The translations under genes were made by a program, and so were the position numbers. Shown here in pieces: positions 1 through 64,000 of a stretch of DNA of 64,000 bases (position 1 is its first letter; each line of letters opens with the position of its first letter). This DNA comes from Pseudomonadota bacterium (GTDB lineage: Bacteria > Pseudomonadota > Gammaproteobacteria > Burkholderiales > Thiobacillaceae): the NCBI GenBank assembly GCA_030691265.1, contig JAUYET010000075.1, positions 880-64,879 on the forward strand, written 5' to 3'. The notes beneath the pieces are model-generated. The model was not told the origin of the DNA, made no database searches, and saw nothing but the letters and a program-made list of their open reading frames with translations.

Positions 1-2
1 TC

Positions 3-260
3 TGCGTTGATGCTTTGACTGCATCCGTCGCTGGTATTGATCTTGCAGCCGGCACCCTGCTTCCCACTTCTACTGCTTTTGGCACTGTCGCCACGGCTAA
101 TACAACAGGTTATACCTTGGCTTTTAGCGCTACCTCGGTGACCTTTAACTTGGGTGGCACGCTGGTGCAGCAGGTGCCGGTAACGACGGCAGCGACTCCT
201 CGCACCTACGAAGCAGGTACTTACTCGGGCAAAATCGGATTGGAAGTCACTTTCCTGTGA
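3..260 (+). CDS. C-terminal part of a small secreted fimbrial-type subunit (DUF4402/SCPU-like); 5' end lies outside the window
   Basis: The frame is open from the window edge. It ends GTYSGKIGLEVTFL, a G-x-Y-S-G...V-x-(Y/F) terminal strand motif that recurs in the next gene. Its stop overlaps the next start (GTGA at 257-260). Confidence 0.5.
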   Translation, partial: CVDALTASVAGIDLAAGTLLPTSTAFGTVATANTTGYTLAFSATSVTFNLGGTLVQQVPVTTAATPRTYEAGTYSGKIGLEVTFL

Positions 261-1291
261 TTTGGCCTCTCCGCCCCCTTGTGGGGCAGTTTTGCAAGCT
301 AGTCAACCGGCAGTCATATGATTGCCGGTATTTTTTTGTGCTTGCCAGTATTTCGTTTTGGTTAGGGCTGGCATCCTCGTCCGCTTTTGCCGCACCGCAA
401 ATCGTCATGTTGCAACGGCTGGATTTTGGCGTGCTGGCAATCCGCGCCAATGCGGTGGCCTCGGCGCTGACACTCTCACCGCTAGGCGCCACCTCCTATG
501 GCAGTGCTTTTGTTTCCATCGCGGCAGCGGTGCCAGGGCGTTACCGGCTGACCGGTTACCCCGCCTTCACCGACATTAGCGTGAGCATGTCGGCCAGCCC
601 GATCAACCTGGCCAGCGGCGTTCTCGGCGAAACCCTGACCGTGTCAACTGCCGTCACTAACCCACTGGTGCTGCATACCGATGTCAACGGTCAGGTCGAC
701 TTTAATCTCGGGGCCACGCTGACCACCAGCGGCAGCAGCGTGCTTTACCCGGATGGCGTTTATGTCGGTCATCCAGGGCTGACCCTGAACTTCAATGTTG
801 CGGGGGTTCCGCAGTTTACAAATCACCAAATCGATGTTGACGTTGTGCTGCGCACCAGCCTGGTTCTGACCGAAATGGAACAGCTCTCTTTTGGCAAGCT
901 TGCTGTGTTTTCTTCGGCCACCGACCAGGCTACTCTGAAGCTGGAGCCGAACAGACAGGTCACCATCGTTAATGCCGGCAGCGCCAAAATCGTGCGCTTT
1001 GGCAACGAAACACCCGGCGTCTTCAAGGTGACCACGGGTGCGGCCTATGCACCGGTCACCATCACGCTTCCCGCCACCACCATCTATCTCACGCATCAGT
1101 CGCTGTCGCCCGATGTCGCGCGGCTGCTGGCGACCGATTTCGTCTCCCTGCCCACCTCCGCCAACGCCAAGCTTGACGCCAATGGCACGATGGAATTCCG
1201 CCTCGGCGCCACACTGCGCACCGAGCAGACGGCAAAACGCTATCAAGACGGCTTGTATTCAGGTTCATATCTGCTGGATGTCGAGTATTAA
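257..1291 (+). CDS. Secreted protein with two DUF4402/SCPU-like modules (putative tip or adhesin subunit)
   Basis: Signal-peptide-like N-terminus (FWLGLASSSAFA/AP). Two modules end in FNLGATL...GVYVGHPGLTLNF and FRLGATL...GLYSGSYLLDVEY. The start is uncertain (GTG at 257). Confidence 0.5.
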   Translation: MIWPLRPLVGQFCKLVNRQSYDCRYFFVLASISFWLGLASSSAFAAPQIVMLQRLDFGVLAIRANAVASALTLSPLGATSYGSAFVSIAAAVPGRYRLTGYPAFTDISVSMSASPINLASGVLGETLTVSTAVTNPLVLHTDVNGQVDFNLGATLTTSGSSVLYPDGVYVGHPGLTLNFNVAGVPQFTNHQIDVDVVLRTSLVLTEMEQLSFGKLAVFSSATDQATLKLEPNRQVTIVNAGSAKIVRFGNETPGVFKVTTGAAYAPVTITLPATTIYLTHQSLSPDVARLLATDFVSLPTSANAKLDANGTMEFRLGATLRTEQTAKRYQDGLYSGSYLLDVEY

Positions 1292-1423
1292 ACTACCCGC
1301 CTGAATCGGCATGGTCGATGGCTCCGGGGCAAAAAATACGCTGCAATGTTTGAGGCAATTCACCTGCTCGCCACATGCTTGCACACAGTTGTTCACTGTT
1401 GATAACCAGTCTGGAGAGTTTCG

Positions 1424-2320
1424 ATGTACTTGAAGCGCATATTTTCTGCATTATGGCGTGGCCTGAAGTTTGCCGCCCAGGACACTTCCGTCACGCTCGC
1501 CGTACTCGCGATCAGTATTTTGGCGCTACCATCACATGCAGATATCCTCATCAGTCCGCAACGCGCAATCTTGACCGATGACGTTCGGCAGGCAGTGATC
1601 AGCTTGCATAACCCGGGCACGGATCCACGCGCTTACCGTTTAAGCTGGGTTGAGCGCCGAGTCACTGAAGACGGGCAAGTGCTTAGCCTCAAGGATGGCG
1701 AGAATCCACGCTCGATCACCTCGATGGTGCGTTTCTCGCCGCGCCGCGTGATCATCCAGCCCGGGCAAACCCAGACCGTGCGGCTGGAGTACCGGCCGCC
1801 AGCCGATCTGAAACCTGGCGAATATCGCTCCCACCTGCGCATCGGCATGGAGCCCATCGCCGATAAAAACGGTAATAGCGGTGGCACCGAGGTCATGCGC
1901 GGTGAGAAGGAGGGCATTTCTTTCCGCCTGGACGCCTTGATGTCTTTTTCCGTGCCGATATTTGTGCGTCATGGCGCGGGTGGTGCGGAAGTGAAAATTT
2001 CCGCAGTGGAACCCGTGATAAACAAGCAGGACGGCCCCGGCGTGCCCGCCTTGAAGGTGACACTTTCGCGCGGTGGCGAATTTGGCGCTTATGGCCGGCT
2101 GATGGTTTATCGCCAATTAAATGCCAGCGCACCGGTTGAATTGATCGGCGAAGCCGGGTCAGTCGCCTTGTATGCAGAGGTTAGCGGCCATACCCGCATG
2201 ATCAACCTGAGACCGGATGCCAGTTTGACGCCCGGAAGCTGGGTCAGGGTGACCTATGAAGGCGTGGGCGAAGAGCGAGGCCGGGTTTTTGCTGAACAGA
2301 CTTTCCAGCTTGGCAAGTGA
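1424..2320 (+). CDS. PapD-like periplasmic pilus chaperone
   Basis: Signal peptide, then ILISPQRAILTDD..AVISLHNPG..YRLSW and IIQPGQTQTVRLEY, the typical two-Ig-domain fimbrial chaperone pattern. It lies next to the subunit genes. Confidence 0.65.
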   Translation: MYLKRIFSALWRGLKFAAQDTSVTLAVLAISILALPSHADILISPQRAILTDDVRQAVISLHNPGTDPRAYRLSWVERRVTEDGQVLSLKDGENPRSITSMVRFSPRRVIIQPGQTQTVRLEYRPPADLKPGEYRSHLRIGMEPIADKNGNSGGTEVMRGEKEGISFRLDALMSFSVPIFVRHGAGGAEVKISAVEPVINKQDGPGVPALKVTLSRGGEFGAYGRLMVYRQLNASAPVELIGEAGSVALYAEVSGHTRMINLRPDASLTPGSWVRVTYEGVGEERGRVFAEQTFQLGK

Positions 2321-2361
2321 TCAACTACTTGATAACGGTAAATTTGTTCTAACCGAGATTT

Positions 2362-2468
2362 CGTCATTCTTGCGCAGGTGCGAATCCAGTTCGTTTGCCA
2401 AGCTTGGGGTTGAACGGCAATCAGACGAACGCACTGGATTCTGGCTTACCCACTGCCGGAATGACGGA
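2362..2468. repeat. Imperfect palindromic REP-like element (cgtcattc..gcgaatccag / ctggattc..gaatgacg arms)
   Basis: Inverted arms of about 35 bp lie in the convergent gap between the chaperone gene and the glycine-zipper gene. Confidence 0.45.
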
Positions 2469-2560
2469 CTAAAACGGTTTCACGTGATTACTTAACACCT
2501 TGCGGAAATGACGGTAGCTCAAAGTGTTACGGCGAGAACAAATTAGTCGTGCCTACTTGA

Positions 2561-3148
2561 TCAACTGCCTTGTGAGTAAAAACACAGGCCTCGTAAATGC
2601 GGAACGAGGATCGTTTTCCCACCGCACGCCGCTGCGATCTGCTCGCTGGAAAATCGGGGTAATACTGGTACGGGCATCGAAACCTGGCTCGCTTTAACGG
2701 TGCTGGGTGTGTCGAAGGTGATGCCCTGAGCGTTGGCGAAGGACAGTGTCGGTGTGGCCTGTCCGTTTTGCGGCACGATGTCGCGTTTGACGTAAAGCAG
2801 GCTGGCTTTCTCTGCCCGGGCCTTATCCTCGTTGAACATCGAATTCTTGCCGACAAAGAAGCCGACCACGCTTCCTACGATAGGCCCGGCCGGGTGAGCG
2901 AACATCGCCCCGCCGAGGATGCTGCCCGCCAGAGAGCCGGAGCGCCGGGGGTCGGAAAGATAATCGCGGATATATCCCGAGGTCTTGTCTCCTAACCCCG
3001 CGCCCGAAGCCGCTTTGGTGGCGTTTTTGGCCGACGCAGTGTCAACAGCTAATGAGTCACTGCCATAGGATGCACCACCATAAGACGACGCTAACACCAG
3101 GGTTGATAACAGGGCGCTGTCGCGTAGATTTTTCAGAATGACTTTCAT
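2561..3148 (-). CDS. Secreted glycine-zipper protein
   Basis: N-terminal signal MKVILKNLRDSALLSTLVLASS. Gly-zipper stretch GSLAGSILGGAMFAHPAGPIVGSVVGFFVG. GGAG RBS upstream of the ATG at 3148. It follows the usher-like gene with a 19-nt gap. Confidence 0.4.
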   Translation of the reverse strand: MKVILKNLRDSALLSTLVLASSYGGASYGSDSLAVDTASAKNATKAASGAGLGDKTSGYIRDYLSDPRRSGSLAGSILGGAMFAHPAGPIVGSVVGFFVGKNSMFNEDKARAEKASLLYVKRDIVPQNGQATPTLSFANAQGITFDTPSTVKASQVSMPVPVLPRFSSEQIAAACGGKTILVPHLRGLCFYSQGS

Positions 3149-3167
3149 CGGTTTCACTCCTTCGCTC

Positions 3168-6100
3168 TTATGGAGCAATTGTGATGCACTCAATGCCTTG
3201 AGTCTTCAGAGCGCTACACATTGTATCGGCACCGGATTTGCCGGGTTTCGCTACAACGCGGTGAAATAGGCCATGTCGGCCAAGATCGACGGTGACGATA
3301 TCGATCTGCGCATCTATAAGCAGAGGCATGGATAACAACTTTTGCCGATACGCCCGGGCGCCTTCAATATCCGCGAATGCGGCGATTTGAACCAGCCGGC
3401 CGTCGGATGGTTTATCCACTGCGGCTGGCGCGGGCGAAGGATCTGCTTGAGTTTTGGCTACGGTTAAGGCTGGCGCAGGTGGCAAGGTCACCACCGGTTG
3501 CGCGATAACGGATGTTTCGGCCAGCGTTGCCGGTGTTTCGGGAATGACTATTTCCACATTGGAATATTCGCTGCGTTCTCTCGCCAGAATCACCTTGGGT
3601 TGATTGGCGCTGGCGCGTAGTTGCCCGGCCAGGTCAAGGCTGTAGCTGTCATAGGGGACATCTTCGAACACGAACAAGCCGTCCTGGCTGGATATTTTGA
3701 ACGCGACGACGGCGCCAGCGCTGTTGCGGAGTTCGACCATTGCGCCAGCCAGTGGAGCACGCCGGTTAAACTGCATTTTGTAGACATGCCCGTCGATGAC
3801 TCCCGTTGGAATAACTGGGAAATCAATGACCTTGATTGCGGTCGGCCGCGGACGAACCGAGTTGCCGGCATGGGCCGAAATCATCTGCGTACTAGGCAAC
3901 GTTTCGGTTGCCAAAACCACGTCGGTGGGGCGAACCGAATCCATGTTGGTCAGGTAGGCCACGCCCTTATCGTCGGTCTTTGCGCTACGGTAGGCCTGAA
4001 TGGCTCGAATCGAGACGTTGGGCAACGGTTCGTCTTCTGCGCTGAAAGTCTTGCTGCCGTCATTGTCCAGAAAGACGCGCGCCGCTACGGTGCCGCTGGT
4101 GGCTAGTGAACTGCCGCTGACCATGATACCGGCGCGATCCGGGCGTGGTGCCAGGGAGAAGGCGGCGTAGATGAAGCCACTGTATTCGCCGTTCGAGTCG
4201 TAGTTGACGCGCGGGCTTAAGGTGACTTGCGGAAACTGCCAGTTCAAACCCGAGGTGTAGCGGGTGACGTTGGAAAGCGGGGTGTAGATCAGGCCAAAGT
4301 TGACGCTCATGTCATTGGCAATAGTCAGGTTGCTGTCCAGGAAATACTGGCGCGCCTCGGCATTGGGCTGCAAGGTATACGACAAGCCGCCGCGCAACGT
4401 CAGAGGTTGGGCGCTGGTGCTGAAAAACAGGCTGCCATCCAGAACATCGGGCAGGCGAACATCGCTTGAGTCGCGGCCGAACTGGAAATAGTTAAGCGTG
4501 TTGCCGTAGGTGACACGGCCCGTTCGCGCAGTGAAGCCAGCCGAGGCTTGATTGGAACTCCGGGCCGGTTCCTGATTGTGAAACAGTGAGAACACGGTCG
4601 AGGTTTTGCCAATTGGGCCGCTCAGCGTGAGGCCGGTGCGGCTGCGCAGTTGCAGTTCATATTTATCTTGCACAAGCGGATCATCAACAAGCACGGTCTG
4701 GGCGTATTGCGTATGACTGAAACGCGCGTCAAACCCCCATAATTTTTTCTGCGCGGGGAGTGCAATGGAGCCATCCCAACGCGTGCCGGTGAGCGGGGCA
4801 TACGTCGCGGTTGCGCCAAAGGTGATGTCGCGCCAGCCAGCGCTTGCGCCCAGGCTGGTGTAGTTGAGCCGCCGACCATCAACCACCAGGTTGTTCCATG
4901 CACCACGCAATGACAATTTCGGCAACACGCGGATTTCCATGCTGCCGGCAAGTCGCAATGATCCGCGATCGCTCATGCCTGGATAGGACGTGTCTTGTCC
5001 GTCGTAGATTTGCTCGCCTTTTTGTGATGCGGACAGTTGATAACGCACGCTGCCAGGCAGGTCAGGGGTTAAACCGCTATATCGAGTAATGGTTTCCGTA
5101 CGGCGTTCGCCTGCTGGGCCGTAGAAGGCCAGTTCGAATTTATTCTCGCCAGCAAAGGGTTCGATATTGGTGAAATTGTAGCGTCCATTCGCGCCTATGG
5201 TCTGGAACCCAACGCGCATGCCGTTCTGGAACAGTTCTACATCCCAGCCTTCGAGCGCGTCGCCGCGGAGGTTGAAAATGTCGCTGCCGATCAGGTCGTC
5301 ACGGCCAACGGTCGAGCCGCCACCTTGAATCAAAACGCCGCGCTCGACGCCGCTGTAGCTCACGCCGGGCACGATGGCCGGGACGATGTCGCCGACTTCG
5401 ACGTAGCGCAAACCCAAGGGCATGCCGAGATTGTCGCGCGATAAGCTGAATCGGGCTTGCGACAGCGCGTCCTGGTCGCTTCCACTCAGGTAAATATGCG
5501 AATCCATGTAGGTGAGATCGCCGCTCACCAGCGCCGAATAGTTGAGGCCGGTGGTCGTTTTACCGGTGCTCTCGGGACGCCGAATCGAGTAACCCAGGCC
5601 GATATCAGCGGCATGCGGACCCAGTAGTTTGTAGGGGCTATCAATCAGTGGCAATGTGGCTGGGCCGACGCTGTAGCCCTGCTGAGCGCCACGGCGGCGA
5701 GCCTGACGTTCCTGTAATGGCAGACGCTCACGCGGCATCACTTCGATCTTCAAGGCCGATATTTTGAGACTCAAATCGACCGGAAACCAACGCGATAGCG
5801 CTTCAACGGTGACGAAAATGGCATCTTTGTGGGTGAATGCGTCATTAAGCAGGAGCTTTTTGCGCTTGCCCTCAATCTCGACAAATTTTTCATTCAGGTT
5901 GAGCACGAATGTGCGCTCTGGACGAATGAATGAGCCGTTGGCCGTGCCAGCCACCGGGTCGACAATAATGGGAAATTCGAATGCAGCACCGGCTTCGGCC
6001 AGAGAAACCACAGCCGTGTCGCCTAGTGCATAAGCCGTGACCGATGAGGCCAGAATCTGACGCTCCAGGACAAAGTCGAGCAAAAGCAGATTGTCTTCTT

Positions 6101-6218
6101 CGAGTAGCGCTGCTTGTGCCGGTGAATTGAACACCAGCCCGGTTAGCAAAGCTGACGAAACAATAAGCGTGCTTAGAAGGCGGTTCAGGCCGTCGAAATA
6201 TCGTCCACCGCTGTCCAT
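3168..6218 (-). CDS. Usher-like outer-membrane protein with C-terminal CarboxypepD_reg-like domains and a terminal SPOR domain
   Basis: Signal peptide (start taken at MDSGGRYF..SPAQA). The usher-type middle region DVELFQNGMRVGFQTIGANGRYNFTNIEPFAGENKFELAFYGPAGERRTETITRY resembles the usher plug region. IDGHVY...VELRNSAGAVVAFKISSQDGLFVFEDVPYDSYSL is CarboxypepD_reg-like. The last ~75 aa, LVQIAAFADIEGARAYRQKL...GLFHRVVAKPGKSGADTMCSALKTQGIEC, are SPOR-like. Confidence 0.6.
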   Translation of the reverse strand: MDSGGRYFDGLNRLLSTLIVSSALLTGLVFNSPAQAALLEEDNLLLLDFVLERQILASSVTAYALGDTAVVSLAEAGAAFEFPIIVDPVAGTANGSFIRPERTFVLNLNEKFVEIEGKRKKLLLNDAFTHKDAIFVTVEALSRWFPVDLSLKISALKIEVMPRERLPLQERQARRRGAQQGYSVGPATLPLIDSPYKLLGPHAADIGLGYSIRRPESTGKTTTGLNYSALVSGDLTYMDSHIYLSGSDQDALSQARFSLSRDNLGMPLGLRYVEVGDIVPAIVPGVSYSGVERGVLIQGGGSTVGRDDLIGSDIFNLRGDALEGWDVELFQNGMRVGFQTIGANGRYNFTNIEPFAGENKFELAFYGPAGERRTETITRYSGLTPDLPGSVRYQLSASQKGEQIYDGQDTSYPGMSDRGSLRLAGSMEIRVLPKLSLRGAWNNLVVDGRRLNYTSLGASAGWRDITFGATATYAPLTGTRWDGSIALPAQKKLWGFDARFSHTQYAQTVLVDDPLVQDKYELQLRSRTGLTLSGPIGKTSTVFSLFHNQEPARSSNQASAGFTARTGRVTYGNTLNYFQFGRDSSDVRLPDVLDGSLFFSTSAQPLTLRGGLSYTLQPNAEARQYFLDSNLTIANDMSVNFGLIYTPLSNVTRYTSGLNWQFPQVTLSPRVNYDSNGEYSGFIYAAFSLAPRPDRAGIMVSGSSLATSGTVAARVFLDNDGSKTFSAEDEPLPNVSIRAIQAYRSAKTDDKGVAYLTNMDSVRPTDVVLATETLPSTQMISAHAGNSVRPRPTAIKVIDFPVIPTGVIDGHVYKMQFNRRAPLAGAMVELRNSAGAVVAFKISSQDGLFVFEDVPYDSYSLDLAGQLRASANQPKVILARERSEYSNVEIVIPETPATLAETSVIAQPVVTLPPAPALTVAKTQADPSPAPAAVDKPSDGRLVQIAAFADIEGARAYRQKLLSMPLLIDAQIDIVTVDLGRHGLFHRVVAKPGKSGADTMCSALKTQGIECITIAP

Positions 6219-6590
6219 CGTCGCGGATGCTGAAGCACGGAAAAACTGCCTGGTTAGTATTTCAATACTCCACTGCCTGCCAGCGGTTGAACAACAGCCT
6301 CGATAACTATCTTCCACTGGGCGATGATGAATAACACAATAAAAACAAGAAATTCAATGGTTTTGGCGAGTTTCCTCGAGTCTTTCTGTTACTGTCAATC
6401 GCGAATTTTTCAATGTAGAGTGCGGATTGAAATGTGGGTACTCCTGCCTATTCCGCCAACGTGCGTATCTCGCAATCGGCGTGGCTTATGGAGGCAAGGG
6501 CCAATGGCTTTTCTTGGTTCAAGGAGGTCAACGACATCGTCACTCCGACCTTGACGGAAGTGTTGAAACTCGATGAATGCCTAATAGGAA

Positions 6591-6733
6591 GGCTCTGTTC
6601 GCTCTAAGCGTTGAAAACCCGATGGTACCGCATTGAGTCTGGCTATCCGTATGATTTGGCGGGATTTATCCCTGGCGACGTTTTGGCCAAGTCATTGAAT
6701 CAACAGCGACCAACGGAAGACGCGAACAGAGCC
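6591..6733. mobile_element. 143-bp MITE-like element with 12-bp perfect terminal inverted repeats and an 8-bp target-site duplication
   Basis: GGCTCTGTTCGC at 6591-6602 and its exact reverse complement at 6722-6733. Both are flanked externally by the direct repeat AATAGGAA (6583-6590 and 6734-6741). Confidence 0.55.
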
Positions 6734-6952
6734 AATAGGAAACGCGGCTTGACCCAGCAAACAGCGCCATCGTCGAAATTTTGACAGGCATGTTGAAAGA
6801 CTGGCAGCGTGCCCGGTTAGTCTGTCATCAATTATTCAAATATCCTTGGTTTAATGCGGCCTCGCGGATCATTCGACGCTCACCAGGACTTGGCACGATT
6901 CCCGCTAAACATCTCCCGCAAGTTGATTCAACCATGTCATTGGGAGCTAAAA

Positions 6953-7204
6953 ATGTTGCTACATGAGATAGACAAAATGGATGTCAGTTTGATTCCAGGC
7001 GACGATGGTTTTGATCGCATCGCCATCAAGTTGTTGAGTGATTTGGGCGCTTCGCTGACGCTGACCCCCAGTCAGGCGAGGATTCTTGCCACCGAACTGA
7101 TCGCTGCCGTGAATCGCGCAGAAGTGAAGAGCAGTCTCAAAAACAGCCCAAACTTATGGCGCCGCCAGGGGGAAGCCCGTCCCCGCCTGGCAACGGCGAG
7201 CTGA
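6953..7204 (+). CDS. Hypothetical small protein (83 aa)
   Basis: ATG is preceded by GGGAG (tgggagctaaaaATG). No recognisable domain. The longer ORF from 6854 is less likely. Confidence 0.3.
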   Translation: MLLHEIDKMDVSLIPGDDGFDRIAIKLLSDLGASLTLTPSQARILATELIAAVNRAEVKSSLKNSPNLWRRQGEARPRLATAS

Positions 7205-7289
7205 AGCGACAACCTGAGGCGGCGTACTCGACAGGCCTGAAAGTAAAAGGCCGCAGAATTCAGTCTCCTTGAGCGTGCTAACATGCCGC

Positions 7290-7315
7290 GGCCGACCTAA
7301 GTCGGCCATTTTTTT
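7290..7315 (+). terminator. Rho-independent terminator-like hairpin
   Basis: ggccgac-ctaa-gtcggcc stem-loop followed by a T7 run. Confidence 0.5.
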
Positions 7316-7347
7316 GTCCTTTTTTTGCCAAACTACAGGGGTTTTTC

Positions 7348-7722
7348 ATGGCGGTCCTGGAACTCGACGAACAGAACTTCGAAGAAGTCATTCTCAACAA
7401 CGATTTTGTCGTGATCGACTTCTGGGCGCCCTGGTGCGGTCCCTGTCAGGGCTTCGCGCCGGTGTACGAAGCGGCTTCGGAAAAGCATGAAGGCATCGTC
7501 TTCGCCAAGGTGAATACTGAAGAGCACCAGGCGCTGGCTGGCCACTTCCAGATTCGCTCCATTCCCACCCTGGTGATCTTCCGCGAGAAAGTGATCATTT
7601 ACGCCCAGCCAGGCGCAATGCCAGCAAGTGGTTTCGACGATCTGATCGCGCATGCCAAGGAAGTCGATATGGCGCAGGTTCATGCCGAGATCGAGGCCGA
7701 ATCCGGCAAGGAAAACGGTTAA
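7348..7722 (+). CDS. Thioredoxin
   Basis: FWAPWCGPC active site and IRSIPTLVIF motif. Confidence 0.9.
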   Translation: MAVLELDEQNFEEVILNNDFVVIDFWAPWCGPCQGFAPVYEAASEKHEGIVFAKVNTEEHQALAGHFQIRSIPTLVIFREKVIIYAQPGAMPASGFDDLIAHAKEVDMAQVHAEIEAESGKENG

Positions 7723-7723
7723 T

Positions 7724-8791
7724 TCAGCCTTTACGCGCCAGTAAATGGCGCGCTGCCTGCGCCGCCCCATCGGCACGGATTGCGGCCTTGCGGGGCTGGC
7801 GCCAGAGTTCAGCCATTGCCGTTTCGACCCGGCTGGAAAACAGGACGGGCTCCTCGATGGCAGCCGCATTGCCGTGCTTCTCCAGCCAGGTGGCGAGGTA
7901 GGGTGTTTCCGGCCAATCCGGCCGACCCATATAAAGCACCGGCACGGCATGCACAGCCGCTTCGACGAAACCGCCGTAACCGACTTTGGTGAGCAGAACG
8001 TCGCTGGATGCCAGCAGATCAAGGAAGGGCAGGTCGAGCGCGCTGAATGGAATCACATCCGCCCGCTCGGGCCCCCAGTCATCCGGCACCAGCCAGATGA
8101 TGTCAGCCAGTTCCGGCAAGCGTCCTTTGCTCTGGTAAGCAATGCCGCCAAACCCCAGTAATGCCAGTTTGCAGGTTGCCGGCAGCGCCAATTTTTCAAT
8201 CAGTTCCTGCCGCCGATTGCGCCCGCGTGCGGCGATCGGCGCAATGCCCCGGCGGCGCGGCAGTTGCGGCATGGGCATGGAGGGTTCGGGTTGCAGAAAA
8301 ACGCCGGCCGCAGCGTAGGCGGCATTCATTTCCCGGAAAATCTCGGCGGCCCCCGGGCGTTCTGCCAGATAGGCTTGCGCGATGTCGGCCCAGTTCAGCG
8401 AACATAGCGCCACGCTTCCGATGCCGGCTTGCGCGGCGGCCGCGAGGGGCAGATAGGCCACGTCGACAAATACCTGATCGAAAGCCTGTGCGCGCAGCCA
8501 AGCGGCTTCACGCTGCACCCGCGCCGGCCAATCGGCATGAAACGCCTGATAGGCGGCATGGCTGGCGGTCAGATCGACGCGCATCGCATCGTGCATGATC
8601 AGACCGACATCGGCGGCTTCATGACGATGTTCAAACGGCCCTTCGATGCGTGCATGCAGCGCGGCGGGGTTGAGTCCGGACCAGATCGTCAGTTCCAGGC
8701 CGGGTTGCAGCACGCGCAGCGCATTCAGCACCGGCGCCGCTTGCGCCAGATGGCCGAGGCCATGCTGGCTGATCGCCGCCAATAACTTCAT
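7724..8791 (-). CDS. GT-B fold glycosyltransferase-like protein of unknown function
   Basis: N-terminal SQHGLGHLAQ glycine-rich loop and a MurG/UGT-like overall pattern. It overlaps the hda stop by 4 nt. The assignment is weak. Confidence 0.3.
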   Translation of the reverse strand: MKLLAAISQHGLGHLAQAAPVLNALRVLQPGLELTIWSGLNPAALHARIEGPFEHRHEAADVGLIMHDAMRVDLTASHAAYQAFHADWPARVQREAAWLRAQAFDQVFVDVAYLPLAAAAQAGIGSVALCSLNWADIAQAYLAERPGAAEIFREMNAAYAAAGVFLQPEPSMPMPQLPRRRGIAPIAARGRNRRQELIEKLALPATCKLALLGFGGIAYQSKGRLPELADIIWLVPDDWGPERADVIPFSALDLPFLDLLASSDVLLTKVGYGGFVEAAVHAVPVLYMGRPDWPETPYLATWLEKHGNAAAIEEPVLFSSRVETAMAELWRQPRKAAIRADGAAQAARHLLARKG

Positions 8792-9459
8792 GGCGCCAGG
8801 CTTTGTTGCAGGATTTCCTTCAGCATCGGCAGGGAAACCGGCCGTTTGCGGCTCAGGGAGTGGGTGTCGAGCAGATCTACCAGCGTCAGCAGGTGGGGCA
8901 GATCGCGCCGGCAGTGGGTCAGTAAGTAACGCAACACCTCATCCGGCAGCCGCATACCGTGCGACTCGGCGCGCACGGTCAGTGCGGCGCGTTTGTCGGC
9001 GTCGCTCAGGGGGTGCAGGCGGAATACCAGGCCCTGGGCCAGACGGGTGGCGAGGTCCGGCCGCACATTCAATTCGATCAACTGCGCCGGCGGCAACGGG
9101 CCGGTGGCCAGCACCCGGCCGGCGCCTTCGCGCGCGGCGTTGATCAGGCTGAACAGCCGGATCTGGTCTTCGGCATCCAGTCGATCCACGTCGTCCACCA
9201 CCACGAGCGCCTGCGGCGGTTCCGGCAGCGGGAAAACGGGCGCCGCGCCAGTGGCGTGACACCAGGCCTGAAAAAGATGGCTTTTGCCGGTGCCGGCCTC
9301 GCCCCACAGATACAAAACGGGTTCTTGAATCAGCCCGGCGGCGTGTTCACGTACCGCGGCGAGCGCCTCGGCGTTGGGGCCGGGCAGGAAGTTATCGAAG
9401 CCGGGCAGGGTGTCCGGGCGAATATCGAGTATCAGTTGGTTGGGGGGCGGAAGACGCAT
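8788..9459 (-). CDS. hda: DnaA regulatory inactivator Hda
   Basis: N-terminal clamp-binding-like QLILDI, Walker [12 protein letters not shown], and a DnaA-family AAA+ pattern. Confidence 0.8.
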
Positions 9460-9556
9460 GGCGCGCGAGTTTACCAGCGCCGTGTGCTGTCACATCGGCA
9501 CTACTGCGGACGCGGCCTTGCTTGACAGGCGTGGCTCCCGGCGACTAAATCGCTCC

Positions 9557-10636
9557 ATGACTTCCGATACACCCACACCCGTGATTCCCGCCGCCTGCCC
9601 CGTAACCGATGTGCCGCCCGTGATCGAAGAAGTGCTGGCGCCAGGCGAGCAGGAAGCGCTGACCGCCTGCATCAAGACGCTGCTGGTCGAGCAGGATGCG
9701 GTTCTGGTGGCGCACTACTACACCTCGGCCGTATTGCAGAAACTGGCCGAGGAAACCGGCGGTTGCGTTTCGGATTCGCTGGAAATGGCGCGTTTCGGCC
9801 ATGCCGCCAAGTCGAAAACGCTGGTCGTGGCCGGCGTGCGCTTCATGGGCGAGACCGCCAAAATTCTGAATCCGGAGAAACGCGTATTGATGCCGGATCT
9901 GCATGCCGAGTGTTCCCTCGACCTGTCCTGTCCGGCGGACGCCTTCAGCCAGTTTTGCGATGCGCATCCGGATCGCGTCGTGGTGGTCTACGCCAACACT
10001 TCCGCCGCTGTGAAAGCGCGCGCCGACTGGATGGTGACTTCCAGCATCGCGGTGAAAGTCGCGGCGCATCTGCATGCGCAAGGCAAGAAGCTGATCTGGG
10101 CGCCGGATCGCTATCTCGGCGATTACGTGCAGAAAACCACCGGCGCCGACATGCTGCTCTGGCAAGGCTCGTGCGTGGTGCATGAAAAATTCAAGGCGGC
10201 AGGCATCCGCGCCTTGAAAGCCCAATACCAGGACGTGGCCGTGCTGGTGCATCCGGAATCGCCGGCCGCCGTCATCGCGCTGGCCGATGTGGTCGGCTCG
10301 ACTACGCAACTGATCCGCGCGGCGGCGGAATTGCCGCAGCAGACCCTGATCGTCGCCACCGACAACGGCATCTTTCACAAGATGCGACTCGCCGCGCCTG
10401 GCAAGACGCTGCTGGAAGCGCCGACCGGCGGCGCTGGCGCGACTTGCGTGTCTTGCGCGCACTGTCCGTGGATGGCGATGAACGGGCTGAAAGGTTTGCT
10501 GCACGTGCTTGAAACCGGCGCCAATGAAATCCACATCGACCCGGCGATCGGCCGCCGTGCCGTGGTCTCGATCAACCGGATGCTCGAATTTGCCGGCCAG
10601 ACCGGCATCAGCATCGCCGGCATGAGCGGCGATTGA
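9557..10636 (+). CDS. nadA: Quinolinate synthase NadA
   Basis: [16 protein letters not shown], conserved Cys residues and HPES motifs. Start placed at MTSDTP; the longer ORF from 9374 overlaps hda. Confidence 0.9.
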
Positions 10637-10666
10637 GCGGTACCTCTCATCTCACCGGAGAACAAC

Positions 10667-11086
10667 ATGCGCTTCATACAGGAATTCAAGGCTTTCGCGA
10701 TGCGCGGCAATGTTGTCGATCTGGCGGTCGGCGTCGTGATCGGCGCGGCCTTCGGCAAGATCGTCGATTCTCTGGTCAAGGACATCATCATGCCGGTGGT
10801 CGGCGCGATGCTGGGCGGCGTCGATTTCAAGCAGTTCTATTTCAATCTCGGTGGCACGTCATACGAGAGCCTGGAACTGGCCGAAAAAGCCGGCGCGCCG
10901 CTGATCAAATACGGCGCCTTCATCAACAGCATGGTGGACTTCACCCTCATCGCCTTCGCCATCTTCGTCGCCGTGAAAGCCATCAACAAACTCAAGCGCA
11001 CGGAAGATGCCGCGCCGGTGGCCCCCGCGCCAACGCCGGAAGACATCGTCTTGCTGCGCGAAATTCGGGATGCATTGAAAAAATGA
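10667..11086 (+). CDS. mscL: Large-conductance mechanosensitive channel
   Basis: [33 protein letters not shown] is near-canonical MscL. Confidence 0.95.
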
Positions 11087-11823
11087 ACACGACACGCCGC
11101 CGTTTGCTGCAAACCTGTGTTTTCTTGCCCTGGCTGGGCTTGGTCAGCACTCAAACCCACGCTCAAGCCCACACTCAAACCCAAGCCCAGACCGGCGCCA
11201 CCGATCTGCTCGGCGCGATCAGCGGGCCGGAAGCCGCGCAGGCGCTGCGCGACAGCCTGGAGCGGGGCGCCGGCAATGCCATCGCCAGACTGGGCCGCGA
11301 GAACGGTTTTTTTGCAGATCCCAAGCTCAAGATCGGTTTGCCGAAGAATTTCGCCAAGGCCGAGGGCATTCTGCGCGGTCTCGGGCATGGCCAGAAAGTG
11401 GATGACCTGGTGCTGGCCATGAATCGGGCCGCCGAAACCGCTGCGCCGCAGGCTAAAAATCTGCTGTTGGCGGCCGTCGAAAGCATGAGCATCGACGATG
11501 CCAAAGCCATCCTGAGCGGCGGCGACAATGCCGCCACCGACTATTTTCGCAAGACAACGGAGACGCAACTGGCGGAACAACTGATGCCGCTGATCAAGTC
11601 AGTCACCGCGCAGAGCGACCTCGCGCGTTCTTACAAGGCACTTGCCGGCGCGTTGGCGAAATACGGACTCAAAAGTGAGCAAAGCACCGTAGAGGGTTAT
11701 GTCAACAAGAAAGCCCTCGACGGCATTTACCGTGCCATCGGCGAGGAAGAACGCAATTTGCGCGCCAACCCGACGCAACACGCCGGCAGCCTGCTCGGCA
11801 AAGTATTCGGTTTGTTGAAGTGA
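11083..11823 (+). CDS. DUF4197-like periplasmic protein with a twin-arginine signal
   Basis: [10 protein letters not shown] Tat-like leader. ATGA overlap with the mscL stop. Confidence 0.55.
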
Positions 11824-11828
11824 TTTAT

Positions 11829-11969
11829 CCTGAAAACCTCAGTTGACGGATAAATTCATTACGATTCAATGCGTTGCGAGATGTCTGTAGGTGCGAATTC
11901 ATTCGCACAGAAGTCGTTGATTGTGCGAATAAATTCGCACCTACGAGCGCTTCAACTGAGGTTTCTAGG
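11829..11969. mobile_element. 141-bp MITE, copy A
   Basis: 18-bp TIRs CCTGAAAACCTCAGTTGA / TCAACTGAGGTTTCTAGG. Internal GTAG-headed palindrome gtaggtgcgaat..attcgcac x2. Flanked by the 5-bp direct repeat TTTAT (11824-11828 and 11970-11974). Confidence 0.85.
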
Positions 11970-11995
11970 TTTATTGACCCCAAGGAGTCCACCAG

Positions 11996-13048
11996 ATGCG
12001 TATCCAGTCCACCGTACTGAGCAGCCTTGCCGCAGCGCTGATCGCCGCCGGCGCCCTGCCTGTCCAGGCCGCCGATGCGCCGTATTACAACCCGGCCAAC
12101 GCCGCCAGTTCGAGCGGCCAGACCAGTGGTTACGAGCTTTACCAGACCATCGGTTGTCCCGGCCGCGGCATTCTTGACGCCCCTTGCGCGGGTCCGGTGG
12201 CGGCCAAACCCGCCGCACCGGTGGTGGAAAAACCTGCACCGGTAGTCCAGGTCCTCGATAGCGACGGCGATGGCGTCGCCGACGACAAGGATCGCTGCCC
12301 CGGCACGCCGATGGGCGCCAAGGTCGATGCGCTAGGCTGCGAACTCGATGGCGACAAAGATGGTGTGGTCGATCGCCTGGACAAATGCCCGACCACGCCG
12401 GCCGGCCGCAAGGTGAACGCCCAGGGTTGCGAACTGGATGGCGACGGCGATGGCGTTGTCGATGCGCTGGATAAATGCCCGACCACGTCGGCTGGCCGCA
12501 CGGTGAACGCCGAAGGTTGCGAACTGGATGGCGATGGCGATGGTGTGGTCGATGCACTCGACAAGTGCCCGACCACCCCGGCCGGCAACAGGGTCAACAG
12601 CCAGGGCTGCGATCTGGATACTGACGGCGATGGCGTCATCGATAGCGCCGACCAGTGTCCGACGACGCCGGCTGGCGAGCGCGTCGATGCAAAAGGCTGT
12701 TCGTTGCCGAAAGTGATCAACCTCGATGGGGTCAATTTCGACAACAACGATGACGCCTTGCGTCCCGCCGTCGCCGCCATTCTGGATGCCGCTGTCGCCA
12801 CGCTGAAGCGCTATCCCGGCTTGCAGGTGGAAGTCGCCGGCCATACCGACAGCACCAGCAGCGATGCGCACAACCTGGATCTGTCGCAACGCCGCGCCCA
12901 GGCGGTGATGGACTACTTCATCAGCAAAGGCGTCAAAGCCGACAGCTTGAGCGCCAAGGGTTACGGTGAAGTTCTGCCCATCGCCGACAACGCCACGGCC
13001 GAGGGGCGCTTCAAGAATCGTCGAGTCGAGCTGCGGATACTGAACTGA
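11996..13048 (+). CDS. OmpA-family protein with thrombospondin type-3 (TSP3) calcium-binding repeats
   Basis: Signal peptide, five DxDxDGxxDxxDxCP repeats, and a C-terminal OmpA_C domain (GHTDSTSSDAHNLDLSQRRAQAV). Confidence 0.85.
   Translation: MRIQSTVLSSLAAALIAAGALPVQAADAPYYNPANAASSSGQTSGYELYQTIGCPGRGILDAPCAGPVAAKPAAPVVEKPAPVVQVLDSDGDGVADDKDRCPGTPMGAKVDALGCELDGDKDGVVDRLDKCPTTPAGRKVNAQGCELDGDGDGVVDALDKCPTTSAGRTVNAEGCELDGDGDGVVDALDKCPTTPAGNRVNSQGCDLDTDGDGVIDSADQCPTTPAGERVDAKGCSLPKVINLDGVNFDNNDDALRPAVAAILDAAVATLKRYPGLQVEVAGHTDSTSSDAHNLDLSQRRAQAVMDYFISKGVKADSLSAKGYGEVLPIADNATAEGRFKNRRVELRILN
12257..12700 (+). repeat. Five tandem ~90-bp (30-aa) coding repeats inside the OmpA/TSP3 gene
   Basis: Units CELDGDGDGVVDALDKCPTTxAGRxVNAxG are nearly identical at the DNA level. 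Confidence 0.8.
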
Positions 13049-13064
13049 GCCAGAATTGCGACAA

Positions 13065-13095
13065 GAAAAAAGGCCACGTTCGCGTGGCCTTTTTT
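13065..13095. terminator. Bidirectional rho-independent terminator
   Basis: aaaaaa-aggccacg-ttcg-cgtggcct-ttttt, between two convergent genes. Confidence 0.7.
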
Positions 13096-13116
13096 GTCAG
13101 CGGTCGAAACGCCGCT

Positions 13117-13854
13117 TCAGACCTTGTACCCCACGTGTAACGCCACCACGCCGACGGTCATGTTGAAGTAGTCGACGCGCTGAAAGCCGACCGATTCCAT
13201 CATGCTTTTCAGCGTTTCCTGATCCGGATGCATGCGGATGGATTCGGCCAGGTAGCGATAGCTTTCGGCGTCCTTGGTGACCAGTTCGCCCATGCGCGGC
13301 AGCATCTTGAACGAGTAGAGGTCATACAGCGGCGCCAGCGGTTTCCATATCTTGGAAAACTCCAGCACCATCAGCTTGCCGCCCGGTTTCAGCACGCGGC
13401 GCATTTCGGCCAGCGCGACTTCCTTGTGCGTCATGTTGCGCAGGCCGAAGGCGACGGTGACCAGGTCGAAGTAATCGCTTGGAAACGGCAGTTTTTCCGC
13501 GTCGCACTGGGCCACCGGCAACATCAAGCCTTTGTCCATCATGCGGTCGCGGCCGACGCCCAGCATCGAGCCGTTGATGTCGGTCAGCCAGACTTCGCCG
13601 CTCGGGCCGGCTTCTTCAGCCAGTAAACGCGCGATGTCGCCGGTGCCGCCGGCGATATCCAACACCTTGTGGCCGGGGCGGATGCGCGCGTGCAAGGCCA
13701 GAAAACGCTTCCAGACCCGGTGCAGGCCCATCGACATGAGGTCGTTCATCGCGTCGTAGCGATTGGCGACGGAATGGAATACCTCGGCGACCTTGCGGGC
13801 TTTTTCTTCCTCGGCGACGGTCTTGAAGCCGAAATGGGTTTGTTTGTCAGACAT
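13117..13854 (-). CDS. ubiE: Ubiquinone/menaquinone biosynthesis C-methyltransferase UbiE
   Basis: [39 protein letters not shown] and the [13 protein letters not shown] motif. Confidence 0.9.
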
Positions 13855-13863
13855 GATTAGTGT

Positions 13864-13960
13864 GAAAGACGCGAAGCGCCTTCTCGAAGCTCCCCTCTCC
13901 CGCATGCGGGAGAGGGGTTGGGGGTGAGGGAAACGGGCATGGCGCAGGCTTTCATGATTC
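13864..13960. repeat. Composite repeat X, copy 1 (inverted orientation)
   Basis: cccctctcccgcatgcgggagagggg palindrome plus flanking ccctcaccccca and aaacgggcatggcg segments, shared with the copies at 15205 and 54899. Confidence 0.5.
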
Positions 13961-13983
13961 GGGGCAGACTCAATCCATGCCCG

Positions 13984-14250
13984 TTAATGCGGTTTGAAGC
14001 CTTCCGGTGCGCCGACGCCTTCGCCGAAGAAATACTTCTCGGCCTGTTCCATCAGGTATTTGCGATGCTGGAGGTCGGCCAGGTTGAGGCGGTTCTCGTT
14101 GATGATCATGGTTTGCAGCTTGATCCAGCCCTGCCAGGCTTCTTTCGAAACGTTTTCGAACACGCGCTTGCCGAGTTCGCCCGGCAGGAGTGGGAAATCC
14201 AAGCCTTCGGCTTCGCGGCCGAGTTTTACGCACTGCACCATACGTGCCAT
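13984..14250 (-). CDS. yggX: Fe(2+)-trafficking protein YggX
   Basis: [29 protein letters not shown]-type sequence. 88 aa. Confidence 0.85.
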
Positions 14251-14310
14251 TTGATTGCTCCTGCTTCAGTTGATGAATGTGATGGATGGTAGCCGCTGGG
14301 CGAATTTGCG

Positions 14311-14649
14311 TCACTCGCCCGCGCGTGGCGGGTCGAGTTGTTTATCGAGGCGTTTGGCGAATACCGCCATTTCCCTGGCCGCCTGGATGTCGCCTTTGGC
14401 TTCGGCGGCGGCGATGCCTAGTCGATAGGTCTCGCGCGCTTCGGTCAGTTTGCCGGCTTCGCTCAACGCCTTGCCCAGCGCTTTCCAGGCGGCCGAATAG
14501 CGCGGGTCGAATGCCAGCGCGGCTTGCAGATGTGCGCACGCATCCTCCAGGCGGCCAAGTTTCAGGTACTCGTTGCCGAGCGAGTAACGCAGCAAGACAT
14601 TGTCCTTGCCCGAGGCCAGCATTTTTTCGAAGGTATCCAGCGCGCTCAT
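14311..14649 (-). CDS. Small tetratricopeptide-repeat protein
   Basis: TPR-like helices (LRYSLGNEYLKLGRLEDACAHLQAALAFDPRYSAAWKALG). Start taken at MSALD. Confidence 0.55.
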   Translation of the reverse strand: MSALDTFEKMLASGKDNVLLRYSLGNEYLKLGRLEDACAHLQAALAFDPRYSAAWKALGKALSEAGKLTEARETYRLGIAAAEAKGDIQAAREMAVFAKRLDKQLDPPRAGE

Positions 14650-14694
14650 GGCAATTTCCCGATTTGGAGATAGGCAGGGTGGGGGCAAATCAGG

Positions 14695-15165
14695 TCAGCG
14701 CAAGTCCGCGCCGGCATAGCCCTGTTGGCGCCAGGCCTCGAATACCGTTACCGCGACCGCATTGGAAAGATTCAGGCTGCGCTGGCCAGGCAGCATCGGC
14801 AGGCGCAGACGTGCATCGGCGGCGAAGTCGGCCAGCAGGTCGGCGGAGAGACCGCGCGTTTCCGGCCCGAACACGAACACATCGCCGGGCTGAAAGGCGA
14901 TTTCGGCGTATGACCGCGATGACTTGGTGGTGAACGCGAAGCGCCGCCGCCCGGCCAGCGCCTGCAATAACGCCGGCCAATCGGCATGCACGACCAGTTC
15001 GGCGTACTCGTGGTAATCGAGGCCGGCGCGACGCAATTGCTTGTCGCTCAGATCGAACCCTAAGGGTTGCACTAGATGCAAACGACAGCCGGTATTGGCG
15101 GTGAGACGGATCACATTTCCGGTGTTGGGCGGGATTTCCGGTTCAACCAAAACGATTTCAAACAT
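14695..15165 (-). CDS. trmL: tRNA (cytidine/uridine-2'-O)-methyltransferase TrmL
   Basis: [21 protein letters not shown] SpoU-type motif. 156 aa. Confidence 0.85.
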
Positions 15166-15204
15166 ATAACTTGAGATATAGAAGCTAAGTCGTTAATTTA
15201 CGGG

Positions 15205-15290
15205 CAAATCCCTCACCCCTAGCCCCTCTCCCGCTTGCGGGAGAGGGGAACTTCGAGCGTCGCTGTGCGACGTTCACGTTGAAACTGGAG
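15205..15290. repeat. Composite repeat X, copy 2
   Basis: ccctcacccctagcccctctcccgcttgcgggagaggggaacttcgagcgtcgctgtgcgacgttcac, immediately upstream of mshE. Confidence 0.5.
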
Positions 15291-15297
15291 TCCGCAT

Positions 15298-16998
<1,701 letters not shown>

Positions 16999-17007
16999 AG
17001 TGGATAG

Positions 17008-17062
17008 GTAGGGTGCACTATGCGCACCGATACGCATTAACGGTGCGCGCGGCGCACCCTAC
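17008..17062. repeat. REP (gtagggtgc.. family)
   Basis: gtagggtgcactatgcgcacc ... ggtgcgcgcggcgcaccctac palindrome between mshE and mshG. Confidence 0.7.
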
Positions 17063-17067
17063 GGCCC

Positions 17068-18291
17068 ATGCCCGCTTTCACCTATAAAGCCCGTAACCCG
17101 CGCGGCGAACTGCTCGCCGGACGCCTGGAAGGCGGTTCCAGCGATGCGGTGGCGGATGAGTTGATGCGCTCCGGGCTGACGCCGGTGGAGGTGAAGGCGT
17201 TGGCCGGAAAGGCGGAGGCGGCGAAGCTGTTCGGCGACTACTTCGAAGAGAAGGTCAGCGAACTCGACATCATGTTGTTCGCGCGCCAGATGGCCAGCCT
17301 GCTCAAGGCGGGCGTGCCGATTCTGCGCTCGCTGGCTTCGCTGGCAGAGTCGAGCGCGCATCCGGCATTCCAGAAACTGCTCGGCGATATCCGCGAAGGA
17401 CTTTCCGCCGGGCGCGAACTCTCGGCCTGTCTGCGCAAGCATGCGCAGGTGTTTCCGCCGTTCTTCATCAACATGGTGCGCGTCGGCGAAGCCACCGGCC
17501 GGCTCGACGACGTCTTCATGCGGCTGTTCCACCACATGGAATTCGAGCGCGAAATGCGCGACCGGGTGAAGAGCGCGCTGCGCTATCCGACTTTCGTCAT
17601 CGCCGCGCTGGCGATTGCACTCGGCGTCATCAACGTCTTCGTCATCCCCGCGTTCGCCAAGGTCTACAAAAGCTCGCATGCCGAATTGCCGTTGATGACC
17701 AGGATACTGGTCGGCTTCTCGGAATGGACGGTGCAATGGTGGCCGGCCCTGCTGGCTGGCGTGGCGCTGGGCTTCATGGCCTTGCGCTGGTGGAAAAACA
17801 CGCCGGATGGCCGCTACACCTGGGATCGTTGGCTGCTGAAAGCGCCCATCGCCGGCAAGATCGTGCACAAGGCCGCGCTGGCGCGTTTTTCCAAGGGTCT
17901 GGCGATGACTTACCAGAGCGGCGTGCCTATCGTGCAAGGCCTGACCAACGCTGCGGAAGTGGTCGATAACGCCTTCATCGCCAGCCGTATCGAACAGATG
18001 CGCAATGGCGTCGAGCGCGGCGAATCGCTGACCCGCGCTGCCACCACCACGGCGGTTTTCACGCCGGTCGTGTTGCAGATGATGGCGGTGGGCGAAGAGA
18101 CCGGCGAGCTGGATCGTTTGCTGGCCGAAATCGGCGAACTGCAACAGCGCGAAGTCGAATATGAAATCCGCACCCTGTCCGAACAGGTCGAACCCCTCCT
18201 CATCGCCGGCCTCGGCGCCATCGTGCTGGTGGTCGCACTCGGGGTATTCCTGCCGGTGTGGGATTTAGGCTCCACCATGATGAAGCGTTAA
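17068..18291 (+). CDS. mshG: Type IV pilus platform protein (GspF/PilC family)
   Basis: Two T2SSF repeats with the typical topology. Adjacent to mshE. Confidence 0.85.
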   Translation: MPAFTYKARNPRGELLAGRLEGGSSDAVADELMRSGLTPVEVKALAGKAEAAKLFGDYFEEKVSELDIMLFARQMASLLKAGVPILRSLASLAESSAHPAFQKLLGDIREGLSAGRELSACLRKHAQVFPPFFINMVRVGEATGRLDDVFMRLFHHMEFEREMRDRVKSALRYPTFVIAALAIALGVINVFVIPAFAKVYKSSHAELPLMTRILVGFSEWTVQWWPALLAGVALGFMALRWWKNTPDGRYTWDRWLLKAPIAGKIVHKAALARFSKGLAMTYQSGVPIVQGLTNAAEVVDNAFIASRIEQMRNGVERGESLTRAATTTAVFTPVVLQMMAVGEETGELDRLLAEIGELQQREVEYEIRTLSEQVEPLLIAGLGAIVLVVALGVFLPVWDLGSTMMKR

Positions 18292-18387
18292 GTGAAATCA
18301 CCCCGCCATGCCCGCTCAAGTTTCTTCCCTTCTTGCCGTATAACCCCCGTACAAATTTTGCCTCGCCGCCCCAAACAGGAGATCGCC

Positions 18388-18870
18388 ATGCCCAAGCTGA
18401 AAAATGATTCCACACGCCGCCCGATACGCCCGCTGCAAGCGGGTTTCACCATGATCGAACTGATCATGGTCATCGTCATCCTCGGCATTCTTGCCGCCGT
18501 CGCGCTGCCACGTTTTTACGACCTGCAAACCGATGCGCGCATGGCCAAGATGCAGGCGGCGGTGGGCGCGATCAAATCCGCTTCGGCGATCGCCCACTCG
18601 GGCGCATTGGTATCCAATCAGGCTGGCGCCACCGGCACCATCAAGATGGAGACCCTTGATGTCGGCCTCGTGAATGGCTACCCAAGTGTGAGCGGCATCG
18701 TCATCGCAGCTGGCGGGCTGACCGATTACGTGACATCTACAACCGGCACCACGCTCACGGTTACGCCCGACCCCAGCCATGCCACCTGCGTCATCACCTA
18801 CACAGAAGCCGCAGCAGGCGCCGCACCGGCCATCGTGTCCACCGCGCTGACCACCGCCAACTGCGATTGA
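18388..18870 (+). CDS. Major prepilin (MshA-like)
   Basis: AGGAG RBS. Prepilin motif QAG/FTMIELIMVIVILGILAAVALPRF with Glu at +5. C-terminal Cys pair. Confidence 0.75.
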   Translation: MPKLKNDSTRRPIRPLQAGFTMIELIMVIVILGILAAVALPRFYDLQTDARMAKMQAAVGAIKSASAIAHSGALVSNQAGATGTIKMETLDVGLVNGYPSVSGIVIAAGGLTDYVTSTTGTTLTVTPDPSHATCVITYTEAAAGAAPAIVSTALTTANCD

Positions 18871-18894
18871 GCGGCCTGAGCCGGGGTGATCGCC

Positions 18895-19344
18895 ATGCCT
18901 TCGTTGGCTAAAGGCTTCACCCTGGTCGAACTGATCGGCGTCATCGCCATCGCCGGCATTCTGGCGGCGGTGGCCGCGCCGCGCTTCTTCAATACCGCCA
19001 CGTTTGCGTCCCGAGGCTACTTCGATGCCGCCGCGGGATTTTTGCGTTATGCGCAGAAACTGGCCATCGCCCGTCACGGCAACGTGGCGGTACTGGTGAA
19101 CACCAGCGGTCTCACGCTATGCAGCGTCACCACCTCGCCTTGTCCTGTTGCCAGCCAGATTCTCGGTCCGGATGGCAACACGCCGTTTCAAGCCTTGGTG
19201 CCGAATGGTGTCAGCCTGGCAGGCAGCGTTGCCAGCTTCAGCTTCGACGCGCAAGGCCGGCCGAATACCGCTGCCATCCTCACCATTACCGGCGATCAAA
19301 CGCGCACGCTGACGGTGGAAGCGGAGACCGGTTATGTGCATTGA
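18895..19344 (+). CDS. Prepilin-type minor pilin
   Basis: MPSLAKG/FTLVELIGVIAIAGILAAVAAPRF. Confidence 0.7.
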   Translation: MPSLAKGFTLVELIGVIAIAGILAAVAAPRFFNTATFASRGYFDAAAGFLRYAQKLAIARHGNVAVLVNTSGLTLCSVTTSPCPVASQILGPDGNTPFQALVPNGVSLAGSVASFSFDAQGRPNTAAILTITGDQTRTLTVEAETGYVH

Positions 19345-19351
19345 AGCTAAC

Positions 19352-19424
19352 GTAGGTTGGGCAAAGCGCAGCGTGCCCAACATAGCTGCGGTTCGTTGGG
19401 CACGCTGCGCTTTGCCCAACCTAC
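19352..19424. repeat. REP pair (gtaggttgggcaaagcg.agcgtgcccaac family)
   Basis: Near-perfect palindrome. The same family occurs at 29661, 34095, 38128, 43463, 48167 and 60222. Confidence 0.85.
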
Positions 19425-19438
19425 GAACTACTCGTCAC

Positions 19439-19894
19439 TTGCAACAAGGTGTCTCCCTGATCGAAGCCGTGATGTTCATCGTCGTCGTCAGCGTTGCGCT
19501 GGTGGTCGTGCTGAAGGCGTTCGATATCGCCAACCAGGGCAGCGCCGACCCGGTGTTGCGGCGGCAATCTCTCGCCATCGCCCAATCGCTGCTCGATGAA
19601 ATCAGCTTCAAGAATTTCGCCAACCCCAGCCCCGGCGGTTATGCCGGCCCTTACAACGCGGCCACCCGCAGCCAGTTTGACGATGTGATGGACTACAACG
19701 GCTTCAACATGGCCGGCATCAGCGATCTCTCCGGCACGGCGGTGGTCGGCCTGACCGGCTACCGCGCCAGTGTCGCCGTGGTCGCCGCAGCCTTCGGCGC
19801 GGTGCCATCGACTGCCGGCTATCGCATCACTGTCACTGTTATCGACCCGGCGAACAACACACTTACGCTCGACGGTTACCGGGCGGATTACTGA
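19439..19894 (+). CDS. Prepilin-type minor pilin (MshD-like); start uncertain
   Basis: QQG/VSLIEAVMFIVVVSVALVVVL N-methylation motif. A TTG at 19439 just after the REP is proposed; the longer ORF from 19334 reads through the REP. Confidence 0.5.
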   Translation: MQQGVSLIEAVMFIVVVSVALVVVLKAFDIANQGSADPVLRRQSLAIAQSLLDEISFKNFANPSPGGYAGPYNAATRSQFDDVMDYNGFNMAGISDLSGTAVVGLTGYRASVAVVAAAFGAVPSTAGYRITVTVIDPANNTLTLDGYRADY

Positions 19895-19923
19895 ACATGA
19901 AGCGCGAACCTCCCGCCCGTCGC

Positions 19924-19979
19924 GTAGGGTGCGCCGTGCGCACCGGTCCACCGGTGATGCTGCGCGCGGCGCACCCTAC
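19924..19979. repeat. REP (gtagggtgcgcc.. family)
   Basis: gtagggtgcgccgtgcgcacc ... gcgcgcggcgcaccctac. Confidence 0.7.
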
Positions 19980-19986
19980 GGCGTTA

Positions 19987-20796
19987 ATGGCCGGCTTTTC
20001 CCTGATCGAACTCATCGTCGTCATCATGGTCGTCGGCATTCTTGCCGGCATCGTCGCGGTGTTCATCCGCAACCCGCTCGAAGGTTATATGGCGGCTTCG
20101 CGCCGGGCCGAGTTGACCGATACCGCCGATGGCGCGCTGGTCCGCATCGCCCGCGACCTGCGCACCGCGCTGCCCAACAGCGTGCGCGTCACGCAAGTCG
20201 GCAGCGCTTACTACCTGGAATACCTGCCCATCGAAGACGGCGGCCGCTATCGGGCGGAACAGACCGGCGCCGCAGCGGGCGACATTCTCGATTTCACCTC
20301 CGGCGCGGATGCCGGCTTCGACGTGCTCGGGCCTGCCGTCAGCGCCGCCCCAAGCCAATACCTGGTGGTCTACAACCTGGGGCTGGATGCCAGCACCGAT
20401 GCCTGGCAAGGCGGCAACCGGCGCGGCGTGACCAGCAACGGCGCAGTGGCGAATCTCGCCTTCAGCGCCAGCGGCAGTGCGTTGCCGCTGGAATCGCCCG
20501 GCCATCGTTTCTATCTGGTCGGCACGCCGGTCAGCTATGTTTGCGACCCCGCCGCCGGCACCGTGCGGCGCTATTCCGGCTACGGCGCGCCGACCGCCGC
20601 CCAGCCCACCAGCTTCGGCGCCGGCGCCAACGCGCTGCTCGCCAACCGGGTCAAGGCCTGCGGCATCCTCTACACCGCCGGCGCCAGCCAGCGCCTGGGC
20701 CAGCTCACGCTGTGGCTGCAACTGGAGAACAGCGAGGGTGACAACGCCGAACAGGTCTCGCTGTATCGGGAAGTGGTGGTGAACAACGATGCTTGA
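19987..20796 (+). CDS. mshO: Prepilin-type protein (MshO-like)
   Basis: MAG/FSLIELIVVIMVVGILAGIVAVF. About 270 aa. Position matches mshO in msh clusters. Confidence 0.55.
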   Translation: MAGFSLIELIVVIMVVGILAGIVAVFIRNPLEGYMAASRRAELTDTADGALVRIARDLRTALPNSVRVTQVGSAYYLEYLPIEDGGRYRAEQTGAAAGDILDFTSGADAGFDVLGPAVSAAPSQYLVVYNLGLDASTDAWQGGNRRGVTSNGAVANLAFSASGSALPLESPGHRFYLVGTPVSYVCDPAAGTVRRYSGYGAPTAAQPTSFGAGANALLANRVKACGILYTAGASQRLGQLTLWLQLENSEGDNAEQVSLYREVVVNNDA

Positions 20797-20827
20797 ATAT
20801 AACTATTTATAACCCCAGAATATAACC
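20796..20827 (+). promoter_or_regulatory. AT-rich putative promoter/operator of the toxin-antitoxin cassette
   Basis: Three TATAAC hexamers (20798, 20808, 20821) within a 32-bp AT-rich stretch in an otherwise GC-rich operon. Confidence 0.3.
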
Positions 20828-21088
20828 ATGCCCTATACGCTCTTCATCCGCCAGCAGGCCAGGAAAAAGCTGCAAAGTTTGTCCAGGCCTGAGCGATTCA
20901 GACTGGCGGAGAAGATCGAGCAGCTTGGCGCTAATCCGGACAGTACGGAACTGGACATCAAGAAGCTCGAAGGCGAGCCGTATTACCGGCTGCGTGTGGG
21001 CAATTGGCGCGTGATCTTCGACCGGCAGGACGCGGTCAGGGTGATCGCAATCGAAAAGATCAAGCCGCGTGGAGACGCCTACAAATGA
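20828..21088 (+). CDS. RelE/ParE-family type II toxin
   Basis: 86 aa. KKLEGEPYYRLRVGNWRVIFDRQD..VRVIAIEKIKPRGDAY is typical of the RelE/StbE family. Confidence 0.8.
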   Translation: MPYTLFIRQQARKKLQSLSRPERFRLAEKIEQLGANPDSTELDIKKLEGEPYYRLRVGNWRVIFDRQDAVRVIAIEKIKPRGDAYK

Positions 21089-21426
21089 CTCTGCAAACCA
21101 TCAAATCCCTCGACGGCAAGGACGAATACGTGCTCCTGCCGATTGCGGTATACCAATCGCTCCAGGATGAAATCGTGCAGGCTATGGCGCAACCGCGCGT
21201 GCGCGCAAAGGACGATGTCTACCTGCCCTTCGTCCTGGAGGACTATGTCGATAACCCCGTCGCTCTGGCCCGCATGCAAGCCCATGTCACCCAGCAAGAA
21301 CTCGCGCATCGCCTCGGCGTTACACAGGCTTACATCAGCAAAGTGGAACGCCAGGAAAAGGTGACCCCCAAACTGCTGGAGCGGGTCCAATCCGCGCTCG
21401 CGCTGAATGCCATCCACAACGCTTGA
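21085..21426 (+). CDS. Antitoxin with a C-terminal XRE-type HTH domain
   Basis: ATGA overlap with the toxin gene. HTH VTQQELAHRLGVTQAYISKVERQEK. Toxin-first order, as in HigBA-like modules. Confidence 0.75.
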   Translation: MTLQTIKSLDGKDEYVLLPIAVYQSLQDEIVQAMAQPRVRAKDDVYLPFVLEDYVDNPVALARMQAHVTQQELAHRLGVTQAYISKVERQEKVTPKLLERVQSALALNAIHNA

Positions 21427-21841
21427 GAAATCGGGGCGCGGTTTCGCGCTGCCCGCCGCCATCTTCCTGCTGGTGGTGCTGGGCGGCTTGGCTGCCTGGA
21501 TGATGCAGCTCACCGTGGCGACGCAGGCGCAGGATGCCTTGGCGATCGAGGGCGAGCGGGCCTACCGCACCGCCGAGGCCGGACTGGAGGCGGGCATTTA
21601 CGCGGCGCGGACGAGCGGCGCTTGCGCGACGCAGACGCTGACCTTCAGCGGCCAACTATCCCGCTTCACGGCATCTGTGACATGCACGCCGTATGCCGCC
21701 GACGAAGGCGGCCTGGCGGTGACGCACTATCGAATCACCAGCGTCGCCTGTAACCAGCCGGCCGCCGGCGCCTGCCCAAATACCGCACCGACCCTGCCGG
21801 AATATGCGGAGCGGCAGGTGCGCGCGCTGGTGGAACGATGA
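21407..21841 (+). CDS. mshP: MshP-like pilus biogenesis protein
   Basis: RGFALPAAIFLLVVLGGLAAWMM pseudopilin-like N-terminus. The ATG lies inside the last 20 nt of the antitoxin gene. Confidence 0.5.
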   Translation: MPSTTLEKSGRGFALPAAIFLLVVLGGLAAWMMQLTVATQAQDALAIEGERAYRTAEAGLEAGIYAARTSGACATQTLTFSGQLSRFTASVTCTPYAADEGGLAVTHYRITSVACNQPAAGACPNTAPTLPEYAERQVRALVER

Positions 21842-24800
21842 CCCCGCGCCTGATCGTCCTCTGGCTGGTGCTTTGCCTGACGTCGGGCGCCGAGGCCGCC
21901 ACGCGTTACGTCTGCCCCTCGGGCTGCGCCTACAACCGTATTCAGTCGGCCATCAACGCCGCGCGCAGCGGCGACATCATCGCCATCGGCGATGGCACTT
22001 ATGCGGAAAATCTGGAGATAGAGGTGAACAACCTCGTCCTTCAGGGCAGCAGCGGCAGTCCGGCTGCCGTCATCGTCCAGGGCAACGACAACAGCGTGAA
22101 GATCGACGGCAACAACGTCACGCTGGAAAACCTGACGGTCAACGTCACCGGCGCCAATACCCGCGCCATCAAGATCGAGGGCAACAACGTCATTCTGCGC
22201 AACTTGGCGGTCAATGCGCCGAATGCCAGCAACCCGGCGATCAAGGTCGAGGGCAGCGGCGCCAGCATCGACAGGGTCAGTATTACCGGTAATGACAAGG
22301 GCATCGAGATCGAGGGCAACAACTTCACGATCACCGCTGTCGACATCGCCAATCTGCCCAGCTACGGCATCGACATCGCCGAAAACGCCAGTGGCAGCAT
22401 CCGCGACAGCCGCATCCGGAATACCGGCGACAAGGCCATCCATGCCGATGGACGCGCGAACGTCAGCCTCTCCGGCAATTGCCTGATGAGCGGGCGGGGC
22501 AATAACGCGGGCGGGTTTTCCGGTTCTTCATACAGCTTCAGCGGCAACTTCTGGAGCACCGCGGCGGGCGTCCAGGTTACGCCGGACTATCCGGACAGCG
22601 CGGCTCGGAGCAGTTGCCCCTTCGCCGCGAGCCTCATCGCCCATTACAGGTTCGACGACACCTGGAGCGGCAGCGACCTGCTCGATGACAGTTCCGGCCG
22701 CAACAAGCATGCCACGCTGCGGGGAACGGTGACGCAGGAATCCGCGCCGGCCGCGAACGCCAAGCCCGATACCTGCAAGGCCGGCAATTTCAACAAAGCC
22801 GGCTGGTTCGCCACGCCTGCGGGACTCGATATCGACACTGCGGCGAACGCGAAAAACAGCGTGTCGTTCTGGATGTACTGGGATGGCGGCTTCCATACGC
22901 AAAACTTCACCATGCCGTTCAGTTGGGGAGGCGTCTATTACGACCTGGCCGTATCCAAGTACCGCTCGAACATGGGCGCCGGCGTGATCGGCTTCAACAC
23001 CGGCAATGGCGATGTCTATGGCGTCACCGCCGCCGGGCTGGCCAATGGCTGGCACCATGTCGCGGCGGTGTTCAACAACGGCGATGTCACCAAGAGCACG
23101 CTATACCTCGATGGCGTGCAGAAGAGCCTGACCTCCTATGCCGGCCAGAACGCAAGATCGGCCACCACGTCGGCAGGCATCGGCGCCGGCGCGGGCTGGG
23201 GTGGCGATTACAAGTGGAGCGGCAAGCTCGACAATCTCAAGATATACAAGGGCACGATCAGCAGCGCCCAGATCGCGGCGGACATGGTGGAAACCGTCAG
23301 CTGCGCCGGCGCGCCCAGCGGCCCCGCCGCCCTCAACGCGGTGGATGTCGGCGCCAACGCGGTGAGCGGCCAGATCGCCACGAAAACGGCGGGCGCCGCG
23401 TTCAGCCTGGATATCTACGCCCTCAACGCCGCGCGTACCGCCCAGGACAGCGCCGCCACGGGCGATGTGCTGCTCGACCTGCTCGCCAATAACGCCACCG
23501 GTGTGGCGCGGGATGCCAACAACTGTCCGACCAGCGGCACGACGCTCAGTGTCGGCACGGTCACCCTGGCTGCCGGCAAGGTCACTGCGGCGATGGGCGC
23601 GGTGGCGAATTCCTGGCGCGACGTGCGCGTGCGCATGCGCTACCCGGCGACCGGCGCTGCCACCGTCACCGCCTGTTCGGCGGACAACTTCGCGGTGAAG
23701 CCGGCCACGCTCAGCGCCATCGCCAGCCATGCCGATTGGCAGACGGCGGGATCGACACTGCTGGCCAATACCGGCGCCAGCGGCGGCGCGATCCACAAGG
23801 CCGGACGCCCGTTCAGCGTGCGGGTCACCGGCTACAACGCCAGCAATGCCATCACTTCCAACTACGACGGCAGCCCGACGGCGAGCAGCGCTTGCGTCCT
23901 CCCGGCCAGCGGCTGTGTGGCGGGCGCCTTCAACGCCGGCGCGTTCAGCGCCAGCGCCGGTACCGCCGCCAGCAGCACGGCGAGCTACAGCGAAGCGGGG
24001 GCGATTGCGGCGACCTTCAGCGATACCGGCTACGCCAGCGTCGATAGCGACGACACGGCCGCCAGTTGCGCCGGCTTCCACGTCTGCGCCAGCGCCATCG
24101 ATATCGGCCGCTTCGTGCCCGACCACTTCGATATCAGCGCCAACACCCCGACCTTCACCCCCGCCTGCGGCACGTTCAGCTACCTGGGTCAGCCGTTCGG
24201 CTTCGGCACGGGTTTGGGCGCCTCGCCGGTATGGACCGTCATCGCGCGCAACTACGCGGGCGCCACTACCCTCAACTACACCGGCAGCCTGTTCAAGCTC
24301 GCCGCCGGCACTGTGAGCGGCCAGGCCTGGAGCGCGGCCAGCGGCACGCTCGCCGTCGTCGGCAGCTTGCCCGCGGTCAGCGTCAGCGACCTGGGCAGCG
24401 GCCAGGGCAGCCTTGTTTTCAGCGTCGGCGACCCGGCTGGCGGCGGCGGCCTGGCGTTCGCCCGCACCGCCCTGGCCGCCCCATTCGACGCCAGCCTCAC
24501 GCTCGCCGCCAGCGTCGCCGACAGCGAAGGCGTGATCCACGCCGGCAATCCCTGGCAGCACAGCGGTATCGGTTTCGACGACGCCAATGCCGCCACCGCG
24601 ACCGACGCGCAATTCCGCTTCGGCCGCCTGCGTTTGAGCCATGCCGTCGGTTCGGAACTGCTGCCGCTGCCGGTGCCGCTCACCGCGCAATACTGGAACG
24701 GCCAGGGCTTCGTGGCCAACACGGCGGACAACTGCACCGCGCTGACCACGCCCAGCCTCACGTTTTATACGGCAAGCGCCGACAACCACCTCGCCAGCGG

Positions 24801-25050
24801 GGAGACCACGGCCAGCTTCAACGCCACCCTCGCCGCCGGCAACGGCAATCTGCGTTTATCCGCGCCGGGCGGCGGCAATTTCGGCTACCTGGACCTGGTG
24901 ATCGGCGCGCCGAACTGGCTGAAATACAACTGGGATGGCGTCGATCAGGGCGGCGATGTCGATCTGTTCGACGACAACCCGCGTGCGCGCGTCGCCTTCG
25001 GCAAACGCAAAGGCGCGGACAAGGTCATCATTCGTCGGGAAATTTATTGA
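21838..25050 (+). CDS. mshQ: MshQ-like giant pilus-associated protein: N-terminal right-handed beta-helix, LamG domain, MshQ-type C-terminal region
   Basis: Signal peptide. ~22-aa beta-helix repeats (IDGNNVTLENLTVNV / IEGNNVILRNLAVNA / IEGNNFTITAVDI). LamG-like LIAHYRFDD...GWHHVAAVF...LYLDGV...GKLDNLKIY. C-terminus FRFGRLRL...YWNG.GF...NWLKYNW...NPRARVAFG. Confidence 0.65.
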   Translation: MTPRLIVLWLVLCLTSGAEAATRYVCPSGCAYNRIQSAINAARSGDIIAIGDGTYAENLEIEVNNLVLQGSSGSPAAVIVQGNDNSVKIDGNNVTLENLTVNVTGANTRAIKIEGNNVILRNLAVNAPNASNPAIKVEGSGASIDRVSITGNDKGIEIEGNNFTITAVDIANLPSYGIDIAENASGSIRDSRIRNTGDKAIHADGRANVSLSGNCLMSGRGNNAGGFSGSSYSFSGNFWSTAAGVQVTPDYPDSAARSSCPFAASLIAHYRFDDTWSGSDLLDDSSGRNKHATLRGTVTQESAPAANAKPDTCKAGNFNKAGWFATPAGLDIDTAANAKNSVSFWMYWDGGFHTQNFTMPFSWGGVYYDLAVSKYRSNMGAGVIGFNTGNGDVYGVTAAGLANGWHHVAAVFNNGDVTKSTLYLDGVQKSLTSYAGQNARSATTSAGIGAGAGWGGDYKWSGKLDNLKIYKGTISSAQIAADMVETVSCAGAPSGPAALNAVDVGANAVSGQIATKTAGAAFSLDIYALNAARTAQDSAATGDVLLDLLANNATGVARDANNCPTSGTTLSVGTVTLAAGKVTAAMGAVANSWRDVRVRMRYPATGAATVTACSADNFAVKPATLSAIASHADWQTAGSTLLANTGASGGAIHKAGRPFSVRVTGYNASNAITSNYDGSPTASSACVLPASGCVAGAFNAGAFSASAGTAASSTASYSEAGAIAATFSDTGYASVDSDDTAASCAGFHVCASAIDIGRFVPDHFDISANTPTFTPACGTFSYLGQPFGFGTGLGASPVWTVIARNYAGATTLNYTGSLFKLAAGTVSGQAWSAASGTLAVVGSLPAVSVSDLGSGQGSLVFSVGDPAGGGGLAFARTALAAPFDASLTLAASVADSEGVIHAGNPWQHSGIGFDDANAATATDAQFRFGRLRLSHAVGSELLPLPVPLTAQYWNGQGFVANTADNCTALTTPSLTFYTASADNHLASGETTASFNATLAAGNGNLRLSAPGGGNFGYLDLVIGAPNWLKYNWDGVDQGGDVDLFDDNPRARVAFGKRKGADKVIIRREIY

Positions 25051-25110
25051 CATGACAATGGCTTATCGCAGTAATCTCGCGCGGAACATGAACCCGAATC
25101 AGACAAGCCG

Positions 25111-26031
25111 ATGAATTGGCTCAAATCCCGAGCCCATAGTCGCGCTCATGCCGTGTTGTCGCACTATCTGAGCGGTACAGCGGCCTTGCTTGTGCAGGGC
25201 GCAGGCGAACGGGTGCGCGTGCTTGCTTTTTCGCAGCACGAAAATATGCAGTTTTCTGCGGATTTGCTGAACCGGGTCGCAGCGGAGGCCGGCATCAAGC
25301 ATTCGCCCCTGATCGCGCTGCTCGGCCAGGAGCACTACCAGACCATGATGGTGGAAGCGCCGAGCGTGCCGGAGGATGAAATCAAGAGCGCGATCCGCTG
25401 GAAAGTGAAGGATTTGCTCAATTTCCATATCGACGACGCCGTGCTCGACCACTTGCCGGTGCCCGGCGGCAGCGGCCATCCGCCGAGCCTGTATGTGGTG
25501 GCGGCGCAAGCGCAGGCCGTGCGTGCGCTGGTGCAGCCCTACCATGACGCCGGCTTGCAACTTGACGTGATCGACATCCGCGAGACCGCCCAGCACAACC
25601 TGGCGATGCGTGTCGCGCCGGCCGACTACGCCGTGGCCGTATTGCATTTCGATGGCGAAAACGGCCTGCTCACCTTCAGTTTCGGCGCCAACCTGATCCT
25701 GTCGCGGCGCATCGAGGGGCGGGGCGCCAGCGGCGAGGCGCTGCTCGACAAGGTGGCGATGGAAAGCCAGCGTTCGGTGGATTACTTTGAACGTCAATAT
25801 TCCTGGTTTCCCCTGGCCAAGCTTTATCTGGCGCCGGCCGCACAAGCGCAGGCGCTGCTGCGTCGCTTGAGCGAATACCTGCCGATCGGCGCGGAAAGCC
25901 TGGATCTGGGCCGGGTGTTCGATTTCACCGGCCAGATACAACTCCAGGACACGCAGGTGCAAAACGCCGCCTTCCATTTGCTCGGCGCGGCATTGCGGCC
26001 AGGGGCGGAAAGCTCGGACACCGCGCGATGA
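25111..26031 (+). CDS. mshI: PilM/MshI-like pilus assembly protein (N-terminal half of Vibrio-type MshI)
   Basis: Actin-like PilM pattern. Position upstream of the PilN/PilO-like genes. Confidence 0.6.
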   Translation: MNWLKSRAHSRAHAVLSHYLSGTAALLVQGAGERVRVLAFSQHENMQFSADLLNRVAAEAGIKHSPLIALLGQEHYQTMMVEAPSVPEDEIKSAIRWKVKDLLNFHIDDAVLDHLPVPGGSGHPPSLYVVAAQAQAVRALVQPYHDAGLQLDVIDIRETAQHNLAMRVAPADYAVAVLHFDGENGLLTFSFGANLILSRRIEGRGASGEALLDKVAMESQRSVDYFERQYSWFPLAKLYLAPAAQAQALLRRLSEYLPIGAESLDLGRVFDFTGQIQLQDTQVQNAAFHLLGAALRPGAESSDTAR

Positions 26032-26720
26032 AGCAGATCAACCTCTACCAAACCGAGTTCCGGCCGCCAAAAATCATCCTGCCGGCACGCGAGATGGCGA
26101 TTAGCGGCGTGGTTTTTCTGCTTGGCCTGCTGGCGCTCTATGCCTGGAATGGCTGGCAACTGAAGCAGTTGCGGCAGCAGGTTGAACAGGTCGAGCAACG
26201 CGCCGATGCGGTCGCCCGCCAGATCGCGGCCAGCGCGCCGGGCGCCCGCCAGGCCGATCCGAATCTGGCGCTTGAGGCGCAGTCGCTGGAAGCCCGGGTG
26301 CATGCGCTGCAGCAAGCGCAAGACGCCATTGCCGGCGGCGAACTGGGTTCTGAAACCGGCTACTCGGCGCAATTCCGGGCGCTGGCGCGCACGGCCGGTT
26401 CCGGCGCCTGGCTGACCGGCGTGACCATCGCGGATGGCGGCCGCGCGATGGATCTGCGCGGCCGCGCCCGCAGCGGTTCCGAGCCGGCGCGGCTGATCGC
26501 CGGCTTGCGTCGCGAACCGCTGCTTGTCGGCCTGTCTTTCGCCGTGCTGGATGTGCATCCGCCGGTGGATGCAGCGGCGGCTGCGAATGCGTCGTTACCG
26601 CCAGCCGGCCAGGCCGGGCGTAGCCTGGAGCCGCGCTATCTGGAGTTCTCGCTGCAAGCGCGCCTGCCGGAAGCGGCCGCGCCAAATTCCCTGTCCGCCG
26701 TAAAACCGGGTACGCCATGA
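26028..26720 (+). CDS. PilN-like fimbrial assembly protein (MshI C-terminal-half equivalent)
   Basis: MKQINLYQTEFRPPK plus a single TM and a coiled coil. ATGA overlap with the upstream gene. Confidence 0.55.
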   Translation: MKQINLYQTEFRPPKIILPAREMAISGVVFLLGLLALYAWNGWQLKQLRQQVEQVEQRADAVARQIAASAPGARQADPNLALEAQSLEARVHALQQAQDAIAGGELGSETGYSAQFRALARTAGSGAWLTGVTIADGGRAMDLRGRARSGSEPARLIAGLRREPLLVGLSFAVLDVHPPVDAAAAANASLPPAGQAGRSLEPRYLEFSLQARLPEAAAPNSLSAVKPGTP

Positions 26721-27376
26721 GCGCCTTGACTGACAAGCTGAAGAAAGTCGATGCGCTGACGCTGCGCGAGCGGGCCATCCTGTTCATCCTGCTGTTGGCC
26801 GGCATCTGGGCGGTCGTGGACACCTTGCTGTTGTCGCCGCAGGAATACGCCCGCAAGGAAGAACGGGAAAAAATCACCCAGGCCAGCGCCAAGCTGGTCG
26901 AGGCCGAGCAGGCGCTGACGCTGCGCGCCGGGCAGCCCGATCCCGATCAGGCCGCCCGGCTGCGCCTGGAGCGCGCGCAGCAGGCCTTGAACGCACGCCA
27001 GCAAACCGCCGCCAGCCTGCAAGCCCGTCTGGTGGCCCCGAAGGACATGGTGCGCGTGTTGCAAGGCATGTCGGCCGATCAGCCCGGCTTGCGTCTGGTC
27101 AGTCTGAACACCCTGGCGCCGGAGGCGGTCGGGCAGTCGGCTAAAGAGCCCGACAAAGTGCAAGCCGCGCCAACGACTCCGCTGTTCAAACATGGCGTCA
27201 AGCTGACTCTGGTCGGCAACTACGCCGCGCTGACCCAATACATGGAAAAGCTGGAACGCTTGCCGGTCGGCTTTTATTGGGCGCGGGCCGAACTCGATGC
27301 CAGCGCGCATCCCGACATCAGCCTGACGCTGACCCTCTACACCCTGAGTCTGGAGCGGACATGGCTGACCGTTTGA
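26717..27376 (+). CDS. mshJ: MshJ (PilO-like)
   Basis: TM plus coiled coil plus a C-terminal LTLVGNYAALTQYMEKLERLP pattern. Confidence 0.6.
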   Translation: MSALTDKLKKVDALTLRERAILFILLLAGIWAVVDTLLLSPQEYARKEEREKITQASAKLVEAEQALTLRAGQPDPDQAARLRLERAQQALNARQQTAASLQARLVAPKDMVRVLQGMSADQPGLRLVSLNTLAPEAVGQSAKEPDKVQAAPTTPLFKHGVKLTLVGNYAALTQYMEKLERLPVGFYWARAELDASAHPDISLTLTLYTLSLERTWLTV

Positions 27377-27405
27377 ACCTTGCCGATCAGACTGTAGGCA
27401 AGATC

Positions 27406-27481
27406 GTAGGGCGGAAAAGCGGCTCGCCTTCCGCCGTATGCACCGAGCGTTGGCGGAAGGCGCTGCGCTTTTCCGCCCTAC
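27406..27481. repeat. REP pair (gtagggcggaaaagcg..gccttccgcc family)
   Basis: Palindrome between mshJ and mshK, followed by the degenerate direct repeats ccctacgatcc x2. Confidence 0.75.
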
Positions 27482-27522
27482 GATCCGCCCTACGATCCGT
27501 TCTACGCAGACCGATCGCTTCG

Positions 27523-27897
27523 ATGTTCGTCGCGTTGCTGCTAACTGGCGCAGCGCGTGCCGATAGCGCCGACCCGACCCGGCCGCCGCAGGGTTTTTCC
27601 GAACAGCCCGGCGCGGTCGCGCAAACCCCGCAGGACGCCCCCTTGGTCGTGTCCAGCCTGTTTCTCATGGGAGCCAAACCCTATGCCGTGGTCGATGGCC
27701 AGATCGTGCGGCCAGGCGATCCGCTGGCCGATGGCAAGGTGGTCAGGATCGACACCAACGGCGTCTGGATTGCCATCCCCGGAAGTGGCAAGTCCCGAAC
27801 GAGTATGCGGCAGCTCAAATGGCTGCCGGAAGTGGTCAAGACGCCCGCCAAGGCATCTGCCAATGCACCTACCAAAGCGCGCATGGAGAAGAAATGA
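27523..27897 (+). CDS. mshK: MshK (PilP-like)
   Basis: Signal peptide, DPTRPP motif, and a C-terminal AVVDGQIVRPGDPLADGKVVRID beta domain. Confidence 0.5.
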   Translation: MFVALLLTGAARADSADPTRPPQGFSEQPGAVAQTPQDAPLVVSSLFLMGAKPYAVVDGQIVRPGDPLADGKVVRIDTNGVWIAIPGSGKSRTSMRQLKWLPEVVKTPAKASANAPTKARMEKK

Positions 27898-29645
27898 TGA
27901 ACAAGCTGAAATCCCCCCACGCGCAAACCGGTCTTGTCTGTCTGGTGCTGGCCCTGGCCTTGACCGGCTGCGCCCAGGTCAAGGAAAAGCCGGTCCTGCC
28001 GCTGATTCAGGACGAACTGCACAAGGCCGCTGAAGCGCCGAAACCTAAATCAGAAACCAAGTCCCTGCCCGCTGCCGTCGAAGCCGCACTGGCGCCGCAG
28101 ACCCGGCTGGAACTGCCGAAAAGTGCCGCTCAAGCCGCCGAAGCGCGTTTCGATCTGGCGGTGAACGCCGCACCGGCGCAGCAAGTATTCCTCGGCATCG
28201 CCTCCGGCACCCGTTACAGCATGTTGTTGCACCCGGAGGTTGCCGGCAGCATCACCGTCAACCTGAAGGATGTGAACGTGCCCGAGGCGATGGATGCGCT
28301 GCGCGAGCTGTATGGCTACGAATACCGCATCGACGGCAACCGGATCTTCGTGCAGCCGCTGACCGCGCAAACCCGCTTCTATTCCATTGCCTACCCGGCG
28401 TCGTTGCGCCAGGGCAAGTCGGAATTGCGCGTGATTTCCGGTTCGATCGCCGATGCCGGCGCGAAGTCCGGCAGCGGCAGCACGCAAGTCGATAGCAGTC
28501 GGGTGACGACCTCGGTGGCGAGCGACTTCTGGGGCGAGTTGCAGGCTTCCGTGGGCATGCTGGTCGGCTGTTCGGTTGCCGCCAGTCCGACTACCGGCCA
28601 GATTGCCGGCCCGAGTGCGACGGCCACCAACTGCCCGAGCGGGCGCAGCGTCGGCGTCAGCCCGCATACCGGCATGTTGATGGTGCGCGCGTTGCCCATC
28701 GAGCAGCGGCAAGTGAACGAATATCTGAAAGCCGCGCGCATACAGGTCGAACGCCAGGTCATGATCGAGGCCAAGATCATCGATGTGACGCTGAACGAAA
28801 ACGCGCAGAGCGGCATCAACTGGGCGATGTTCAACAACGGCGTGCATAACGCGTCGAAGGGCGCGACGACCAGCGCTTTCCCCGCTCCAGGCGCTGCGCC
28901 GGCGACCAACCTGTCCGCCATGCTGGGCGTCGGTTTACCCGCTGCCGCAGGCGCCACCACGACATCGGCCGGCACCTTCGGCCTGGCGTTCCAGACCAGG
29001 AATTTTTCCGCACTGATCAACTTCCTGGAAGGCCAGGGCCAGGTGCAGGTGCTGTCCAGTCCGCGCATCGCCGCCATCAACAACCAGAAGGCGGTGCTCA
29101 AGGTCGGCACCGACGAGTTCTTCATCACCCAGATCACCAGCACGCCATCCACCAGCGGCACCACCACGACCACCTCGACCAGCGTCACCACGCAGCCGTT
29201 CTTCTCCGGCATCGCGCTCGACGTGACGCCGCAGATCGACGATGCCGACAACATCATCCTGCATGTGCATCCCTCGGTCAGCCAGGTCGTCACCGACGAA
29301 AAATCCATCGACCTGGGGACTCAGCAGGGGACTTACAAATTGCCGCTGGCGAAAAGCAGCGTCTCGGAAACCGATAGCATCGTGCGCCTGAAAGACGGCG
29401 AAATCGCCGCCATCGGCGGGTTGATGAAGCGCGAGTCGCGCGATGCCGGCAGCGGCGTGCCCGGCATCGGCGACATTCCCGGCTTAGGCTGGTTGTTCAA
29501 GAACACCAACAAATTGCGCCAGAAGCAGGAACTGGTGATTCTGCTCAAGCCGACGCTGATCAAACAGCAGTCGGACTGGATGCAAGGCGTGCGCGATGCC
29601 AGCGCGCGCTTGCAGGAGTTTTCTGCCGCGCCAGAGCCACGTTGA
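27894..29645 (+). CDS. mshL: MshL secretin (lipoprotein)
   Basis: Lipobox LALTGC. Secretin C-domain VLSSPRIAAINNQKAVLKVG...IVRLKDGEIAAIGGL...VPGIGDIPGLGWLF. Confidence 0.85.
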   Translation: MMNKLKSPHAQTGLVCLVLALALTGCAQVKEKPVLPLIQDELHKAAEAPKPKSETKSLPAAVEAALAPQTRLELPKSAAQAAEARFDLAVNAAPAQQVFLGIASGTRYSMLLHPEVAGSITVNLKDVNVPEAMDALRELYGYEYRIDGNRIFVQPLTAQTRFYSIAYPASLRQGKSELRVISGSIADAGAKSGSGSTQVDSSRVTTSVASDFWGELQASVGMLVGCSVAASPTTGQIAGPSATATNCPSGRSVGVSPHTGMLMVRALPIEQRQVNEYLKAARIQVERQVMIEAKIIDVTLNENAQSGINWAMFNNGVHNASKGATTSAFPAPGAAPATNLSAMLGVGLPAAAGATTTSAGTFGLAFQTRNFSALINFLEGQGQVQVLSSPRIAAINNQKAVLKVGTDEFFITQITSTPSTSGTTTTTSTSVTTQPFFSGIALDVTPQIDDADNIILHVHPSVSQVVTDEKSIDLGTQQGTYKLPLAKSSVSETDSIVRLKDGEIAAIGGLMKRESRDAGSGVPGIGDIPGLGWLFKNTNKLRQKQELVILLKPTLIKQQSDWMQGVRDASARLQEFSAAPEPR

Positions 29646-29660
29646 TGGCGTCTACACCCC

Positions 29661-29733
29661 GTAGGTTGGGCAAAGCACAGCGTGCCCAACGCTTGGCGGC
29701 GATGTTGGGCACGCTGCGCTTTGCCCAACCTAC
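29661..29733. repeat. REP pair (gtaggttgggcaaagc family)
   Basis: Palindrome between mshL and mshM. Confidence 0.85.
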
Positions 29734-29741
29734 GAAATGAC

Positions 29742-30596
29742 ATGTATCTAACCCATTTCGGCCTGAAAGAATTCCCCTTCGGCCTGACTCCCGACACCGG
29801 CTATTTCTTCCCCGGCGCCGGCGTCCAGGCGGCGCTCAACACCTTGCTGGTGGCGCTGGATTCCGGCGAGGGGCTGATCAAGATCGTCGGCGAAGTCGGT
29901 TCCGGCAAAACCCTGCTGTGCCGCTATCTGCTCAATCGACTGGAAAGCAAGGGCTGGGCCGCCGCCTATATTCCCAACCCGCATCTATCGCCGGCGGCGT
30001 TGAATCAGGCCTTGCTCGCCGAACTCGGCGGCGAGGGTGGCAACATCGTCAAACGCAGCATCGCTTATGGCCTCACCAAGGCGCTGGAAATACGCCTGCT
30101 CGAACTGGCGCAAGCCGGCAAGCCCGCCGTGGCGCTGATCGACGAAGCGCAAGCGATGCCGCTGGAAACGCTGGAAGCGTTGCGCCTGATCACCAATCTG
30201 GAAACCGAGAAGCGCAAGCTGTTGCAGATCGTGTTGTTCGGCCAGCCGGAACTCGATGTGCGCCTGGCCGACCCGTCGGTGCGCCAGATCAGAAGCCGCA
30301 TCGCCTTCCATGAACGCATCACGCCGCTGGCCGCGCACGAAACCCCGGTTTACCTGATGCATCGCGTCACCCAGGCGGGCGCCGCCGGGCCGCTGTTCAC
30401 GCCCGCTGCCGCGAAAAAACTGCATCGCCTCAGTCAGGGCGTGCCGCGCCTGCTCAACATCCTGGCGCACAAATCCCTGTTGCTGGCCTACGGCGAAGGC
30501 GCGCGCGAAGCCGCGCCGCGCCATGCCCGCCTGGCCGCACGCGATACGCCGGGCGCGCGGGCGCCCTGGTGGCAATATTTTCTGAGCGCGGCATGA
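29742..30596 (+). CDS. mshM: MshM (ExeA-like AAA ATPase)
   Basis: YLTHFGLKEFPF, Walker A GEVGSGKT, Walker B LIDEAQ. Confidence 0.8.
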   Translation: MYLTHFGLKEFPFGLTPDTGYFFPGAGVQAALNTLLVALDSGEGLIKIVGEVGSGKTLLCRYLLNRLESKGWAAAYIPNPHLSPAALNQALLAELGGEGGNIVKRSIAYGLTKALEIRLLELAQAGKPAVALIDEAQAMPLETLEALRLITNLETEKRKLLQIVLFGQPELDVRLADPSVRQIRSRIAFHERITPLAAHETPVYLMHRVTQAGAAGPLFTPAAAKKLHRLSQGVPRLLNILAHKSLLLAYGEGAREAAPRHARLAARDTPGARAPWWQYFLSAA

Positions 30597-31699
30597 GCGT
30601 CATCAATCAGGTGCTGAAGGATCTCGACCGCCAGGGCGCCAATACCAGCGTGCCGAGCGGCGTGATCGCCATCAATCAGCGTGATGCCGCCGCGCCGCGC
30701 TGGCCCTGGTTGTTGCTCGCTGGGGCGATGCTGGCGGCAGCGGCCTGGTGGTTCTGGCCGGCCGCGCCCGCCCCGCGTGCAGCCATTCCCTCCCCTCCGC
30801 CAGCCTTGTCGACGCCGGTCGAGACCGCGCCGCAACTTCAGTTGTCACAGCAGCTCAGCCCATTGCCGGAGCCAGCCCACGTAGGGCGGAATCCCCGCAA
30901 GGGGGAGGCCGAGTCCGTAAGCGCTGAAGCGCAACGGCCTCGCTCAAGCGAAGCGCCTTCCGCCAACGCTCCAACCGTCGAAGCGTCCGCACCGGCAACC
31001 ATCATTGCGAAGCCGCGTCTCGATACCCGTTTGCCTGAGCCGCGCCCGCCCGAGTTACGCCAACCCGAAGTTGCCAAAGCTCAGGTGGTCAAGGAAATCA
31101 AACCGCTGACGCCGCAAGCCCAGGCCGAAGAAGCTTGGCGGCAAGCCAGCCGCTTGCTCGAACAAGGCCGTAACCACGACGCACAGGACAAGCTGGAAAG
31201 CGCGTTGCGCCTGGACCCGGCGCATGCCGGCGCACGCCAGAGTCTGATCGCGCTGGTTCTGGAAGCAGGCGATGGCGCCCGCGCCGAAACGCTGTTGCGC
31301 GAAGGGCTGGCGCTGCAAGCGAACGATCCCTGGTACCCGCGCAGCCTGGCGCAACTGCAACTGCAACGCGGCGACTATGCACAAGCCGCAGCCATCCTGA
31401 AAACCGGACTCGGGAAACGCCCCGACACCGCCAACTGGGGCCTCTATGCCAGCACGCTGGCCAAACTCGGCAAGCCGGGAGACGCCGCCCAAGCCTATCG
31501 CGAGGCGTTGCGCCCGAACCCGGCGCAAGGAGGCCAGGCGGAGCGTGGCAACTGGTGGATCGGCCTCGCCGTCGCGCTGGAACAAAACGGCGAGAAAGTT
31601 GAAGCCGCCGCCGCCTATCAGCGCGCCCTGCAAACCCGGTTGAGCAGCGAACTGCGCGAATTCGCCCAGCAGAAAGCCCGGGAATTGGTGGCGCGTTAA
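30593..31699 (+). CDS. mshN: MshN (TM plus Pro/Ala-rich linker plus TPR domain)
   Basis: MSVINQVLKDLD start, a single TM, and C-terminal TPR helices. The linker contains a REP-derived segment (see findings). Confidence 0.65.
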   Translation: MSVINQVLKDLDRQGANTSVPSGVIAINQRDAAAPRWPWLLLAGAMLAAAAWWFWPAAPAPRAAIPSPPPALSTPVETAPQLQLSQQLSPLPEPAHVGRNPRKGEAESVSAEAQRPRSSEAPSANAPTVEASAPATIIAKPRLDTRLPEPRPPELRQPEVAKAQVVKEIKPLTPQAQAEEAWRQASRLLEQGRNHDAQDKLESALRLDPAHAGARQSLIALVLEAGDGARAETLLREGLALQANDPWYPRSLAQLQLQRGDYAQAAAILKTGLGKRPDTANWGLYASTLAKLGKPGDAAQAYREALRPNPAQGGQAERGNWWIGLAVALEQNGEKVEAAAAYQRALQTRLSSELREFAQQKARELVAR

Positions 31700-31810
31700 C
31701 TTTCCCGCCCTACGACGGGGGCTACCCGAATCCATTCGGCCTGCAAGCGGGCATCCTCCCGGGGATATACGCGACTAAACTTCGCCCTGTTTCTATCTCG
31801 CTGCGCCGTC

Positions 31811-33127
31811 ATGGTCCCTCACCTCACTACTGCACTTACCGGTCCCTTGCTGGAACTGGAACGCCATGTCATCGAGGCGCAGACCGACATCGAACACTGG
31901 TTCCGCCGCCAATGGATGCAACATGCCGCGCCGTTCTACAGCTCGGTCGATCTGCGCAATGCCGGCTTCAAGCTGGCGCCGGTGGATACCAACCTGTTCC
32001 CGGGCGGCTTCAACAACCTGAACCCGGATTTCATGCCGCTGGCGGTGCAGGCGGCGCAGGTGGCGGTGGAAAAGATGTGCGGCGATGCGCGCCGCTTCCT
32101 GATCATTCCCGAGAACCACACGCGCAACCTGTTCTATCTGCAAAACGTCGCCGCGCTGGCCGACATCATCCGCAAGACCGGTTTGACGGTGCGTTTCGGC
32201 AGCCTGATTCCGGACCTGCAAGAGCCGCTGACGCTGGACCTGCCGGACGGCGGCCAACTGACGCTGGAGCCGGTGCGGCGCGAAGGCGACCGGCTGTTGC
32301 TCGATCCAGAATCCAAACACCACGCGCGCTTCGAGCCCTGTTCCATCCTGCTCAACAACGACCTTTCCGCCGGTGCGCCGGCGATTCTGCAAGGGCTGGA
32401 TCCGGCTCAGATCATGCTGCCGCCGCTGCACGCGGGCTGGGCGACGCGGCGAAAATCCAACCATTTCGCCGCCTACGATCAGGTCGCGCGTGAGTTTTCC
32501 GCCTTGATTGGCATCGACCCGTGGCTGATCAATCCGTATCACGCCAACTGTGGCGAGGTGAATTTCCAGGCCCGCGGGGACGCAAAATCGGGTGAAGACT
32601 GCCTGGTCCATCACGTCGAGGAAGTGCTCGCCAAAACCCGCCTCAAATATGCCGAATACGGCATCGACCGGGAACCCTTCGTCATCGTCAAAGCCGATGC
32701 CGGCACCTATGGCATGGGCATCATGACGGTGAAATCCGCCGACGATGTGCGCGACCTGAACCGCAAACAACGCAACAAGATGGCGGTGGTCAAGGAGGGC
32801 CTGGAAGTCACTCAGGTGCTGGTGCAGGAAGGCGTGCCGACCTTCGAGAGCATCAACGAAGCCGTCGCCGAGCCGGTTGTTTACATGATCGACCACTTCG
32901 TCATCGGCGGCTTCTACCGCGTCCACACCAGCCGCGGCATCGACGAGAACCTCAACGCTGCCGGCATGCATTTCGTACCGCTGGCATTCGACCAGATCGG
33001 CAGCTTCTGCGACTGCGGCCTGCGCCCCGACGCGCCGGTCAACCGCTTCTACACCTACGGCGTGCTGGCCCGTCTGGCGGCGCTGGCGGCGGCGCTGGAG
33101 CTGGAGCAGACGGAACCCAAGGCATGA
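31811..33127 (+). CDS. gshA: Glutamate--cysteine ligase (betaproteobacterial type)
   Basis: FYSSVDLRNAGFKLAPVDTNLFPGGFNNL signature. Followed by gshB with an ATGA overlap. Confidence 0.8.
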   Translation: MVPHLTTALTGPLLELERHVIEAQTDIEHWFRRQWMQHAAPFYSSVDLRNAGFKLAPVDTNLFPGGFNNLNPDFMPLAVQAAQVAVEKMCGDARRFLIIPENHTRNLFYLQNVAALADIIRKTGLTVRFGSLIPDLQEPLTLDLPDGGQLTLEPVRREGDRLLLDPESKHHARFEPCSILLNNDLSAGAPAILQGLDPAQIMLPPLHAGWATRRKSNHFAAYDQVAREFSALIGIDPWLINPYHANCGEVNFQARGDAKSGEDCLVHHVEEVLAKTRLKYAEYGIDREPFVIVKADAGTYGMGIMTVKSADDVRDLNRKQRNKMAVVKEGLEVTQVLVQEGVPTFESINEAVAEPVVYMIDHFVIGGFYRVHTSRGIDENLNAAGMHFVPLAFDQIGSFCDCGLRPDAPVNRFYTYGVLARLAALAAALELEQTEPKA

Positions 33128-34083
33128 ACCTCCTCTTCATCGCCGACCCGCTGGCGACCTTCAAGACTTACAAGGATTCGACCTACGCGATGATGGTCGA
33201 GGCGGCGCGGCGCGGGCATGGGTTGTGCGCCATGCTGGCCGGCGATCTGGCCTGGTCTGGTGGAAAAACAAGTGGCAAGGTCGTTGGACGGATGCAGGCC
33301 ATCATGCTCACCGGCAGCGATCCCTGGTTCGGCGCAGGCGAGTCCGAATGGCGCGATCTGGCGTCGTTCGATGCGGTGATCATGCGTACCGACCCGCCGT
33401 TCGATCAGGCTTATCTCTATGCCACCTGGCTGCTGGAGATGGCCGAGCGGCAGGGCGCGCGGGTGTTCAACCGGCCGCAAGCGCTGCGCGATTACAACGA
33501 GAAGCTGGCCATCGCCCGTTTTCCGCAATTCATCGCGCCGACTTTGGTGAGCGGCGATGCCGCGCTGATTCGTGCGTTTCTGGCCGAGCAGGGCGACATC
33601 GTGGTGAAGCCGCTCAACGCGATGGGCGGCAGCGGGATCTTCCGTCTGCGCCCGGACGATCCCAATCTGGGCGCGATTCTGGAAACGGTGACCCGCAACG
33701 GCGCCGAGACCATCATGGCGCAGCGTTATCTGCCGGAGATCAAAAACGGCGACAAACGCATCCTGGTCATCGACGGCGAGGCGGTGCCGTATTGCCTGGC
33801 GCGCATTCCGGCCGAGGGCGAGACGCGCGGCAATCTGGCCGCCGGCGGCACCGGCGTGGCGCGGCCGTTGACTGAGCGGGACTGGGGAATCGCCCGCGCG
33901 CTCGGGCCGCACCTTCAAGCTGCCGGACTCTTGCTGGTCGGGCTGGATGTGATCGGCGATTGCCTGACCGAGGTCAACGTGACCAGCCCGACCTGTTTCC
34001 AGGAAATCACCCAGCAGACCGGCTTCGATGTGGCGGCGATGTTTTTGGATGCGCTGGAGAGCCGTGTGAGAGGGCTGGCGTGA
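33124..34083 (+). CDS. gshB: Glutathione synthase
   Basis: MNLLFIADPL..KDSTYAMM and an ATP-grasp pattern (GGSGIFRL, KRILVIDGE). Confidence 0.9.
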   Translation: MNLLFIADPLATFKTYKDSTYAMMVEAARRGHGLCAMLAGDLAWSGGKTSGKVVGRMQAIMLTGSDPWFGAGESEWRDLASFDAVIMRTDPPFDQAYLYATWLLEMAERQGARVFNRPQALRDYNEKLAIARFPQFIAPTLVSGDAALIRAFLAEQGDIVVKPLNAMGGSGIFRLRPDDPNLGAILETVTRNGAETIMAQRYLPEIKNGDKRILVIDGEAVPYCLARIPAEGETRGNLAAGGTGVARPLTERDWGIARALGPHLQAAGLLLVGLDVIGDCLTEVNVTSPTCFQEITQQTGFDVAAMFLDALESRVRGLA

Positions 34084-34094
34084 ACGACGTAGTT

Positions 34095-34167
34095 GTAGGT
34101 TGGGCAAAGCGCAGCGTGCCCAACATTGACCGGTGCTGTTGGGCACGCTGCGCTTTGCCCAACCTAC
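34095..34167. repeat. REP pair (gtaggttgggcaaagc family)
   Basis: Palindrome. It overlaps the 5' end of the longest apbE ORF. Confidence 0.85.
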
Positions 34168-35174
34168 TCTTGCTACTAGCTGCTTTTTTTCTCTCCGGTT
34201 GCGGCGAAAAGCTGCACAAACAGCAGTCCTACGTGTTCGGTACGCTGGTCGAAATCACCGTTTATGGCGAGGATGCCGCCAAGGCGAAGCGGGTCACCGA
34301 TCAGGTGCTGAAGGATTTCGACGCGATGCACCAGACCTTGCATGCCTGGCAGCCGGGCGCGCTGGAACGCATCAACGGCATCCTCGCATTGGCGCAGCCT
34401 GGCAAGCCGCCAACGGCTCCGCTGCCGCCCGAGCTGATTCCGATTCTGCAAGATGCGAGTCGGCTGTCGGCGTTGTCGGAAGGCCTGTTCAACCCAGCCA
34501 TCGGCAATCTGGTGCGGCTGTGGGGCTTTCATTCCGATACCTTCGAGCCGCGCTTGCCGGACCCGCAAGAAATCGAACGTCTGGTCAAGGCGCAGCCCGG
34601 CATGGCCGACCTGCGCATCGACGGCTTGATGCTGAGCGGCGCCAACCCGGCGGTGCGGCTCGATCTGGGCGGTTATGCCAAGGGCTATGCGCTCGATCTG
34701 GCGGCGGCGACCATGAAGCGTCAGGGCGTCGACAACGCGCTGATCAACATCGGCGGCAACATCCTGGCGCTCGGGCAAAAAGGCGGCCAGCCCTGGAAGG
34801 TCGGCATTCAGCATCCGCGCCGCGCCGGTGCGCTGGCGACGCTGGAATTGCATGATGGCGAGGCGATCGGCACGTCCGGCGATTACCAGCGCTTTTTCGA
34901 GGTGGACGGCCAACGCTATTGCCACCTGATCGACCCGCGTACCGGCTGGCCGGCGAAGCAGACGCAGGCGGTGACGGTGATCGCCCGCGGCGCGCATGCC
35001 GGCACGCTGTCCGATGTCGCCAGCAAGCCGTTGTTCATCGGCGGGCCATCAGAATGGCGGCGTCTCGCCGGCAAGATGGGCATCGTCGAGGCGCTATTCA
35101 TCGCCGCCGACGGCAACATCGAAACGACGCCGGAGATGGCCAAACGGCTGATCTGGGAAACCGGTTCAAAGTGA
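34155..35174 (+). CDS. apbE: FAD:protein FMN transferase ApbE (lipoprotein); start uncertain
   Basis: Lipobox FFLSGC, ApbE motifs FNPAIG, DLGGYAKGYA, TSGDYQR. There is no in-frame ATG near the signal peptide; TTG at 34155 or 34170 is proposed. Confidence 0.7.
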   Translation: MPNLLLLLAAFFLSGCGEKLHKQQSYVFGTLVEITVYGEDAAKAKRVTDQVLKDFDAMHQTLHAWQPGALERINGILALAQPGKPPTAPLPPELIPILQDASRLSALSEGLFNPAIGNLVRLWGFHSDTFEPRLPDPQEIERLVKAQPGMADLRIDGLMLSGANPAVRLDLGGYAKGYALDLAAATMKRQGVDNALINIGGNILALGQKGGQPWKVGIQHPRRAGALATLELHDGEAIGTSGDYQRFFEVDGQRYCHLIDPRTGWPAKQTQAVTVIARGAHAGTLSDVASKPLFIGGPSEWRRLAGKMGIVEALFIAADGNIETTPEMAKRLIWETGSK

Positions 35175-35260
35175 ACAAGTGCGGGGCGGATTGGCTATAG
35201 TTCGCTTCGAACGGTTTTCGGCTGCTGCCGAATAACCGAACTGTTGGGGGATAAAGCACT

Positions 35261-35824
35261 ATGTACGCGTGGAAAAGTCATTTTGTCGTGCAATCCGACT
35301 ATCAACACTGGGCCAATGAGGTGTTGTTCACGGCGCTGGATTATCTTCAGCCCGATGCCATCGACAGCGATCAAGGCCTGTTCTTCAACAGCATTCACCA
35401 CACCGTCGATCACATGTTGCTGGTCAGCCAGCTCTGGCTGGCGCGCCTGCAAGGCGAGAGCCTGGCGGTGAACTTCAAGTGCATCAACAACCCGGATTGG
35501 CGTGAACTCAAGATCGCCCTGCGGCGCGAAACCCGCAAGTTGCAAACCTGGCTGGAGGCGCAGTCGCCGGAGTTCTTCGATACCCAGATCGTATTCACCG
35601 GCAGCGATAGCAAATCTCGCTCGATGTGGGTGCGCGACGTCCTGACCCACCTGTTCACGCATTACGCCCATCATCGCGGACAGATTTCCGCCGTCGCTAC
35701 CCGTCTTGGTGTGCCCAGCCCGGAGATGGATTTCTTTTACTACCGGCGTGAGATGGAACGCCTGCTCAGTGAGATGAGGCAGGTGGCAGCGCCTGAGGCA
35801 TCGGCGCCTGAAGCAGCGGTGTGA
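35261..35824 (+). CDS. DinB-family (DinB/YfiT-like) metalloenzyme
   Basis: YQHWANEVLF, HHTVDHMLLV, YAHHRGQIS His-triad pattern. Confidence 0.75.
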   Translation: MYAWKSHFVVQSDYQHWANEVLFTALDYLQPDAIDSDQGLFFNSIHHTVDHMLLVSQLWLARLQGESLAVNFKCINNPDWRELKIALRRETRKLQTWLEAQSPEFFDTQIVFTGSDSKSRSMWVRDVLTHLFTHYAHHRGQISAVATRLGVPSPEMDFFYYRREMERLLSEMRQVAAPEASAPEAAV

Positions 35825-36317
35825 TCAGATCGTCGAGCCGGCCGGCATGAACCTGGCCGTCGATCTTGTGGCGCACGATGCCGTTGCGGTCGATGATGAA
35901 TGACAACGGTACCCGTGCAACACCGCCAAATGCGGCGGTTACCTCGTTCGAGGCCAGGGGCGCCGGAAAGGTATAACCCTCGGCGCGCAGGTAGGCATCC
36001 ACCTCGGTCTGGGTTTTATCGATGCTGTAGGCGACAATCTCGAACCCTTTCGCCTTGTTGTCTTGATAGAACGCCTGCATCGCCGGCATTTCGTGGCGGC
36101 AGTACGGGCACCAGGTGGCCCAGAAATTCACCAGCACCACTTTGCCGCGCAGGTCGCTCAGGCGCTTCCCCGGCAGAGCGGGCACATCCGGCGCGGCATA
36201 GGCCAGGTCGTCCACAGCGGCCGGCGGCCGGAACCAGAGGTACACGATCAGCCCGATCAGAATTGCCGTGACCGGGCTGGGTTTCAGTTTCTTGAGGAAT
36301 TCCCTTGTCTTCGTCAT
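35766..36317 (-). CDS. TlpA-family thiol:disulfide oxidoreductase
   Basis: N-terminal TM, then VLVNFWATWCPYCRHEMP. Confidence 0.8.
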   Translation of the reverse strand: MTKTREFLKKLKPSPVTAILIGLIVYLWFRPPAAVDDLAYAAPDVPALPGKRLSDLRGKVVLVNFWATWCPYCRHEMPAMQAFYQDNKAKGFEIVAYSIDKTQTEVDAYLRAEGYTFPAPLASNEVTAAFGGVARVPLSFIIDRNGIVRHKIDGQVHAGRLDDLITPLLQAPMPQALPPASSH

Positions 36318-38104
36318 CCGATAAGTCCAGTAAACCCAAACCCAAACGCAACACGCTCGGCATTAAACCCGATGCCGGCGGCGATGCCGCTAAAAAAGAA
36401 GACGCCGGCTGGCGTCCGCCGGTGCGTGGCCGCCATACGCCGCGCACGCGGGTAGCCTCGCCGGATACGCCGAAAAGAGCGGGTGAGGGATCGGCGCCGA
36501 CCATTTCCAGGCGGGAGCGTCCCGAAGCGGCCGAGCGGCCGCCTCGGTCTGCGTATGCCGACAAGCCTCGACGCGCCGAACGCCCGGATCAATCCGAGCG
36601 CCGGCCTGAACACCGACCCGAGCGCCCCGATCGGCCTGACTTCAGCGGCAAATCGGATGACCGCACCGAAGCGACCGGACGCGGCAGAACCTCGGGCCGT
36701 TCCGGTTATTCGGAACGTGACAATGCAGCGCGCCCGGATCGCCCCGCCGCTGTAGCGCCGGAGCGCAAATCGGGCAGTTTGTCGAATTTGCCAGCCAACC
36801 CGCGCCGGCGCGAAATCAGCCCGGAAACGCGGGCCGAGCTGGATAGGCCGTCCTATTCAAAACCCTCAACCCCCTCAAAACCGTCTTACGACCGACCGCG
36901 CCACGACAAGCCCGCCGCGCAGCCACGTTCCTCGTATCGCGCACCGGTCGGCTACCAGTTCTTCGCCTCCTGCCCGCGCGGCCTGGAAGAGGAACTGTGC
37001 AAGGAATTGCACGACCTGGGCGCGACCGACATCGTGCCCGCCTCCGGCGGCGTCGGTTTCATCGGCGACATGCCGACCGGCTGGAAGATCAACCTGTGGA
37101 GCCGGCTGGCGATTCGCGTCTTGTGGCGGGTCGGCGAAGGCCATTACAAGAAAGAGGAAGACCTCTACCAGGCCGCACTCGCCTTGGACTGGCCGTCCTG
37201 GTTCGACGTCAATCGCACCATCGCGGTGACCACCGTCGGCAAGAACAGCCCGCTGCCCAGTCTCAATTTCGTCAGCCTGCGCATCAAGGACGCGATCTGC
37301 GACCGCTTCCGCGAAGCCACCGGCGAGCGGCCCAGTGTCGATACCCGCAAGCCGGATATCCCGCTGACGTTGTTTCTCAGCTCCGACCGCTACACGCTGT
37401 ACCTCGACCTGTCCGGCGAACCGCTGAACCGGCGCGGCTATCGCGTGCAGCCCTCGGGCGCGCCGCTGAACGAAAACCTCGCCGCCGGCATGCTGCTGCT
37501 GTCCGGCTGGACGCCGGGCACGCCGCTGTTCGACCCGATGATGGGCGGCGGCACCATCCTGCTGGAAGCCGCGCTGATGTCGCTCAATATCGCGCCCGGC
37601 CTGCGTCGCCACTTCGCCTTCGAGAATCTGAAAACCTTCGACCGCATGGAATGGCTGCGTCTGCACAAGGACGCCGAAGCCGCCGTGCTGGAACGCGAGC
37701 CGCTGCCGATCTTCGGCTCCGACATCGACCCGGCGATGATTCGCGCCGCCGGCCTCAACCTGCGCGCCGCCGGCCTGTTCGATTGCGTGCGCCTGATGGA
37801 AGCCGATTTCCTCAACGTCGATCCGCCTATGGAGAGCGGCTACATCGTCAGCAACCCGCCCTACGGCGTGCGCATGGATTTGCCGATGAGCGGCGAGGAA
37901 GACCCGGGCGTGTTCTACAAAGCCATCGGCGACAACCTGAAGCAGCACTTCCCCGGTTGGACGGTTTTCCTGCTCTCCGCCGACCCGGAGCTGCCCAAAC
38001 GCATCGGCCTGCAAGCCAGCCGCCGCATCCCGCTGTACAACGGGCCGCTGGAATGCCGGCTGGTGGAATATCGGCTGGTGGCGGGGAGCAATCGGAAGGA
38101 GTGA
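36305..38104 (+). CDS. THUMP-domain class I SAM-dependent RNA methyltransferase (RlmL-like) with a ~210-aa basic, low-complexity N-terminal extension
   Basis: FFASCPRGLEEEL THUMP start, the NPPYG catalytic motif, and strong third-position GC bias through the extension. The start (TTG at 36305) is uncertain. Confidence 0.7.
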   Translation: MSSSSDKSSKPKPKRNTLGIKPDAGGDAAKKEDAGWRPPVRGRHTPRTRVASPDTPKRAGEGSAPTISRRERPEAAERPPRSAYADKPRRAERPDQSERRPEHRPERPDRPDFSGKSDDRTEATGRGRTSGRSGYSERDNAARPDRPAAVAPERKSGSLSNLPANPRRREISPETRAELDRPSYSKPSTPSKPSYDRPRHDKPAAQPRSSYRAPVGYQFFASCPRGLEEELCKELHDLGATDIVPASGGVGFIGDMPTGWKINLWSRLAIRVLWRVGEGHYKKEEDLYQAALALDWPSWFDVNRTIAVTTVGKNSPLPSLNFVSLRIKDAICDRFREATGERPSVDTRKPDIPLTLFLSSDRYTLYLDLSGEPLNRRGYRVQPSGAPLNENLAAGMLLLSGWTPGTPLFDPMMGGGTILLEAALMSLNIAPGLRRHFAFENLKTFDRMEWLRLHKDAEAAVLEREPLPIFGSDIDPAMIRAAGLNLRAAGLFDCVRLMEADFLNVDPPMESGYIVSNPPYGVRMDLPMSGEEDPGVFYKAIGDNLKQHFPGWTVFLLSADPELPKRIGLQASRRIPLYNGPLECRLVEYRLVAGSNRKE

Positions 38105-38127
38105 ATCGGTAGCGCTGTGGAAGTTTT

Positions 38128-38202
38128 GTAGGTTGGGCAAAGCACAGCGTGCCCAACATCGGAGCGTGAAATGTTGGGCACGCTGCGCTTTGCCCAACCT
38201 AC
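38128..38202. repeat. REP pair (gtaggttgggcaaagc family)
   Basis: Palindrome between convergent genes. It overlaps the stop codon of the permease gene. Confidence 0.85.
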
Positions 38203-38966
38203 TTCAGCAGCCGCCGCCGCGTCAGCACCAGCGCCGCCGAGAACCCCGCCAGGCCATACGCAATCAGCGCCAGGCCGTGCAGCATGACGGACTCGGGAAT
38301 CCGTCCCAACACCAGCGGCCGCGCCAGCTCGATGGCGTGGGTCAGCGGCAGCCAGGCGGCGATGCCGGCCAGCCAGACCGGTAGCGCGGTGGGCGGATAA
38401 AACACGCCGCCGAGCAGAATCATCGGCGTGATCGCCAGCGTGAAGTAGTAGAGGAAGAAATCGTAGTTCGGCGACACCGCGTTGATCGCCAGGCCCATGC
38501 CGGCGAAGCAGAAGCCGGTCAGCAGCGCCACCGGCAGCAACGCCAGCGTCATGCCGAAATCGGCATACAGCCCCAGCGTCCAGATCACCAGCATGATGGC
38601 GATCGCCGACAGCAGGCTCTTGGATGTCGCCCAGAACAGCTCGCCCAGCAGCACGTCTTTCAAGGTCAGCGGCGTATTCAGGATCGCTTCCCAGGTTTTC
38701 TGCACGTGCATGCGCGAGAACGCCGAATACAGCGTCTCGAACGTCGCGCTGTTCATCACGCTATAGGCCAGCGTGCCGGCGGCCAGGAAGTTGAGGTAGG
38801 GCACGCCATCCACCTCTTTCAGCAGGCCGCCGAGGCCGTAGCCGAGGCCCAGCATGTACAGCATCGGGTCGGCCAGATTGCCCAGCAGCGACGGCATCGC
38901 CAGCTTCTTCCAGACCAGAAAGTTGCGCCGCCAGACCGGGTACCAGTTGAGGGGGAGGGCATGCAT
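38199..38966 (-). CDS. ABC-2 type transporter permease (NodJ-like)
   Basis: WYPVWRRNFLVWKK start motif and six TM segments. No cognate ATPase gene is adjacent. Confidence 0.7.
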   Translation of the reverse strand: MHALPLNWYPVWRRNFLVWKKLAMPSLLGNLADPMLYMLGLGYGLGGLLKEVDGVPYLNFLAAGTLAYSVMNSATFETLYSAFSRMHVQKTWEAILNTPLTLKDVLLGELFWATSKSLLSAIAIMLVIWTLGLYADFGMTLALLPVALLTGFCFAGMGLAINAVSPNYDFFLYYFTLAITPMILLGGVFYPPTALPVWLAGIAAWLPLTHAIELARPLVLGRIPESVMLHGLALIAYGLAGFSAALVLTRRRLLK

Positions 38967-39066
38967 GGGTTTTCTCGCTACAGTTGTATGGAACATCCGC
39001 TTCGCTTGAACTATCGCCTACCGTTGCAGCCGTTCGGCGCGTTGCGTAGCATCCACTCGGGTGTCC

Positions 39067-39108
39067 GATGAGTTTATCGCGATGAATTTATCGCGATGAG
39101 TTTATCGA
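39067..39108. repeat. Tandem repeat, 14 bp x3 (gatgaRtttatcgc)
   Basis: Three consecutive units in the divergent intergenic region. Confidence 0.8.
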
Positions 39109-39161
39109 TAAAGCGCATCTTGCCAGCAATGGCAGCGCCCAACCCCGCTTCTCCCGGCAAT

Positions 39162-39200
39162 ATCCAGACCCGCATCCAGACCGCATCCAGACCGCATCCA
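39162..39200. repeat. Tandem repeat, 11-12 bp x3.3 (atccagacc(c)gc)
   Basis: Consecutive units upstream of metF. Confidence 0.8.
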
Positions 39201-39252
39201 ACGTTTTGCAACGGCCGCCTCCTTTTTTGCTTCGACCACCCACGCCACCACC

Positions 39253-40095
39253 ATGACCGAACGCACTTTCAGCATCGAATTTTTCCCACCCAAGACCCCC
39301 GAGGGCATGGCCAAGCTGCGTGACACCCGCCAGCAATTGGCGCTGCTCAATCCCGAGTTCTTTTCCGTGACCTTCGGCGCCGGCGGCTCGACGCGCGACC
39401 GCACGCTGGAAACGGTGCTGGATATTCAGGCCGCAGGTTTGGCCGCCGCGCCGCATCTGTCTTGCGTCGCTTCGACGCGCGAGAGTGTTCGCGAAATGCT
39501 GGAAACCTATCGCGCCAACGGCATCCGCCATATCGTCGCGCTGCGCGGCGATATGCCTTCCGGCATGGCCGAGCCGGGCGAATTCCGCTACGCCAACGAA
39601 CTGGTCGGCTTCATTCGCCAGGAAACCGGCGACTGGTTCCAGATCGAGGTGGCGGCGTATCCGGAAACCCACCCGCAGGCGCACAGTTACCGCGACGATC
39701 TGCTCAATTTCAAGCGCAAGACGGAAGCCGGCGCCAATGCGGCGATCACGCAGTATTTCTTCAACCCGGACGCGTATTTCAATTTTGTCGATGACTGCAC
39801 CGCGTTGGGCGTCACCCTGCCCATCGTGCCCGGCATCATGCCGATCTCCAATTTCAGCCAGTTGTCGCGCTTCTCCGCCGCGTGCGGCGCAGACATCCCG
39901 CGCTGGCTGGCGCGCAAGATGGAGAGCTATATGGACGACACGGCTTCGATCAAGGCGTTCGGCCTCGATTTCGTCACCGGCATGTGCGACAAGCTGTTGC
40001 GCGGCGGCGCGCCCGGCCTGCATTTCTATACGCTGAACCAGGCCGGTTTAACCTCGACAATCTGGCAACGCCTGGGTCTGCAAGGCCGCACGTAA
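39253..40095 (+). CDS. metF: Methylenetetrahydrofolate reductase
   Basis: FSIEFFPPKT, SVTFGAGGST, IVALRGD motifs. Confidence 0.9.
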   Translation: MTERTFSIEFFPPKTPEGMAKLRDTRQQLALLNPEFFSVTFGAGGSTRDRTLETVLDIQAAGLAAAPHLSCVASTRESVREMLETYRANGIRHIVALRGDMPSGMAEPGEFRYANELVGFIRQETGDWFQIEVAAYPETHPQAHSYRDDLLNFKRKTEAGANAAITQYFFNPDAYFNFVDDCTALGVTLPIVPGIMPISNFSQLSRFSAACGADIPRWLARKMESYMDDTASIKAFGLDFVTGMCDKLLRGGAPGLHFYTLNQAGLTSTIWQRLGLQGRT

Positions 40096-40129
40096 TAGAC
40101 CCGGAAAAACAAAATAATCGGGAGGGCGC

Positions 40130-40765
40130 ATGAAGATACTGCTGGCGGATGACCATCCGCTGTTTCGCGAGGGGGTGAAGCCGGTACTCCTCAAACTTGA
40201 TCGCAAGGTCACCTTGATCGAGGCGGACGATTACCCGTCCGCATTCGCCGCCATGCACAAGGCGCGCGAAGTCGATCTGGCCCTGCTCGATCTGTACATG
40301 CCGGGCATGTCCGGCCTGGAAGGCGTCATTCGCTTCCGCGCCGCCTTCCCGGACATCCCCGTGGTGGTGCTGTCGGCCGCCGAGCAGGCCGAGGATATCC
40401 GGAAACTGCTGGAGGCCGGCGCACTGGGCTATGTCACCAAATCCTCGCCCAGCGATGTCATCCTCACCGCACTGCAACGGGTGCTGGCAGGCGGCATCTA
40501 TGTGCCGCCCAGTCTGCTTGAGCATCCCGCCGCCGAACCGCCGGCTGAACCCAAAAACAACTACTCTACCGCCCTGACCGCCCGCCAGATCGAGGTGCTG
40601 CGCGAATTGGCGAAAGGGCTGAGCAATCGTCAGATCGGCGATAGCCTGCAAGTGACGGAAGGCACGGTGAAACTGCACGTGGCCGCGATCTTTCGGCTGC
40701 TGATGGTCAACAACCGTACCGAGGCGGTGCTGGTAGCCCAGAAAATGGGCTTGCACAAGAAATAA
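40130..40765 (+). CDS. NarL/LuxR-family response regulator
   Basis: REC domain (DLALLDLYMPGMSG) plus a C-terminal LuxR HTH (LTARQIEVLRELAKGLSNRQIG). Confidence 0.9.
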   Translation: MKILLADDHPLFREGVKPVLLKLDRKVTLIEADDYPSAFAAMHKAREVDLALLDLYMPGMSGLEGVIRFRAAFPDIPVVVLSAAEQAEDIRKLLEAGALGYVTKSSPSDVILTALQRVLAGGIYVPPSLLEHPAAEPPAEPKNNYSTALTARQIEVLRELAKGLSNRQIGDSLQVTEGTVKLHVAAIFRLLMVNNRTEAVLVAQKMGLHKK

Positions 40766-40776
40766 CCGGAAACAGG

Positions 40777-42723
40777 GTGAGCCGCTTCCGACCCGCTTTG
40801 ACCCTGCGGCTGCGCATCCTGGCGGTCGCGTTGATGCCGCTCTTGCTCGCGGTCGGCCTGTTTGCGGCCTATTTCACCCAGCGCAGCGTCAATGAAATGG
40901 AGCACTCCCTGGAGCGCCAGGGGCAGGACAGCGCCAGCCACCTGGCCGACGCGGTCGCTTTCGACCTGTTCTCCGGCAATCTGCCGCCGGTCAAGCGCTT
41001 GCTCGACTACGAACGCAATTTTCGCCGTATCGAGGCGGCCGCGGTGACCGATGGCGCGCATTGGCTGCTGATCAGCGGCCCAGCGGAAAAGCTGCCGAGA
41101 CTGACCGGAAAAGCGCCGCTGCCGCACTGGCGCAACGGCGCCATGCTGTTCTTCGCGCAGGCGGTGCATTTGCCTGCGCCAAGCGAGTCGGACCCGTATC
41201 TCGACCCGCCGGCCGTCAGCCGGGCCAATCATTATCTGGTGGTCAGCCTGAGCCGCGCACCAGTCGAACTGACGCGCTCGCAGGTCGGTCTGGCGGCGGC
41301 TGGCACCGCGCTGATCACCACGCTGTTCGCGTTGCTGCTGGCCTGGCGTCTGTCCGGCCGGCTCAGCCTGCCATTGCTGGACATCACCAATACCGTGGCG
41401 CACCTGGCGGACGGCAAGCTGACCGAACGCACGGCGGAAACTTCGCAGGGCGAAATCGGCCTGCTCGAACGCGGCGTCAATCGCATGGCGCAGGCGCTGG
41501 AAGAGAATCAGCGCGATCTGACGCTGCGGGTCCAGGCTGCCACCGCCGAACTGCTCGGCCAGAAACTGGCCGCCGAGGCGGCCGTGCTGGCCAAATCACG
41601 TTTTCTCGCCGCCGCCAGCCATGACTTGCGGCAACCGCTGCATGCCTTGACCTTGCTGGTCGCGGCGTTGCGCGAACAGGTGCCGAGGGGGGAGGCGGGG
41701 CGTCTCGCGCAGCACATCGAAACCTCCGCTGCCGCGATGGAAAGCCTGCTCAATGCGCTGCTGGATCTGTCAAAACTGGATGCCGGCGTGGTGGAAGCCC
41801 GCCCGCTCCGTTTTTCGATCAACAAGGTGTTCGATCAGGTGGCGAGCCAGTTTCTGCCTGTCGCCCAGGCGCGCGGCATCCGCCTGAGCTTCGCGGCGAA
41901 TAGTTTGTGGAGCTATTCAGACCCGGTGCTGCTCGAACGCATCCTCGCCAACCTGGTCTCCAATGCGCTGCGCAACACCGAACGCGGCCATGTGCTGGTG
42001 GGCGCGCGCCGGGTCGGGCGGGATAAGATTCGCTGCGAGGTCCGGGACAACGGCAAAGGCATTCCGCACGAATTCCAGACGCGCATCTTCGAGGAGTATT
42101 TTCAGCTCGAGAACCCGGAACGCCATCGCGACAAGGGCCTGGGTCTGGGTCTGGCCATCGTCAGCCGTCTTGCACACCTGCTGGGTAGTCGCGTGCAAGT
42201 CCGCTCCGAGCCTGGCCTGGGTGCGTGTTTCTCGCTCCCGCTCGCGCGTTGCGAGGCCGCGCCGGAGCAACCCGAGGCCGCCGCGCCATCGACCGCCTTC
42301 GCGTTGCCGCTGGAAAATGCGCTGGTTGCTTTCATCGACGATGACGAAGCCATTCTGGCCGCGATGGTGGAGGTCTTCGACCAGTGGAATGTGGCGCTGG
42401 CCGCAGGCGAAGACGCCGAACAGGTGCGCAGCGAATTGCAGGTTCTCGGCCGGGCGCCCGATCTGATCCTGTGCGATTACCGCTTGCGCGACGGCCATAC
42501 CGGCGTCGAGGCGGTGCAGCTTCTGCGCGATGCCTTCGGCGCCGGCATCCCCGCCGCCCTGCTGACCGGCGATACCGCCACCGATACCATCCAGGCGATT
42601 CAGGCCAGCCACTTGCCGGTGCTGCACAAACCGCTCAAACCGGCCAAACTGCGCGCCTTCCTTTCCCATCTGCTGGCCGATCCTGCGGCGGCGCAACCTC
42701 CCACAAACCGTTCCGAACCATGA
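40777..42723 (+). CDS. Hybrid sensor histidine kinase (TM-sensor-HAMP-HisKA-HATPase-REC)
   Basis: H-box AAASHDLRQPL, N/G boxes (NALRNT, DNGKGIP, GLGLGLAIV), and a receiver with DLILCDYRL. Confidence 0.85.
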   Translation: MSRFRPALTLRLRILAVALMPLLLAVGLFAAYFTQRSVNEMEHSLERQGQDSASHLADAVAFDLFSGNLPPVKRLLDYERNFRRIEAAAVTDGAHWLLISGPAEKLPRLTGKAPLPHWRNGAMLFFAQAVHLPAPSESDPYLDPPAVSRANHYLVVSLSRAPVELTRSQVGLAAAGTALITTLFALLLAWRLSGRLSLPLLDITNTVAHLADGKLTERTAETSQGEIGLLERGVNRMAQALEENQRDLTLRVQAATAELLGQKLAAEAAVLAKSRFLAAASHDLRQPLHALTLLVAALREQVPRGEAGRLAQHIETSAAAMESLLNALLDLSKLDAGVVEARPLRFSINKVFDQVASQFLPVAQARGIRLSFAANSLWSYSDPVLLERILANLVSNALRNTERGHVLVGARRVGRDKIRCEVRDNGKGIPHEFQTRIFEEYFQLENPERHRDKGLGLGLAIVSRLAHLLGSRVQVRSEPGLGACFSLPLARCEAAPEQPEAAAPSTAFALPLENALVAFIDDDEAILAAMVEVFDQWNVALAAGEDAEQVRSELQVLGRAPDLILCDYRLRDGHTGVEAVQLLRDAFGAGIPAALLTGDTATDTIQAIQASHLPVLHKPLKPAKLRAFLSHLLADPAAAQPPTNRSEP

Positions 42724-42724
42724 A

Positions 42725-42865
42725 CCTAGAAACCTCAGTTGAAGTGCTCGTAGGTGCGAATTTATTCGCACAATCAACGACTTCGGTGCGAATGAATTCG
42801 CACCTACAGATATCTCGCAACACATTGGATCGTAATAAATTTATCCGTCAACTGAGGTTTTTAGG
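42725..42865. mobile_element. 141-bp MITE, copy B (inverted relative to copy A)
   Basis: Same TIRs and internal palindrome. Flanked by the 5-bp direct repeat ATGAA (42720-42724 and 42866-42870). Confidence 0.85.
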
Positions 42866-43405
42866 ATGAAAACCATTTCCCTGCTTCTGCTCGTCATCGG
42901 CCTGATCCTGGCCCCGGTTTACTGGGTCTACGCCAAGTTCTACACCGGCAAACAAACCGTCATGCTGACGCTGGGCAAGGCGGCAGGGTCCGCCGAAAAA
43001 TGGCGCTCGGCGGCGTTCGAATTGCAGCCGGAAATGGCGCCGGTCGGATTGATTCTGCATGTGGACGCCAGCATCGCGCCCCGCATGGCCGAACAGGCGC
43101 CGCCACAGGACCGCTACAACGTTACCCTGTTCAAGGCTGGCGTGGCGGCCAAGCCGCTGGTGATTACGCTGAAGGCCGGCAACTCGGCCAACGGCAATCG
43201 GGCTTTCAAGGAACACCTGCTGTTCATGCAGGCCGTTCACGGCGGCAGTTATCTGGTGGAAGTCACGCCCGCTTCCGAGCCGACCATGAAGGTCGAGAAG
43301 ATGCGGCTGGAAGTGCGCCAGAACCTGCAAGAACCCGACAGCAACGTGGTCACTGGCGGCATCGTCCTGCTGGTCCTGGGTTTGCTCGGCTTGACTGCGT
43401 TCTAA
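42866..43405 (+). CDS. Hypothetical membrane protein (N- and C-terminal TM helices)
   Basis: The ATG lies in the right copy of the MITE target duplication. No recognisable domain. Confidence 0.45.
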   Translation: MKTISLLLLVIGLILAPVYWVYAKFYTGKQTVMLTLGKAAGSAEKWRSAAFELQPEMAPVGLILHVDASIAPRMAEQAPPQDRYNVTLFKAGVAAKPLVITLKAGNSANGNRAFKEHLLFMQAVHGGSYLVEVTPASEPTMKVEKMRLEVRQNLQEPDSNVVTGGIVLLVLGLLGLTAF

Positions 43406-43420
43406 CTTAACCGTCAAACC

Positions 43421-43600
43421 GTGCTTATCGGGTTGTCACACCCACCCACTACCGGTAGTGACGTAGGTTGGGCAAAGCGAAGCGTGCCCAACGAACCGGC
43501 GCGCTGTTGGGCACGCTTCGCTTTGCCCAACCTACGGTGCCATGCCGCGAAATCACGCGCCACTACATCTAGTGGGTGGGTGTGACAACCCGATAAGCAC
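43421..43600. repeat. 180-bp palindromic element with 30-bp perfect arms enclosing a REP pair (43463-43535)
   Basis: gtgcttatcgggttgtcacacccacccact at 43421-43450 and its exact reverse complement at 43571-43600. Confidence 0.8.
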
Positions 43601-43605
43601 GAGAT

Positions 43606-44091
43606 CTACTTGCGCGCCTTCACCGGTACGACATTGAAGCGGTAGGTATCGTGGCAGCCTGAGCAGTAGGTCATCACTTCGGCCAGGTTTTCATGCACCT
43701 GGCGCATCTTGTCTTTACCCGCCTCATCCTTGCTCTCGGCATCGCGTGCCAGGGTCAGGAACGCTTCGTTCATCGCGATCGACAATTGCGTGAATTCCTC
43801 CGGCATGCGCTCTTTCAGACTGGCGGGCATGCGATCCCGCAGCGAGCCCATCGGCCGCGCGGTAATGGCCACGGCTTTCATGTCCTGACGCGCCAGCGCG
43901 TGGTTGATGTTGTGCAGGCCGTGCAGAAATTCGCGCATCTCGTAGAGCACCTGGTTTTTCTCGGCTTGCGAGATGTTGATGGCGATGCGTTTGTCGCTAT
44001 AGATGGCGCTCGACGACTGCGCCTGTGCAAGAGTGGAAACCGAAGCGGTGGAAACCAGAAGTAGCGCCAGGGTGATCAGTTTGCGTGCCAT
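43606..44091 (-). CDS. Class II (four-helix-bundle, cytochrome c'-like) c-type cytochrome
   Basis: Signal peptide, helical sequence, and a single CSGCH haem motif near the C-terminus. Confidence 0.55.
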   Translation of the reverse strand: MARKLITLALLLVSTASVSTLAQAQSSSAIYSDKRIAINISQAEKNQVLYEMREFLHGLHNINHALARQDMKAVAITARPMGSLRDRMPASLKERMPEEFTQLSIAMNEAFLTLARDAESKDEAGKDKMRQVHENLAEVMTYCSGCHDTYRFNVVPVKARK

Positions 44092-44147
44092 TTGAAGCTC
44101 CTTTGTGGAGGTTGCGTGCGAGTTGAGAGGCGATGTTTGCAAGGCTA

Positions 44148-46304
44148 CTACTTACGGCGCGCCGTGTGCATACCGCGGACATGGCCGGCGCGGGCGAGGA
44201 AGCGGGTGAGTTGGGCGATGTCTTTCACTTCCAGCGTGAATTCCATGCGCGCGGTGTCTTGCTGGGAAAGGGTGTTGACGCGCACGACGTTGATTTTTTC
44301 CTGCGCCAGGATTTCGCCGACATCTTTCAGCAGGCCGGGTCGGTCCTGCGCGGTGAGTTCGATATCGACGGCGAACACCTGGCTGTCCTGCCCGCCCCAA
44401 CCCGCTTGCAGCAGACGCGCCGCTCGATCGAGCGGCAGATGCCGGATGACCGAGCAGTCGGCGCGGTGAATGGTGACGCCGCGGCCTTGCGTGGTGTAGC
44501 CGACGATGCGGTCGGGCGGCGCCGGTTTGCAGCAGCCGGCCATTTGCGTGAGCAGCCCGGGTTCGCCTTCGACCAGCACGCCGCCGGCATCGCTTTTGCG
44601 CTTGGAGGCGCTGACCAGCGGCTTTTCCGGCGCCGGCACGTATTCATCCTGCAAGGCGCGATCGAGCTGGCCGGAGCCGACATCGCCGCGCCCAAGCGCT
44701 GCGCACAACTCGTCCAGCGCGGGAAATTTCAGCCGCGCGGCGAGCTTGTCGAGATTGACGTTGTTGAGGTTGAAGCGGTGCAACTCACGTTCCAGCAACT
44801 CGCGGCCTTGCTGGACATGGGTGTCATGGTCTTGCAGCTTGAACCACTGGCGCACCTTGCTGCGCGCGCGGTGGGTCTTGAGCACGCCCAGATGCGGATT
44901 CAGCCAGTCGCGGCTGGGGCCGCCCTGTTTGACGGTGAGGATTTCCACCCGCTGGCCGGTGGCGAGCGGCCGGTCGAGCGGCACCAGCGCGCCATCGACC
45001 TTGGCGCCGCGACAGCGATGCCCCAACTCGGTATGCACGGCGTAAGCGAAGTCGAGCGGGGTGGCGCCGCTGGCGAGTGCGACCACCTTGCCTTGCGGTG
45101 TGAGGACGAAAACTTCGTCCTGGAACAGTTCGTTGCGGAAGTGCTGGGCGAGTTCGTGGCTGTCGGCAAGTTCCTGTTTCCAGGCCAGAAGCTGGCGCAG
45201 CCAGGCGATCTTGTCCTGCACGCCGCTACCCGTGCCTGAGCCGCCGCCTTCCTTGTAGCGCCAGTGCGCGGCGACGCCCATTTCGGCTTCCTGGTGCATG
45301 TCGAAGGTGCGAATCTGCACTTCCAGCGCCTTGCCTTCCGGGCCGACCACGGCGGTGTGCAGGCTCTTGTAGCCGTTGCCCTTGGGACGCGAGATGTAGT
45401 CGTCGAACTGGCCCGGAATCGGTTGCCACAGACTGTGCACCAGCCCGAGCACGTGGAAGCAATCCTTCACTTCCGGCACCAGCACGCGCACCGCGCGCAC
45501 GTCGTAGACCTCGTCGAAGGACAGCCGTTTCTGGCCCATTTTGGCCAGTATGCTGGCGATGTGCTTGGGCCGGCCGCTGACCGATGCGCCGTGGATGCCG
45601 GCGGCGATCAAGGTCTCGCTGAGGTGTTTCAAAACCTGTTCGATGTACCCCTCGCGGTCGAGCCGGCGTTCATCGAGCAGTTTGGCGATCTGGCGATAGG
45701 TATCGGGTTCCAGATAGCGGCAGGAAAGGTCTTCCAGTTCCCACTTGAGTTGCCAGACGCCGAGCCGGTTGGCCAATGGCGCGTAGATTTCGCGTACCTC
45801 GCTGGCCACCTTGCGACGCTGTGCGTCGTCTTTGTTGGCCATGGGGTTGGCCAACTCGCGCAGGGCCTGGGTGCGTTCCGCCAGTTTGATGAACACCACG
45901 CGGATGTCATCGGCCATGGCCAGCAACATCTGGCGCAAAGCCTCGCTCTGGCCGCCCTCGGCATTGAGGGCGGTGAACAGGTGATCCATGCGCGAAAGTT
46001 TGGCCGCGCCTTCGATCAGCGCAGTGAGATGCGGGCCGAAACGGCCAATCAGGGTTTCATGCTTGAGCGCCTTTTCCGGCAGACAGCAGAGCAGGGCGGC
46101 GGCGACGGTTTCCACATCGAAGCGCATCGCGGCCAGAATCGCCGCCGTGCCCAGCGCAGAATTTGCCAACACTTCGCTTTCGTTGGAGAGCGTCTCCAGC
46201 GCCAGCTTCAGAATCTGGAGTTGATCTTCCGGGTAGCGGTCTGCCTGGCTGGCCAGCCAGGATTCCGCGTCGTTGGCGGCGAGGGTTAAAGCGTGGGCGA
46301 CCAT
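44148..46304 (-). CDS. relA: GTP pyrophosphokinase (RelA-type RSH; hydrolase HD motif degenerate)
   Basis: RelA_SpoT synthetase motifs (YKSLHTAV, EVQIRT), TGS and ACT domains. The N-terminal region has LLCC where SpoT has LLHD. Confidence 0.8.
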   Translation of the reverse strand: MVAHALTLAANDAESWLASQADRYPEDQLQILKLALETLSNESEVLANSALGTAAILAAMRFDVETVAAALLCCLPEKALKHETLIGRFGPHLTALIEGAAKLSRMDHLFTALNAEGGQSEALRQMLLAMADDIRVVFIKLAERTQALRELANPMANKDDAQRRKVASEVREIYAPLANRLGVWQLKWELEDLSCRYLEPDTYRQIAKLLDERRLDREGYIEQVLKHLSETLIAAGIHGASVSGRPKHIASILAKMGQKRLSFDEVYDVRAVRVLVPEVKDCFHVLGLVHSLWQPIPGQFDDYISRPKGNGYKSLHTAVVGPEGKALEVQIRTFDMHQEAEMGVAAHWRYKEGGGSGTGSGVQDKIAWLRQLLAWKQELADSHELAQHFRNELFQDEVFVLTPQGKVVALASGATPLDFAYAVHTELGHRCRGAKVDGALVPLDRPLATGQRVEILTVKQGGPSRDWLNPHLGVLKTHRARSKVRQWFKLQDHDTHVQQGRELLERELHRFNLNNVNLDKLAARLKFPALDELCAALGRGDVGSGQLDRALQDEYVPAPEKPLVSASKRKSDAGGVLVEGEPGLLTQMAGCCKPAPPDRIVGYTTQGRGVTIHRADCSVIRHLPLDRAARLLQAGWGGQDSQVFAVDIELTAQDRPGLLKDVGEILAQEKINVVRVNTLSQQDTARMEFTLEVKDIAQLTRFLARAGHVRGMHTARRK

Positions 46305-46314
46305 GGGTCAACCC

Positions 46315-46390
46315 GTAGGTCGGAAAAGCGCAGCGCCTTCCGACAACGCTCGGTGCATACGGTGGAAGACGCAGCGCCTTCCGCCCCACT
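46315..46390. repeat. REP pair (gtaggtcggaaaagcgcagcgccttccgac family, right arm degenerate)
   Basis: Lies between the bamD stop and the relA start. Confidence 0.6.
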
Positions 46391-46392
46391 CT

Positions 46393-47184
46393 TCACCAGG
46401 GCTTCCACCAGTTCTTTTTCTGAACCGCACCTTCTTCGGCGAGAAATGGGCTCTTCGGGAAATTGTGCTTGAGCACCTTGAGGGTGTCGTCGCGCAGGTC
46501 GTGCATGCCCAGTTTGCCGTAGCTCCGGGCCATGAGTCCCAGCGCTTCTTCCAGGGCTGGGGCCTGCTGGTAATGCTCCATTACGTATTTGGCGCGGTTG
46601 ACGGCGGCGATGTAAGCGCCGCGTTTGTAGTAATAGCGGGCGACATGCACTTCGTTGGCGGCCATGCTGTTGACCAGATACTTCATGCGCGCCACGGCAT
46701 CGGGGGCGTATTTGCTTTCCGGGTAGCGCGTGGCGAGTTGCTGGAAGGCATCGAAGGCTTCGCGCGCGGATTTCGGGTCGCGGTCGCTGATGTCCTGGTC
46801 GCCGAAGCGGGCGAAGACGGTTTGATCTTCGACAAAATTGGCCAGGCCGCGCAGGTAATAGGCGTAATCGACGTTGGGATGGTTGGGATGCAGCTTGATG
46901 AAACGCTCGCAAGCGGCAATGGCTGAAACGGGCTCGTTGTCCTTGTAATAGGCGTAGGCCACTTCCAGTTGGGCTTGCTGCGCGTAAGCGCCATAGGGAT
47001 AGCGCGATTCCAGTTTCTCGAACAGCTTGATGGCTTCCGTGAAATTGCCCTCGCCGAGCGACTCCTTGGCGGAGTAGTAGAGCTTGGACGCCGACCAGTT
47101 CTTGGTCTCGTCAATCTGTGCCGGCAACAGGTTGCAACCGGTAAACAGGCTCATCGCCATCAGGAAAGCTAGAATTCGCCGCAT
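46393..47184 (-). CDS. bamD: Outer-membrane protein assembly factor BamD
   Basis: Lipobox LFTGC. TPR-like YPYGAYAQQAQLEVAYAYYK pattern. Confidence 0.9.
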   Translation of the reverse strand: MRRILAFLMAMSLFTGCNLLPAQIDETKNWSASKLYYSAKESLGEGNFTEAIKLFEKLESRYPYGAYAQQAQLEVAYAYYKDNEPVSAIAACERFIKLHPNHPNVDYAYYLRGLANFVEDQTVFARFGDQDISDRDPKSAREAFDAFQQLATRYPESKYAPDAVARMKYLVNSMAANEVHVARYYYKRGAYIAAVNRAKYVMEHYQQAPALEEALGLMARSYGKLGMHDLRDDTLKVLKHNFPKSPFLAEEGAVQKKNWWKPW

Positions 47185-47234
47185 CTTGGTCCCCAAAAAG
47201 AGCGGCGGATTATATATCCGTCGGCTCGCCTCAA

Positions 47235-48170
47235 ATGACTCTGCCGCATTCCCTCACCATTCCCCCCGAACATGCCGGCAAACGCCTCGACCAGAGTCTG
47301 GCCGAACTGCTGCCGAGTTATTCGCGCAGCCGCCTGCAAAGCTGGATCGAATCCGGCCATGTCTTGCTTGCGGGCGCGGCAGCCAATCGCAAACAGAAGG
47401 TCTGGGGCGGCGAAAGCGTGCAGGTGACGCCCGAAGCCTTGCCTTCGGAAACCGCGTACCAGCCCGAAGCCATCGGCTTGAACATCGTCTACGAAGACGA
47501 CGCGATCCTGGTCATCGACAAACCTGCCGGCCTGGTGACGCATCCGGGCGCCGGCAACTGGCAGGGCACCTTGCTCAATGCGCTGCTGCATTACCTGCCC
47601 CTGGCCACGACGATTCCGCGCGCCGGCATCGTGCATCGGCTCGACAAGGACACCTCCGGCTTGATGGTGGTTGCCAAGACGCTGGAAGCGCAGACCCAAT
47701 TGGTGCGCGACTTGCAGGCGCGCACGGTGAAACGGGTTTACTGGGCAGTGGCGCTGGGCGTGTTCGCGCGCATCGAAGGATCGGTCGATGCGCCCATCGG
47801 CCGCCACCCGACGCAGCGCGTCAAGATGGCGGTGCATGACAAAGATTCAGCCGTCAGCAAGCCCGCGCTGACCCACTGGAAAGTGCTCAAGCAATTTCCT
47901 CGCGCCGCCTGGGTCGAATGCCGTCTGGCCACTGGCCGCACACACCAGATTCGCGTGCATCTGACGCATCTGGGCCACCCGCTGCTAGGTGATATGGTTT
48001 ATCGCGGCAAGAGTCAGAACATGCAGGGCTTGCCGCCATTCCATCGTCAAGCCCTGCATGCCGTGCGTCTTGGCCTGGCGCACCCGGTCAGCGGCGAGGC
48101 GATGGAATGGGAAGCGCCGCCGCCGCAAGACTTCGCAGAGCTGCTGCGGCAACTGGAAGCCGGTGAGTAG
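47235..48170 (+). CDS. rluD: 23S rRNA pseudouridine synthase RluD
   Basis: S4 domain plus HRLDKDTSGLMVVAK catalytic motif. Divergent from bamD, as in many proteobacteria. Confidence 0.9.
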   Translation: MTLPHSLTIPPEHAGKRLDQSLAELLPSYSRSRLQSWIESGHVLLAGAAANRKQKVWGGESVQVTPEALPSETAYQPEAIGLNIVYEDDAILVIDKPAGLVTHPGAGNWQGTLLNALLHYLPLATTIPRAGIVHRLDKDTSGLMVVAKTLEAQTQLVRDLQARTVKRVYWAVALGVFARIEGSVDAPIGRHPTQRVKMAVHDKDSAVSKPALTHWKVLKQFPRAAWVECRLATGRTHQIRVHLTHLGHPLLGDMVYRGKSQNMQGLPPFHRQALHAVRLGLAHPVSGEAMEWEAPPPQDFAELLRQLEAGE

Positions 48171-48295
48171 GTTGGGCAGCGGAGTCGTTGCCGCTTTAGC
48201 GGCTTACGAATCAGGCGTGCCCCTTGCGGGTGCAAAGCGCAGCGTGCCCAACATGGCGACGGTTTGTTGGGCACGCTGCGCTTTGCCCAACCTAC
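48167..48295. repeat. REP pair (gtaggttgggca.. family) whose left arm is interrupted by a ~55-nt insert
   Basis: gtaggttgggca-[gcggagtcgttgccgctttagcggcttacgaatcaggcgtgccccttgcgggtg]-caaagcgcagcgtgcccaac ... gttgggcacgctgcgctttgcccaacctac. Confidence 0.75.
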
Positions 48296-48336
48296 GCCCT
48301 GCCGGCAAGGATGCTGGTGAAACGAGAGAAACCCCG

Positions 48337-49125
48337 ATGCACACTGACTGGATCACCCCCGACTGGCCGGCGCCGGCCAACGTGCATGCCGTGATGACCA
48401 CGCGCGCCGGCGGCGTCAGCCTTGCCCCGTTCAATAGCTTCAACCCGGCCAGTCATGTCGATGACGACCCCGCCGCCGTCGCGGAAAACCGTCGTTTGTT
48501 GAGGCAGCAGTTGCCGGCCGAACCGCTCTGGTTGAATCAGGTGCATGGCGTCGCCGTGACTGATGCGGTTCGTGCCTCACCGCATCCTGCGGGTTGTGAC
48601 GCCGCTTCTCCGCCAACCGCCGATGCCAGCGTCGCCTTTCACCCCAACGAAGTCCGCGCCGTGCTCACCGCCGATTGCTTGCCGGTGTTGTTCTGCAACC
48701 AGGCCGGTACGGTGGTCGCCGCCGCGCACGCCGGCTGGCGCGGGCTGGCGGCAGGCGTGCTGGAAGAAACCGTGCGCGTCATGCGAGTGCCGCCGGAAAC
48801 CATTCTGGTCTGGCTGGGTGCGGCCATCGGCCCGGCGGCTTTCGAAGTCGGCCCGGAAGTGCGCGAGAACTTCGTCGCGCAACATGCCCTGGCGGCTATC
48901 GCTTTCCGTCCTGCCTTGCCGGGAACGCTGGATGCCGCGCCGCACAAATGGCTGGCCGATATCTACACGTTGGCGCGTATTCGTCTGGCCCAGGTTGGGG
49001 TGGAACAGGTTTATGGCGGCGGCTTATGCACTTTCAACGACTGCACCTTCAACGACTTCCGCTTCTTCTCCTACCGCCGCGAGGCACGTACCGGGCGCAT
49101 GGCGAGCTTGATCTGGCGCGAGTAA
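48337..49125 (+). CDS. pgeF: Peptidoglycan editing factor PgeF (YfiH/polyphenol oxidase family)
   Basis: TTRAGGVS, NQVHG, TADCLPV, HAGWRG motifs. Start at MHTDW; the longer ORF runs through the REP. Confidence 0.85.
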   Translation: MHTDWITPDWPAPANVHAVMTTRAGGVSLAPFNSFNPASHVDDDPAAVAENRRLLRQQLPAEPLWLNQVHGVAVTDAVRASPHPAGCDAASPPTADASVAFHPNEVRAVLTADCLPVLFCNQAGTVVAAAHAGWRGLAAGVLEETVRVMRVPPETILVWLGAAIGPAAFEVGPEVRENFVAQHALAAIAFRPALPGTLDAAPHKWLADIYTLARIRLAQVGVEQVYGGGLCTFNDCTFNDFRFFSYRREARTGRMASLIWRE

Positions 49126-49187
49126 CAAACCTGAAACGGCTAGAATCGCCCCCTTTTCCTTTTTCATTTTCCCCGCCCGACCTTTCC

Positions 49188-49982
49188 ATGAGCCTGCTTG
49201 CCGCCATCCTTCTTGCCAGCACCGCCGGCGGCGTGTTGTCCGTCCTGCTGGCAACCATGGCGTTGCGCCTGAAGGCGGAGTGGGTGCCGGTGATGGTGAG
49301 CTATGCCATCGGCGCCTTGCTTGGCGCGGCATTCCTGGAAATCCTGCCGCATGCGCTGGAGCATGCCGGCAGCATGCAAGCGCTCAGCGCCACCGTGCTG
49401 GGCGGCATCATGGGCTTCTTCATCCTGGAAAAACTGGTGCTCTGGCGGCATTGCCATACCGAGCATTGCGAGGCGCACGGCGCGGACGCTTTTGCAGCCC
49501 AACCGCAACACGACCACGGCCGCTCCGGCCTGATGATCACGGTCGGCGATACCGTGCACAACTTCGTCGATGGCGTGATGATCGCCGCCGCCTTCCTGGT
49601 CGATTTCAAGCTCGGCGTGGTCACCGCATTCGCCATCGCCGCGCACGAAGTGCCGCAGGAACTGGGCGATTTCCTGATCTTGCGTCACTCCGGCTACAGC
49701 AACCGGCAAGCCATCCTGCTCAACCTGCTATCCAGTCTGGCCATGCTGGTCGGCGCGTTATTGGGTTATTTCCTGCTCGCCCCCCTCGAATGGATCCTGC
49801 CTTACATGCTGGCGATTGCGGCATCCGGCATGATCTATGTGGCGGTGGCGGACCTGATTCCCGGCCTGCACAAACGGACCGAACTCATTCATACCGGCCA
49901 GCAGGCGTTGCTGATCGGGCTGGGTATCTTCACGGTATGGGCGGCGGGAACGCTGGCGCACGCATGGATGTATTCACATTGA
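49188..49982 (+). CDS. zupT: ZIP-family divalent metal transporter
   Basis: Multiple TM segments, His-rich loop [11 protein letters not shown], and HNFVDG / [10 protein letters not shown] motifs. Confidence 0.8.
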
Positions 49983-49992
49983 GCCGAGATTC

Positions 49993-51306
49993 ATGAAAAC
50001 ACTGCCCAAAATCGGCTTCGTCTCCCTCGGTTGCCCGAAGGCCACGGTCGACTCGGAACACATCCTGACGCAACTGCGCGCCGAGGGTTACCTGATCGTT
50101 CCCACCTACCAGGATGCCGATCTGGTGGTGGTCAACACCTGCGGCTTCATCGACGCGGCGGTGGAAGAAAGTCTGGATGCGATCGGCGAAGCGTTGCGCG
50201 AAAACGGCAAGGTCATCGTCACCGGCTGCCTGGGCGCACGTGAAAACGTGGTCATGGACGCTCACCCGCAAGTCCTGGCAATCACCGGCCCGCACGCGGC
50301 GGAAGAGGTCATGCGCCATGTCCATGCCCATCTGCCCAAACCGCACGACCCCTTTATCGACCTCGTCCCGCCCGGCGGCGTCAAACTTACCCCGCGCCAT
50401 TACGCTTATCTGAAGATTTCCGAGGGCTGCAATCATCGCTGCACCTTCTGCATCATCCCCAGCCTGCGCGGCGATCTGGTCTCGCGCCCGATCGGCGACG
50501 TGCTGTCGGAGGCCGAGGCGCTGGTCAAAGCCGGCGTCAAGGAATTGCTGATTATTTCTCAAGATACAAGCGCTTACGGCGTTGACTTGAAGTATCGCCT
50601 TGGCTTTCATAACGGCCGCCCGGTTAAAACACGCATGCTGGAACTGGTGCAGGAACTATCCAAACTCGGCGTCTGGGTGCGTCTGCATTATGTCTATCCG
50701 TACCCTAGCGTCGATGACGTGATTCCGCTGATGGCCGAGGGCAAGGTGCTGCCGTATCTCGACATTCCGTTTCAGCACGCCAGCCCGCGCATCCTGAAAG
50801 CCATGAAGCGCCCGGCGCACGCCGAAAACACGCTGCGCCGGATCGAAAAATGGCGCGAGATTTGCCCCGATATCGTGATACGCAGCACCTTCATCACCGG
50901 TTTCCCCGGTGAAACGGAAGACGACTTCGGCGAGTTGTTGCACTTCCTGCAAGCCGCCAAACTCGACCGCGTCGGGGCTTTTCCTTATTCCGCCGTCGAA
51001 GGCGCGGTCGCCAACGCGCTGCCCGACCCGGTCGAGGAAGACCTCAAACACGACCGCCTGGCCCGTTTCATGGACGTGCAAGCCGACATCAGCATGGAAA
51101 AACTCAAGGCCCGACGCGGCACGGAAATGACCGTATTGATCGACGCAGCCGATGGCCGTCGCGCGCTCGGGCGCACCTATGCCGACGCGCCGGAGATCGA
51201 CGGCGTGGTGCACATCGCGCAGGGTGCTGGCTTGCAGGCGGGGGATTTCGTGCAAGTGAAGATCACCCGTAGCGATGATTACGACCTGTGGGGAAAGCCG
51301 GTCTAA
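49993..51306 (+). CDS. rimO: Ribosomal protein S12 methylthiotransferase RimO
   Basis: [10 protein letters not shown], radical-SAM CNHRCTFC, and a TRAM domain. Confidence 0.9.
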
Positions 51307-51337
51307 AATTTCGCCCTGGTTTTTTCCGGGAATGCCC

Positions 51338-53923
51338 ATGTCGCACAAGATCAAAACCAAACCAGGCAAACTGCCGTCACCGCATGTGCTCGACAGCGCC
51401 ACGCTGGCGGCTCAGGCCGAGGCGGATTTAGCGCTGACGCGTTACAAGGAGGCGACCGAGCTTTTCAAGGAGTTGCTCAAGCGCGAGCGGCGTGCTACCT
51501 GGGTTGATGGCCTGGCCGCGTGTTACGCCGGGCGCGCCCATGCGCTGGCAGGCAAGGGCATGTTCAAGGAAGCGCTGGTGTTATGGCGCAACCGTCATGA
51601 ACGGTGCGGCAAACCGCTCGCTGAGGCGCCTTATCTGGCCTGGCTGCTGCAGGCGGGAGAGCTGGGTGAAGCGATGCGCCTGCTGGCTGACCCCACCTTG
51701 CCGGACGCGATGCGCAGCGAACTGGAAATGCGCTTTGCCGCCATGACGCTGACCTGGCCGGACAACAAACTGCCTGAGCTATCGTCACAACTGCCCGCCG
51801 ACAGCGCGCTCCTGCGCCACCGTCCGGCTGCACTGGCTGCTTTGCAGGCCTGCCAGCAAGGCGACCTCGCCGCCCTGGACGAATGCCTCAAGGCGATTCC
51901 GATTCGTTCGCCGTATCGCGATCTGAAGCCGCTGCTCAAGGCGCTGGCGCTGCTGACAACGGATCGCGCAGCGGCCGCCGTGATGATCGCCCGCCTGCCG
52001 TCGAACAGCCCGTTCGAGCGACTGGCCGCGGTATTGCGCGCCGCGGTCTTGCCAGCGGAGCCGTTGGCGGCTATGCCGCCTTACGGAACCGGCGCGCCTT
52101 TTACGGGTGCCGATACGTGTTGGTTGGCGGCGTTGCCTGATATGGACGCAGATAGCCGGCAACTGCTGCTCGATCTCAAAGGTTGCCCCGACGCGCTGCG
52201 ACCGCTGCTGCTGGACCTCGCCCGCCTGGGTGCACAGCCCAACCCCGAAACCTGGTTCGACTTTCTCCTGCGCCATCGGCGCGCACTGCCAGCCGGTCTG
52301 GCGGCGAATCTGTGCCAGCGCTTGCTGCCGCATGTGCCGCATCGGCTGAAGGTCCATGGCGATACCTTCGGTCAACTCACGGAACTGCAGTGGACGCATA
52401 TCGCAGCTCTGAATGCCGAGGTGCAAAACAAACGTACTTTGGCTATGCCGCATTGGCAGCGCATGGCCGAACTTCTGGCCAGCGATTCCACCCAGAAGCA
52501 GCGCGCGGCGCTGATCTGGCGACGCCTGTCCGGTATCGATATTGCCGCTCTGGGTGATAGCGATGCAGATGTGATCTATCGCTTGAAGCGCAGCGTCGAA
52601 CTCGATCCCGATGAACGCGACACCCAGTTACGGCTGATCGCTGCACTTCGCCAACAGGGTGAACTGCAGCAGGCGCGCACCGTCCTGGAGCAGGCGTTGC
52701 CGCGGTTCCCCAAGGATGCAGCCCTGTTGCTGGAAGCCGTGCAGGTCGCCCTCGCCAGCAAAGCATTCAAGAAAGCCGTCGGGCTGGCCAAGCAGGTGCT
52801 GGAACTCGATCCGATCAACCCGACGGTACGGCGGCTGATCGGCCATGCCCACTTTGCTCACGCGCGCAAGCAGATCAAAACGAACAACTCGGCTGCGGCG
52901 CACAAAGAGCTGGATGCGGCGGCGACCTGGTTGCGCAACGCGGAAGATGCCGTGACGCTCAAGCTGTTGCGCGCCCTGGCCTGCGATGGGCAGACCGACG
53001 AGCAGACCGATGCGCGCATTCGCGAAGCCATCGCCGATCTGGGCGGCGGCATGGTGGGTAACCTCGCCGGCAACCTTGCGGGCGCTTTCCATCTGGCGCT
53101 GGAAGCAGGCCGGCTGGGGATGAATGAGACCACGCTGTTGAAACGCGGCGGCGTCGATCTGAACGCCACGCCAGCCCCCGGTGCGATGCTGGCGCTGGCC
53201 CGGGTGGTCGAAGCCGCGGGTGAAACCGGGAAAGCGGTGCGCGCCGCCTTGCTTCCCCTGCGCCCGGCGCTCAAACGGGCAGCGGCCGGCCGCTATGTAG
53301 AGGCCGATATGGCCTCGATTTGCGAGGCGTTTCTACGCGTCGAGGAATACGACTTGCTGCGTCTTTATGCCGATGCCGCGTTGAAACATTGGCCGCAGCG
53401 GCCGCTGTTTGTCTATTTCAAGGCGGCGTCTTTCGCCGATAAGCCCTACCTCATGCCACAGCATGTGCGAAATGACCTTGATCGCGCCGCCGAGGCCTGC
53501 CAGCAAAATGACCGGCGCACCGGGCAGCGTATTCAGAGCCTGTTTCATGCGATCGAAGACGAGATGCCCTTCGCGGATGACGACAACGATATCGACGGGT
53601 TGAACGCGGACGATCCAGGCATGCTGTTTGAAATGCTGCTGCAAATAGGCGGCGAGGAATTGGTATTCAAAACGGCGCGCCAGGCGATGGGCAAGGCCAC
53701 GTTCGATGCACTGAGGAAGGAGCTGGGCGGCAGCAACAAGGACTTCGCCCACGCCCTGGTCGACTTGCTGGCGCAAGAAGCGCGTGGCGGCGGCATTCCG
53801 CCGCCACCGTTAATACTGCCGCCATTCACCAAATCCATACCTGAACCAGCCAAACCCAAACCGCCTAAGCCCGTGCCACATAAGCCCGCGCCGGATAACC
53901 AGGGAAATCTGTTCGATGACTGA
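51338..53923 (+). CDS. Large (~860 aa) helical TPR-like protein with a Pro/Lys-rich tail ending QGNLFDD
   Basis: Repeated amphipathic helix pairs (for example ELQQARTVLEQALPRFPKDAALLLEAVQVALASKAFKKAVGLAKQVLELDPINP). No catalytic motif seen. The start is at 51332 or 51338. Confidence 0.45.
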   Translation: MSHKIKTKPGKLPSPHVLDSATLAAQAEADLALTRYKEATELFKELLKRERRATWVDGLAACYAGRAHALAGKGMFKEALVLWRNRHERCGKPLAEAPYLAWLLQAGELGEAMRLLADPTLPDAMRSELEMRFAAMTLTWPDNKLPELSSQLPADSALLRHRPAALAALQACQQGDLAALDECLKAIPIRSPYRDLKPLLKALALLTTDRAAAAVMIARLPSNSPFERLAAVLRAAVLPAEPLAAMPPYGTGAPFTGADTCWLAALPDMDADSRQLLLDLKGCPDALRPLLLDLARLGAQPNPETWFDFLLRHRRALPAGLAANLCQRLLPHVPHRLKVHGDTFGQLTELQWTHIAALNAEVQNKRTLAMPHWQRMAELLASDSTQKQRAALIWRRLSGIDIAALGDSDADVIYRLKRSVELDPDERDTQLRLIAALRQQGELQQARTVLEQALPRFPKDAALLLEAVQVALASKAFKKAVGLAKQVLELDPINPTVRRLIGHAHFAHARKQIKTNNSAAAHKELDAAATWLRNAEDAVTLKLLRALACDGQTDEQTDARIREAIADLGGGMVGNLAGNLAGAFHLALEAGRLGMNETTLLKRGGVDLNATPAPGAMLALARVVEAAGETGKAVRAALLPLRPALKRAAAGRYVEADMASICEAFLRVEEYDLLRLYADAALKHWPQRPLFVYFKAASFADKPYLMPQHVRNDLDRAAEACQQNDRRTGQRIQSLFHAIEDEMPFADDDNDIDGLNADDPGMLFEMLLQIGGEELVFKTARQAMGKATFDALRKELGGSNKDFAHALVDLLAQEARGGGIPPPPLILPPFTKSIPEPAKPKPPKPVPHKPAPDNQGNLFDD

Positions 53924-54263
53924 TCCTTACCGCCTGCTTGGCGTGCCTGACCGGGCCTATGAGAAAACGGCCGAAGACGATGCCGATTTTGACGAAATCA
54001 TCCGCCAGGCTTATCTGGCGGCGATCCGCGAGTGCCCGCCCGAGCGTGACCGTCAACGCTTCGAGCGGATACGCGCTGCTTTTGAGGCCATCGCCAGCGC
54101 CCGTGCGCGCCTGAGCCATGCCCTGTTCGACACCACGCCGCCCACGCCGGAAGATTTGCTGGCCGCGCTGCAAACCGAATTTCAGCCGCAGCGTCCGTCG
54201 GAGCAGCGTTTGTGCCGGGTGTTGGGGAGCACATTGGGGAGCGCATCGGGGAGCAAAACATGA
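53916..54263 (+). CDS. J-like domain protein lacking the HPD motif
   Basis: DPYRLLGV...IRQAYLAAIRECPPERD..FERIRAAFEAI aligns to J-domain helices I-III, with PPE in place of HPD. It overlaps the upstream stop by 8 nt. Confidence 0.55.
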   Translation: MTDPYRLLGVPDRAYEKTAEDDADFDEIIRQAYLAAIRECPPERDRQRFERIRAAFEAIASARARLSHALFDTTPPTPEDLLAALQTEFQPQRPSEQRLCRVLGSTLGSASGSKT

Positions 54264-54916
54264 TCCTGGAAGCCGAGAAGGAACGTTTGATCGAGGAATT
54301 CCGCGCCTGCCTGGAAGACTGGGAGGGCGGCGAGAACGAAGAAGATAGCGCCCCCGTCGATCTGCATACCTTGCTGGCCGAAATGGCCGCGCTGAAGAAC
54401 GAAATCCGTCTGGAGTCGCGCCAGTTCAAGACCATGCTGGAAGAAATGCGCCACTTCGGTGAAGCCCTGCGCGAACAGAACGAACGCCTGAATCGCGATC
54501 TGGAGCGGGTGCGCGAACAGGCCGCCGTCGCCAAACGCCAGGCCGAACGCGGTTTGCTGCTGGGCCTGCTCGATCTGCGCGATCGCTTGCAAGCTGGCGT
54601 CGATGCCGGCGGCTTGCCCCAATCCTCATTTCTGGTGCGACTATTCCCGACCCAGACACGCCTTATCCGCAGCCTGGTGCAGGGCCAGACACTCACCGTG
54701 CAGCGCATGGATGAATTGCTGGCCGAACATCAGGTGCGCCCGCTCGAAGCCATCGGCCAGATGCTCGACCCACATCAGATGCGCGCCGTGGGCGTCGAAA
54801 CTGCACTAGACAAACCGGATGGGCAGGTGCTGCGCGAAGTGCGCTGCGGTTTTTATCATCACGGCGAGCTGCTGCGCACCGCCGAAGTCATCGTCAACAA
54901 AACGGGCATGGCGTGA
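54260..54916 (+). CDS. GrpE-like nucleotide exchange factor
   Basis: Long coiled coil, then FDPHQMRAVGVE...GQVLREVRCGFYHHGELLRTAEVIVNK (GrpE C-terminal beta domain pattern). ATGA overlap upstream. Confidence 0.65.
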   Translation: MILEAEKERLIEEFRACLEDWEGGENEEDSAPVDLHTLLAEMAALKNEIRLESRQFKTMLEEMRHFGEALREQNERLNRDLERVREQAAVAKRQAERGLLLGLLDLRDRLQAGVDAGGLPQSSFLVRLFPTQTRLIRSLVQGQTLTVQRMDELLAEHQVRPLEAIGQMLDPHQMRAVGVETALDKPDGQVLREVRCGFYHHGELLRTAEVIVNKTGMA

Positions 54917-55025
54917 GGCATTCAGAATAATGAACGCCTCACGCCATGCCCGTTTCCCTCTCCCCCAGCCCCTCTCCCGCCTGCGGGAGAGGGGAGTTTC
55001 AAGCGTCGCTATCACGACGTTTACA
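54899..55025. repeat. 20-bp perfect hairpin (54900-54919 / 54936-54955) plus composite repeat X copy 3
   Basis: aaacgggcatggcgtgaggc-N16-gcctcacgccatgcccgttt, followed by ccctctcccccagcccctctcccgcctgcgggagaggggagtttcaagcgtcgctatcacgacgtttac. Confidence 0.8.
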
Positions 55026-55027
55026 TT

Positions 55028-56803
55028 ATGGACATCATGAACATGCGTGAAATCATCGTTGGTATCGATCTGGGCACCACCAATTCCGAAGTCGCCGTGG
55101 TGCGCGACGGACGCGTGGAAGTCATCGCCATCAGCGAGGGAGAGCGCATTTTGCCCTCGATGGTCGGCTTGGCCGATGACGGCGCCCTGCTGGTCGGCGA
55201 GGCAGCCCGCAACCAGTATGTGCTGCGCCCAGAACGCACGGTGCGCTCGATCAAACGGCGCATGGGCGAAGCCACCCACGTCGCCCTGGGCGACAAGAAT
55301 TACAGTCCGCAGGAAATCTCCGCGCTGATTCTGCGTCGGCTCAAGCAGATCGCCGAAGGCCACCTGGGACAGCCGGTGAACAAGGCGGTGATTACCGTGC
55401 CGGCCTATTTTTCCGACGCGCAACGCCAGGCCACCCGCGAAGCTGGGGAAATCGCCGGACTGGAAGTGGTGCGCATCATCAACGAACCCACCGCCGCGGC
55501 GCTGGCTTACGAAAGCGGGCATCAAGGCGCGCGCAAAGCGCTGGTTTACGACCTCGGCGGCGGTACTTTCGACGTCTCCGTGGTCAACCTGGAAGGCGAC
55601 GTGGTGGAAGTGCTCGCCAGCCACGGCAACAACCACCTGGGCGGCGACGACTTCGACCAGCGGATTGTCGATTTCGCCCTCGATCACATCGAGGCGCAAA
55701 ACGGCATCGAGGTTGTTCAAGCCGTGCGCCACTCGGCCATTGCCATGGCGCGCCTGCAACGCGCCGCCGAGGCCGCCAAAATCGCGCTGTCGGATCGCCC
55801 CTATGCCATGCTGGCCGAGGAGTATCTGCTGCAACATCAAGGCGAACCGGTGCATCTGGCGGTGGAACTCGCCCGCGCCGATTACGAGGCGATGATCGCG
55901 CCCTACATCGCCGAAACGCTTGACGCCACCCATATCGCGCTGGCCGGGGCGCATCTGACGGTATCGGATATCGACGAAATCCTGCTGGTCGGCGGCGCCA
56001 CCCGCACGCCGCTGGTCGCCCGCCGACTGGAAGAAACGCTGGGCATGGCGCCACGCGGCGAACTGAATCCCGATCTCTGCGTGGCCATGGGTGCAGCCAT
56101 CCAGGCCGGGGTCATCAGCGGCGAGCAGATCGCCTCGGTGCTGGTCGATGTCACCCCCTACACCTTCGGCACCGCCGCCATCAGCTTTCTGGACGGCGAA
56201 GAATATCCCTACTGCTTCGTTCCCCTGATCCGCAAGAACACGCCGATTCCGGTCACCAAGAGCGAGGTTTTTTACACCGCCTACGATGGTCAGGCGCGGA
56301 TCGATGTGGGGGTGTTTCAGGGCGAAGATCGCGACGCACTCAACAACATCGAAATCGGCATGTTCACGATCGACGGCCTGCGCGCCGACGCGCCCTCTGG
56401 CAGCCGCATCGTCACCAGTTTCTCGCTCGACCTCGATGGCATTCTTCACGTCACCACGCGGGAAAAAGAAACCGGGCTGGAACGCTCCATCACCATCACC
56501 ATCGCCAACGCCCTGGCACGCCTGGAAACCGACCAGCTCGACGCTGCGCGTGAACGGGTGCGGGCTTTGTTCGGCGAAGATTCCGAAGGGGAGGGCGACA
56601 GCACCGACTTGCGCCGTCATCGGGTGGAAGCCCTGGCCCTGGTGGAAAAGGCGGAACGTCTGCTGCAGACCGCTAGCGCGGAAGATGGCGAAGACCTGGT
56701 CAACGGCATCGAAGCCGTCAGGGATGCCCTCGACCAAAACGATGAAATGTTGAAAATGACCATGGGCAGCCTGGCCGACCTGCTTTATTACCTGGAAGCC
56801 TGA
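55028..56803 (+). CDS. Hsp70-family ATPase (non-housekeeping, HscC-like architecture)
   Basis: IVGIDLGTTNS, VITVPAYFSDAQRQAT, DLGGGTFDVS, LLVGGATRTP motifs, with an SBD-beta and a helical lid. Start alternatives at 55037 and 55043. Confidence 0.85.
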   Translation: MDIMNMREIIVGIDLGTTNSEVAVVRDGRVEVIAISEGERILPSMVGLADDGALLVGEAARNQYVLRPERTVRSIKRRMGEATHVALGDKNYSPQEISALILRRLKQIAEGHLGQPVNKAVITVPAYFSDAQRQATREAGEIAGLEVVRIINEPTAAALAYESGHQGARKALVYDLGGGTFDVSVVNLEGDVVEVLASHGNNHLGGDDFDQRIVDFALDHIEAQNGIEVVQAVRHSAIAMARLQRAAEAAKIALSDRPYAMLAEEYLLQHQGEPVHLAVELARADYEAMIAPYIAETLDATHIALAGAHLTVSDIDEILLVGGATRTPLVARRLEETLGMAPRGELNPDLCVAMGAAIQAGVISGEQIASVLVDVTPYTFGTAAISFLDGEEYPYCFVPLIRKNTPIPVTKSEVFYTAYDGQARIDVGVFQGEDRDALNNIEIGMFTIDGLRADAPSGSRIVTSFSLDLDGILHVTTREKETGLERSITITIANALARLETDQLDAARERVRALFGEDSEGEGDSTDLRRHRVEALALVEKAERLLQTASAEDGEDLVNGIEAVRDALDQNDEMLKMTMGSLADLLYYLEA

Positions 56804-56805
56804 AC

Positions 56806-57174
56806 GTGGATCGCTGCCCCTCCTGCCGCGCACGGCTGAACGAAAGCCCGCTCTGTTCGCGCTGCGGATGCGATCTGGGGCTGGCCCTGCGGGCAGAACG
56901 CCAGTCGCAAAACCTGCTCCGGCAGGGTATTCAGGCTTGGGCCGCCGGCAACCCAGACCTGGCGGCAAGCAGCTTCGACGCCTCGCTGGCCTTGCGGCAT
57001 AGCACGTTGGCGGCAAGGCTGGCGGCTAAGCGCAGCGAACTGCGCCGTGAACTGTTCAATCGGCAAGACGACATCGAAGCCCAGCGGAATGATCTAATCA
57101 CCGAGCTGGAGCAGCAGCTTCAGCATCAAATCCAAGAAGAAACGCTGTTCACAATTGAATGGGAGTTGAATTAA
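56806..57174 (+). CDS. Zinc-ribbon protein with a helical/coiled-coil C-terminus
   Basis: CPSC-x10-CSRC at the N-terminus. The GTG start lies 2 nt after the Hsp70 stop. Confidence 0.45.
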   Translation: MDRCPSCRARLNESPLCSRCGCDLGLALRAERQSQNLLRQGIQAWAAGNPDLAASSFDASLALRHSTLAARLAAKRSELRRELFNRQDDIEAQRNDLITELEQQLQHQIQEETLFTIEWELN

Positions 57175-57488
57175 TGGCCAAGAAGGGTGAGGTCACCATT
57201 GTCGGGCAAACGTTCGAGGGACTGAAGCAGATCAATGAGCGTGGCGCTGAATACTGGAGCGCCCGCGCCCTCCAGCCCTTGCTGGGTTACAGCCAGTGGC
57301 GGCATTTCGTGCAGGCCATCGAGCGCGCCATAACCTCTTGTAACAAATCAGGAAATCTTTTCGGGTATCACTTTGCCGGCGCCGGCAAACCGATCGCCGG
57401 CGGCAAGGGCGCGGTTCAGGTCGTGGATGACTACCACCTCTCCCGCTTCGCCTGCTACCTCAGCGCCCAGGCTGGGGGGCTGCCATGA
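57174..57488 (+). CDS. DinD-like N-terminal domain protein (truncated relative to the ~270-aa DinD)
   Basis: INERGAEYWSARALQPLLGYSQWRHF ... VVDDYHLSRFACYLSAQ matches the first ~100 aa of E. coli DinD as I recall it. TAATG overlap upstream. Confidence 0.55.
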   Translation: MAKKGEVTIVGQTFEGLKQINERGAEYWSARALQPLLGYSQWRHFVQAIERAITSCNKSGNLFGYHFAGAGKPIAGGKGAVQVVDDYHLSRFACYLSAQAGGLP

Positions 57489-58327
57489 AAAACCGCATCA
57501 TTACCGTCAAAGGGGTAGAGGTCGCCATTGCCGTCCGGCATGAGCAGGACTACATCTCGCTCACCGACATGCTCAGAAACTTTGGCGACGAAAGCATCCT
57601 GTACAACTGGCTGCGCAACCGGAACACCATAGAATTTCTCGGCATTTGGGAGCAGCTCTACAACCCGGGTTTTAAACCTATCGAATTCGATAGGTTTAGG
57701 AGCCAGGCGGGGCTGAATAGCTTTGCCCTCTCACCCAAGAAGTGGATCGAGGCCACCGGCGCCATTGGCCTGTATGCCAAGGCAGGTCGAGGCGGCGGAA
57801 CCTTTGCCCACCGCGACATCGCCTTCGAGTTCGGCTCCTGGCTCAGTCCGGAGTTCAAGCTCTACCTCATCAAGGAGTTTCAGCGTCTCAAGGACGAAGA
57901 AGCGCGCGCCACCGCCCAGGAGTGGAACTTTCAGCGCACGCTGGCCAAGGTCAACTACAAAATTCACACCGATGCCATCAAGGAACGCCTCATCCCACCG
58001 CTTCTGACCAAAGCGCAGACCAGCATGGTGTACGCCAACGAGGCGGATTTACTCAACGTCGCCCTGTTCGGCATCACCGCCGCCCAATGGCGGCAAGCCA
58101 ACCCAGACCAGCCGGGCAACATGCGTGACGCCGCCACACTGGAACAACTGGTGGTGTTGTCGAACCTGGAAAGCATCAACGCCGTGCTGATTCACCAAGA
58201 GCTGGATGTACATGAGCGACTGGCGCAGTTGAACACCATGGCCATTACGCAAATGCGCTCGTTGGTCGGCATGAGCGCAGTCAAGCGGCTGGGTGGAAAA
58301 AATCCCCTGAAGGGAATCGAGCCATGA
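57485..58327 (+). CDS. KilA-N domain-containing protein
   Basis: ITVKGVEVAI...DYISLTDM...GTFAHRDIAFEFGSWLSPEFKLYLIKEF. ATGA overlap upstream. Confidence 0.75.
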   Translation: MKNRIITVKGVEVAIAVRHEQDYISLTDMLRNFGDESILYNWLRNRNTIEFLGIWEQLYNPGFKPIEFDRFRSQAGLNSFALSPKKWIEATGAIGLYAKAGRGGGTFAHRDIAFEFGSWLSPEFKLYLIKEFQRLKDEEARATAQEWNFQRTLAKVNYKIHTDAIKERLIPPLLTKAQTSMVYANEADLLNVALFGITAAQWRQANPDQPGNMRDAATLEQLVVLSNLESINAVLIHQELDVHERLAQLNTMAITQMRSLVGMSAVKRLGGKNPLKGIEP

Positions 58328-58407
58328 CCGAACCCACCATCACCTGCCCGAACTGCCGATGTGGTGCTGTCTGGCTAGTCAAAATTCACACAAGCCCCCA
58401 AGAATGA
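58324..58407 (+). pseudogene. 27-codon remnant of a zinc-ribbon-type gene
   Basis: MTEPTITCPNCRCGAVWLVKIHTSPQE. ATGA overlap with the KilA-N stop. Too short to be a complete protein of this type. Confidence 0.3.
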
Positions 58408-58519
58408 CAGGCTCGAATCTATCAGCTTTGGGGTGCGGCACGTTGAAACGGAGTGTGTCGCTGGCATCAACGAGTACTGCCCCACATCACCGTCCACTAC
58501 TCAGCCTGATCCAACCTTC

Positions 58520-58987
58520 ATGAACCAACAAATCTGGAAACCCCACGTCGTCGTCGCCGCCGTCATCGAACAGGATGGCAAGTTCCTGCTGGTCGAAGAA
58601 CACACCGACGACGGCATCAAGTTCAACCAGCCGGCCGGGCATCTGGAAGAGGGGGAATCCCTGCTCGATGCGGTGCGGCGCGAGGCGTTCGAGGAAACCG
58701 CGCATCACTTCGAGCCGGAGGCCTTGTTGGGCATCTATCGTTGGCGGCATCCGGCCAAGCCGGAGCGGACTTATTTGCGTTTTGCGTTTACCGGACAGAT
58801 CACCGGTTTCGATCCGACTTCGCCTTTGGACGAGGGCATCTTGCGCGCGGTCTGGATGTCTCCCGATGAGATTGCAGAGACGCGCCATCGCCATCGCAGC
58901 CCGTTGTTGCAGCAATGCGTGGCGGACTATCTGGCTGGCCGGCGCTATGAACTGGATTTGCTGACCGACTTCGCGGACGCGTTTTGA
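58520..58987 (+). CDS. NUDIX hydrolase
   Basis: Nudix box [21 protein letters not shown]. Sits upstream of mnmA, as in many proteobacteria. Confidence 0.8.
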
Positions 58988-58997
58988 GTCGAACTTC

Positions 58998-60083
58998 ATG
59001 AGCAAGATCGTGGTCGGCCTTTCCGGCGGCGTCGATTCCGCCGTGACCGCCTGGTTGTTGAAGCAGGCCGGGCACGAGGTGGTCGGCGTGTTCATGAAGA
59101 ACTGGGAAGCCGACGATCTGGAGGACGATTGCCCGATCGCGCAGGATTACCGCGACGTGCTGGCCATCGCCGAAGTGCTCGGCATCGAGGTGGCGCTGGT
59201 CAACTTCAGCCGCGAATATCAGGACCGGGTGTTCGCCTACTTTCTGGCCGAATACCAGGCCGGGCGCACCCCCAATCCGGACGTGCTGTGCAATGCCGAG
59301 ATCAAGTTCAAGTCGTTTCTCGATCACGCCTTGACGCTGGGCGCGGACTTCATCGCTACCGGCCATTACGCCCGCCTGGACGGCGATGCGCCAGAACGGC
59401 GTCTGTTGAAAGCGGCGGATGCCAACAAGGATCAGAGTTATTTTCTGTATCGCCTGCAACAACACCAGATCGCGCGTGCGCTGTTTCCGCTCGGCGAACT
59501 GCCGAAGCCGCAAGTGCGGGAACTGGCGCGGCAGGCGCATATTCCGGTGGCGGAAAAGAAAGACAGCACCGGCATCTGCTTCATCGGCGAGCGGCCGTTT
59601 CGCGAGTTTCTACAGCGCTATATGCCGCTCCAGCCCGGCGACATGGTGACGCCGGAAGGCAAGCTGATGGGCCGGCATCAAGGCTTGATGTTTCACACGC
59701 TGGGACAACGCAAAGGCCTGGGCATCGGCGGCGTGAAAGATGCAGAAGAGGGCGAGCCGTGGTTCGTCGCCGGCAAGAATCTGGCACGCAACGAACTCAT
59801 CGTGGTGCAAGGGCATGAGCATCCGCTGCTGCTATCGACAATGCTGCATGCGGCTGATCTGAGCTGGATCGGTGTATCGCCCGAAGCAGGCAGGCGTTAC
59901 ACCGCGAAGACGCGTTACCGACAGCAAGACGCCGCGTGCGAGGTACAGGCGCTGACAGGCGAGAGCATGACTTTGTGTTTCGAGCAGCCGCAGTGGGCGG
60001 TGACGCCCGGCCAGTCGGTGGTGCTCTATGACGGCGATATTTGCCTGGGCGGCGGCGTCATCCAGGCTGGTGGCTGTTTGTAG
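58998..60083 (+). CDS. mnmA: tRNA 2-thiouridine(34) synthase MnmA
   Basis: [14 protein letters not shown]-loop, CNAEIKF, DQSYFL motifs. Confidence 0.9.
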
Positions 60084-60122
60084 TCAGCTATAGCCAAAGA
60101 AACGGGGCCACTCGGAAGCTGA

Positions 60123-60203
60123 GTAGGATGTGGTGAGCAACGCGAACCGCATCAACCGCGCAGCACGTCGAAATGATGCGGTTCGTACCTCACCACATCC
60201 TAC
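60123..60203. repeat. REP pair (gtaggatgtggtgag..cgaaccgcatca family)
   Basis: Palindrome downstream of mnmA, followed at 60222-60250 by a solitary half-REP of the gtaggttgggcaaagc family. Confidence 0.75.
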
Positions 60204-60260
60204 GGATCTGATTTGAGTGACGTAGGTTGGGCAAAGCGAAGCGTGCCCAAGCCCGCTGCC

Positions 60261-61256
60261 TCAGCTCGTTGCGAATTCGATGATGATGGTTTTGAGTTCG
60301 CGCTTGAGCAGCTTCTCGGCCTCGATCAGCACCCGTTTGCGGGCGGTGGTCGCGTTCTGTGCGGCAGCTTTGATGGGCCAGGTTTTGCTGCCTCGAACAC
60401 GCCCGGACTCTTTTTCGATCAGCGCGATTTCGAGCGTGCCACGCATCCAGTTCCAGTTATCACGACGACCCAGGTCGTCGAGGTTCAGCTTGCCGACCAG
60501 GACAAAGTCGGCCTTGGCCGCGCCCTGTGCCAGAAACCCGGAGGCGGCGAGCCCGCCCTTGAGGATGGAGGCGAATTCAGCGACGCCGCCATCTTCCTCG
60601 ACCGCCGACGATACCTTGACCTCTTTGATGGCGTCGTCAAGCTGGCTGCGGATCACGGTTTGCGGTATCGCCGCCTCGACGCCGCGTCCGCTCGGGTCGA
60701 TGGCTTTGAGGGAGGCCTGGAATCCATCTCGCTTGGTGGCGGTTTCCATGGCACGCGCCAGGGCGCCGATCTTGAGCAGCGGATCTGTCGCGGTCTTGGC
60801 TTTGTCCATTTCGAGTTGCACGGCGGTGTCGATCTTGCCGATCTCTTCCTTCAGACTCGCCGCCGCCTGGGCGCGGGACAGCACCGCCAGGGCGTGAAAA
60901 TCGCTGGTCTCAGGGTCGCGCCACACGTCGGCGATGTTGATGCCGCCGATCACCTTGTCGGTCTTGGTGGAAACCGTCTGGGTGGACACCTTGCTAACCT
61001 GTTCCCCCTTGCCGGTCCTGGTCACCGTGGTGTTGCTTCCCGTCGCCACTTCGACGCGCACTTCGAAAATGGCGACCAGATCACCGCGCGCGCGGTCCTG
61101 CGCTTCCGTGGCGGTTGAACCGATTCCGCGACCGATCAGGTAGGCCGAATTCGGATATTTTTTGGGAGCGGCGCTGATCCAGTCAGGTGACGCGGCCACG
61201 GCCAGCGTGTTCGCAACGAGCGCAAACACGACCATGAGCAACTTTAAAATCGGCAT
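60261..61256 (-). CDS. LPP20-like lipoprotein/periplasmic protein
   Basis: Signal peptide. YLIGRGIGSTATEAQDRARGDLVAIFEVRVEV resembles the LPP20 pattern. Last gene of the lpoB operon. Confidence 0.45.
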   Translation of the reverse strand: MPILKLLMVVFALVANTLAVAASPDWISAAPKKYPNSAYLIGRGIGSTATEAQDRARGDLVAIFEVRVEVATGSNTTVTRTGKGEQVSKVSTQTVSTKTDKVIGGINIADVWRDPETSDFHALAVLSRAQAAASLKEEIGKIDTAVQLEMDKAKTATDPLLKIGALARAMETATKRDGFQASLKAIDPSGRGVEAAIPQTVIRSQLDDAIKEVKVSSAVEEDGGVAEFASILKGGLAASGFLAQGAAKADFVLVGKLNLDDLGRRDNWNWMRGTLEIALIEKESGRVRGSKTWPIKAAAQNATTARKRVLIEAEKLLKRELKTIIIEFATS

Positions 61257-61313
61257 TCTCAGTCTCCGTGGTTAGGGGCCGGAACGAATAACCTGAACGT
61301 TCTGGTTATTCAT

Positions 61314-61454
61314 CCTAAAAACCGCAGTTGAAGCGCTTGTAGGTGCGAATTTATTCGCACAATCAAGGACTTCGGTGCGAATAAATTCGCACCTACAGAT
61401 ATCTCGCAACACATTGAATCGTAATAAATTTATCTGTCAACTGAGGTTTTCAGG
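61314..61454. mobile_element. 141-bp MITE, copy C
   Basis: Same TIRs and internal palindrome. Flanked by the 5-bp direct repeat TTCAT (61309-61313 and 61455-61459). Confidence 0.85.
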
Positions 61455-61499
61455 TTCATTCACGACCCCTTTGCTCCAACCGCCAGGGCGGCTGGAGGG

Positions 61500-62864
61500 T
61501 CACAAGTAATAGTCGGAAATGAAGGTCTTGCGTGCGGGGCCGACCTGAACGCCCTTGAATTCACGTGTGCTCAGAAGCGTGCCGTTGGCGCCGTAGTAGG
61601 TCACCTTCAGGTCGTGTGACCCCGGCGGCAGGTTCAGTCGCGCCAGCTGGATGTTGCCAGGCAGCAGCGACCAGGTGCGTGTGTCGGCTTTTTCGGAGAC
61701 GATGTTGGCAATGTCCATGGCAGCGCCGAAAAGCGACATCAGGGCGCCGGCCTGTGAGCCGGCGCTGGCGGAGCGGCTTTGTTTCTTGGCCTCGGCTGCA
61801 ATTGCGTTCTTGGCCACCAGACGGAGCACGGCCCGCGCCTGAATGCCGGGCAATCTCGCTTCGAGGCTCTTCCTGGCCAGCGCATTGATGTCTTCCACGA
61901 CTTCGGACCTTGCCGACTGGGCGCCGCTGGAAATTTCCATCCGCGTCACGGGCGTCGGTCGCTCGACGAACTTGGGCAGAGCGATACGCAGCAGGGCGCT
62001 GCCATGAGAGGGTTGCGGATTGGGCAACTGAATGATGTTCTCGCCCAGGGACGGGCCGAGGCCGTTGTGCAGGAAGAAGACCACCTCGCCCTTGTCTTCC
62101 GTGGCTGAGGATTGAGCTTGATCGCGTGACGAAGATTTGCCCCTGCGCGTCGGAGATTTGAGTTCGATGCGAGAGAGATCGGTTTTCAAGGCCGCAGGCG
62201 CACCGCAACAGGTGAACTTGCTTTCTGATTCATAGCCTTCCAGTGCCTTGGTGTACTCGATCCGGGCTGAATCCATCTCACCCACGCCTTCGTACACCAT
62301 GCCATTCAGGTAACGCACAAAGGCGCCGGACAGAAACTTGGCTTCGGGGTACTTCTCGGTAATCAGGCGGTGCTTGATGTCGAATTGCCGGGCTTCGACT
62401 GCCGCGGCGTCAAAATCGCCCAACTGCAGGTAATTGAGCGATTTAAAGGCGTAAACGAGCAACTGTTCGTTGCCATCGCCCGTGTAGGCCTTGACCGAGT
62501 CATTGACGACGCCGGACCCGACTTGCTCCACCACGCTGATCGCCGACAACTTGTCCATCAAGCCTTTTGCGGCGTCGAACTCCGCGTTGGAGGCGGTGTA
62601 ATCGGCTTGCATACGCAGGAGGGAGCCCCGATTCAGATGCTTCAGCGTCTGGTGAGCGGAGGTCATGTCGGTTTTGTGAAACTCGTCCAGTGCTTTGATG
62701 GCGCCTGGGATGTTGCGTGCCGCGGCTTGCTGCTCGATAGAACGGAAGCCTTCGCTGTGAGTGGCGCAGCCCTGTATGCCGACTAACGCAAACAGCGCCA
62801 GCAGGCCGACGAATAGCCGGCCATAGCCGCCCGATTGTTTGGGGTCAGAAACGGAACTTTGCAT
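61500..62864 (-). CDS. COG3014-like TPR lipoprotein
   Basis: Lipobox GIQGC and TPR-like helices. Overlaps the lpoB 3' end by 20 nt. Confidence 0.45.
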   Translation of the reverse strand: MQSSVSDPKQSGGYGRLFVGLLALFALVGIQGCATHSEGFRSIEQQAAARNIPGAIKALDEFHKTDMTSAHQTLKHLNRGSLLRMQADYTASNAEFDAAKGLMDKLSAISVVEQVGSGVVNDSVKAYTGDGNEQLLVYAFKSLNYLQLGDFDAAAVEARQFDIKHRLITEKYPEAKFLSGAFVRYLNGMVYEGVGEMDSARIEYTKALEGYESESKFTCCGAPAALKTDLSRIELKSPTRRGKSSSRDQAQSSATEDKGEVVFFLHNGLGPSLGENIIQLPNPQPSHGSALLRIALPKFVERPTPVTRMEISSGAQSARSEVVEDINALARKSLEARLPGIQARAVLRLVAKNAIAAEAKKQSRSASAGSQAGALMSLFGAAMDIANIVSEKADTRTWSLLPGNIQLARLNLPPGSHDLKVTYYGANGTLLSTREFKGVQVGPARKTFISDYYL

Positions 62865-63450
62865 TCTGCACTTCCTTCTTCAGTTTCTTCTGACCGGTCC
62901 ACACCTTTTCGTTGTTCGTCAGGTTAACCAGGGTCAGATCGACCTGATAGAAGCGCACCTGCTCGCGCCCGGAGGCGTCGATGATGGTGTTGATGGACCC
63001 CATCAGCATGTAGTCGGCGCCGGTTTCCTTGCCCATTTCCTTGCGCGTTTCTTCGCGACCGTGGAGATCCATGTCGGAGCGTTCGGAACGGACGTTCTCG
63101 CGCTCGTTCTTCGAGGCGACGACCCTGACGTCACCCGAGTTGACGTATGCCCGCTCCAGGTCGTTTACGAAGGTGCGGGTATTGATATGTTCATGCGACA
63201 GATTGCGCACCGAGCTGACGATGACCACCGGCTCATTCTTGTGCGCCGAGCGATGACGCTTGAGCCAGCCGCCAGAGAGCGAGTCGCGAATCATCTCTTC
63301 CGACACCAGGCGTGAATCGGTGTCGTTCCAGGCGCCGGACAGATCCTTGACCTCTTCCACGCCGACTCGCTTCACCTGGGTTGCACAACCGGACAAACCC
63401 ACTGCGGCCACAGCCGCCGCCAAAACCCATACCTGGTACTTACTGGACAT
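62845..63450 (-). CDS. lpoB: Penicillin-binding protein activator LpoB
   Basis: Lipobox GLSGC, GAWNDTDSRLV, and GADYMLMGSINTI...FYQVDLTLVNLTNNEKVW pattern. Confidence 0.7.
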   Translation of the reverse strand: MSSKYQVWVLAAAVAAVGLSGCATQVKRVGVEEVKDLSGAWNDTDSRLVSEEMIRDSLSGGWLKRHRSAHKNEPVVIVSSVRNLSHEHINTRTFVNDLERAYVNSGDVRVVASKNERENVRSERSDMDLHGREETRKEMGKETGADYMLMGSINTIIDASGREQVRFYQVDLTLVNLTNNEKVWTGQKKLKKEVQNAKFRF

Positions 63451-63765
63451 AGAGCGATACCTTGTCAGAGATGAAAACGAATGAATACGGGGCAGTTGAG
63501 ACGCCCCACGGCGAATAATCATGATCGGCTTGCGTGGATGCCTAACTAACCCGGGCCAAGTAGAGCAGGAAAACCAACTCCGGCAGGAAGGTATCTTGGC
63601 TGATTTGTTTCCGTCAACCGGGATTTGACCGAATTTCAGTCGGTGCTACGTCCTGCGCTGATTTTCTTGTGGAGTAGTTCTATCAAATCCCTCAGTGCAC
63701 CGCGTGCCAGAAATAACGGAAACCGTTGTTGTCGATGCGATCGCCCGGGATCGCTACAGCGACAT

Positions 63766-63999
63766 CTACGCCACGCAATCGACGAAATAGCGCATATGGC
63801 TGTTGGCTTTTTCTTTCACCAGGCCATGCACGTCGGTTTCGAAGCCGGGGAATTTCTCGTTGAATTCGCGGGTGAATTTCAGGTAGCGCACGATGGTCGC
63901 GTTGAAGCGCTCGCCGGGGATCAGCAGCGGGATGCCGGGCGGGTAGGGGGTCAGCAGGATGGAGGTGATGCGGCCTTCCAGATCGTCGATTTCGACCCG
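63766..63999 (-). CDS. C-terminal 77 codons of an Orn/Lys/Arg decarboxylase (5' end outside the window)
   Basis: My own reverse-strand translation gives ...TPYPPGIPLLIPGERFN..IVRYLKFTREFNEKFPGFETDVHGL..., which matches the OKR_DC_1 C-terminal region. Stop at 63766-63768. Confidence 0.65.
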   Translation of the reverse strand, partial: RVEIDDLEGRITSILLTPYPPGIPLLIPGERFNATIVRYLKFTREFNEKFPGFETDVHGLVKEKANSHMRYFVDCVA

Positions 64000-64000
64000 T

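Follow-up and report, generated by a model that had tools for sequence, protein, structure and literature searches.

The start of the window, a 64,000-nt stretch of DNA from a Thiobacillaceae bacterium, raises the question of whether its genes form a fibre-assembly system, and what a peptidoglycan (PG)-binding SPOR domain might do at the end of an outer-membrane (OM) secretion pore. Few bacterial surface fibres are understood as well as chaperone/usher pili, and this knowledge comes almost entirely from enterobacterial pathogens and from families that are visible to the standard usher model. Positions 1-6218 of the window are a five-gene chaperone/usher cluster, which belongs to an uncharacterised and highly divergent branch of the pathway. 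The gene set consists of a truncated first subunit (subA), a two-module DUF4402 subunit (subB), a distant PapD-like chaperone, an usher of 1016 aa and a small Gly-zipper protein. All the genes proposed in the preliminary description of this DNA were found intact and in place, except that the first subunit is present as its 3' end only. The identical gene set is seen again in dozens of unrelated genomes, so the cluster is not a chance assembly. We read it as a new form of the chaperone/usher pathway. This reading is based on gene content, folds, homology and the recurrence of the SPOR fusion, all of them computed, and the system is known from its genes alone.

The 1016-aa protein is an usher homologue

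The usher gene (3168..6218, minus strand) encodes a signal peptide (residues 1-36), an N-terminal domain (NTD, 44-162), a 24-strand barrel (203-691), CTD1 (698-790), CTD2 (795-892), a linker and a SPOR domain. The protein is outside the curated Pfam family: the Usher model (PF00577) gave no match at E ≤ 1, and PapC_N and PapC_C did not detect it. Among 38 relatives of the window usher, the Usher model matched one (E 0.001). Profile-profile and fold comparisons nevertheless identify it as an usher homologue, as had been proposed earlier. When the AF2 model (mean pLDDT 83.3) was searched against the PDB with Foldseek, the top 18 matches were all FimD/PapC (E 1.5e-28 to 1e-13), and other barrels reached about 1e-5. 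About 530 columns were aligned on the PapC and FimD translocation domains (2vqi, 3ohn; TM 0.47-0.49 on the target), and about 918 columns on full-length FimD. The comparison with E. coli ushers by hhalign gave a probability of 95.6% (E 1e-8, 489 columns), with plug, barrel, CTD1 and CTD2 collinear.

DSSP assignment of the model gave six strands, a six-strand sandwich and then 18 strands, and all long barrel strands are located within residues 203-691. The translocation domain is therefore predicted to form a 24-stranded beta-barrel. The plug domain (residues ~315-381; 5076..5276, minus strand) lies between barrel strands 6 and 7. The preliminary description had left the barrel and the plug to structure prediction, and the AF2 model contains both, the plug following strand 6. 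By hhalign, residues 316-390 were aligned to residues 300-378 of the FimD precursor, and the middle segment DVELFQNGMRVGF...YGPAGERR, which had been called usher-like, aligns to the FimD plug domain. A weak Pfam SdrD_B match was also observed within the plug, at residues 323-374. For the NTD, support comes from the full-length Foldseek alignment and from the gene context.

The barrel is followed by two periplasmic beta-sandwiches (residues 698-790 and 795-892; 3543..4127, minus strand). Pfam CarboxypepD_reg matches residues 820-882 (E 4e-10), and the C-terminus had been described as differing from the usual pair of usher CTDs. That description does not hold, because hhalign places both sandwiches on FimD CTD1 and CTD2, with residues ~744-864 collinear with FimD 728-848. 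Since this alignment is collinear and the Foldseek alignment extends over ~918 columns, the sandwiches are the counterparts of CTD1 and CTD2, and the SPOR domain is appended to a complete usher.

The chaperone and the two subunits

The PapD-like periplasmic chaperone (298 aa, 1424..2320, plus strand) has a signal peptide and is highly divergent. The protein itself has no Pfam PapD match, and an NCBIfam fimbrial chaperone model matches it with 25 bits (E 1e-5). PapD_N was matched by 28 of 40 members of the chaperone family, and FimC, CupB2 and PapD were the best profile matches in the PDB. Comparison with E. coli chaperones by hhalign gave a probability of 95.9% (E 6e-9, 94 columns), and the invariant R47 (about mature residue 7) was aligned with FimC Arg8 (precursor R44). 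These alignments support an N-terminal Ig-like domain with the conserved Arg8 of strand A1 of PapD/FimC. The C-terminal half was outside the hhalign alignment and gave no PapD_C match. An invariant GEYRSH motif including R135 is found at the expected place of the G1 strand, and R135 is putatively equivalent to the second basic cleft residue (Lys112) of PapD-like chaperones. A second, C-terminal Ig-like domain is thus a candidate feature, which the gene context favours.

SubB (338..1291, plus strand; maximal open reading frame from 257) matches Pfam DUF4402 (PF14352) in two stretches (E 3e-19, 70.3 bits against a cutoff of 25.2). Its start is probably the GTG at 338, which gives 317 aa, the same length as the database gene call. 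The AF2 model (pLDDT 89.5) has the CfaB-CfaB tandem pilin fusion as its best PDB match (E 6.5e-6), followed by CssA/B, CooA, CsuA/B (weak, E 0.02), AggA and FimA, and an Ig-like pilin fold is predicted for subB. Pfam and the PDB matches thus support the proposal of a pilin-like second subunit built of two modules in tandem. The subunits had also been called SCPU-type, for which no evidence was obtained: Pfam gives DUF4402 only, with no SCPU match at E ≤ 1 on either subunit. At each locus, one type of subunit has an alternating stretch of 12-20 residues at its N-terminus after the signal peptide, and the other type has none. The mature N-terminus of subB is of the latter type. Because it has two tandem pilin modules and lacks the alternating stretch, subB is probably the tip or first-incorporated subunit; the tip adhesin suggested in the preliminary description is a putative role.

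SubA is represented by positions 1..260 on the plus strand (open reading frame from 3, stop codon at 258-260), and its 5' part lies outside the window. The fragment has no match in a Pfam search and a weak match (11 bits) to the C-terminal half of a family-expanded DUF4402 HMM, into which its C-terminal motif FNLGGTL...GTYSGKIGLEVTFL fits. The orthologue at locus L002, where the gene order is the same as in the window, has 263 aa and matches this HMM end to end with inserts (21 bits). SubA has large inserts relative to the DUF4402 domain model. Directly after its stop codon, a terminator-like hairpin with a 10-bp stem and a T-run (306..339, plus strand) folds with -23.8 kcal/mol (z = -5.1). 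Hairpins of other sequence, each followed by a T-run, are present at the same position at L002 and L003. The hairpin, situated between the gene of the major subunit and those that follow, is probably an attenuator. Together, the N-terminal alternating stretch of this subunit type and the attenuator hairpin after subA indicate that subA is probably the major, abundant polymerising pilin. The Pfam, hhalign and Foldseek results bear out the proposal of a chaperone/usher-type cluster with DUF4402 subunits.

The SPOR tail

A Pro/Ala-rich disordered linker of about 49 residues (893-941; 3399..3542, minus strand) connects CTD2 with the SPOR domain, and pLDDT is below 50 at residues 898-929. The median linker between CTD2 and the first SPOR domain was 48 aa in 45 family members. 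The C-terminal SPOR domain occupies residues 941-1016 (3171..3398, minus strand), of which residues 941-1013 (3180-3398) match Pfam SPOR (PF05036) with 22.8-24.4 bits, just over the cutoff of 21. The AF2 elements are strand 942-948, helix 951-962, strands 972-978 and 984-990, helix 997-1006 and strand 1012-1014 (pLDDT ~85-93), a predicted beta-alpha-beta-beta-alpha-beta SPOR fold. As a single sequence, the window SPOR found no match among solved SPOR structures; the family SPOR-tail profile matched FtsN (1UTA, E 4e-5), CwlC (1X60) and RlpA (6I05) in the PDB. The SPOR domain suspected behind the Pro/Ala linker is therefore genuine, given the score over the Pfam cutoff, the fold and the profile matches.

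The motifs VQIAAF and FHRVV of the tail were aligned with VQCGSF and WNRVV of FtsN. The Gln of the former and the Phe-x-Arg-Val of the latter fall on FtsN Q251, W283 and R285, and the residue opposite FtsN Ser254 is Ala. Mutagenesis of FtsN and DamX established the importance of the SPOR residues equivalent to Q251, W283 and R285. The SPOR domains of FtsN, DamX, DedD and RlpA are specific for denuded glycans, which are enriched at the septum, and the presence of a SPOR domain does not always result in septal localisation. As established for FimD/PapC, usher CTDs are periplasmic, and the SPOR tail is therefore in the PG compartment. We infer that SPOR would anchor the usher to PG or target it to the septum. 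The preliminary description knew of no characterised usher with a SPOR domain, and our literature searches likewise found none: they returned no paper describing a SPOR-tailed divergent usher system and nothing tying ushers to the sacculus or to cell position.

Distribution of the family

The usher family is very large: at least 569 of its loci were counted in species genomes, and it comprises ~3900 protein clusters at 50% identity. Most of the hosts are environmental, free-living or predatory bacteria, and the family extends over at least seven phyla, including environmental Alpha-, Beta- and Gammaproteobacteria, Desulfobacterota, Bdellovibrionota, Acidobacteriota and Nitrospinota; Parazoarcus communis, Pseudothauera lacus, Pseudoalteromonas spp., Kiloniella majae and Psychromonas hadalis are among the cultured hosts. 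Family proteins are currently annotated as 'hypothetical', 'SPOR domain-containing' or 'carboxypeptidase regulatory-like'. In 68 of 80 loci, a chaperone gene is found no more than 8 kb from the usher gene, and subunit, chaperone and usher often follow one another in this order on a single strand. DUF4402-like open reading frames are present in 65 of 81 loci.

SPOR was detected in 32 of 76 family C-termini with Pfam, in 44 of 75 complete locus proteins with an iterated HMM and in 75 of 147 family representatives. The co-occurrence of SPOR and usher barrels, suggested for checking, is thus recurrent, in 42% to 59% of the sampled ushers with one to three C-terminal copies each, a fraction that is inflated because the sampled sets were ranked by similarity to a SPOR-containing query. 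Assembly does not require SPOR, since about 40-50% of the family ushers lack it. In the tree, the ushers with SPOR group together in a single large, contiguous part that covers Alpha-, Beta- and Gammaproteobacteria, Desulfobacterota and Bdellovibrionota, which argues for long-term selection.

Comparison with known systems

The window usher has the same domain order as FimD/PapC of E. coli type 1 and P pili (NTD, plugged 24-strand barrel, CTD1, CTD2), and in both cases the partners are a PapD-like chaperone and Ig-fold subunits. In contrast, the window usher is only 12-15% identical to FimD/PapC and escapes Pfam Usher, PapC_N and PapC_C; its subunits are DUF4402 rather than Fimbrial (PF00419), and a Pro/Ala linker and SPOR are added after CTD2, together with a Gly-zipper gene. 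The archaic (sigma) Csu system of Acinetobacter and the alternative (alpha) CFA/I system resemble the window system in being non-classical, widespread in environmental bacteria and encoded by small clusters with a two-domain tip subunit, and the top structural matches of subB include CfaB, CooA and CsuA/B. However, Csu subunits carry the SCPU domain that Pfam does not find in the window subunits, archaic and alternative ushers are detectable by the Pfam Usher model that matched one of 38 members of the window family, and a SPOR tail is not known from either system.

The tail has the beta-alpha-beta-beta-alpha-beta domain in common with FtsN, DamX, DedD and RlpA, and the strand-1 Gln and the strand-3 aromatic-x-Arg-Val motif are conserved. 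RlpA is attached to the OM and reaches PG from the OM side, as the usher tail would. FtsN, DamX, DedD and RlpA have roles in cell division or in the cleavage of glycans, whereas the window SPOR is the tail of a fibre-secretion pore. Other OM export barrels also have an accessory periplasmic domain, namely the PilQ secretin (AMIN), intimin/YeeJ (LysM) and the 'P-usher' CupB3 (added POTRA). Their barrel families and accessory domains differ from those of the window usher, and the analogy is functional only. Through its AMIN domains, PilQ places type IV pilus machines at division sites in advance, and we propose that SPOR could guide usher installation in a parallel way.

Proposed mechanism and alternatives

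It is likely that the cluster encodes all parts of a fibre-assembly system of the chaperone/usher type, though a very divergent one, and that its usher carries a PG-binding SPOR tail that tethers the platform to the sacculus. In this system, the Sec-exported pilin-fold subunits subA and subB would reach the periplasm, where the PapD-like chaperone would capture them and deliver them to the FimD/PapC-like OM usher. The usher would polymerise them by donor-strand exchange and extrude the fibre. SPOR would hang in the periplasm past CTD2 on its ~49-residue linker and bind peptide-free ('denuded') PG glycan strands, tethering the assembly platform. Donor-strand exchange, PG binding and the role in localisation or anchoring are inferred.

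The role of the tail is a separate question. Through the tail, pilus assembly may be linked to peptidoglycan or to the site of division. Because denuded glycans are enriched at the septum, SPOR may also place new ushers at division sites, the future poles. That it brings newly inserted ushers to septal denuded glycans, so that fibres are installed at the new poles once per cell cycle, is a tentative proposal on which we remain rather doubtful. Alternatively, in the same chaperone/usher machine, SPOR could be a mechanical PG anchor against forces pulling on the fibre, without positional role, like OmpA-like or LysM domains in other OM proteins. We regard this as a real possibility that falls somewhat short of even chances. 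Many OM proteins have periplasmic PG-binding modules purely as anchors, such as LysM in intimin and YeeJ, the linker lengths fit the OM-to-PG gap, and two or three tandem SPOR domains in some ushers are more suggestive of avidity for the wall than of a signal for position. However, OmpA_C or LysM would serve just as well as a generic anchor, and the Pfam census of 76 C-termini contained no known PG-binding family besides SPOR; moreover, the specificity known from FtsN, DamX, DedD and RlpA is for denuded, septum-enriched glycans.

The exported product may also differ. Modelled on Caf1 and the Myxococcus spore coat protein U, which come from chaperone/usher relatives, DUF4402 proteins could form a surface layer, capsule-like polymer or coat instead of a pilus, with SPOR tying export to sites of wall remodelling. 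The large inserts of subA, the mostly environmental, free-living or predatory hosts and the uncharacterised state of DUF4402, for which our searches found no literature, would fit such a product. It is nevertheless unlikely: in structure, the subunit comes closest to the rod or fibre pilins CfaB, CooA, CsuA/B and FimA, and one subunit with the N-terminal stretch beside one without it is the usual tip-plus-shaft logic. It is far less probable still that the 1016-aa protein is another large OM barrel, TonB-dependent-receptor-like or LptD-like, that stands beside Ig-fold proteins by chance. The missing Pfam Usher match, the absence of ushers from sequence-level PDB matches and the low identity to FimD/PapC (12-15%) could be explained in this way, but Foldseek ranks ushers more than 8 orders of magnitude above all other barrels, hhalign is collinear across the plug, the barrel and the two CTDs, the plug follows the sixth strand, and a PapD-like chaperone is tightly linked in 68 of 80 loci.

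Recognising the branch represented by the window gives DUF4402 a likely pilin function and would re-annotate thousands of genes. With one to three SPOR domains in about half of the sampled ushers, it is a testable idea that the cell wall holds these energy-independent assembly pores in place or determines where they sit. If septal recruitment is true, it would be the first cell-cycle-coupled, PG-guided positioning mechanism for a chaperone/usher machine, and would define an unrecognised major clade with DUF4402 pilins, ~3900 clusters at 50% identity and at least seven phyla.

Gly-zipper gene and convergent intergenic region

Directly downstream of the usher gene, an accessory gene (2561..3148, minus strand) encodes a small secreted Gly-zipper protein of 195 aa. 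Its match to Pfam Gly-zipper_Omp is weak (E 0.02), and that of the L002 orthologue (E 9e-4) is still below the Pfam cutoff. The gene adjoins the usher in 13 of 80 loci, all among the nearest SPOR-bearing relatives (L001-L016). In the convergent intergenic region, a long imperfect palindrome with five nested inverted repeats (2270..2600) folds with an MFE of -109.7 kcal/mol (z = -3.3), and is possibly a bidirectional terminator.

Gene organization of the cluster

Window positions 1–6218 contain five genes in the six-frame ORF list. They form a complete, divergent chaperone/usher system, in which the usher carries an appended SPOR domain. The 3′ end of the first subunit gene, subA (3–260, + strand), continues past the left window edge. 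It is followed on the same strand by the ORF of the second subunit gene, subB (257–1291, 344 aa), and by the ORF of the PapD-like chaperone (1424–2320, 298 aa). The usher ORF (3168–6317) lies on the opposite strand and converges with these genes. From the ATG at 6218 (MDSGG...) it encodes a 1016-aa protein with a signal peptide, which is the same as the database gene call P0001. The gene of a 195-aa Gly-zipper protein (2561–3148, − strand) is located 20 nt downstream of the usher gene. The closest complete relative, locus L002 from a Hydrogenophilales MAG, has the identical five-gene set, likewise convergent, with a 263-aa SubA. Therefore, about 180 subA codons are absent from the window and the rest of the cluster is complete. 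A search for a record identical to the window chaperone, which could have supplied the left flank, found none.

The G+C content of the cluster (window 1–6300) is 55–58%, versus 62–66% in the housekeeping genes at its right (7500–10000). The contrast with the thioredoxin (7348–7722) and Hda (8788–9459) genes on that side would fit a cluster that was acquired horizontally. The spacer of about 1 kb between the cluster and the housekeeping genes has a lower G+C content of 49–53% (49% at 6000–7000). In this spacer, upstream of the usher gene, a small + strand ORF was observed (6953–7204, about 83 aa from Met34 of a 116-aa ORF), which has no Pfam match and is followed about 85 nt downstream by a clean terminator-like hairpin (7290–7307). 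It could encode a small regulator, or be no gene at all. The Rfam search of the whole window gave no match, and the promoter scan found fewer sites than in shuffles.

Fold and homology of the usher

The two core components, the usher and the chaperone, are invisible by ordinary annotation standards. None of the cluster proteins matched Pfam Usher, PapC_N or PapC_C, and no NCBIfam model matched the usher. Single-sequence phmmer searches against PDB sequences gave nothing relevant for the usher, the chaperone or the SPOR tail, and the usher-family profile retrieved only SdrD, NOMO and DedD domains from the PDB sequences and no usher.

An alignment of 38 usher homologues was used as input to AlphaFold2, and the resulting usher model has a mean pLDDT of 83.3. 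It contains a mixed N-terminal domain (44–162), six long strands (203–300), a compact six-strand sandwich (315–381), eighteen further long strands (391–691), two beta-sandwiches (698–790 and 795–892), a disordered segment with pLDDT below 50 (898–929) and a beta-alpha-beta-beta-alpha-beta domain (942–1014). The structure prediction that the preliminary description had proposed thus gives 6 + 18 predicted strands with a plug-type sandwich after strand 6, the topology of ushers. When the model was compared with the PDB by Foldseek, the 18 best matches were all FimD/PapC chains (E 1.5e-28 to 1e-13), with about 918 columns aligned to full-length usher complexes and TM-scores of 0.47–0.49 on the target for isolated translocation domains. 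A barrel like that of TonB-dependent receptors or LptD was rejected, because these proteins and porins appeared only at about 1e-5, compared with 1e-28 for ushers.

For an independent test of homology, five E. coli K-12 ushers (FimD, SfmD, HtrE, YehB and ElfC) were combined into a profile. By hhalign, this profile matched the alignment of usher homologues with 95.6% probability (E 1.1e-8) over 489 collinear columns. Usher residues 316–390 were placed on the plug of the FimD precursor (300–378), the barrel comes after it, and residues ~744–790 and ~800–864 were placed on the FimD CTD1 and CTD2 regions. The middle segment previously quoted as usher-like falls in the plug alignment. In contrast, the earlier idea that C-terminal sandwiches replace the usual usher CTDs was not borne out: since the alignment to FimD CTD1 and CTD2 is collinear, the CarboxypepD_reg-like sandwiches are the usher CTDs themselves. 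Pfam matched CarboxypepD_reg to residues 820–882 (E 4e-10) and, below threshold, SdrD_B to residues 323–374. In PapC, the plug and CTD2 resemble each other in structure, which fits the matching of the same sandwich families at both positions. An adhesin of the SdrD or carboxypeptidase type was also rejected, as the likeness does not reach beyond the sandwiches of the plug and CTD2.

The chaperone

The window chaperone has no Pfam PapD match, and its sole NCBIfam match is a fimbrial chaperone model at 25 bits. Among 40 aligned chaperone homologues, P45-x-R47, immediately after the signal peptide, and G-E-Y-R-S(-H) at 132–137 are invariant, and 28 of the 40 match Pfam PapD_N (E <= 0.01). The chaperone profile searched against the PDB found FimC, CupB2, PapD and YadV as best matches, all weak. 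When the homologue alignment was compared with one of five E. coli chaperones, hhalign gave 95.9% probability (E 6e-9) over an alignment confined to the N-terminal domain, in which R47 is aligned with the FimC arginine equivalent to mature Arg8.

The subunits and the non-coding elements beside them

Pfam matched DUF4402 to two stretches of SubB (E 3e-19). The subunits had also been described as SCPU-type, and this assignment was dropped because the Pfam search gave no SCPU match for them; no NCBIfam model matched them either. In the AlphaFold2 model of SubB (pLDDT 89.5), two beta-sandwich modules stand in tandem. Among PDB structures the model is closest to a CfaB-CfaB tandem pilin fusion (E 6.5e-6) and, after that, to CssA/B, CooA, CsuA/B, AggA and FimA, which argues that DUF4402, as modelled here, is a pilin fold of the chaperone/usher kind. 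For SubA, Pfam gave no match. With a family-expanded DUF4402 HMM, its full-length L002 orthologue gave an end-to-end match with inserts, and the window fragment matched the C-terminal half. By iterated HMM, DUF4402-like ORFs were found in 65 of 81 loci, most commonly two per locus, and two-module subunits were restricted to the near relatives of the window.

Across the loci, the subunits have two types of N-terminus. The first type carries an alternating stretch of 12–20 residues between the signal peptide and a conserved 'dLnFG' strand (for example ...TATANVVVPLAITNTIDLNWG), and SubA of L002 is of this type (FPVTATVQNAVTLTNSTPMSFG). The second type begins almost at the 'dLnFG' strand itself, as in SubB of the window (APQIVMLQRLDFG). 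Two such N-termini would be expected if the subunit that polymerises brings a donor strand and the subunit at the tip lacks it, and we infer these roles from the sequences.

A 10-bp hairpin with a T-run (306–339, + strand) lies directly after the subA stop codon and folds at −23.8 kcal/mol (z = −5.1). At the same place, L002 (~13490–13610, − strand) and a second relative, L003 (~5640–5800, − strand), have strong hairpins that are each followed by a T-run; the position after the first subunit gene is conserved and the sequence differs. The motif 'RQxxxCRxFF', N-terminal in the long subB ORF, was considered as conserved protein sequence and set aside, as it is more likely this hairpin read in frame. 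Because this is the simplest explanation of the motif, the real start of subB is probably GTG 338, which is consistent with the 317-aa database gene call. A partial terminator behind the major subunit gene is a classical means of setting subunit stoichiometry in fimbrial operons. By analogy, the hairpin is a putative attenuator, which supports SubA as the candidate abundant pilin. Another structured element covers the convergent 240-nt spacer between the chaperone and Gly-zipper genes together with both gene ends (2270–2600), where five nested inverted repeats form an imperfect palindrome of about 320 nt (MFE −109.7 kcal/mol, z = −3.3). This structure could serve as a bidirectional terminator, or else be a small palindromic element.

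The SPOR tail

The SPOR domain that had been noticed at the usher C-terminus is supported in agreement by Pfam score, predicted fold and profile. Pfam matched SPOR to residues 941–1013 with 22.8 bits, or 24.4 bits when the C-terminal 420 aa alone were searched (cutoff 21). A profile of 53 SPOR tails from usher family members had FtsN 1UTA (E 4e-5), CwlC 1X60 (5e-5) and RlpA 6I05 as best PDB matches. Aligning VQIAAF and FHRVV of the window to VQCGSF and WNRVV of FtsN in this profile shows Gln, aromatic and Arg residues retained, and Ala at the FtsN Ser position. Mutagenesis of FtsN and DamX ties these retained residues to septal localisation. Between CTD2 and SPOR, the window usher has a Pro/Ala-rich linker of 49 residues (median 48 among 45 family members). 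Usher CTDs are periplasmic, and thus the tail is in the peptidoglycan compartment.

From homology we infer the mechanism by which the cluster would assemble its fibre. The best-supported reading of the tail is that it would bind peptide-free glycan strands and thereby fasten the assembly platform to the sacculus. The tail may be a mechanical anchor and nothing more, or it may additionally take ushers to the septum and hence to the new poles. The tandem SPOR copies in many family members point to avidity or anchoring. Two points favour a positional role: SPOR is specific for denuded glycans, and the Pfam census of usher C-termini found no other peptidoglycan-binding module. Such a role has a parallel in PilQ, whose AMIN domains bring type IV pilus secretins to the septum and hence to the new poles.

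Distribution of the family

In a pattern scan over one genome per species, at least 569 loci with usher relatives were found in Alpha-, Beta- and Gammaproteobacteria, Desulfobacterota, Bdellovibrionota, Acidobacteriota, Nitrospinota, Zixibacteria and Verrucomicrobiota. A HMMER search over 1.84 billion cluster representatives gave 3937 proteins at E <= 1e-30, a few of which may stem from repeated sandwich domains; the best 150 were all below 1e-200. A chaperone homologue lies within 8 kb of the usher in 68 of 80 fetched loci, where the genes for subunit(s), chaperone and usher very often follow one another in this order along a single strand.

Pfam recognised SPOR in 32 of 76 usher C-termini, and a family-iterated HMM found it in 45 of 82 proteins, including 44 of 75 complete proteins that came from other loci. 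Of the 147 representatives listed, 75 have SPOR in 1, 2 or 3 tandem copies. These fractions are biased upwards because both samples were ranked by similarity to a SPOR-containing query. Beyond the 44, at least one further tail, that of the L039 usher, is SPOR-like by eye. In a neighbour-joining tree of the core region, the SPOR-bearing ushers occupy one large, near-unbroken part spanning several phyla, and the remainder is SPOR-less ushers of about 880–930 aa. This distribution indicates that the SPOR fusion is old and maintained.

Other architectures were also observed. In the census of C-termini, one usher, that of L030 (Nitrospinaceae), was found to have a ShlB-type POTRA domain in place of SPOR as its tail (~10600–11078; Pfam POTRA_2, E 3.9e-16), which is reminiscent of the Pseudomonas 'P-usher' CupB3. 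Many family members, among them the representatives P0226, P0256, P0258, P0264 and P0314, have 300–550 additional residues N-terminal to the usher NTD, and some are as long as 1300–1500 aa. On one contig of Micavibrio (L064), two chaperone-usher pairs of the family are in tandem (761–4856 and 7703–11860); the HMM found SPOR in the second usher only, and the tail of the first is SPOR-like by eye.

The Gly-zipper protein has a weak Pfam Gly-zipper_Omp match and a conserved C-terminal Cys pair (C...LCFYSQGS). Its gene stands beside the usher in no more than 13 loci, each of them one of the near relatives L001–L016 and each with a SPOR-bearing usher. A SlyB/Pcp-like association with the outer membrane is a guess.

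Chaperone/usher logic is familiar; what is unfamiliar is this clade, with its own family of pilins and a predicted wall-binding tail. In open-access papers and bioRxiv preprints, no description of a SPOR-bearing usher was found beyond incidental co-mentions of SPOR and usher, and no paper was found on DUF4402 (PF14352, IPR025514) or on spore coat protein U with archaic ushers. Members of the usher family are publicly named 'hypothetical protein', 'SPOR domain-containing protein', 'carboxypeptidase-like regulatory domain-containing protein' or 'cell division septation protein DedD', and one fragment was named FimD/PapC by JGI.

What the first reader, a model, noticed from the sequence alone, without database searches (positions are those of the whole stretch)
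51338..57174. Accessory, non-canonical Hsp70 module: giant TPR-like protein, HPD-less J-like protein, GrpE-like protein, Hsp70 and a zinc-ribbon protein in one coupled operon
Five same-strand genes are joined by overlapping or abutting junctions:
- an 8-nt overlap at 53916-53923;
- ATGA at 54260-54263;
- the Hsp70 stop at 56801-56803, followed by GTG at 56806;
- TAATG at 57172-57176, leading into the next gene.

A housekeeping dnaK locus is grpE-dnaK-dnaJ, with an HPD J-domain and a zinc-finger DnaJ. Here every partner is atypical:
- the J-like protein has PPE instead of HPD;
- the GrpE-like and Hsp70 proteins are divergent;
- an ~860-aa TPR scaffold and a small zinc-ribbon protein are added.

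The block sits between housekeeping rimO and nudix-mnmA and is followed by phage-type DinD-N and KilA-N genes, so it looks like an accessory insertion. A weak imperfect direct repeat could mark island ends, but it could easily be chance: gtc(t)aaaatt(t)c at 51301-51312 and 58379-58388.

The only characterised analogues I can name are E. coli HscC with DjlB/DjlC, and Myxococcus SglK/GrpS, an Hsp70/GrpE pair needed for pilus-dependent social motility. Neither has this gene set.

Hypothesis: a dedicated chaperone machine that remodels or senses through the TPR protein, possibly a conflict/defence or surface-structure assembly module.
Basis: partly seen in the sequence, partly recalled or inferred. 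Interest (0 to 1): 0.75.

Follow-up and report, generated by a model that had tools for sequence, protein, structure and literature searches.

The report
Private five-gene Hsp70 chaperone module
This is a real, conserved five-gene operon in beta- and gammaproteobacteria that encodes a second, private Hsp70 chaperone machine: a giant TPR scaffold, a J-protein that has lost the canonical HPD motif, its own GrpE, an Hsp70 and a small zinc-ribbon protein; what it acts on is unknown and I found no description of it.

Summary
Window 51338-57174 encodes, on one strand:
- an 861-aa TPR solenoid;
- a 115-aa J-domain homologue with PPE in place of HPD;
- a GrpE-family protein;
- a 591-aa Hsp70 that scores below the DnaK, HscA and HscC-type cut-offs;
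- a zinc-ribbon plus TPR-hairpin protein.

The same five genes, in the same order, occur in practically every sufficiently long locus of 79 fetched from beta- and gammaproteobacterial species. Their flanks differ between lineages, and all five genes are under purifying selection.

The J-like/Hsp70 interface is changed on both partners, while the catalytic and allosteric residues are invariant. This looks like a co-evolved private pair, not a decayed J domain.

The TPR protein ends in a disordered Pro-rich tail. In most members the tail carries a conserved C-terminal motif, QxxLF(DD), that resembles the beta-clamp-binding motif. This is an untested lead.

The defence and island reading is not supported:
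- no PADLOC hit;
- no plasmid or phage copy;
- mostly housekeeping flanks in the loci whose neighbours were annotated.

The DinD-N/KilA-N genes are a separate 1.5-kb insertion that is absent from the closest relative.

Verdict: an undescribed variant of the specialised Hsp70 systems, with unknown client.

The parts
51338..53923 (+). TPR scaffold protein, 861 aa. All-alpha TPR-like solenoid (residues ~14-742), acidic disordered linker (744-757), three-helix domain (760-815), disordered Pro/Lys-rich tail (818-861).
   Evidence: Pfam TPR_19/TPR_14. Full-length family of ~800-870 aa: 120 listed hits and 513 representatives at E<=1e-30. AF2 model with pLDDT 84. Foldseek finds only generic large TPR scaffolds at TM ~0.2. 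dN/dS 0.33.
53900..53920 (+). C-terminal short linear motif QGNLFDD-COOH at the end of the disordered tail of the TPR protein.
   Evidence: Q855, L858, F859 and D860 are nearly invariant in alignment A3. Qxx[LFM]F[DN][DE]-COOH occurs in 43 of 73 loci and QxDLF-COOH in 4 more. The tail has low pLDDT, so it is not docked intramolecularly in the model.
53916..54263 (+). J-like protein, 115 aa. J-domain homologue with PPE (residues 41-43, nt 54036-54044) in place of HPD, plus a conserved ~35-aa C-terminal segment.
   Evidence: The family profile hits the E. coli DjlB/DjlC/DnaJ J domains at 37-39 bits. Relatives carry precomputed Pfam DnaJ hits. Position H33 is P in 71/72, P34 is P in 72/72, D35 is E in 61 and D in 11. 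The gene overlaps the TPR gene by 8 nt.
54260..54916 (+). GrpE-family nucleotide-exchange factor, 218 aa. Divergent, with an N-terminal coiled coil.
   Evidence: Pfam GrpE 76 bits against a cut-off of 25.8. Best NCBIfam GrpE equivalog 32.6 bits against a cut-off of 231. 27% identity to E. coli GrpE over 79 aa. ATGA overlap with the J-like gene.
54904..55027 (.). Window-specific intergenic insertion between GrpE and Hsp70. It has a hairpin with a stem of about 24 bp (one internal mismatch) overlapping the GrpE stop (54904-54951) and a REP-like palindrome CCCTCTCCCGCCTGCGGGAGAGGGG (54970-54994).
   Evidence: Sequence. RNA fold -81 kcal/mol, z = -12.6. The palindrome family also occurs at 13892 and 15223, with 0 expected by chance. 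Absent from L007, where GrpE and Hsp70 abut.
55028..56803 (+). Specialised Hsp70, 591 aa. It has a full NBD, linker, SBD-beta and lid, with no disordered C-terminal tail. It carries a 24-aa deletion in NBD subdomain IB and an 8-9-aa insertion in SBD-beta loop L1,2.
   Evidence: Pfam HSP70 481 bits. NCBIfam DnaK scores 542 and 530 are below the cut-offs of 648 and 822; HscA 399 is below 708. Identity is 41% to E. coli DnaK, 38% to HscA and 36% to HscC. Residue census. dN/dS 0.10-0.16.
56806..57174 (+). Zinc-ribbon + TPR-like hairpin protein (ZnR), 122 aa here. The conserved part is residues 1-~70 (nt 56806-57013): CPxC-x9-CxRC, then two helices. The rest comes from the adjacent insertion.
   Evidence: R3, C4, C7, R10, C17, R19, C20 (and P5 in A5, D23 in A4) are invariant. 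Found after the Hsp70 gene in 72 loci including the window, and inside the module in the one outlying member whose context was checked. AF2 pLDDT 95. No significant PDB fold match. Only sub-threshold zinc-ribbon/TPR Pfam hits. dN/dS 0.21.

Best explanation
The region encodes a self-contained, chromosomally inherited, specialised Hsp70 machine that works beside the housekeeping DnaK system, not in place of it.

Proposed mechanism:
1. The five proteins are made together from a translationally coupled operon. (Shown: coupling and synteny.)
2. The Hsp70 is a competent ATP-driven clamp. All catalytic and allosteric relay residues are invariant. Its substrate cleft is remodelled by the L1,2 insertion and by I401T, S427Y/F and arch changes, which implies a narrow client range. 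(Shown: residues. Inferred: narrow range.)
3. The small J-like protein docks at the canonical J-site. R167, Q378, L391 and P419 on the Hsp70 are kept, as are the Pro and the carboxylate of the motif. However, the electrostatic contacts are lost on both partners, which insulates the pair from DnaJ and DnaK. Loss of the His, together with loss of the D326 and D481 'clamp' residues, suggests that ATP hydrolysis is gated differently from DnaK. (Shown: substitutions. Inferred: consequences.)
4. The dedicated GrpE resets the cycle. (Inferred from family membership.)
5. The 861-aa TPR solenoid is the platform that holds the client and/or the co-chaperones. Its flexible tail with a conserved C-terminal motif tethers the machine to a cellular hub. 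(Inferred.)
6. The zinc-ribbon/TPR-hairpin protein acts as an accessory or escort factor. (Inferred by analogy only.)

The client is unknown.
For: - Synteny: the five genes occur in the same order in practically every sufficiently long locus of 79 loci from Beta (Accumulibacter, Gallionella, Nitrosomonadales, Sulfuricellaceae, Paraburkholderia, Variovorax, Massilia, Polaromonas, Rhodoferax) and Gamma (Competibacteraceae, Sedimenticola, Thiomargarita, Chromatiales) species. Overlapping junctions are conserved.
- No sixth gene is conserved beyond genus/family level.
- Purifying selection acts on all five genes.
- The Hsp70 scores below the DnaK and HscA equivalog cut-offs, and the GrpE far below its equivalog cut-offs.
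- Hsp70 residues K70, P143, D148, R151, R167, N170, E171, T173, T199, D201, Q378, L391, D393, N415 and P419 are invariant in 71/71 sequences.
- Hsp70 residues that differ from DnaK: E206->N/G, D211 deleted, D477->S/A, D326->G, D481->N.
- Matching changes in the J-like protein: K26->L, R27->A/Q, K48->E/Q/A. The contact map is taken from PMC8215388.
- The J-like profile matches true J domains.
- TPR model and tail.
- ZnR was found inside the module in every context examined.
Against: - No experiment, expression data or interaction data exist.
- The presence of a canonical dnaK locus in the same genomes could not be checked with these tools.
- Replacing the His of the HPD motif abolishes ATPase stimulation in every J-protein tested so far (PMC8215388; PMC13254874). 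The J-like protein may therefore recruit or inhibit rather than stimulate.
- No client, no enzymatic effector and no informative conserved neighbour was found.
- No sigma-32-type promoter was detected, but that was only a crude regex scan.
Confidence: 0.72

Rival explanations
1. It is an anti-phage or conflict system. In this reading an Hsp70/GrpE/J module serves as the NTP-dependent switch and the TPR protein as the sensor, analogous to the Hsp70-GrpE-DnaJ/TPR theme attached to GAP1-N2 GTPase systems.
For: - Kaur et al. describe conflict systems with Hsp70 + GrpE + DnaJ- or TPR-fused proteins (PMC7159879).
- The module sits at different chromosomal places in different lineages.
- In the window it is next to DinD-N/KilA-N genes that match the PADLOC candidates PDC-S13 and PDC-S22.
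- Transposases flank it in L001.
Against: - None of the five proteins hits PADLOC.
- There is no GTPase, no effector domain and no effector-associated domain.
- No neighbour is shared beyond narrow clades. The annotated flanks are mostly housekeeping: lepA, rpoE-rseAB-degP, aat/ate, rimO, nudix-mnmA. An HscA-like second Hsp70 gene lies upstream in L006 and L010.
- The TPR protein has no plasmid or phage copy.
- DinD-N/KilA-N are an independent insertion absent from the closest relative.
- The module is present in all 13 Accumulibacter species-level loci fetched, with ordinary purifying selection and no hypervariable part.
Confidence: 0.08
2. It is a regulator of a surface structure or of exopolysaccharide/motility, like Myxococcus SglK/GrpS.
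For: - SglK/GrpS is a GrpE-then-Hsp70 bicistron with a specialised role and a separately encoded J partner (bioRxiv 10.64898/2026.08.28.747804).
- A few loci have GGDEF genes beside or inside the module (L001, L046, L060, L073).
Against: - No pilus, EPS or motility gene turned up in the annotated flanks, and no recurrent neighbour exists outside narrow clades.
- A GGDEF gene lies within the fetched flanks in only 6 of 78 loci, which looks like no more than background, although no expected rate was computed.
- The SglK system has no linked TPR, J-like or zinc-ribbon gene.
- Sequence relatedness to SglK was not tested.
Confidence: 0.08
3. It is simply the housekeeping grpE-dnaK-dnaJ locus of a divergent lineage.
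For: NCBI names the J-like and GrpE proteins 'molecular chaperone DnaJ' and 'nucleotide exchange factor GrpE'. The best NCBIfam hit of the Hsp70 is DnaK.
Against: - All equivalog cut-offs are missed.
- Identity to E. coli DnaK is only 41%.
- The J-like protein is 96-115 aa, with no HPD, G/F region, zinc-finger or C-terminal domains.
- Gene order and extra genes differ from the housekeeping locus.
- No heat-shock promoter motif was found.
- The distribution among fetched Burkholderiales is patchy.
Confidence: 0.02

Closest known systems
E. coli HscC with DjlB/DjlC (hscC locus, with the Sel1-repeat proteins YbeQ/YbeT)
   Same: - A specialised Hsp70 with private J-proteins encoded next to it.
- The J domains share the short loop and a Glu at the third motif position (HPE against PPE). 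They align without gaps to the J-like profile at 36-38 bits.
- TPR-like (Sel1) repeat genes lie in the same locus.
- HPE is the only HPD variant so far known to be tolerated (PMC13254874).
   Different: - HscC works without a nucleotide-exchange factor (PMC8215388). Here a GrpE gene is part of the operon.
- DjlB and DjlC are ~480-aa tail-anchored membrane proteins and keep the His. The J-like protein here is 96-115 aa and has Pro at that position.
- The Hsp70 is only 36% identical to HscC, less than its identity to DnaK.
- The hscC locus has no 860-aa solenoid and no zinc-ribbon gene.
Housekeeping DnaK-DnaJ-GrpE
   Same: Same three protein families. The catalytic, linker and allosteric residues of the Hsp70 are conserved, and a GrpE-type exchange factor is used.
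   Different: - Scores fall below all equivalog cut-offs.
- The J partner lacks HPD, the G/F region, the zinc finger and the client-binding domains.
- J-site salt bridges are lost on both partners.
- The substrate cleft is remodelled.
- Two extra dedicated genes are present.
Mitochondrial import motor PAM (mtHsp70, Mge1, Pam18, Pam16, Tim44, Zim17/Hep1)
   Same: The same cast by analogy: Hsp70 + GrpE-type NEF + HPD-less J-like protein (Pam16, DKE; PMC13254874) + scaffold + small zinc-ribbon escort protein. That Zim17/Hep1 is a zinc-ribbon escort rests on my own knowledge of that protein.
   Different: - There is no true HPD J-protein (Pam18 equivalent) in the operon.
- The scaffold is a TPR solenoid, not Tim44.
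- The zinc ribbon has a different spacing and no zf-DNL match.
- No membrane or translocon component is present.
- This is an analogy only; homology of the accessory parts is not shown.
Myxococcus xanthus GrpS-SglK
   Same: An accessory GrpE-then-Hsp70 gene pair with a specialised, non-proteostasis role.
   Different: The J partner is unlinked (SgmC is the predicted partner), and no TPR or zinc-ribbon gene is linked. Sequence relationship was not tested here.
GAP1-N2 GTPase conflict systems with Hsp70/GrpE/DnaJ- or TPR-fused FNIII proteins (Kaur et al. 2020)
   Same: Hsp70 + GrpE + J-domain and/or TPR proteins occur in one accessory neighbourhood.
   Different: Those systems are defined by a GAP1-N2 GTPase and FNIII-repeat proteins and are found mainly in actinobacteria and firmicutes. 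None of these features is present here.
Mycobacterial Ruc (Rv0991c)
   Same: A small zinc-ribbon protein genetically linked to Hsp70-system genes and acting with DnaK/DnaJ/GrpE (PMC7448276).
   Different: Ruc has a longer CxxC-x17-CxxC ribbon and a disordered hydrophilic tail. ZnR has CPxC-x9-CxRC followed by a structured TPR-like hairpin. Homology was not tested.

Membership tests
DnaK (housekeeping Hsp70, NCBIfam equivalogs NF001413 / TIGR02350) | Score at or above the curated equivalog cut-off | tested here: not met
   542.2 against 648, and 529.7 against 822.55.
DnaK-DnaJ-GrpE housekeeping system | J partner with an HPD motif, G/F region, zinc-finger domain and C-terminal client-binding domains | tested here: not met
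   The J-like protein is 96-115 aa. The motif is PP[E/D] in 71/72. Pfam DnaJ scores only 17 bits in the window member, and no other domain is found.
DnaK-DnaJ-GrpE housekeeping system | It is the only dnaK/grpE locus of the genome | not testable with these tools
   Only +/-10 kb around each hit could be read. The window holds one Hsp70 gene. L006 and L010 carry a second Hsp70 homologue, an HscA-like hit at 41% identity, a few kb upstream.
GrpE (Pfam PF01025) | Score at or above the Pfam gathering cut-off | tested here: met
   76.1 bits against 25.8. All NCBIfam GrpE equivalog cut-offs are missed, with a best score of 32.6 against 231.
Hsp70 (Pfam PF00012), functional ATPase | Catalytic and allosteric residues K70, E171, T199, D201, P143, D148, R151 and linker D393 | tested here: met
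   All are invariant in 71/71 family members.
J-domain protein, canonical (classes A-C) | HPD tripeptide in the helix II-III loop | tested here: not met
   H33 is P in 71/72; D35 is E in 61 and D in 11.
Type IV / pseudo-J-domain protein (recognisable J domain, HPD replaced) | J-domain homology with a non-conservative HPD replacement | tested here: met
   The family profile matches the DnaJ, DjlB and DjlC J domains at 37-39 bits. Motif PP[E/D]. Definition taken from PMC13254874.
HscA/HscB Fe-S chaperone | HscA equivalog score and isc-operon context | tested here: not met
   399.5 against 708.55. No isc genes lie beside the module in the window. The HscB J domain is not matched by the profile.
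HscC/DjlB/DjlC | NEF-independent Hsp70, large tail-anchored HPE J-proteins, DUF1266/Sel1 neighbours | tested here: not met
   A GrpE gene is inside the operon. The J-like protein is small and has no membrane anchor. Identity to HscC is 36%.
GAP1-N2 GTPase-centred conflict system | GAP1-N2 GTPase and FNIII-repeat protein in the neighbourhood | tested here: not met
   No GTPase or FNIII domain is found among the five proteins. No neighbour is conserved beyond narrow clades. Description.
Known or candidate anti-phage systems (PADLOC-DB 2.0) | Any component matches a PADLOC model | tested here: not met
   No hits for the five proteins. Only the adjacent DinD-N and KilA-N genes hit PDC-S13 and PDC-S22.
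Beta-clamp-binding proteins | Clamp-binding motif Q-phi-x-[L/M]-[F/L] in a disordered or terminal segment, and physical binding to DnaN | tested here: inconclusive
   The motif is terminal and conserved. Q, L and F fit, and four gamma members have QLDLF, QMDLF or QYDLF at the C-terminus. Position 2 is mostly K/R/G rather than aliphatic, and 16 loci (chiefly Competibacteraceae) have a basic arginine-rich C-terminus instead. Binding is not testable here. Motif definition from PMC11139829.

The most novel reading that the evidence does not exclude
The module is an Hsp70 remodelling machine tethered to the replisome. The TPR scaffold would dock on the beta sliding clamp through its C-terminal QxxLF(DD) clamp-binding-like motif at the end of a ~45-residue flexible tail. 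It would bring a private Hsp70/GrpE/J-like engine to clamp-bound or DNA-bound protein complexes in order to disassemble or recycle them. This would be the first chaperone known to be a clamp client. It would also be a natural case of a functional, selected HPD-less J-protein.
Probability: 0.18. Interest if true: 0.88.

Novelty: new variant of a known kind. Interest (0 to 1): 0.62.

Why it matters
- Reviews describe three kinds of prokaryotic Hsp70 (DnaK, HscA, HscC). They state that the specialised ones have dispensed with a nucleotide-exchange factor (PMC8215388). This module is a specialised Hsp70 that keeps a private GrpE.
- Whether HPD-less 'type IV' J-proteins are evolutionary accidents or are selected is called enigmatic (PMC13254874). 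Here an HPD-less J-protein is strictly conserved across two proteobacterial classes, is genetically welded to its own Hsp70, and shows reciprocal changes at the interface. That makes the question testable in a simple bacterial system, because isolates carry the module (Variovorax paradoxus ISL-79, Massilia glaciei B448-2, Polaromonas glacialis R3-9, Paraburkholderia sp. SIMBA_030).
- If the tail motif really binds the sliding clamp, it would link Hsp70 remodelling directly to the replisome.
- The module is also present in all 13 Accumulibacter species-level loci fetched, and in Competibacteraceae, the key organisms of phosphorus-removal wastewater plants.

Tried and rejected
- PADLOC scan of all five proteins: nothing.
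- tblastn of the TPR protein against plasmids and phages: nothing.
- Sequence search of the TPR and ZnR proteins against PDB chains: only consensus or designed TPRs, and one chance hit.
- Foldseek of both AF2 models against the PDB: generic TPR scaffolds at TM ~0.2, and no significant hit for ZnR.
- Clustering of flank ORFs across 78 loci to find a sixth conserved gene or a hint to the client: only clade-specific neighbours. These are an ORF of about 970 aa (not annotated) upstream in Competibacteraceae, and an ABC transporter plus aat/ate in Accumulibacter.
- GGDEF association: 6 of 78 loci, which looks like background, though no expected rate was computed.
- Conserved sigma-32 or sigma-54 promoter upstream: 1 of 75 each, by a crude regex.
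- Empty-site test with rimO relatives from metagenomes: apart from one truncated contig at 91%, all are <=74% identical. None has the module or nudix-mnmA beside rimO, so no insertion/deletion comparison was possible.
It was redone with database proteins.
- Multimer prediction was not possible with the tool.
- The conserved Hsp70 C-terminus LADLLYYLE was first considered as an EEVD-like docking motif. It aligns with the last lid helix of DnaK, so it is more likely structural.
- Literature searches on Hsp70/GrpE/TPR operons, SglK/GrpS, HscC/Djl, DnaK paralogues in Accumulibacter, and J-domain surveys found no description of this gene set.

Full report
**1. Observation**

The + strand of window 51338-57174 holds five ORFs:
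- a TPR protein, 51338-53923, 861 aa;
- a J-like protein, 53916-54263, 115 aa;
- a GrpE-like protein, 54260-54916, 218 aa;
- an Hsp70, 55028-56803, 591 aa;
- a zinc-ribbon protein (ZnR), 56806-57174, 122 aa.

Pfam and NCBIfam give the following:
- TPR_19/TPR_14 for the first protein;
- a sub-threshold DnaJ hit (17 bits) for the second;
- GrpE (76 bits) for the third;
- HSP70 (481 bits) for the fourth;
- nothing for the fifth.

The two genes are separated by 111 nt. This spacer carries a hairpin with a stem of about 24 bp that overlaps the GrpE stop. It also carries a REP-like palindrome that recurs at 13892 and 15223. The spacer is specific to this genome: in the closest relative the two genes abut.

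**2. It is a conserved module, not a chance arrangement**

The TPR protein belongs to a full-length family of about 800-870 aa. The family has 513 representatives at E<=1e-30 among 1.84 billion cluster representatives.

A scan of one genome per species returned 79 loci:
- Betaproteobacteria: 13 Accumulibacter species-level loci, plus Propionivibrio, Gallionella, Nitrosomonadales, Sulfuricellaceae, Thiobacillus, Paraburkholderia, Variovorax, Massilia, Polaromonas, Rhodoferax and Rubrivivax.
- Gammaproteobacteria: Competibacter/Contendobacter, Sedimenticola, Thiomargarita and Chromatiales.

tblastn with the five window proteins finds all five, in the same order and on the same strand, in practically every locus long enough to hold them. 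Gene calls in three relatives show the same overlapping junctions.

ZnR lies directly after the Hsp70 gene in 72 loci, counting the window. A profile search for ZnR returned 237 proteins with no Pfam domain and no informative name. The one outlying member whose context I checked, labelled Phycisphaerales, is also inside the module.

Flanking genes are shared only within genera or families. The five genes are therefore the whole conserved unit.

Pairwise dN/dS against two relatives:

| Gene | dN/dS |
|---|---|
| TPR | 0.33 |
| J-like | 0.24 |
| GrpE | 0.18-0.34 |
| Hsp70 | 0.10-0.16 |
| ZnR, residues 1-70 | 0.21 |

All five are real genes under constraint.

**3. The 'island' reading**

The closest relative is L007, a Burkholderiales MAG whose RimO is 93% identical. 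It has rimO-TPR-J-GrpE-Hsp70-ZnR-nudix-mnmA with no DinD-N or KilA-N.

DNA alignment shows that window 57014-58517 replaces 86 nt of L007. This stretch has a G+C of about 0.57, against 0.63 for the module. The insertion begins inside the 3' end of the ZnR gene, so ZnR residues beyond ~70 are foreign.

The second copy of the proposed direct repeat lies inside this insertion, so it cannot bound the module.

Other evidence against a mobile or defence island:
- The TPR protein has no match in the plasmid or phage collections.
- None of the five proteins matches PADLOC. Only DinD-N (PDC-S13) and KilA-N (PDC-S22, 431 bits) do.
- The flanks that were annotated or identified by similarity are mostly housekeeping: lepA and rpoE-rseAB-degP; aat/ate; rimO, nudix and mnmA. 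L001 has transposases upstream.

The module is thus a chromosomal, vertically retained unit whose position differs between lineages. The phage-type genes are a later, unrelated insertion.

**4. The Hsp70**

It is 41% identical to E. coli DnaK, 38% to HscA and 36% to HscC. It misses the DnaK and HscA equivalog cut-offs.

Relative to DnaK it has:
- a 24-residue deletion in NBD subdomain IB;
- a family-conserved insertion of 8-9 residues in SBD-beta loop L1,2, next to the substrate arch;
- no disordered C-terminal tail.

In 71 family members the residues K70, P143, D148, R151, R167, N170, E171, T173, T199, D201, Q378, L391, D393, N415 and P419 are invariant. It is therefore an allosterically coupled ATPase. 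Cleft residues differ from DnaK: I401T, T403A, S427Y/F, and a variable A429.

**5. The J-like protein**

A profile of 72 members matches the J domains of E. coli DjlB, DjlC and DnaJ at 37-39 bits, but not HscB. It is a true J-domain homologue, with the short helix II-III loop of the DjlB/DjlC type.

The HPD position reads P (71/72), P (72/72), then E (61) or D (11).

The DnaK-DnaJ contact map summarised in PMC8215388 lists these contacts:
- H33 to the L391 carbonyl;
- P34 to P419;
- D35 to R167 and Q378;
- K26 and R27 to E206 and D211;
- K48 to D477.

Against that map, the family keeps the Pro and the carboxylate together with their Hsp70 partners. It has lost the His. It has also lost the electrostatic pairs on both sides:
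- in the J-like protein, K26->L (71/72), R27->A/Q and K48->E/Q/A;
- in the Hsp70, E206->N/G, D211 deleted and D477->S/A.

The two residues that clamp the ATP state, D326 and D481, are G in 68/71 and N in 55/71.

I read this as a co-evolved private pair, insulated from DnaJ and DnaK, with altered gating of hydrolysis. Whether the J-like protein stimulates, merely recruits, or restrains the Hsp70 cannot be decided here. A 2026 review states that HPE (DjlB/DjlC) is the only tolerated variant known. It also states that the meaning of HPD-less 'type IV' J-proteins is enigmatic.

**6. The TPR protein**

AF2 (24-sequence alignment, mean pLDDT 84) gives this architecture:
- a continuous all-helical solenoid, residues ~14-742;
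- an acidic disordered linker;
- a three-helix domain, residues 760-815;
- a disordered tail, residues 818-861.

Foldseek finds only generic large TPR scaffolds (Ctr9, Ski3, Naa15, APC subunits, TTC7) at TM ~0.2.

The tail is Pro-rich (median 16%, against 5% in the body). It ends in a conserved motif:
- Qxx[LFM]F[DN][DE]-COOH in 43 of 73 loci;
- QLDLF, QMDLF or QYDLF-COOH in four gamma loci;
- a different tail that ends in a basic, arginine-rich stretch in 16 loci, chiefly Competibacteraceae, many reading ...DLPLPFPGGRGGRGKRRS.

The first two forms resemble the beta-clamp-binding motif. That motif is Q-phi-x-[L/M]-[F/L]. Its best binder is QLDLF, it often lies at a C-terminus, and it usually has acidic flanks (PMC11139829). 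However, position 2 is usually K/R/G rather than aliphatic here. This is a lead, not a finding. An internal partner (TPR groove, Hsp70 SBD or ZnR) is equally possible.

**7. ZnR**

Invariant residues are R3, C4, P5, C7, R10, C17, R19 and C20. AF2 (pLDDT 95) gives a short zinc knuckle/ribbon followed by a helical hairpin. There is no significant PDB fold match. Only sub-threshold zinc-ribbon and TPR Pfam hits are found.

By analogy only, small zinc-ribbon partners of Hsp70 systems exist. One is Ruc in mycobacteria. Another is Zim17/Hep1 in mitochondria; that statement rests on my own knowledge.

**8. Comparison with known systems**

The gene set differs from each known system, as follows.
- **Housekeeping DnaK/DnaJ/GrpE:** cut-offs are missed, and there is no HPD or DnaJ architecture.
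- **HscA/HscB:** cut-off missed.
- **HscC/DjlB/DjlC:** that system is NEF-independent and has large membrane-anchored HPE J-proteins. It does share the J-domain subtype and TPR-like neighbours.
- **GrpS-SglK:** no linked J, TPR or zinc-ribbon gene.
- **GAP1-N2 conflict systems:** these need a GTPase and FNIII proteins.
- **Mitochondrial PAM motor:** the closest analogy in cast, namely Hsp70, GrpE-type NEF, HPD-less J-like protein, scaffold and zinc-ribbon escort. There is no evidence of homology for the accessory parts.

Literature searches found no description of this module. NCBI annotates its parts generically as 'molecular chaperone DnaJ', 'nucleotide exchange factor GrpE' and 'tetratricopeptide repeat protein'.

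**9. Verdict**

This is a real, conserved and, as far as I could find, undescribed variant of the specialised Hsp70 systems.
- Shown: synteny, selection, family memberships, interface re-wiring, and architecture of the scaffold and tail.
- Inferred: complex formation, insulation from DnaK/DnaJ, narrow client range, and tethering through the tail.
- Unknown: the client, the role of ZnR, and whether the same genomes also have a canonical dnaK locus, which could not be checked here.

Defence and surface-structure roles are not supported but are not excluded.

Noticed in passing
window 57014-58517: A 1.5-kb low-GC (~0.57) insertion that is absent from the closest relative L007. It carries a DinD-N/Bro-N-like gene (57174-57488; NCBIfam DinD N-terminal part; PADLOC PDC-S13) and a KilA-N gene (57485-58327; PADLOC PDC-S22, 431 bits over the whole profile). 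A possible 27-codon CxxC ORF starts at 58324. The insertion replaced the native 3' end of the zinc-ribbon gene and created a chimeric C-terminus. The KilA-N protein is ~50-54% identical to proteins of Streptococcus satellite phages, Staphylococcus phage EW and gut phage contigs.
   Followed up: partly
window 54904-55027; also 13892-13917 and 15223-15248: A REP-like palindrome family, CCCTCTCCCGC-nn-GCGGGAGAGGG, occurs at three sites in the window, with 0 expected by chance. One copy, together with a separate hairpin with a stem of about 24 bp, is inserted inside the operon between GrpE and Hsp70. There it could act as an attenuator or mRNA-stability element (RNA fold z = -12.6).
   Followed up: partly
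L060 11493-15914: In one Competibacteraceae-like MAG, a periplasmic-binding-protein gene and a 1080-aa PAS-GGDEF sensor gene sit between the GrpE and Hsp70 genes of the module. L001 and L046 have a GGDEF response-regulator gene about 1.5 kb downstream. Across all loci a GGDEF gene is nearby in only 6 of 78, which looks like no more than chance, though no expected rate was computed.
   Followed up: yes
L004, L021-L024, L031, L037, L065, L068 (Accumulibacter loci), immediately upstream of the TPR gene: In Accumulibacter the module follows the N-end-rule transferase genes aat (Leu/Phe-tRNA protein transferase) and ate (arginyl-transferase). This could be a clade-specific coincidence or a hint of a link to regulated proteolysis.
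   Followed up: no
L054 10774-13164: The GrpE-like and Hsp70 reading frames appear joined into a single 803-aa ORF in one MAG. This is either a frameshift or assembly error, or a natural GrpE-Hsp70 fusion.
   Followed up: no
L006 4456-5991 and L010 646-2181 (minus strand): A second Hsp70 homologue, 41% identical to the module's Hsp70 and HscA-like in extent, lies a few kb upstream of the module. At least these genomes therefore carry more than one Hsp70.
   Followed up: no
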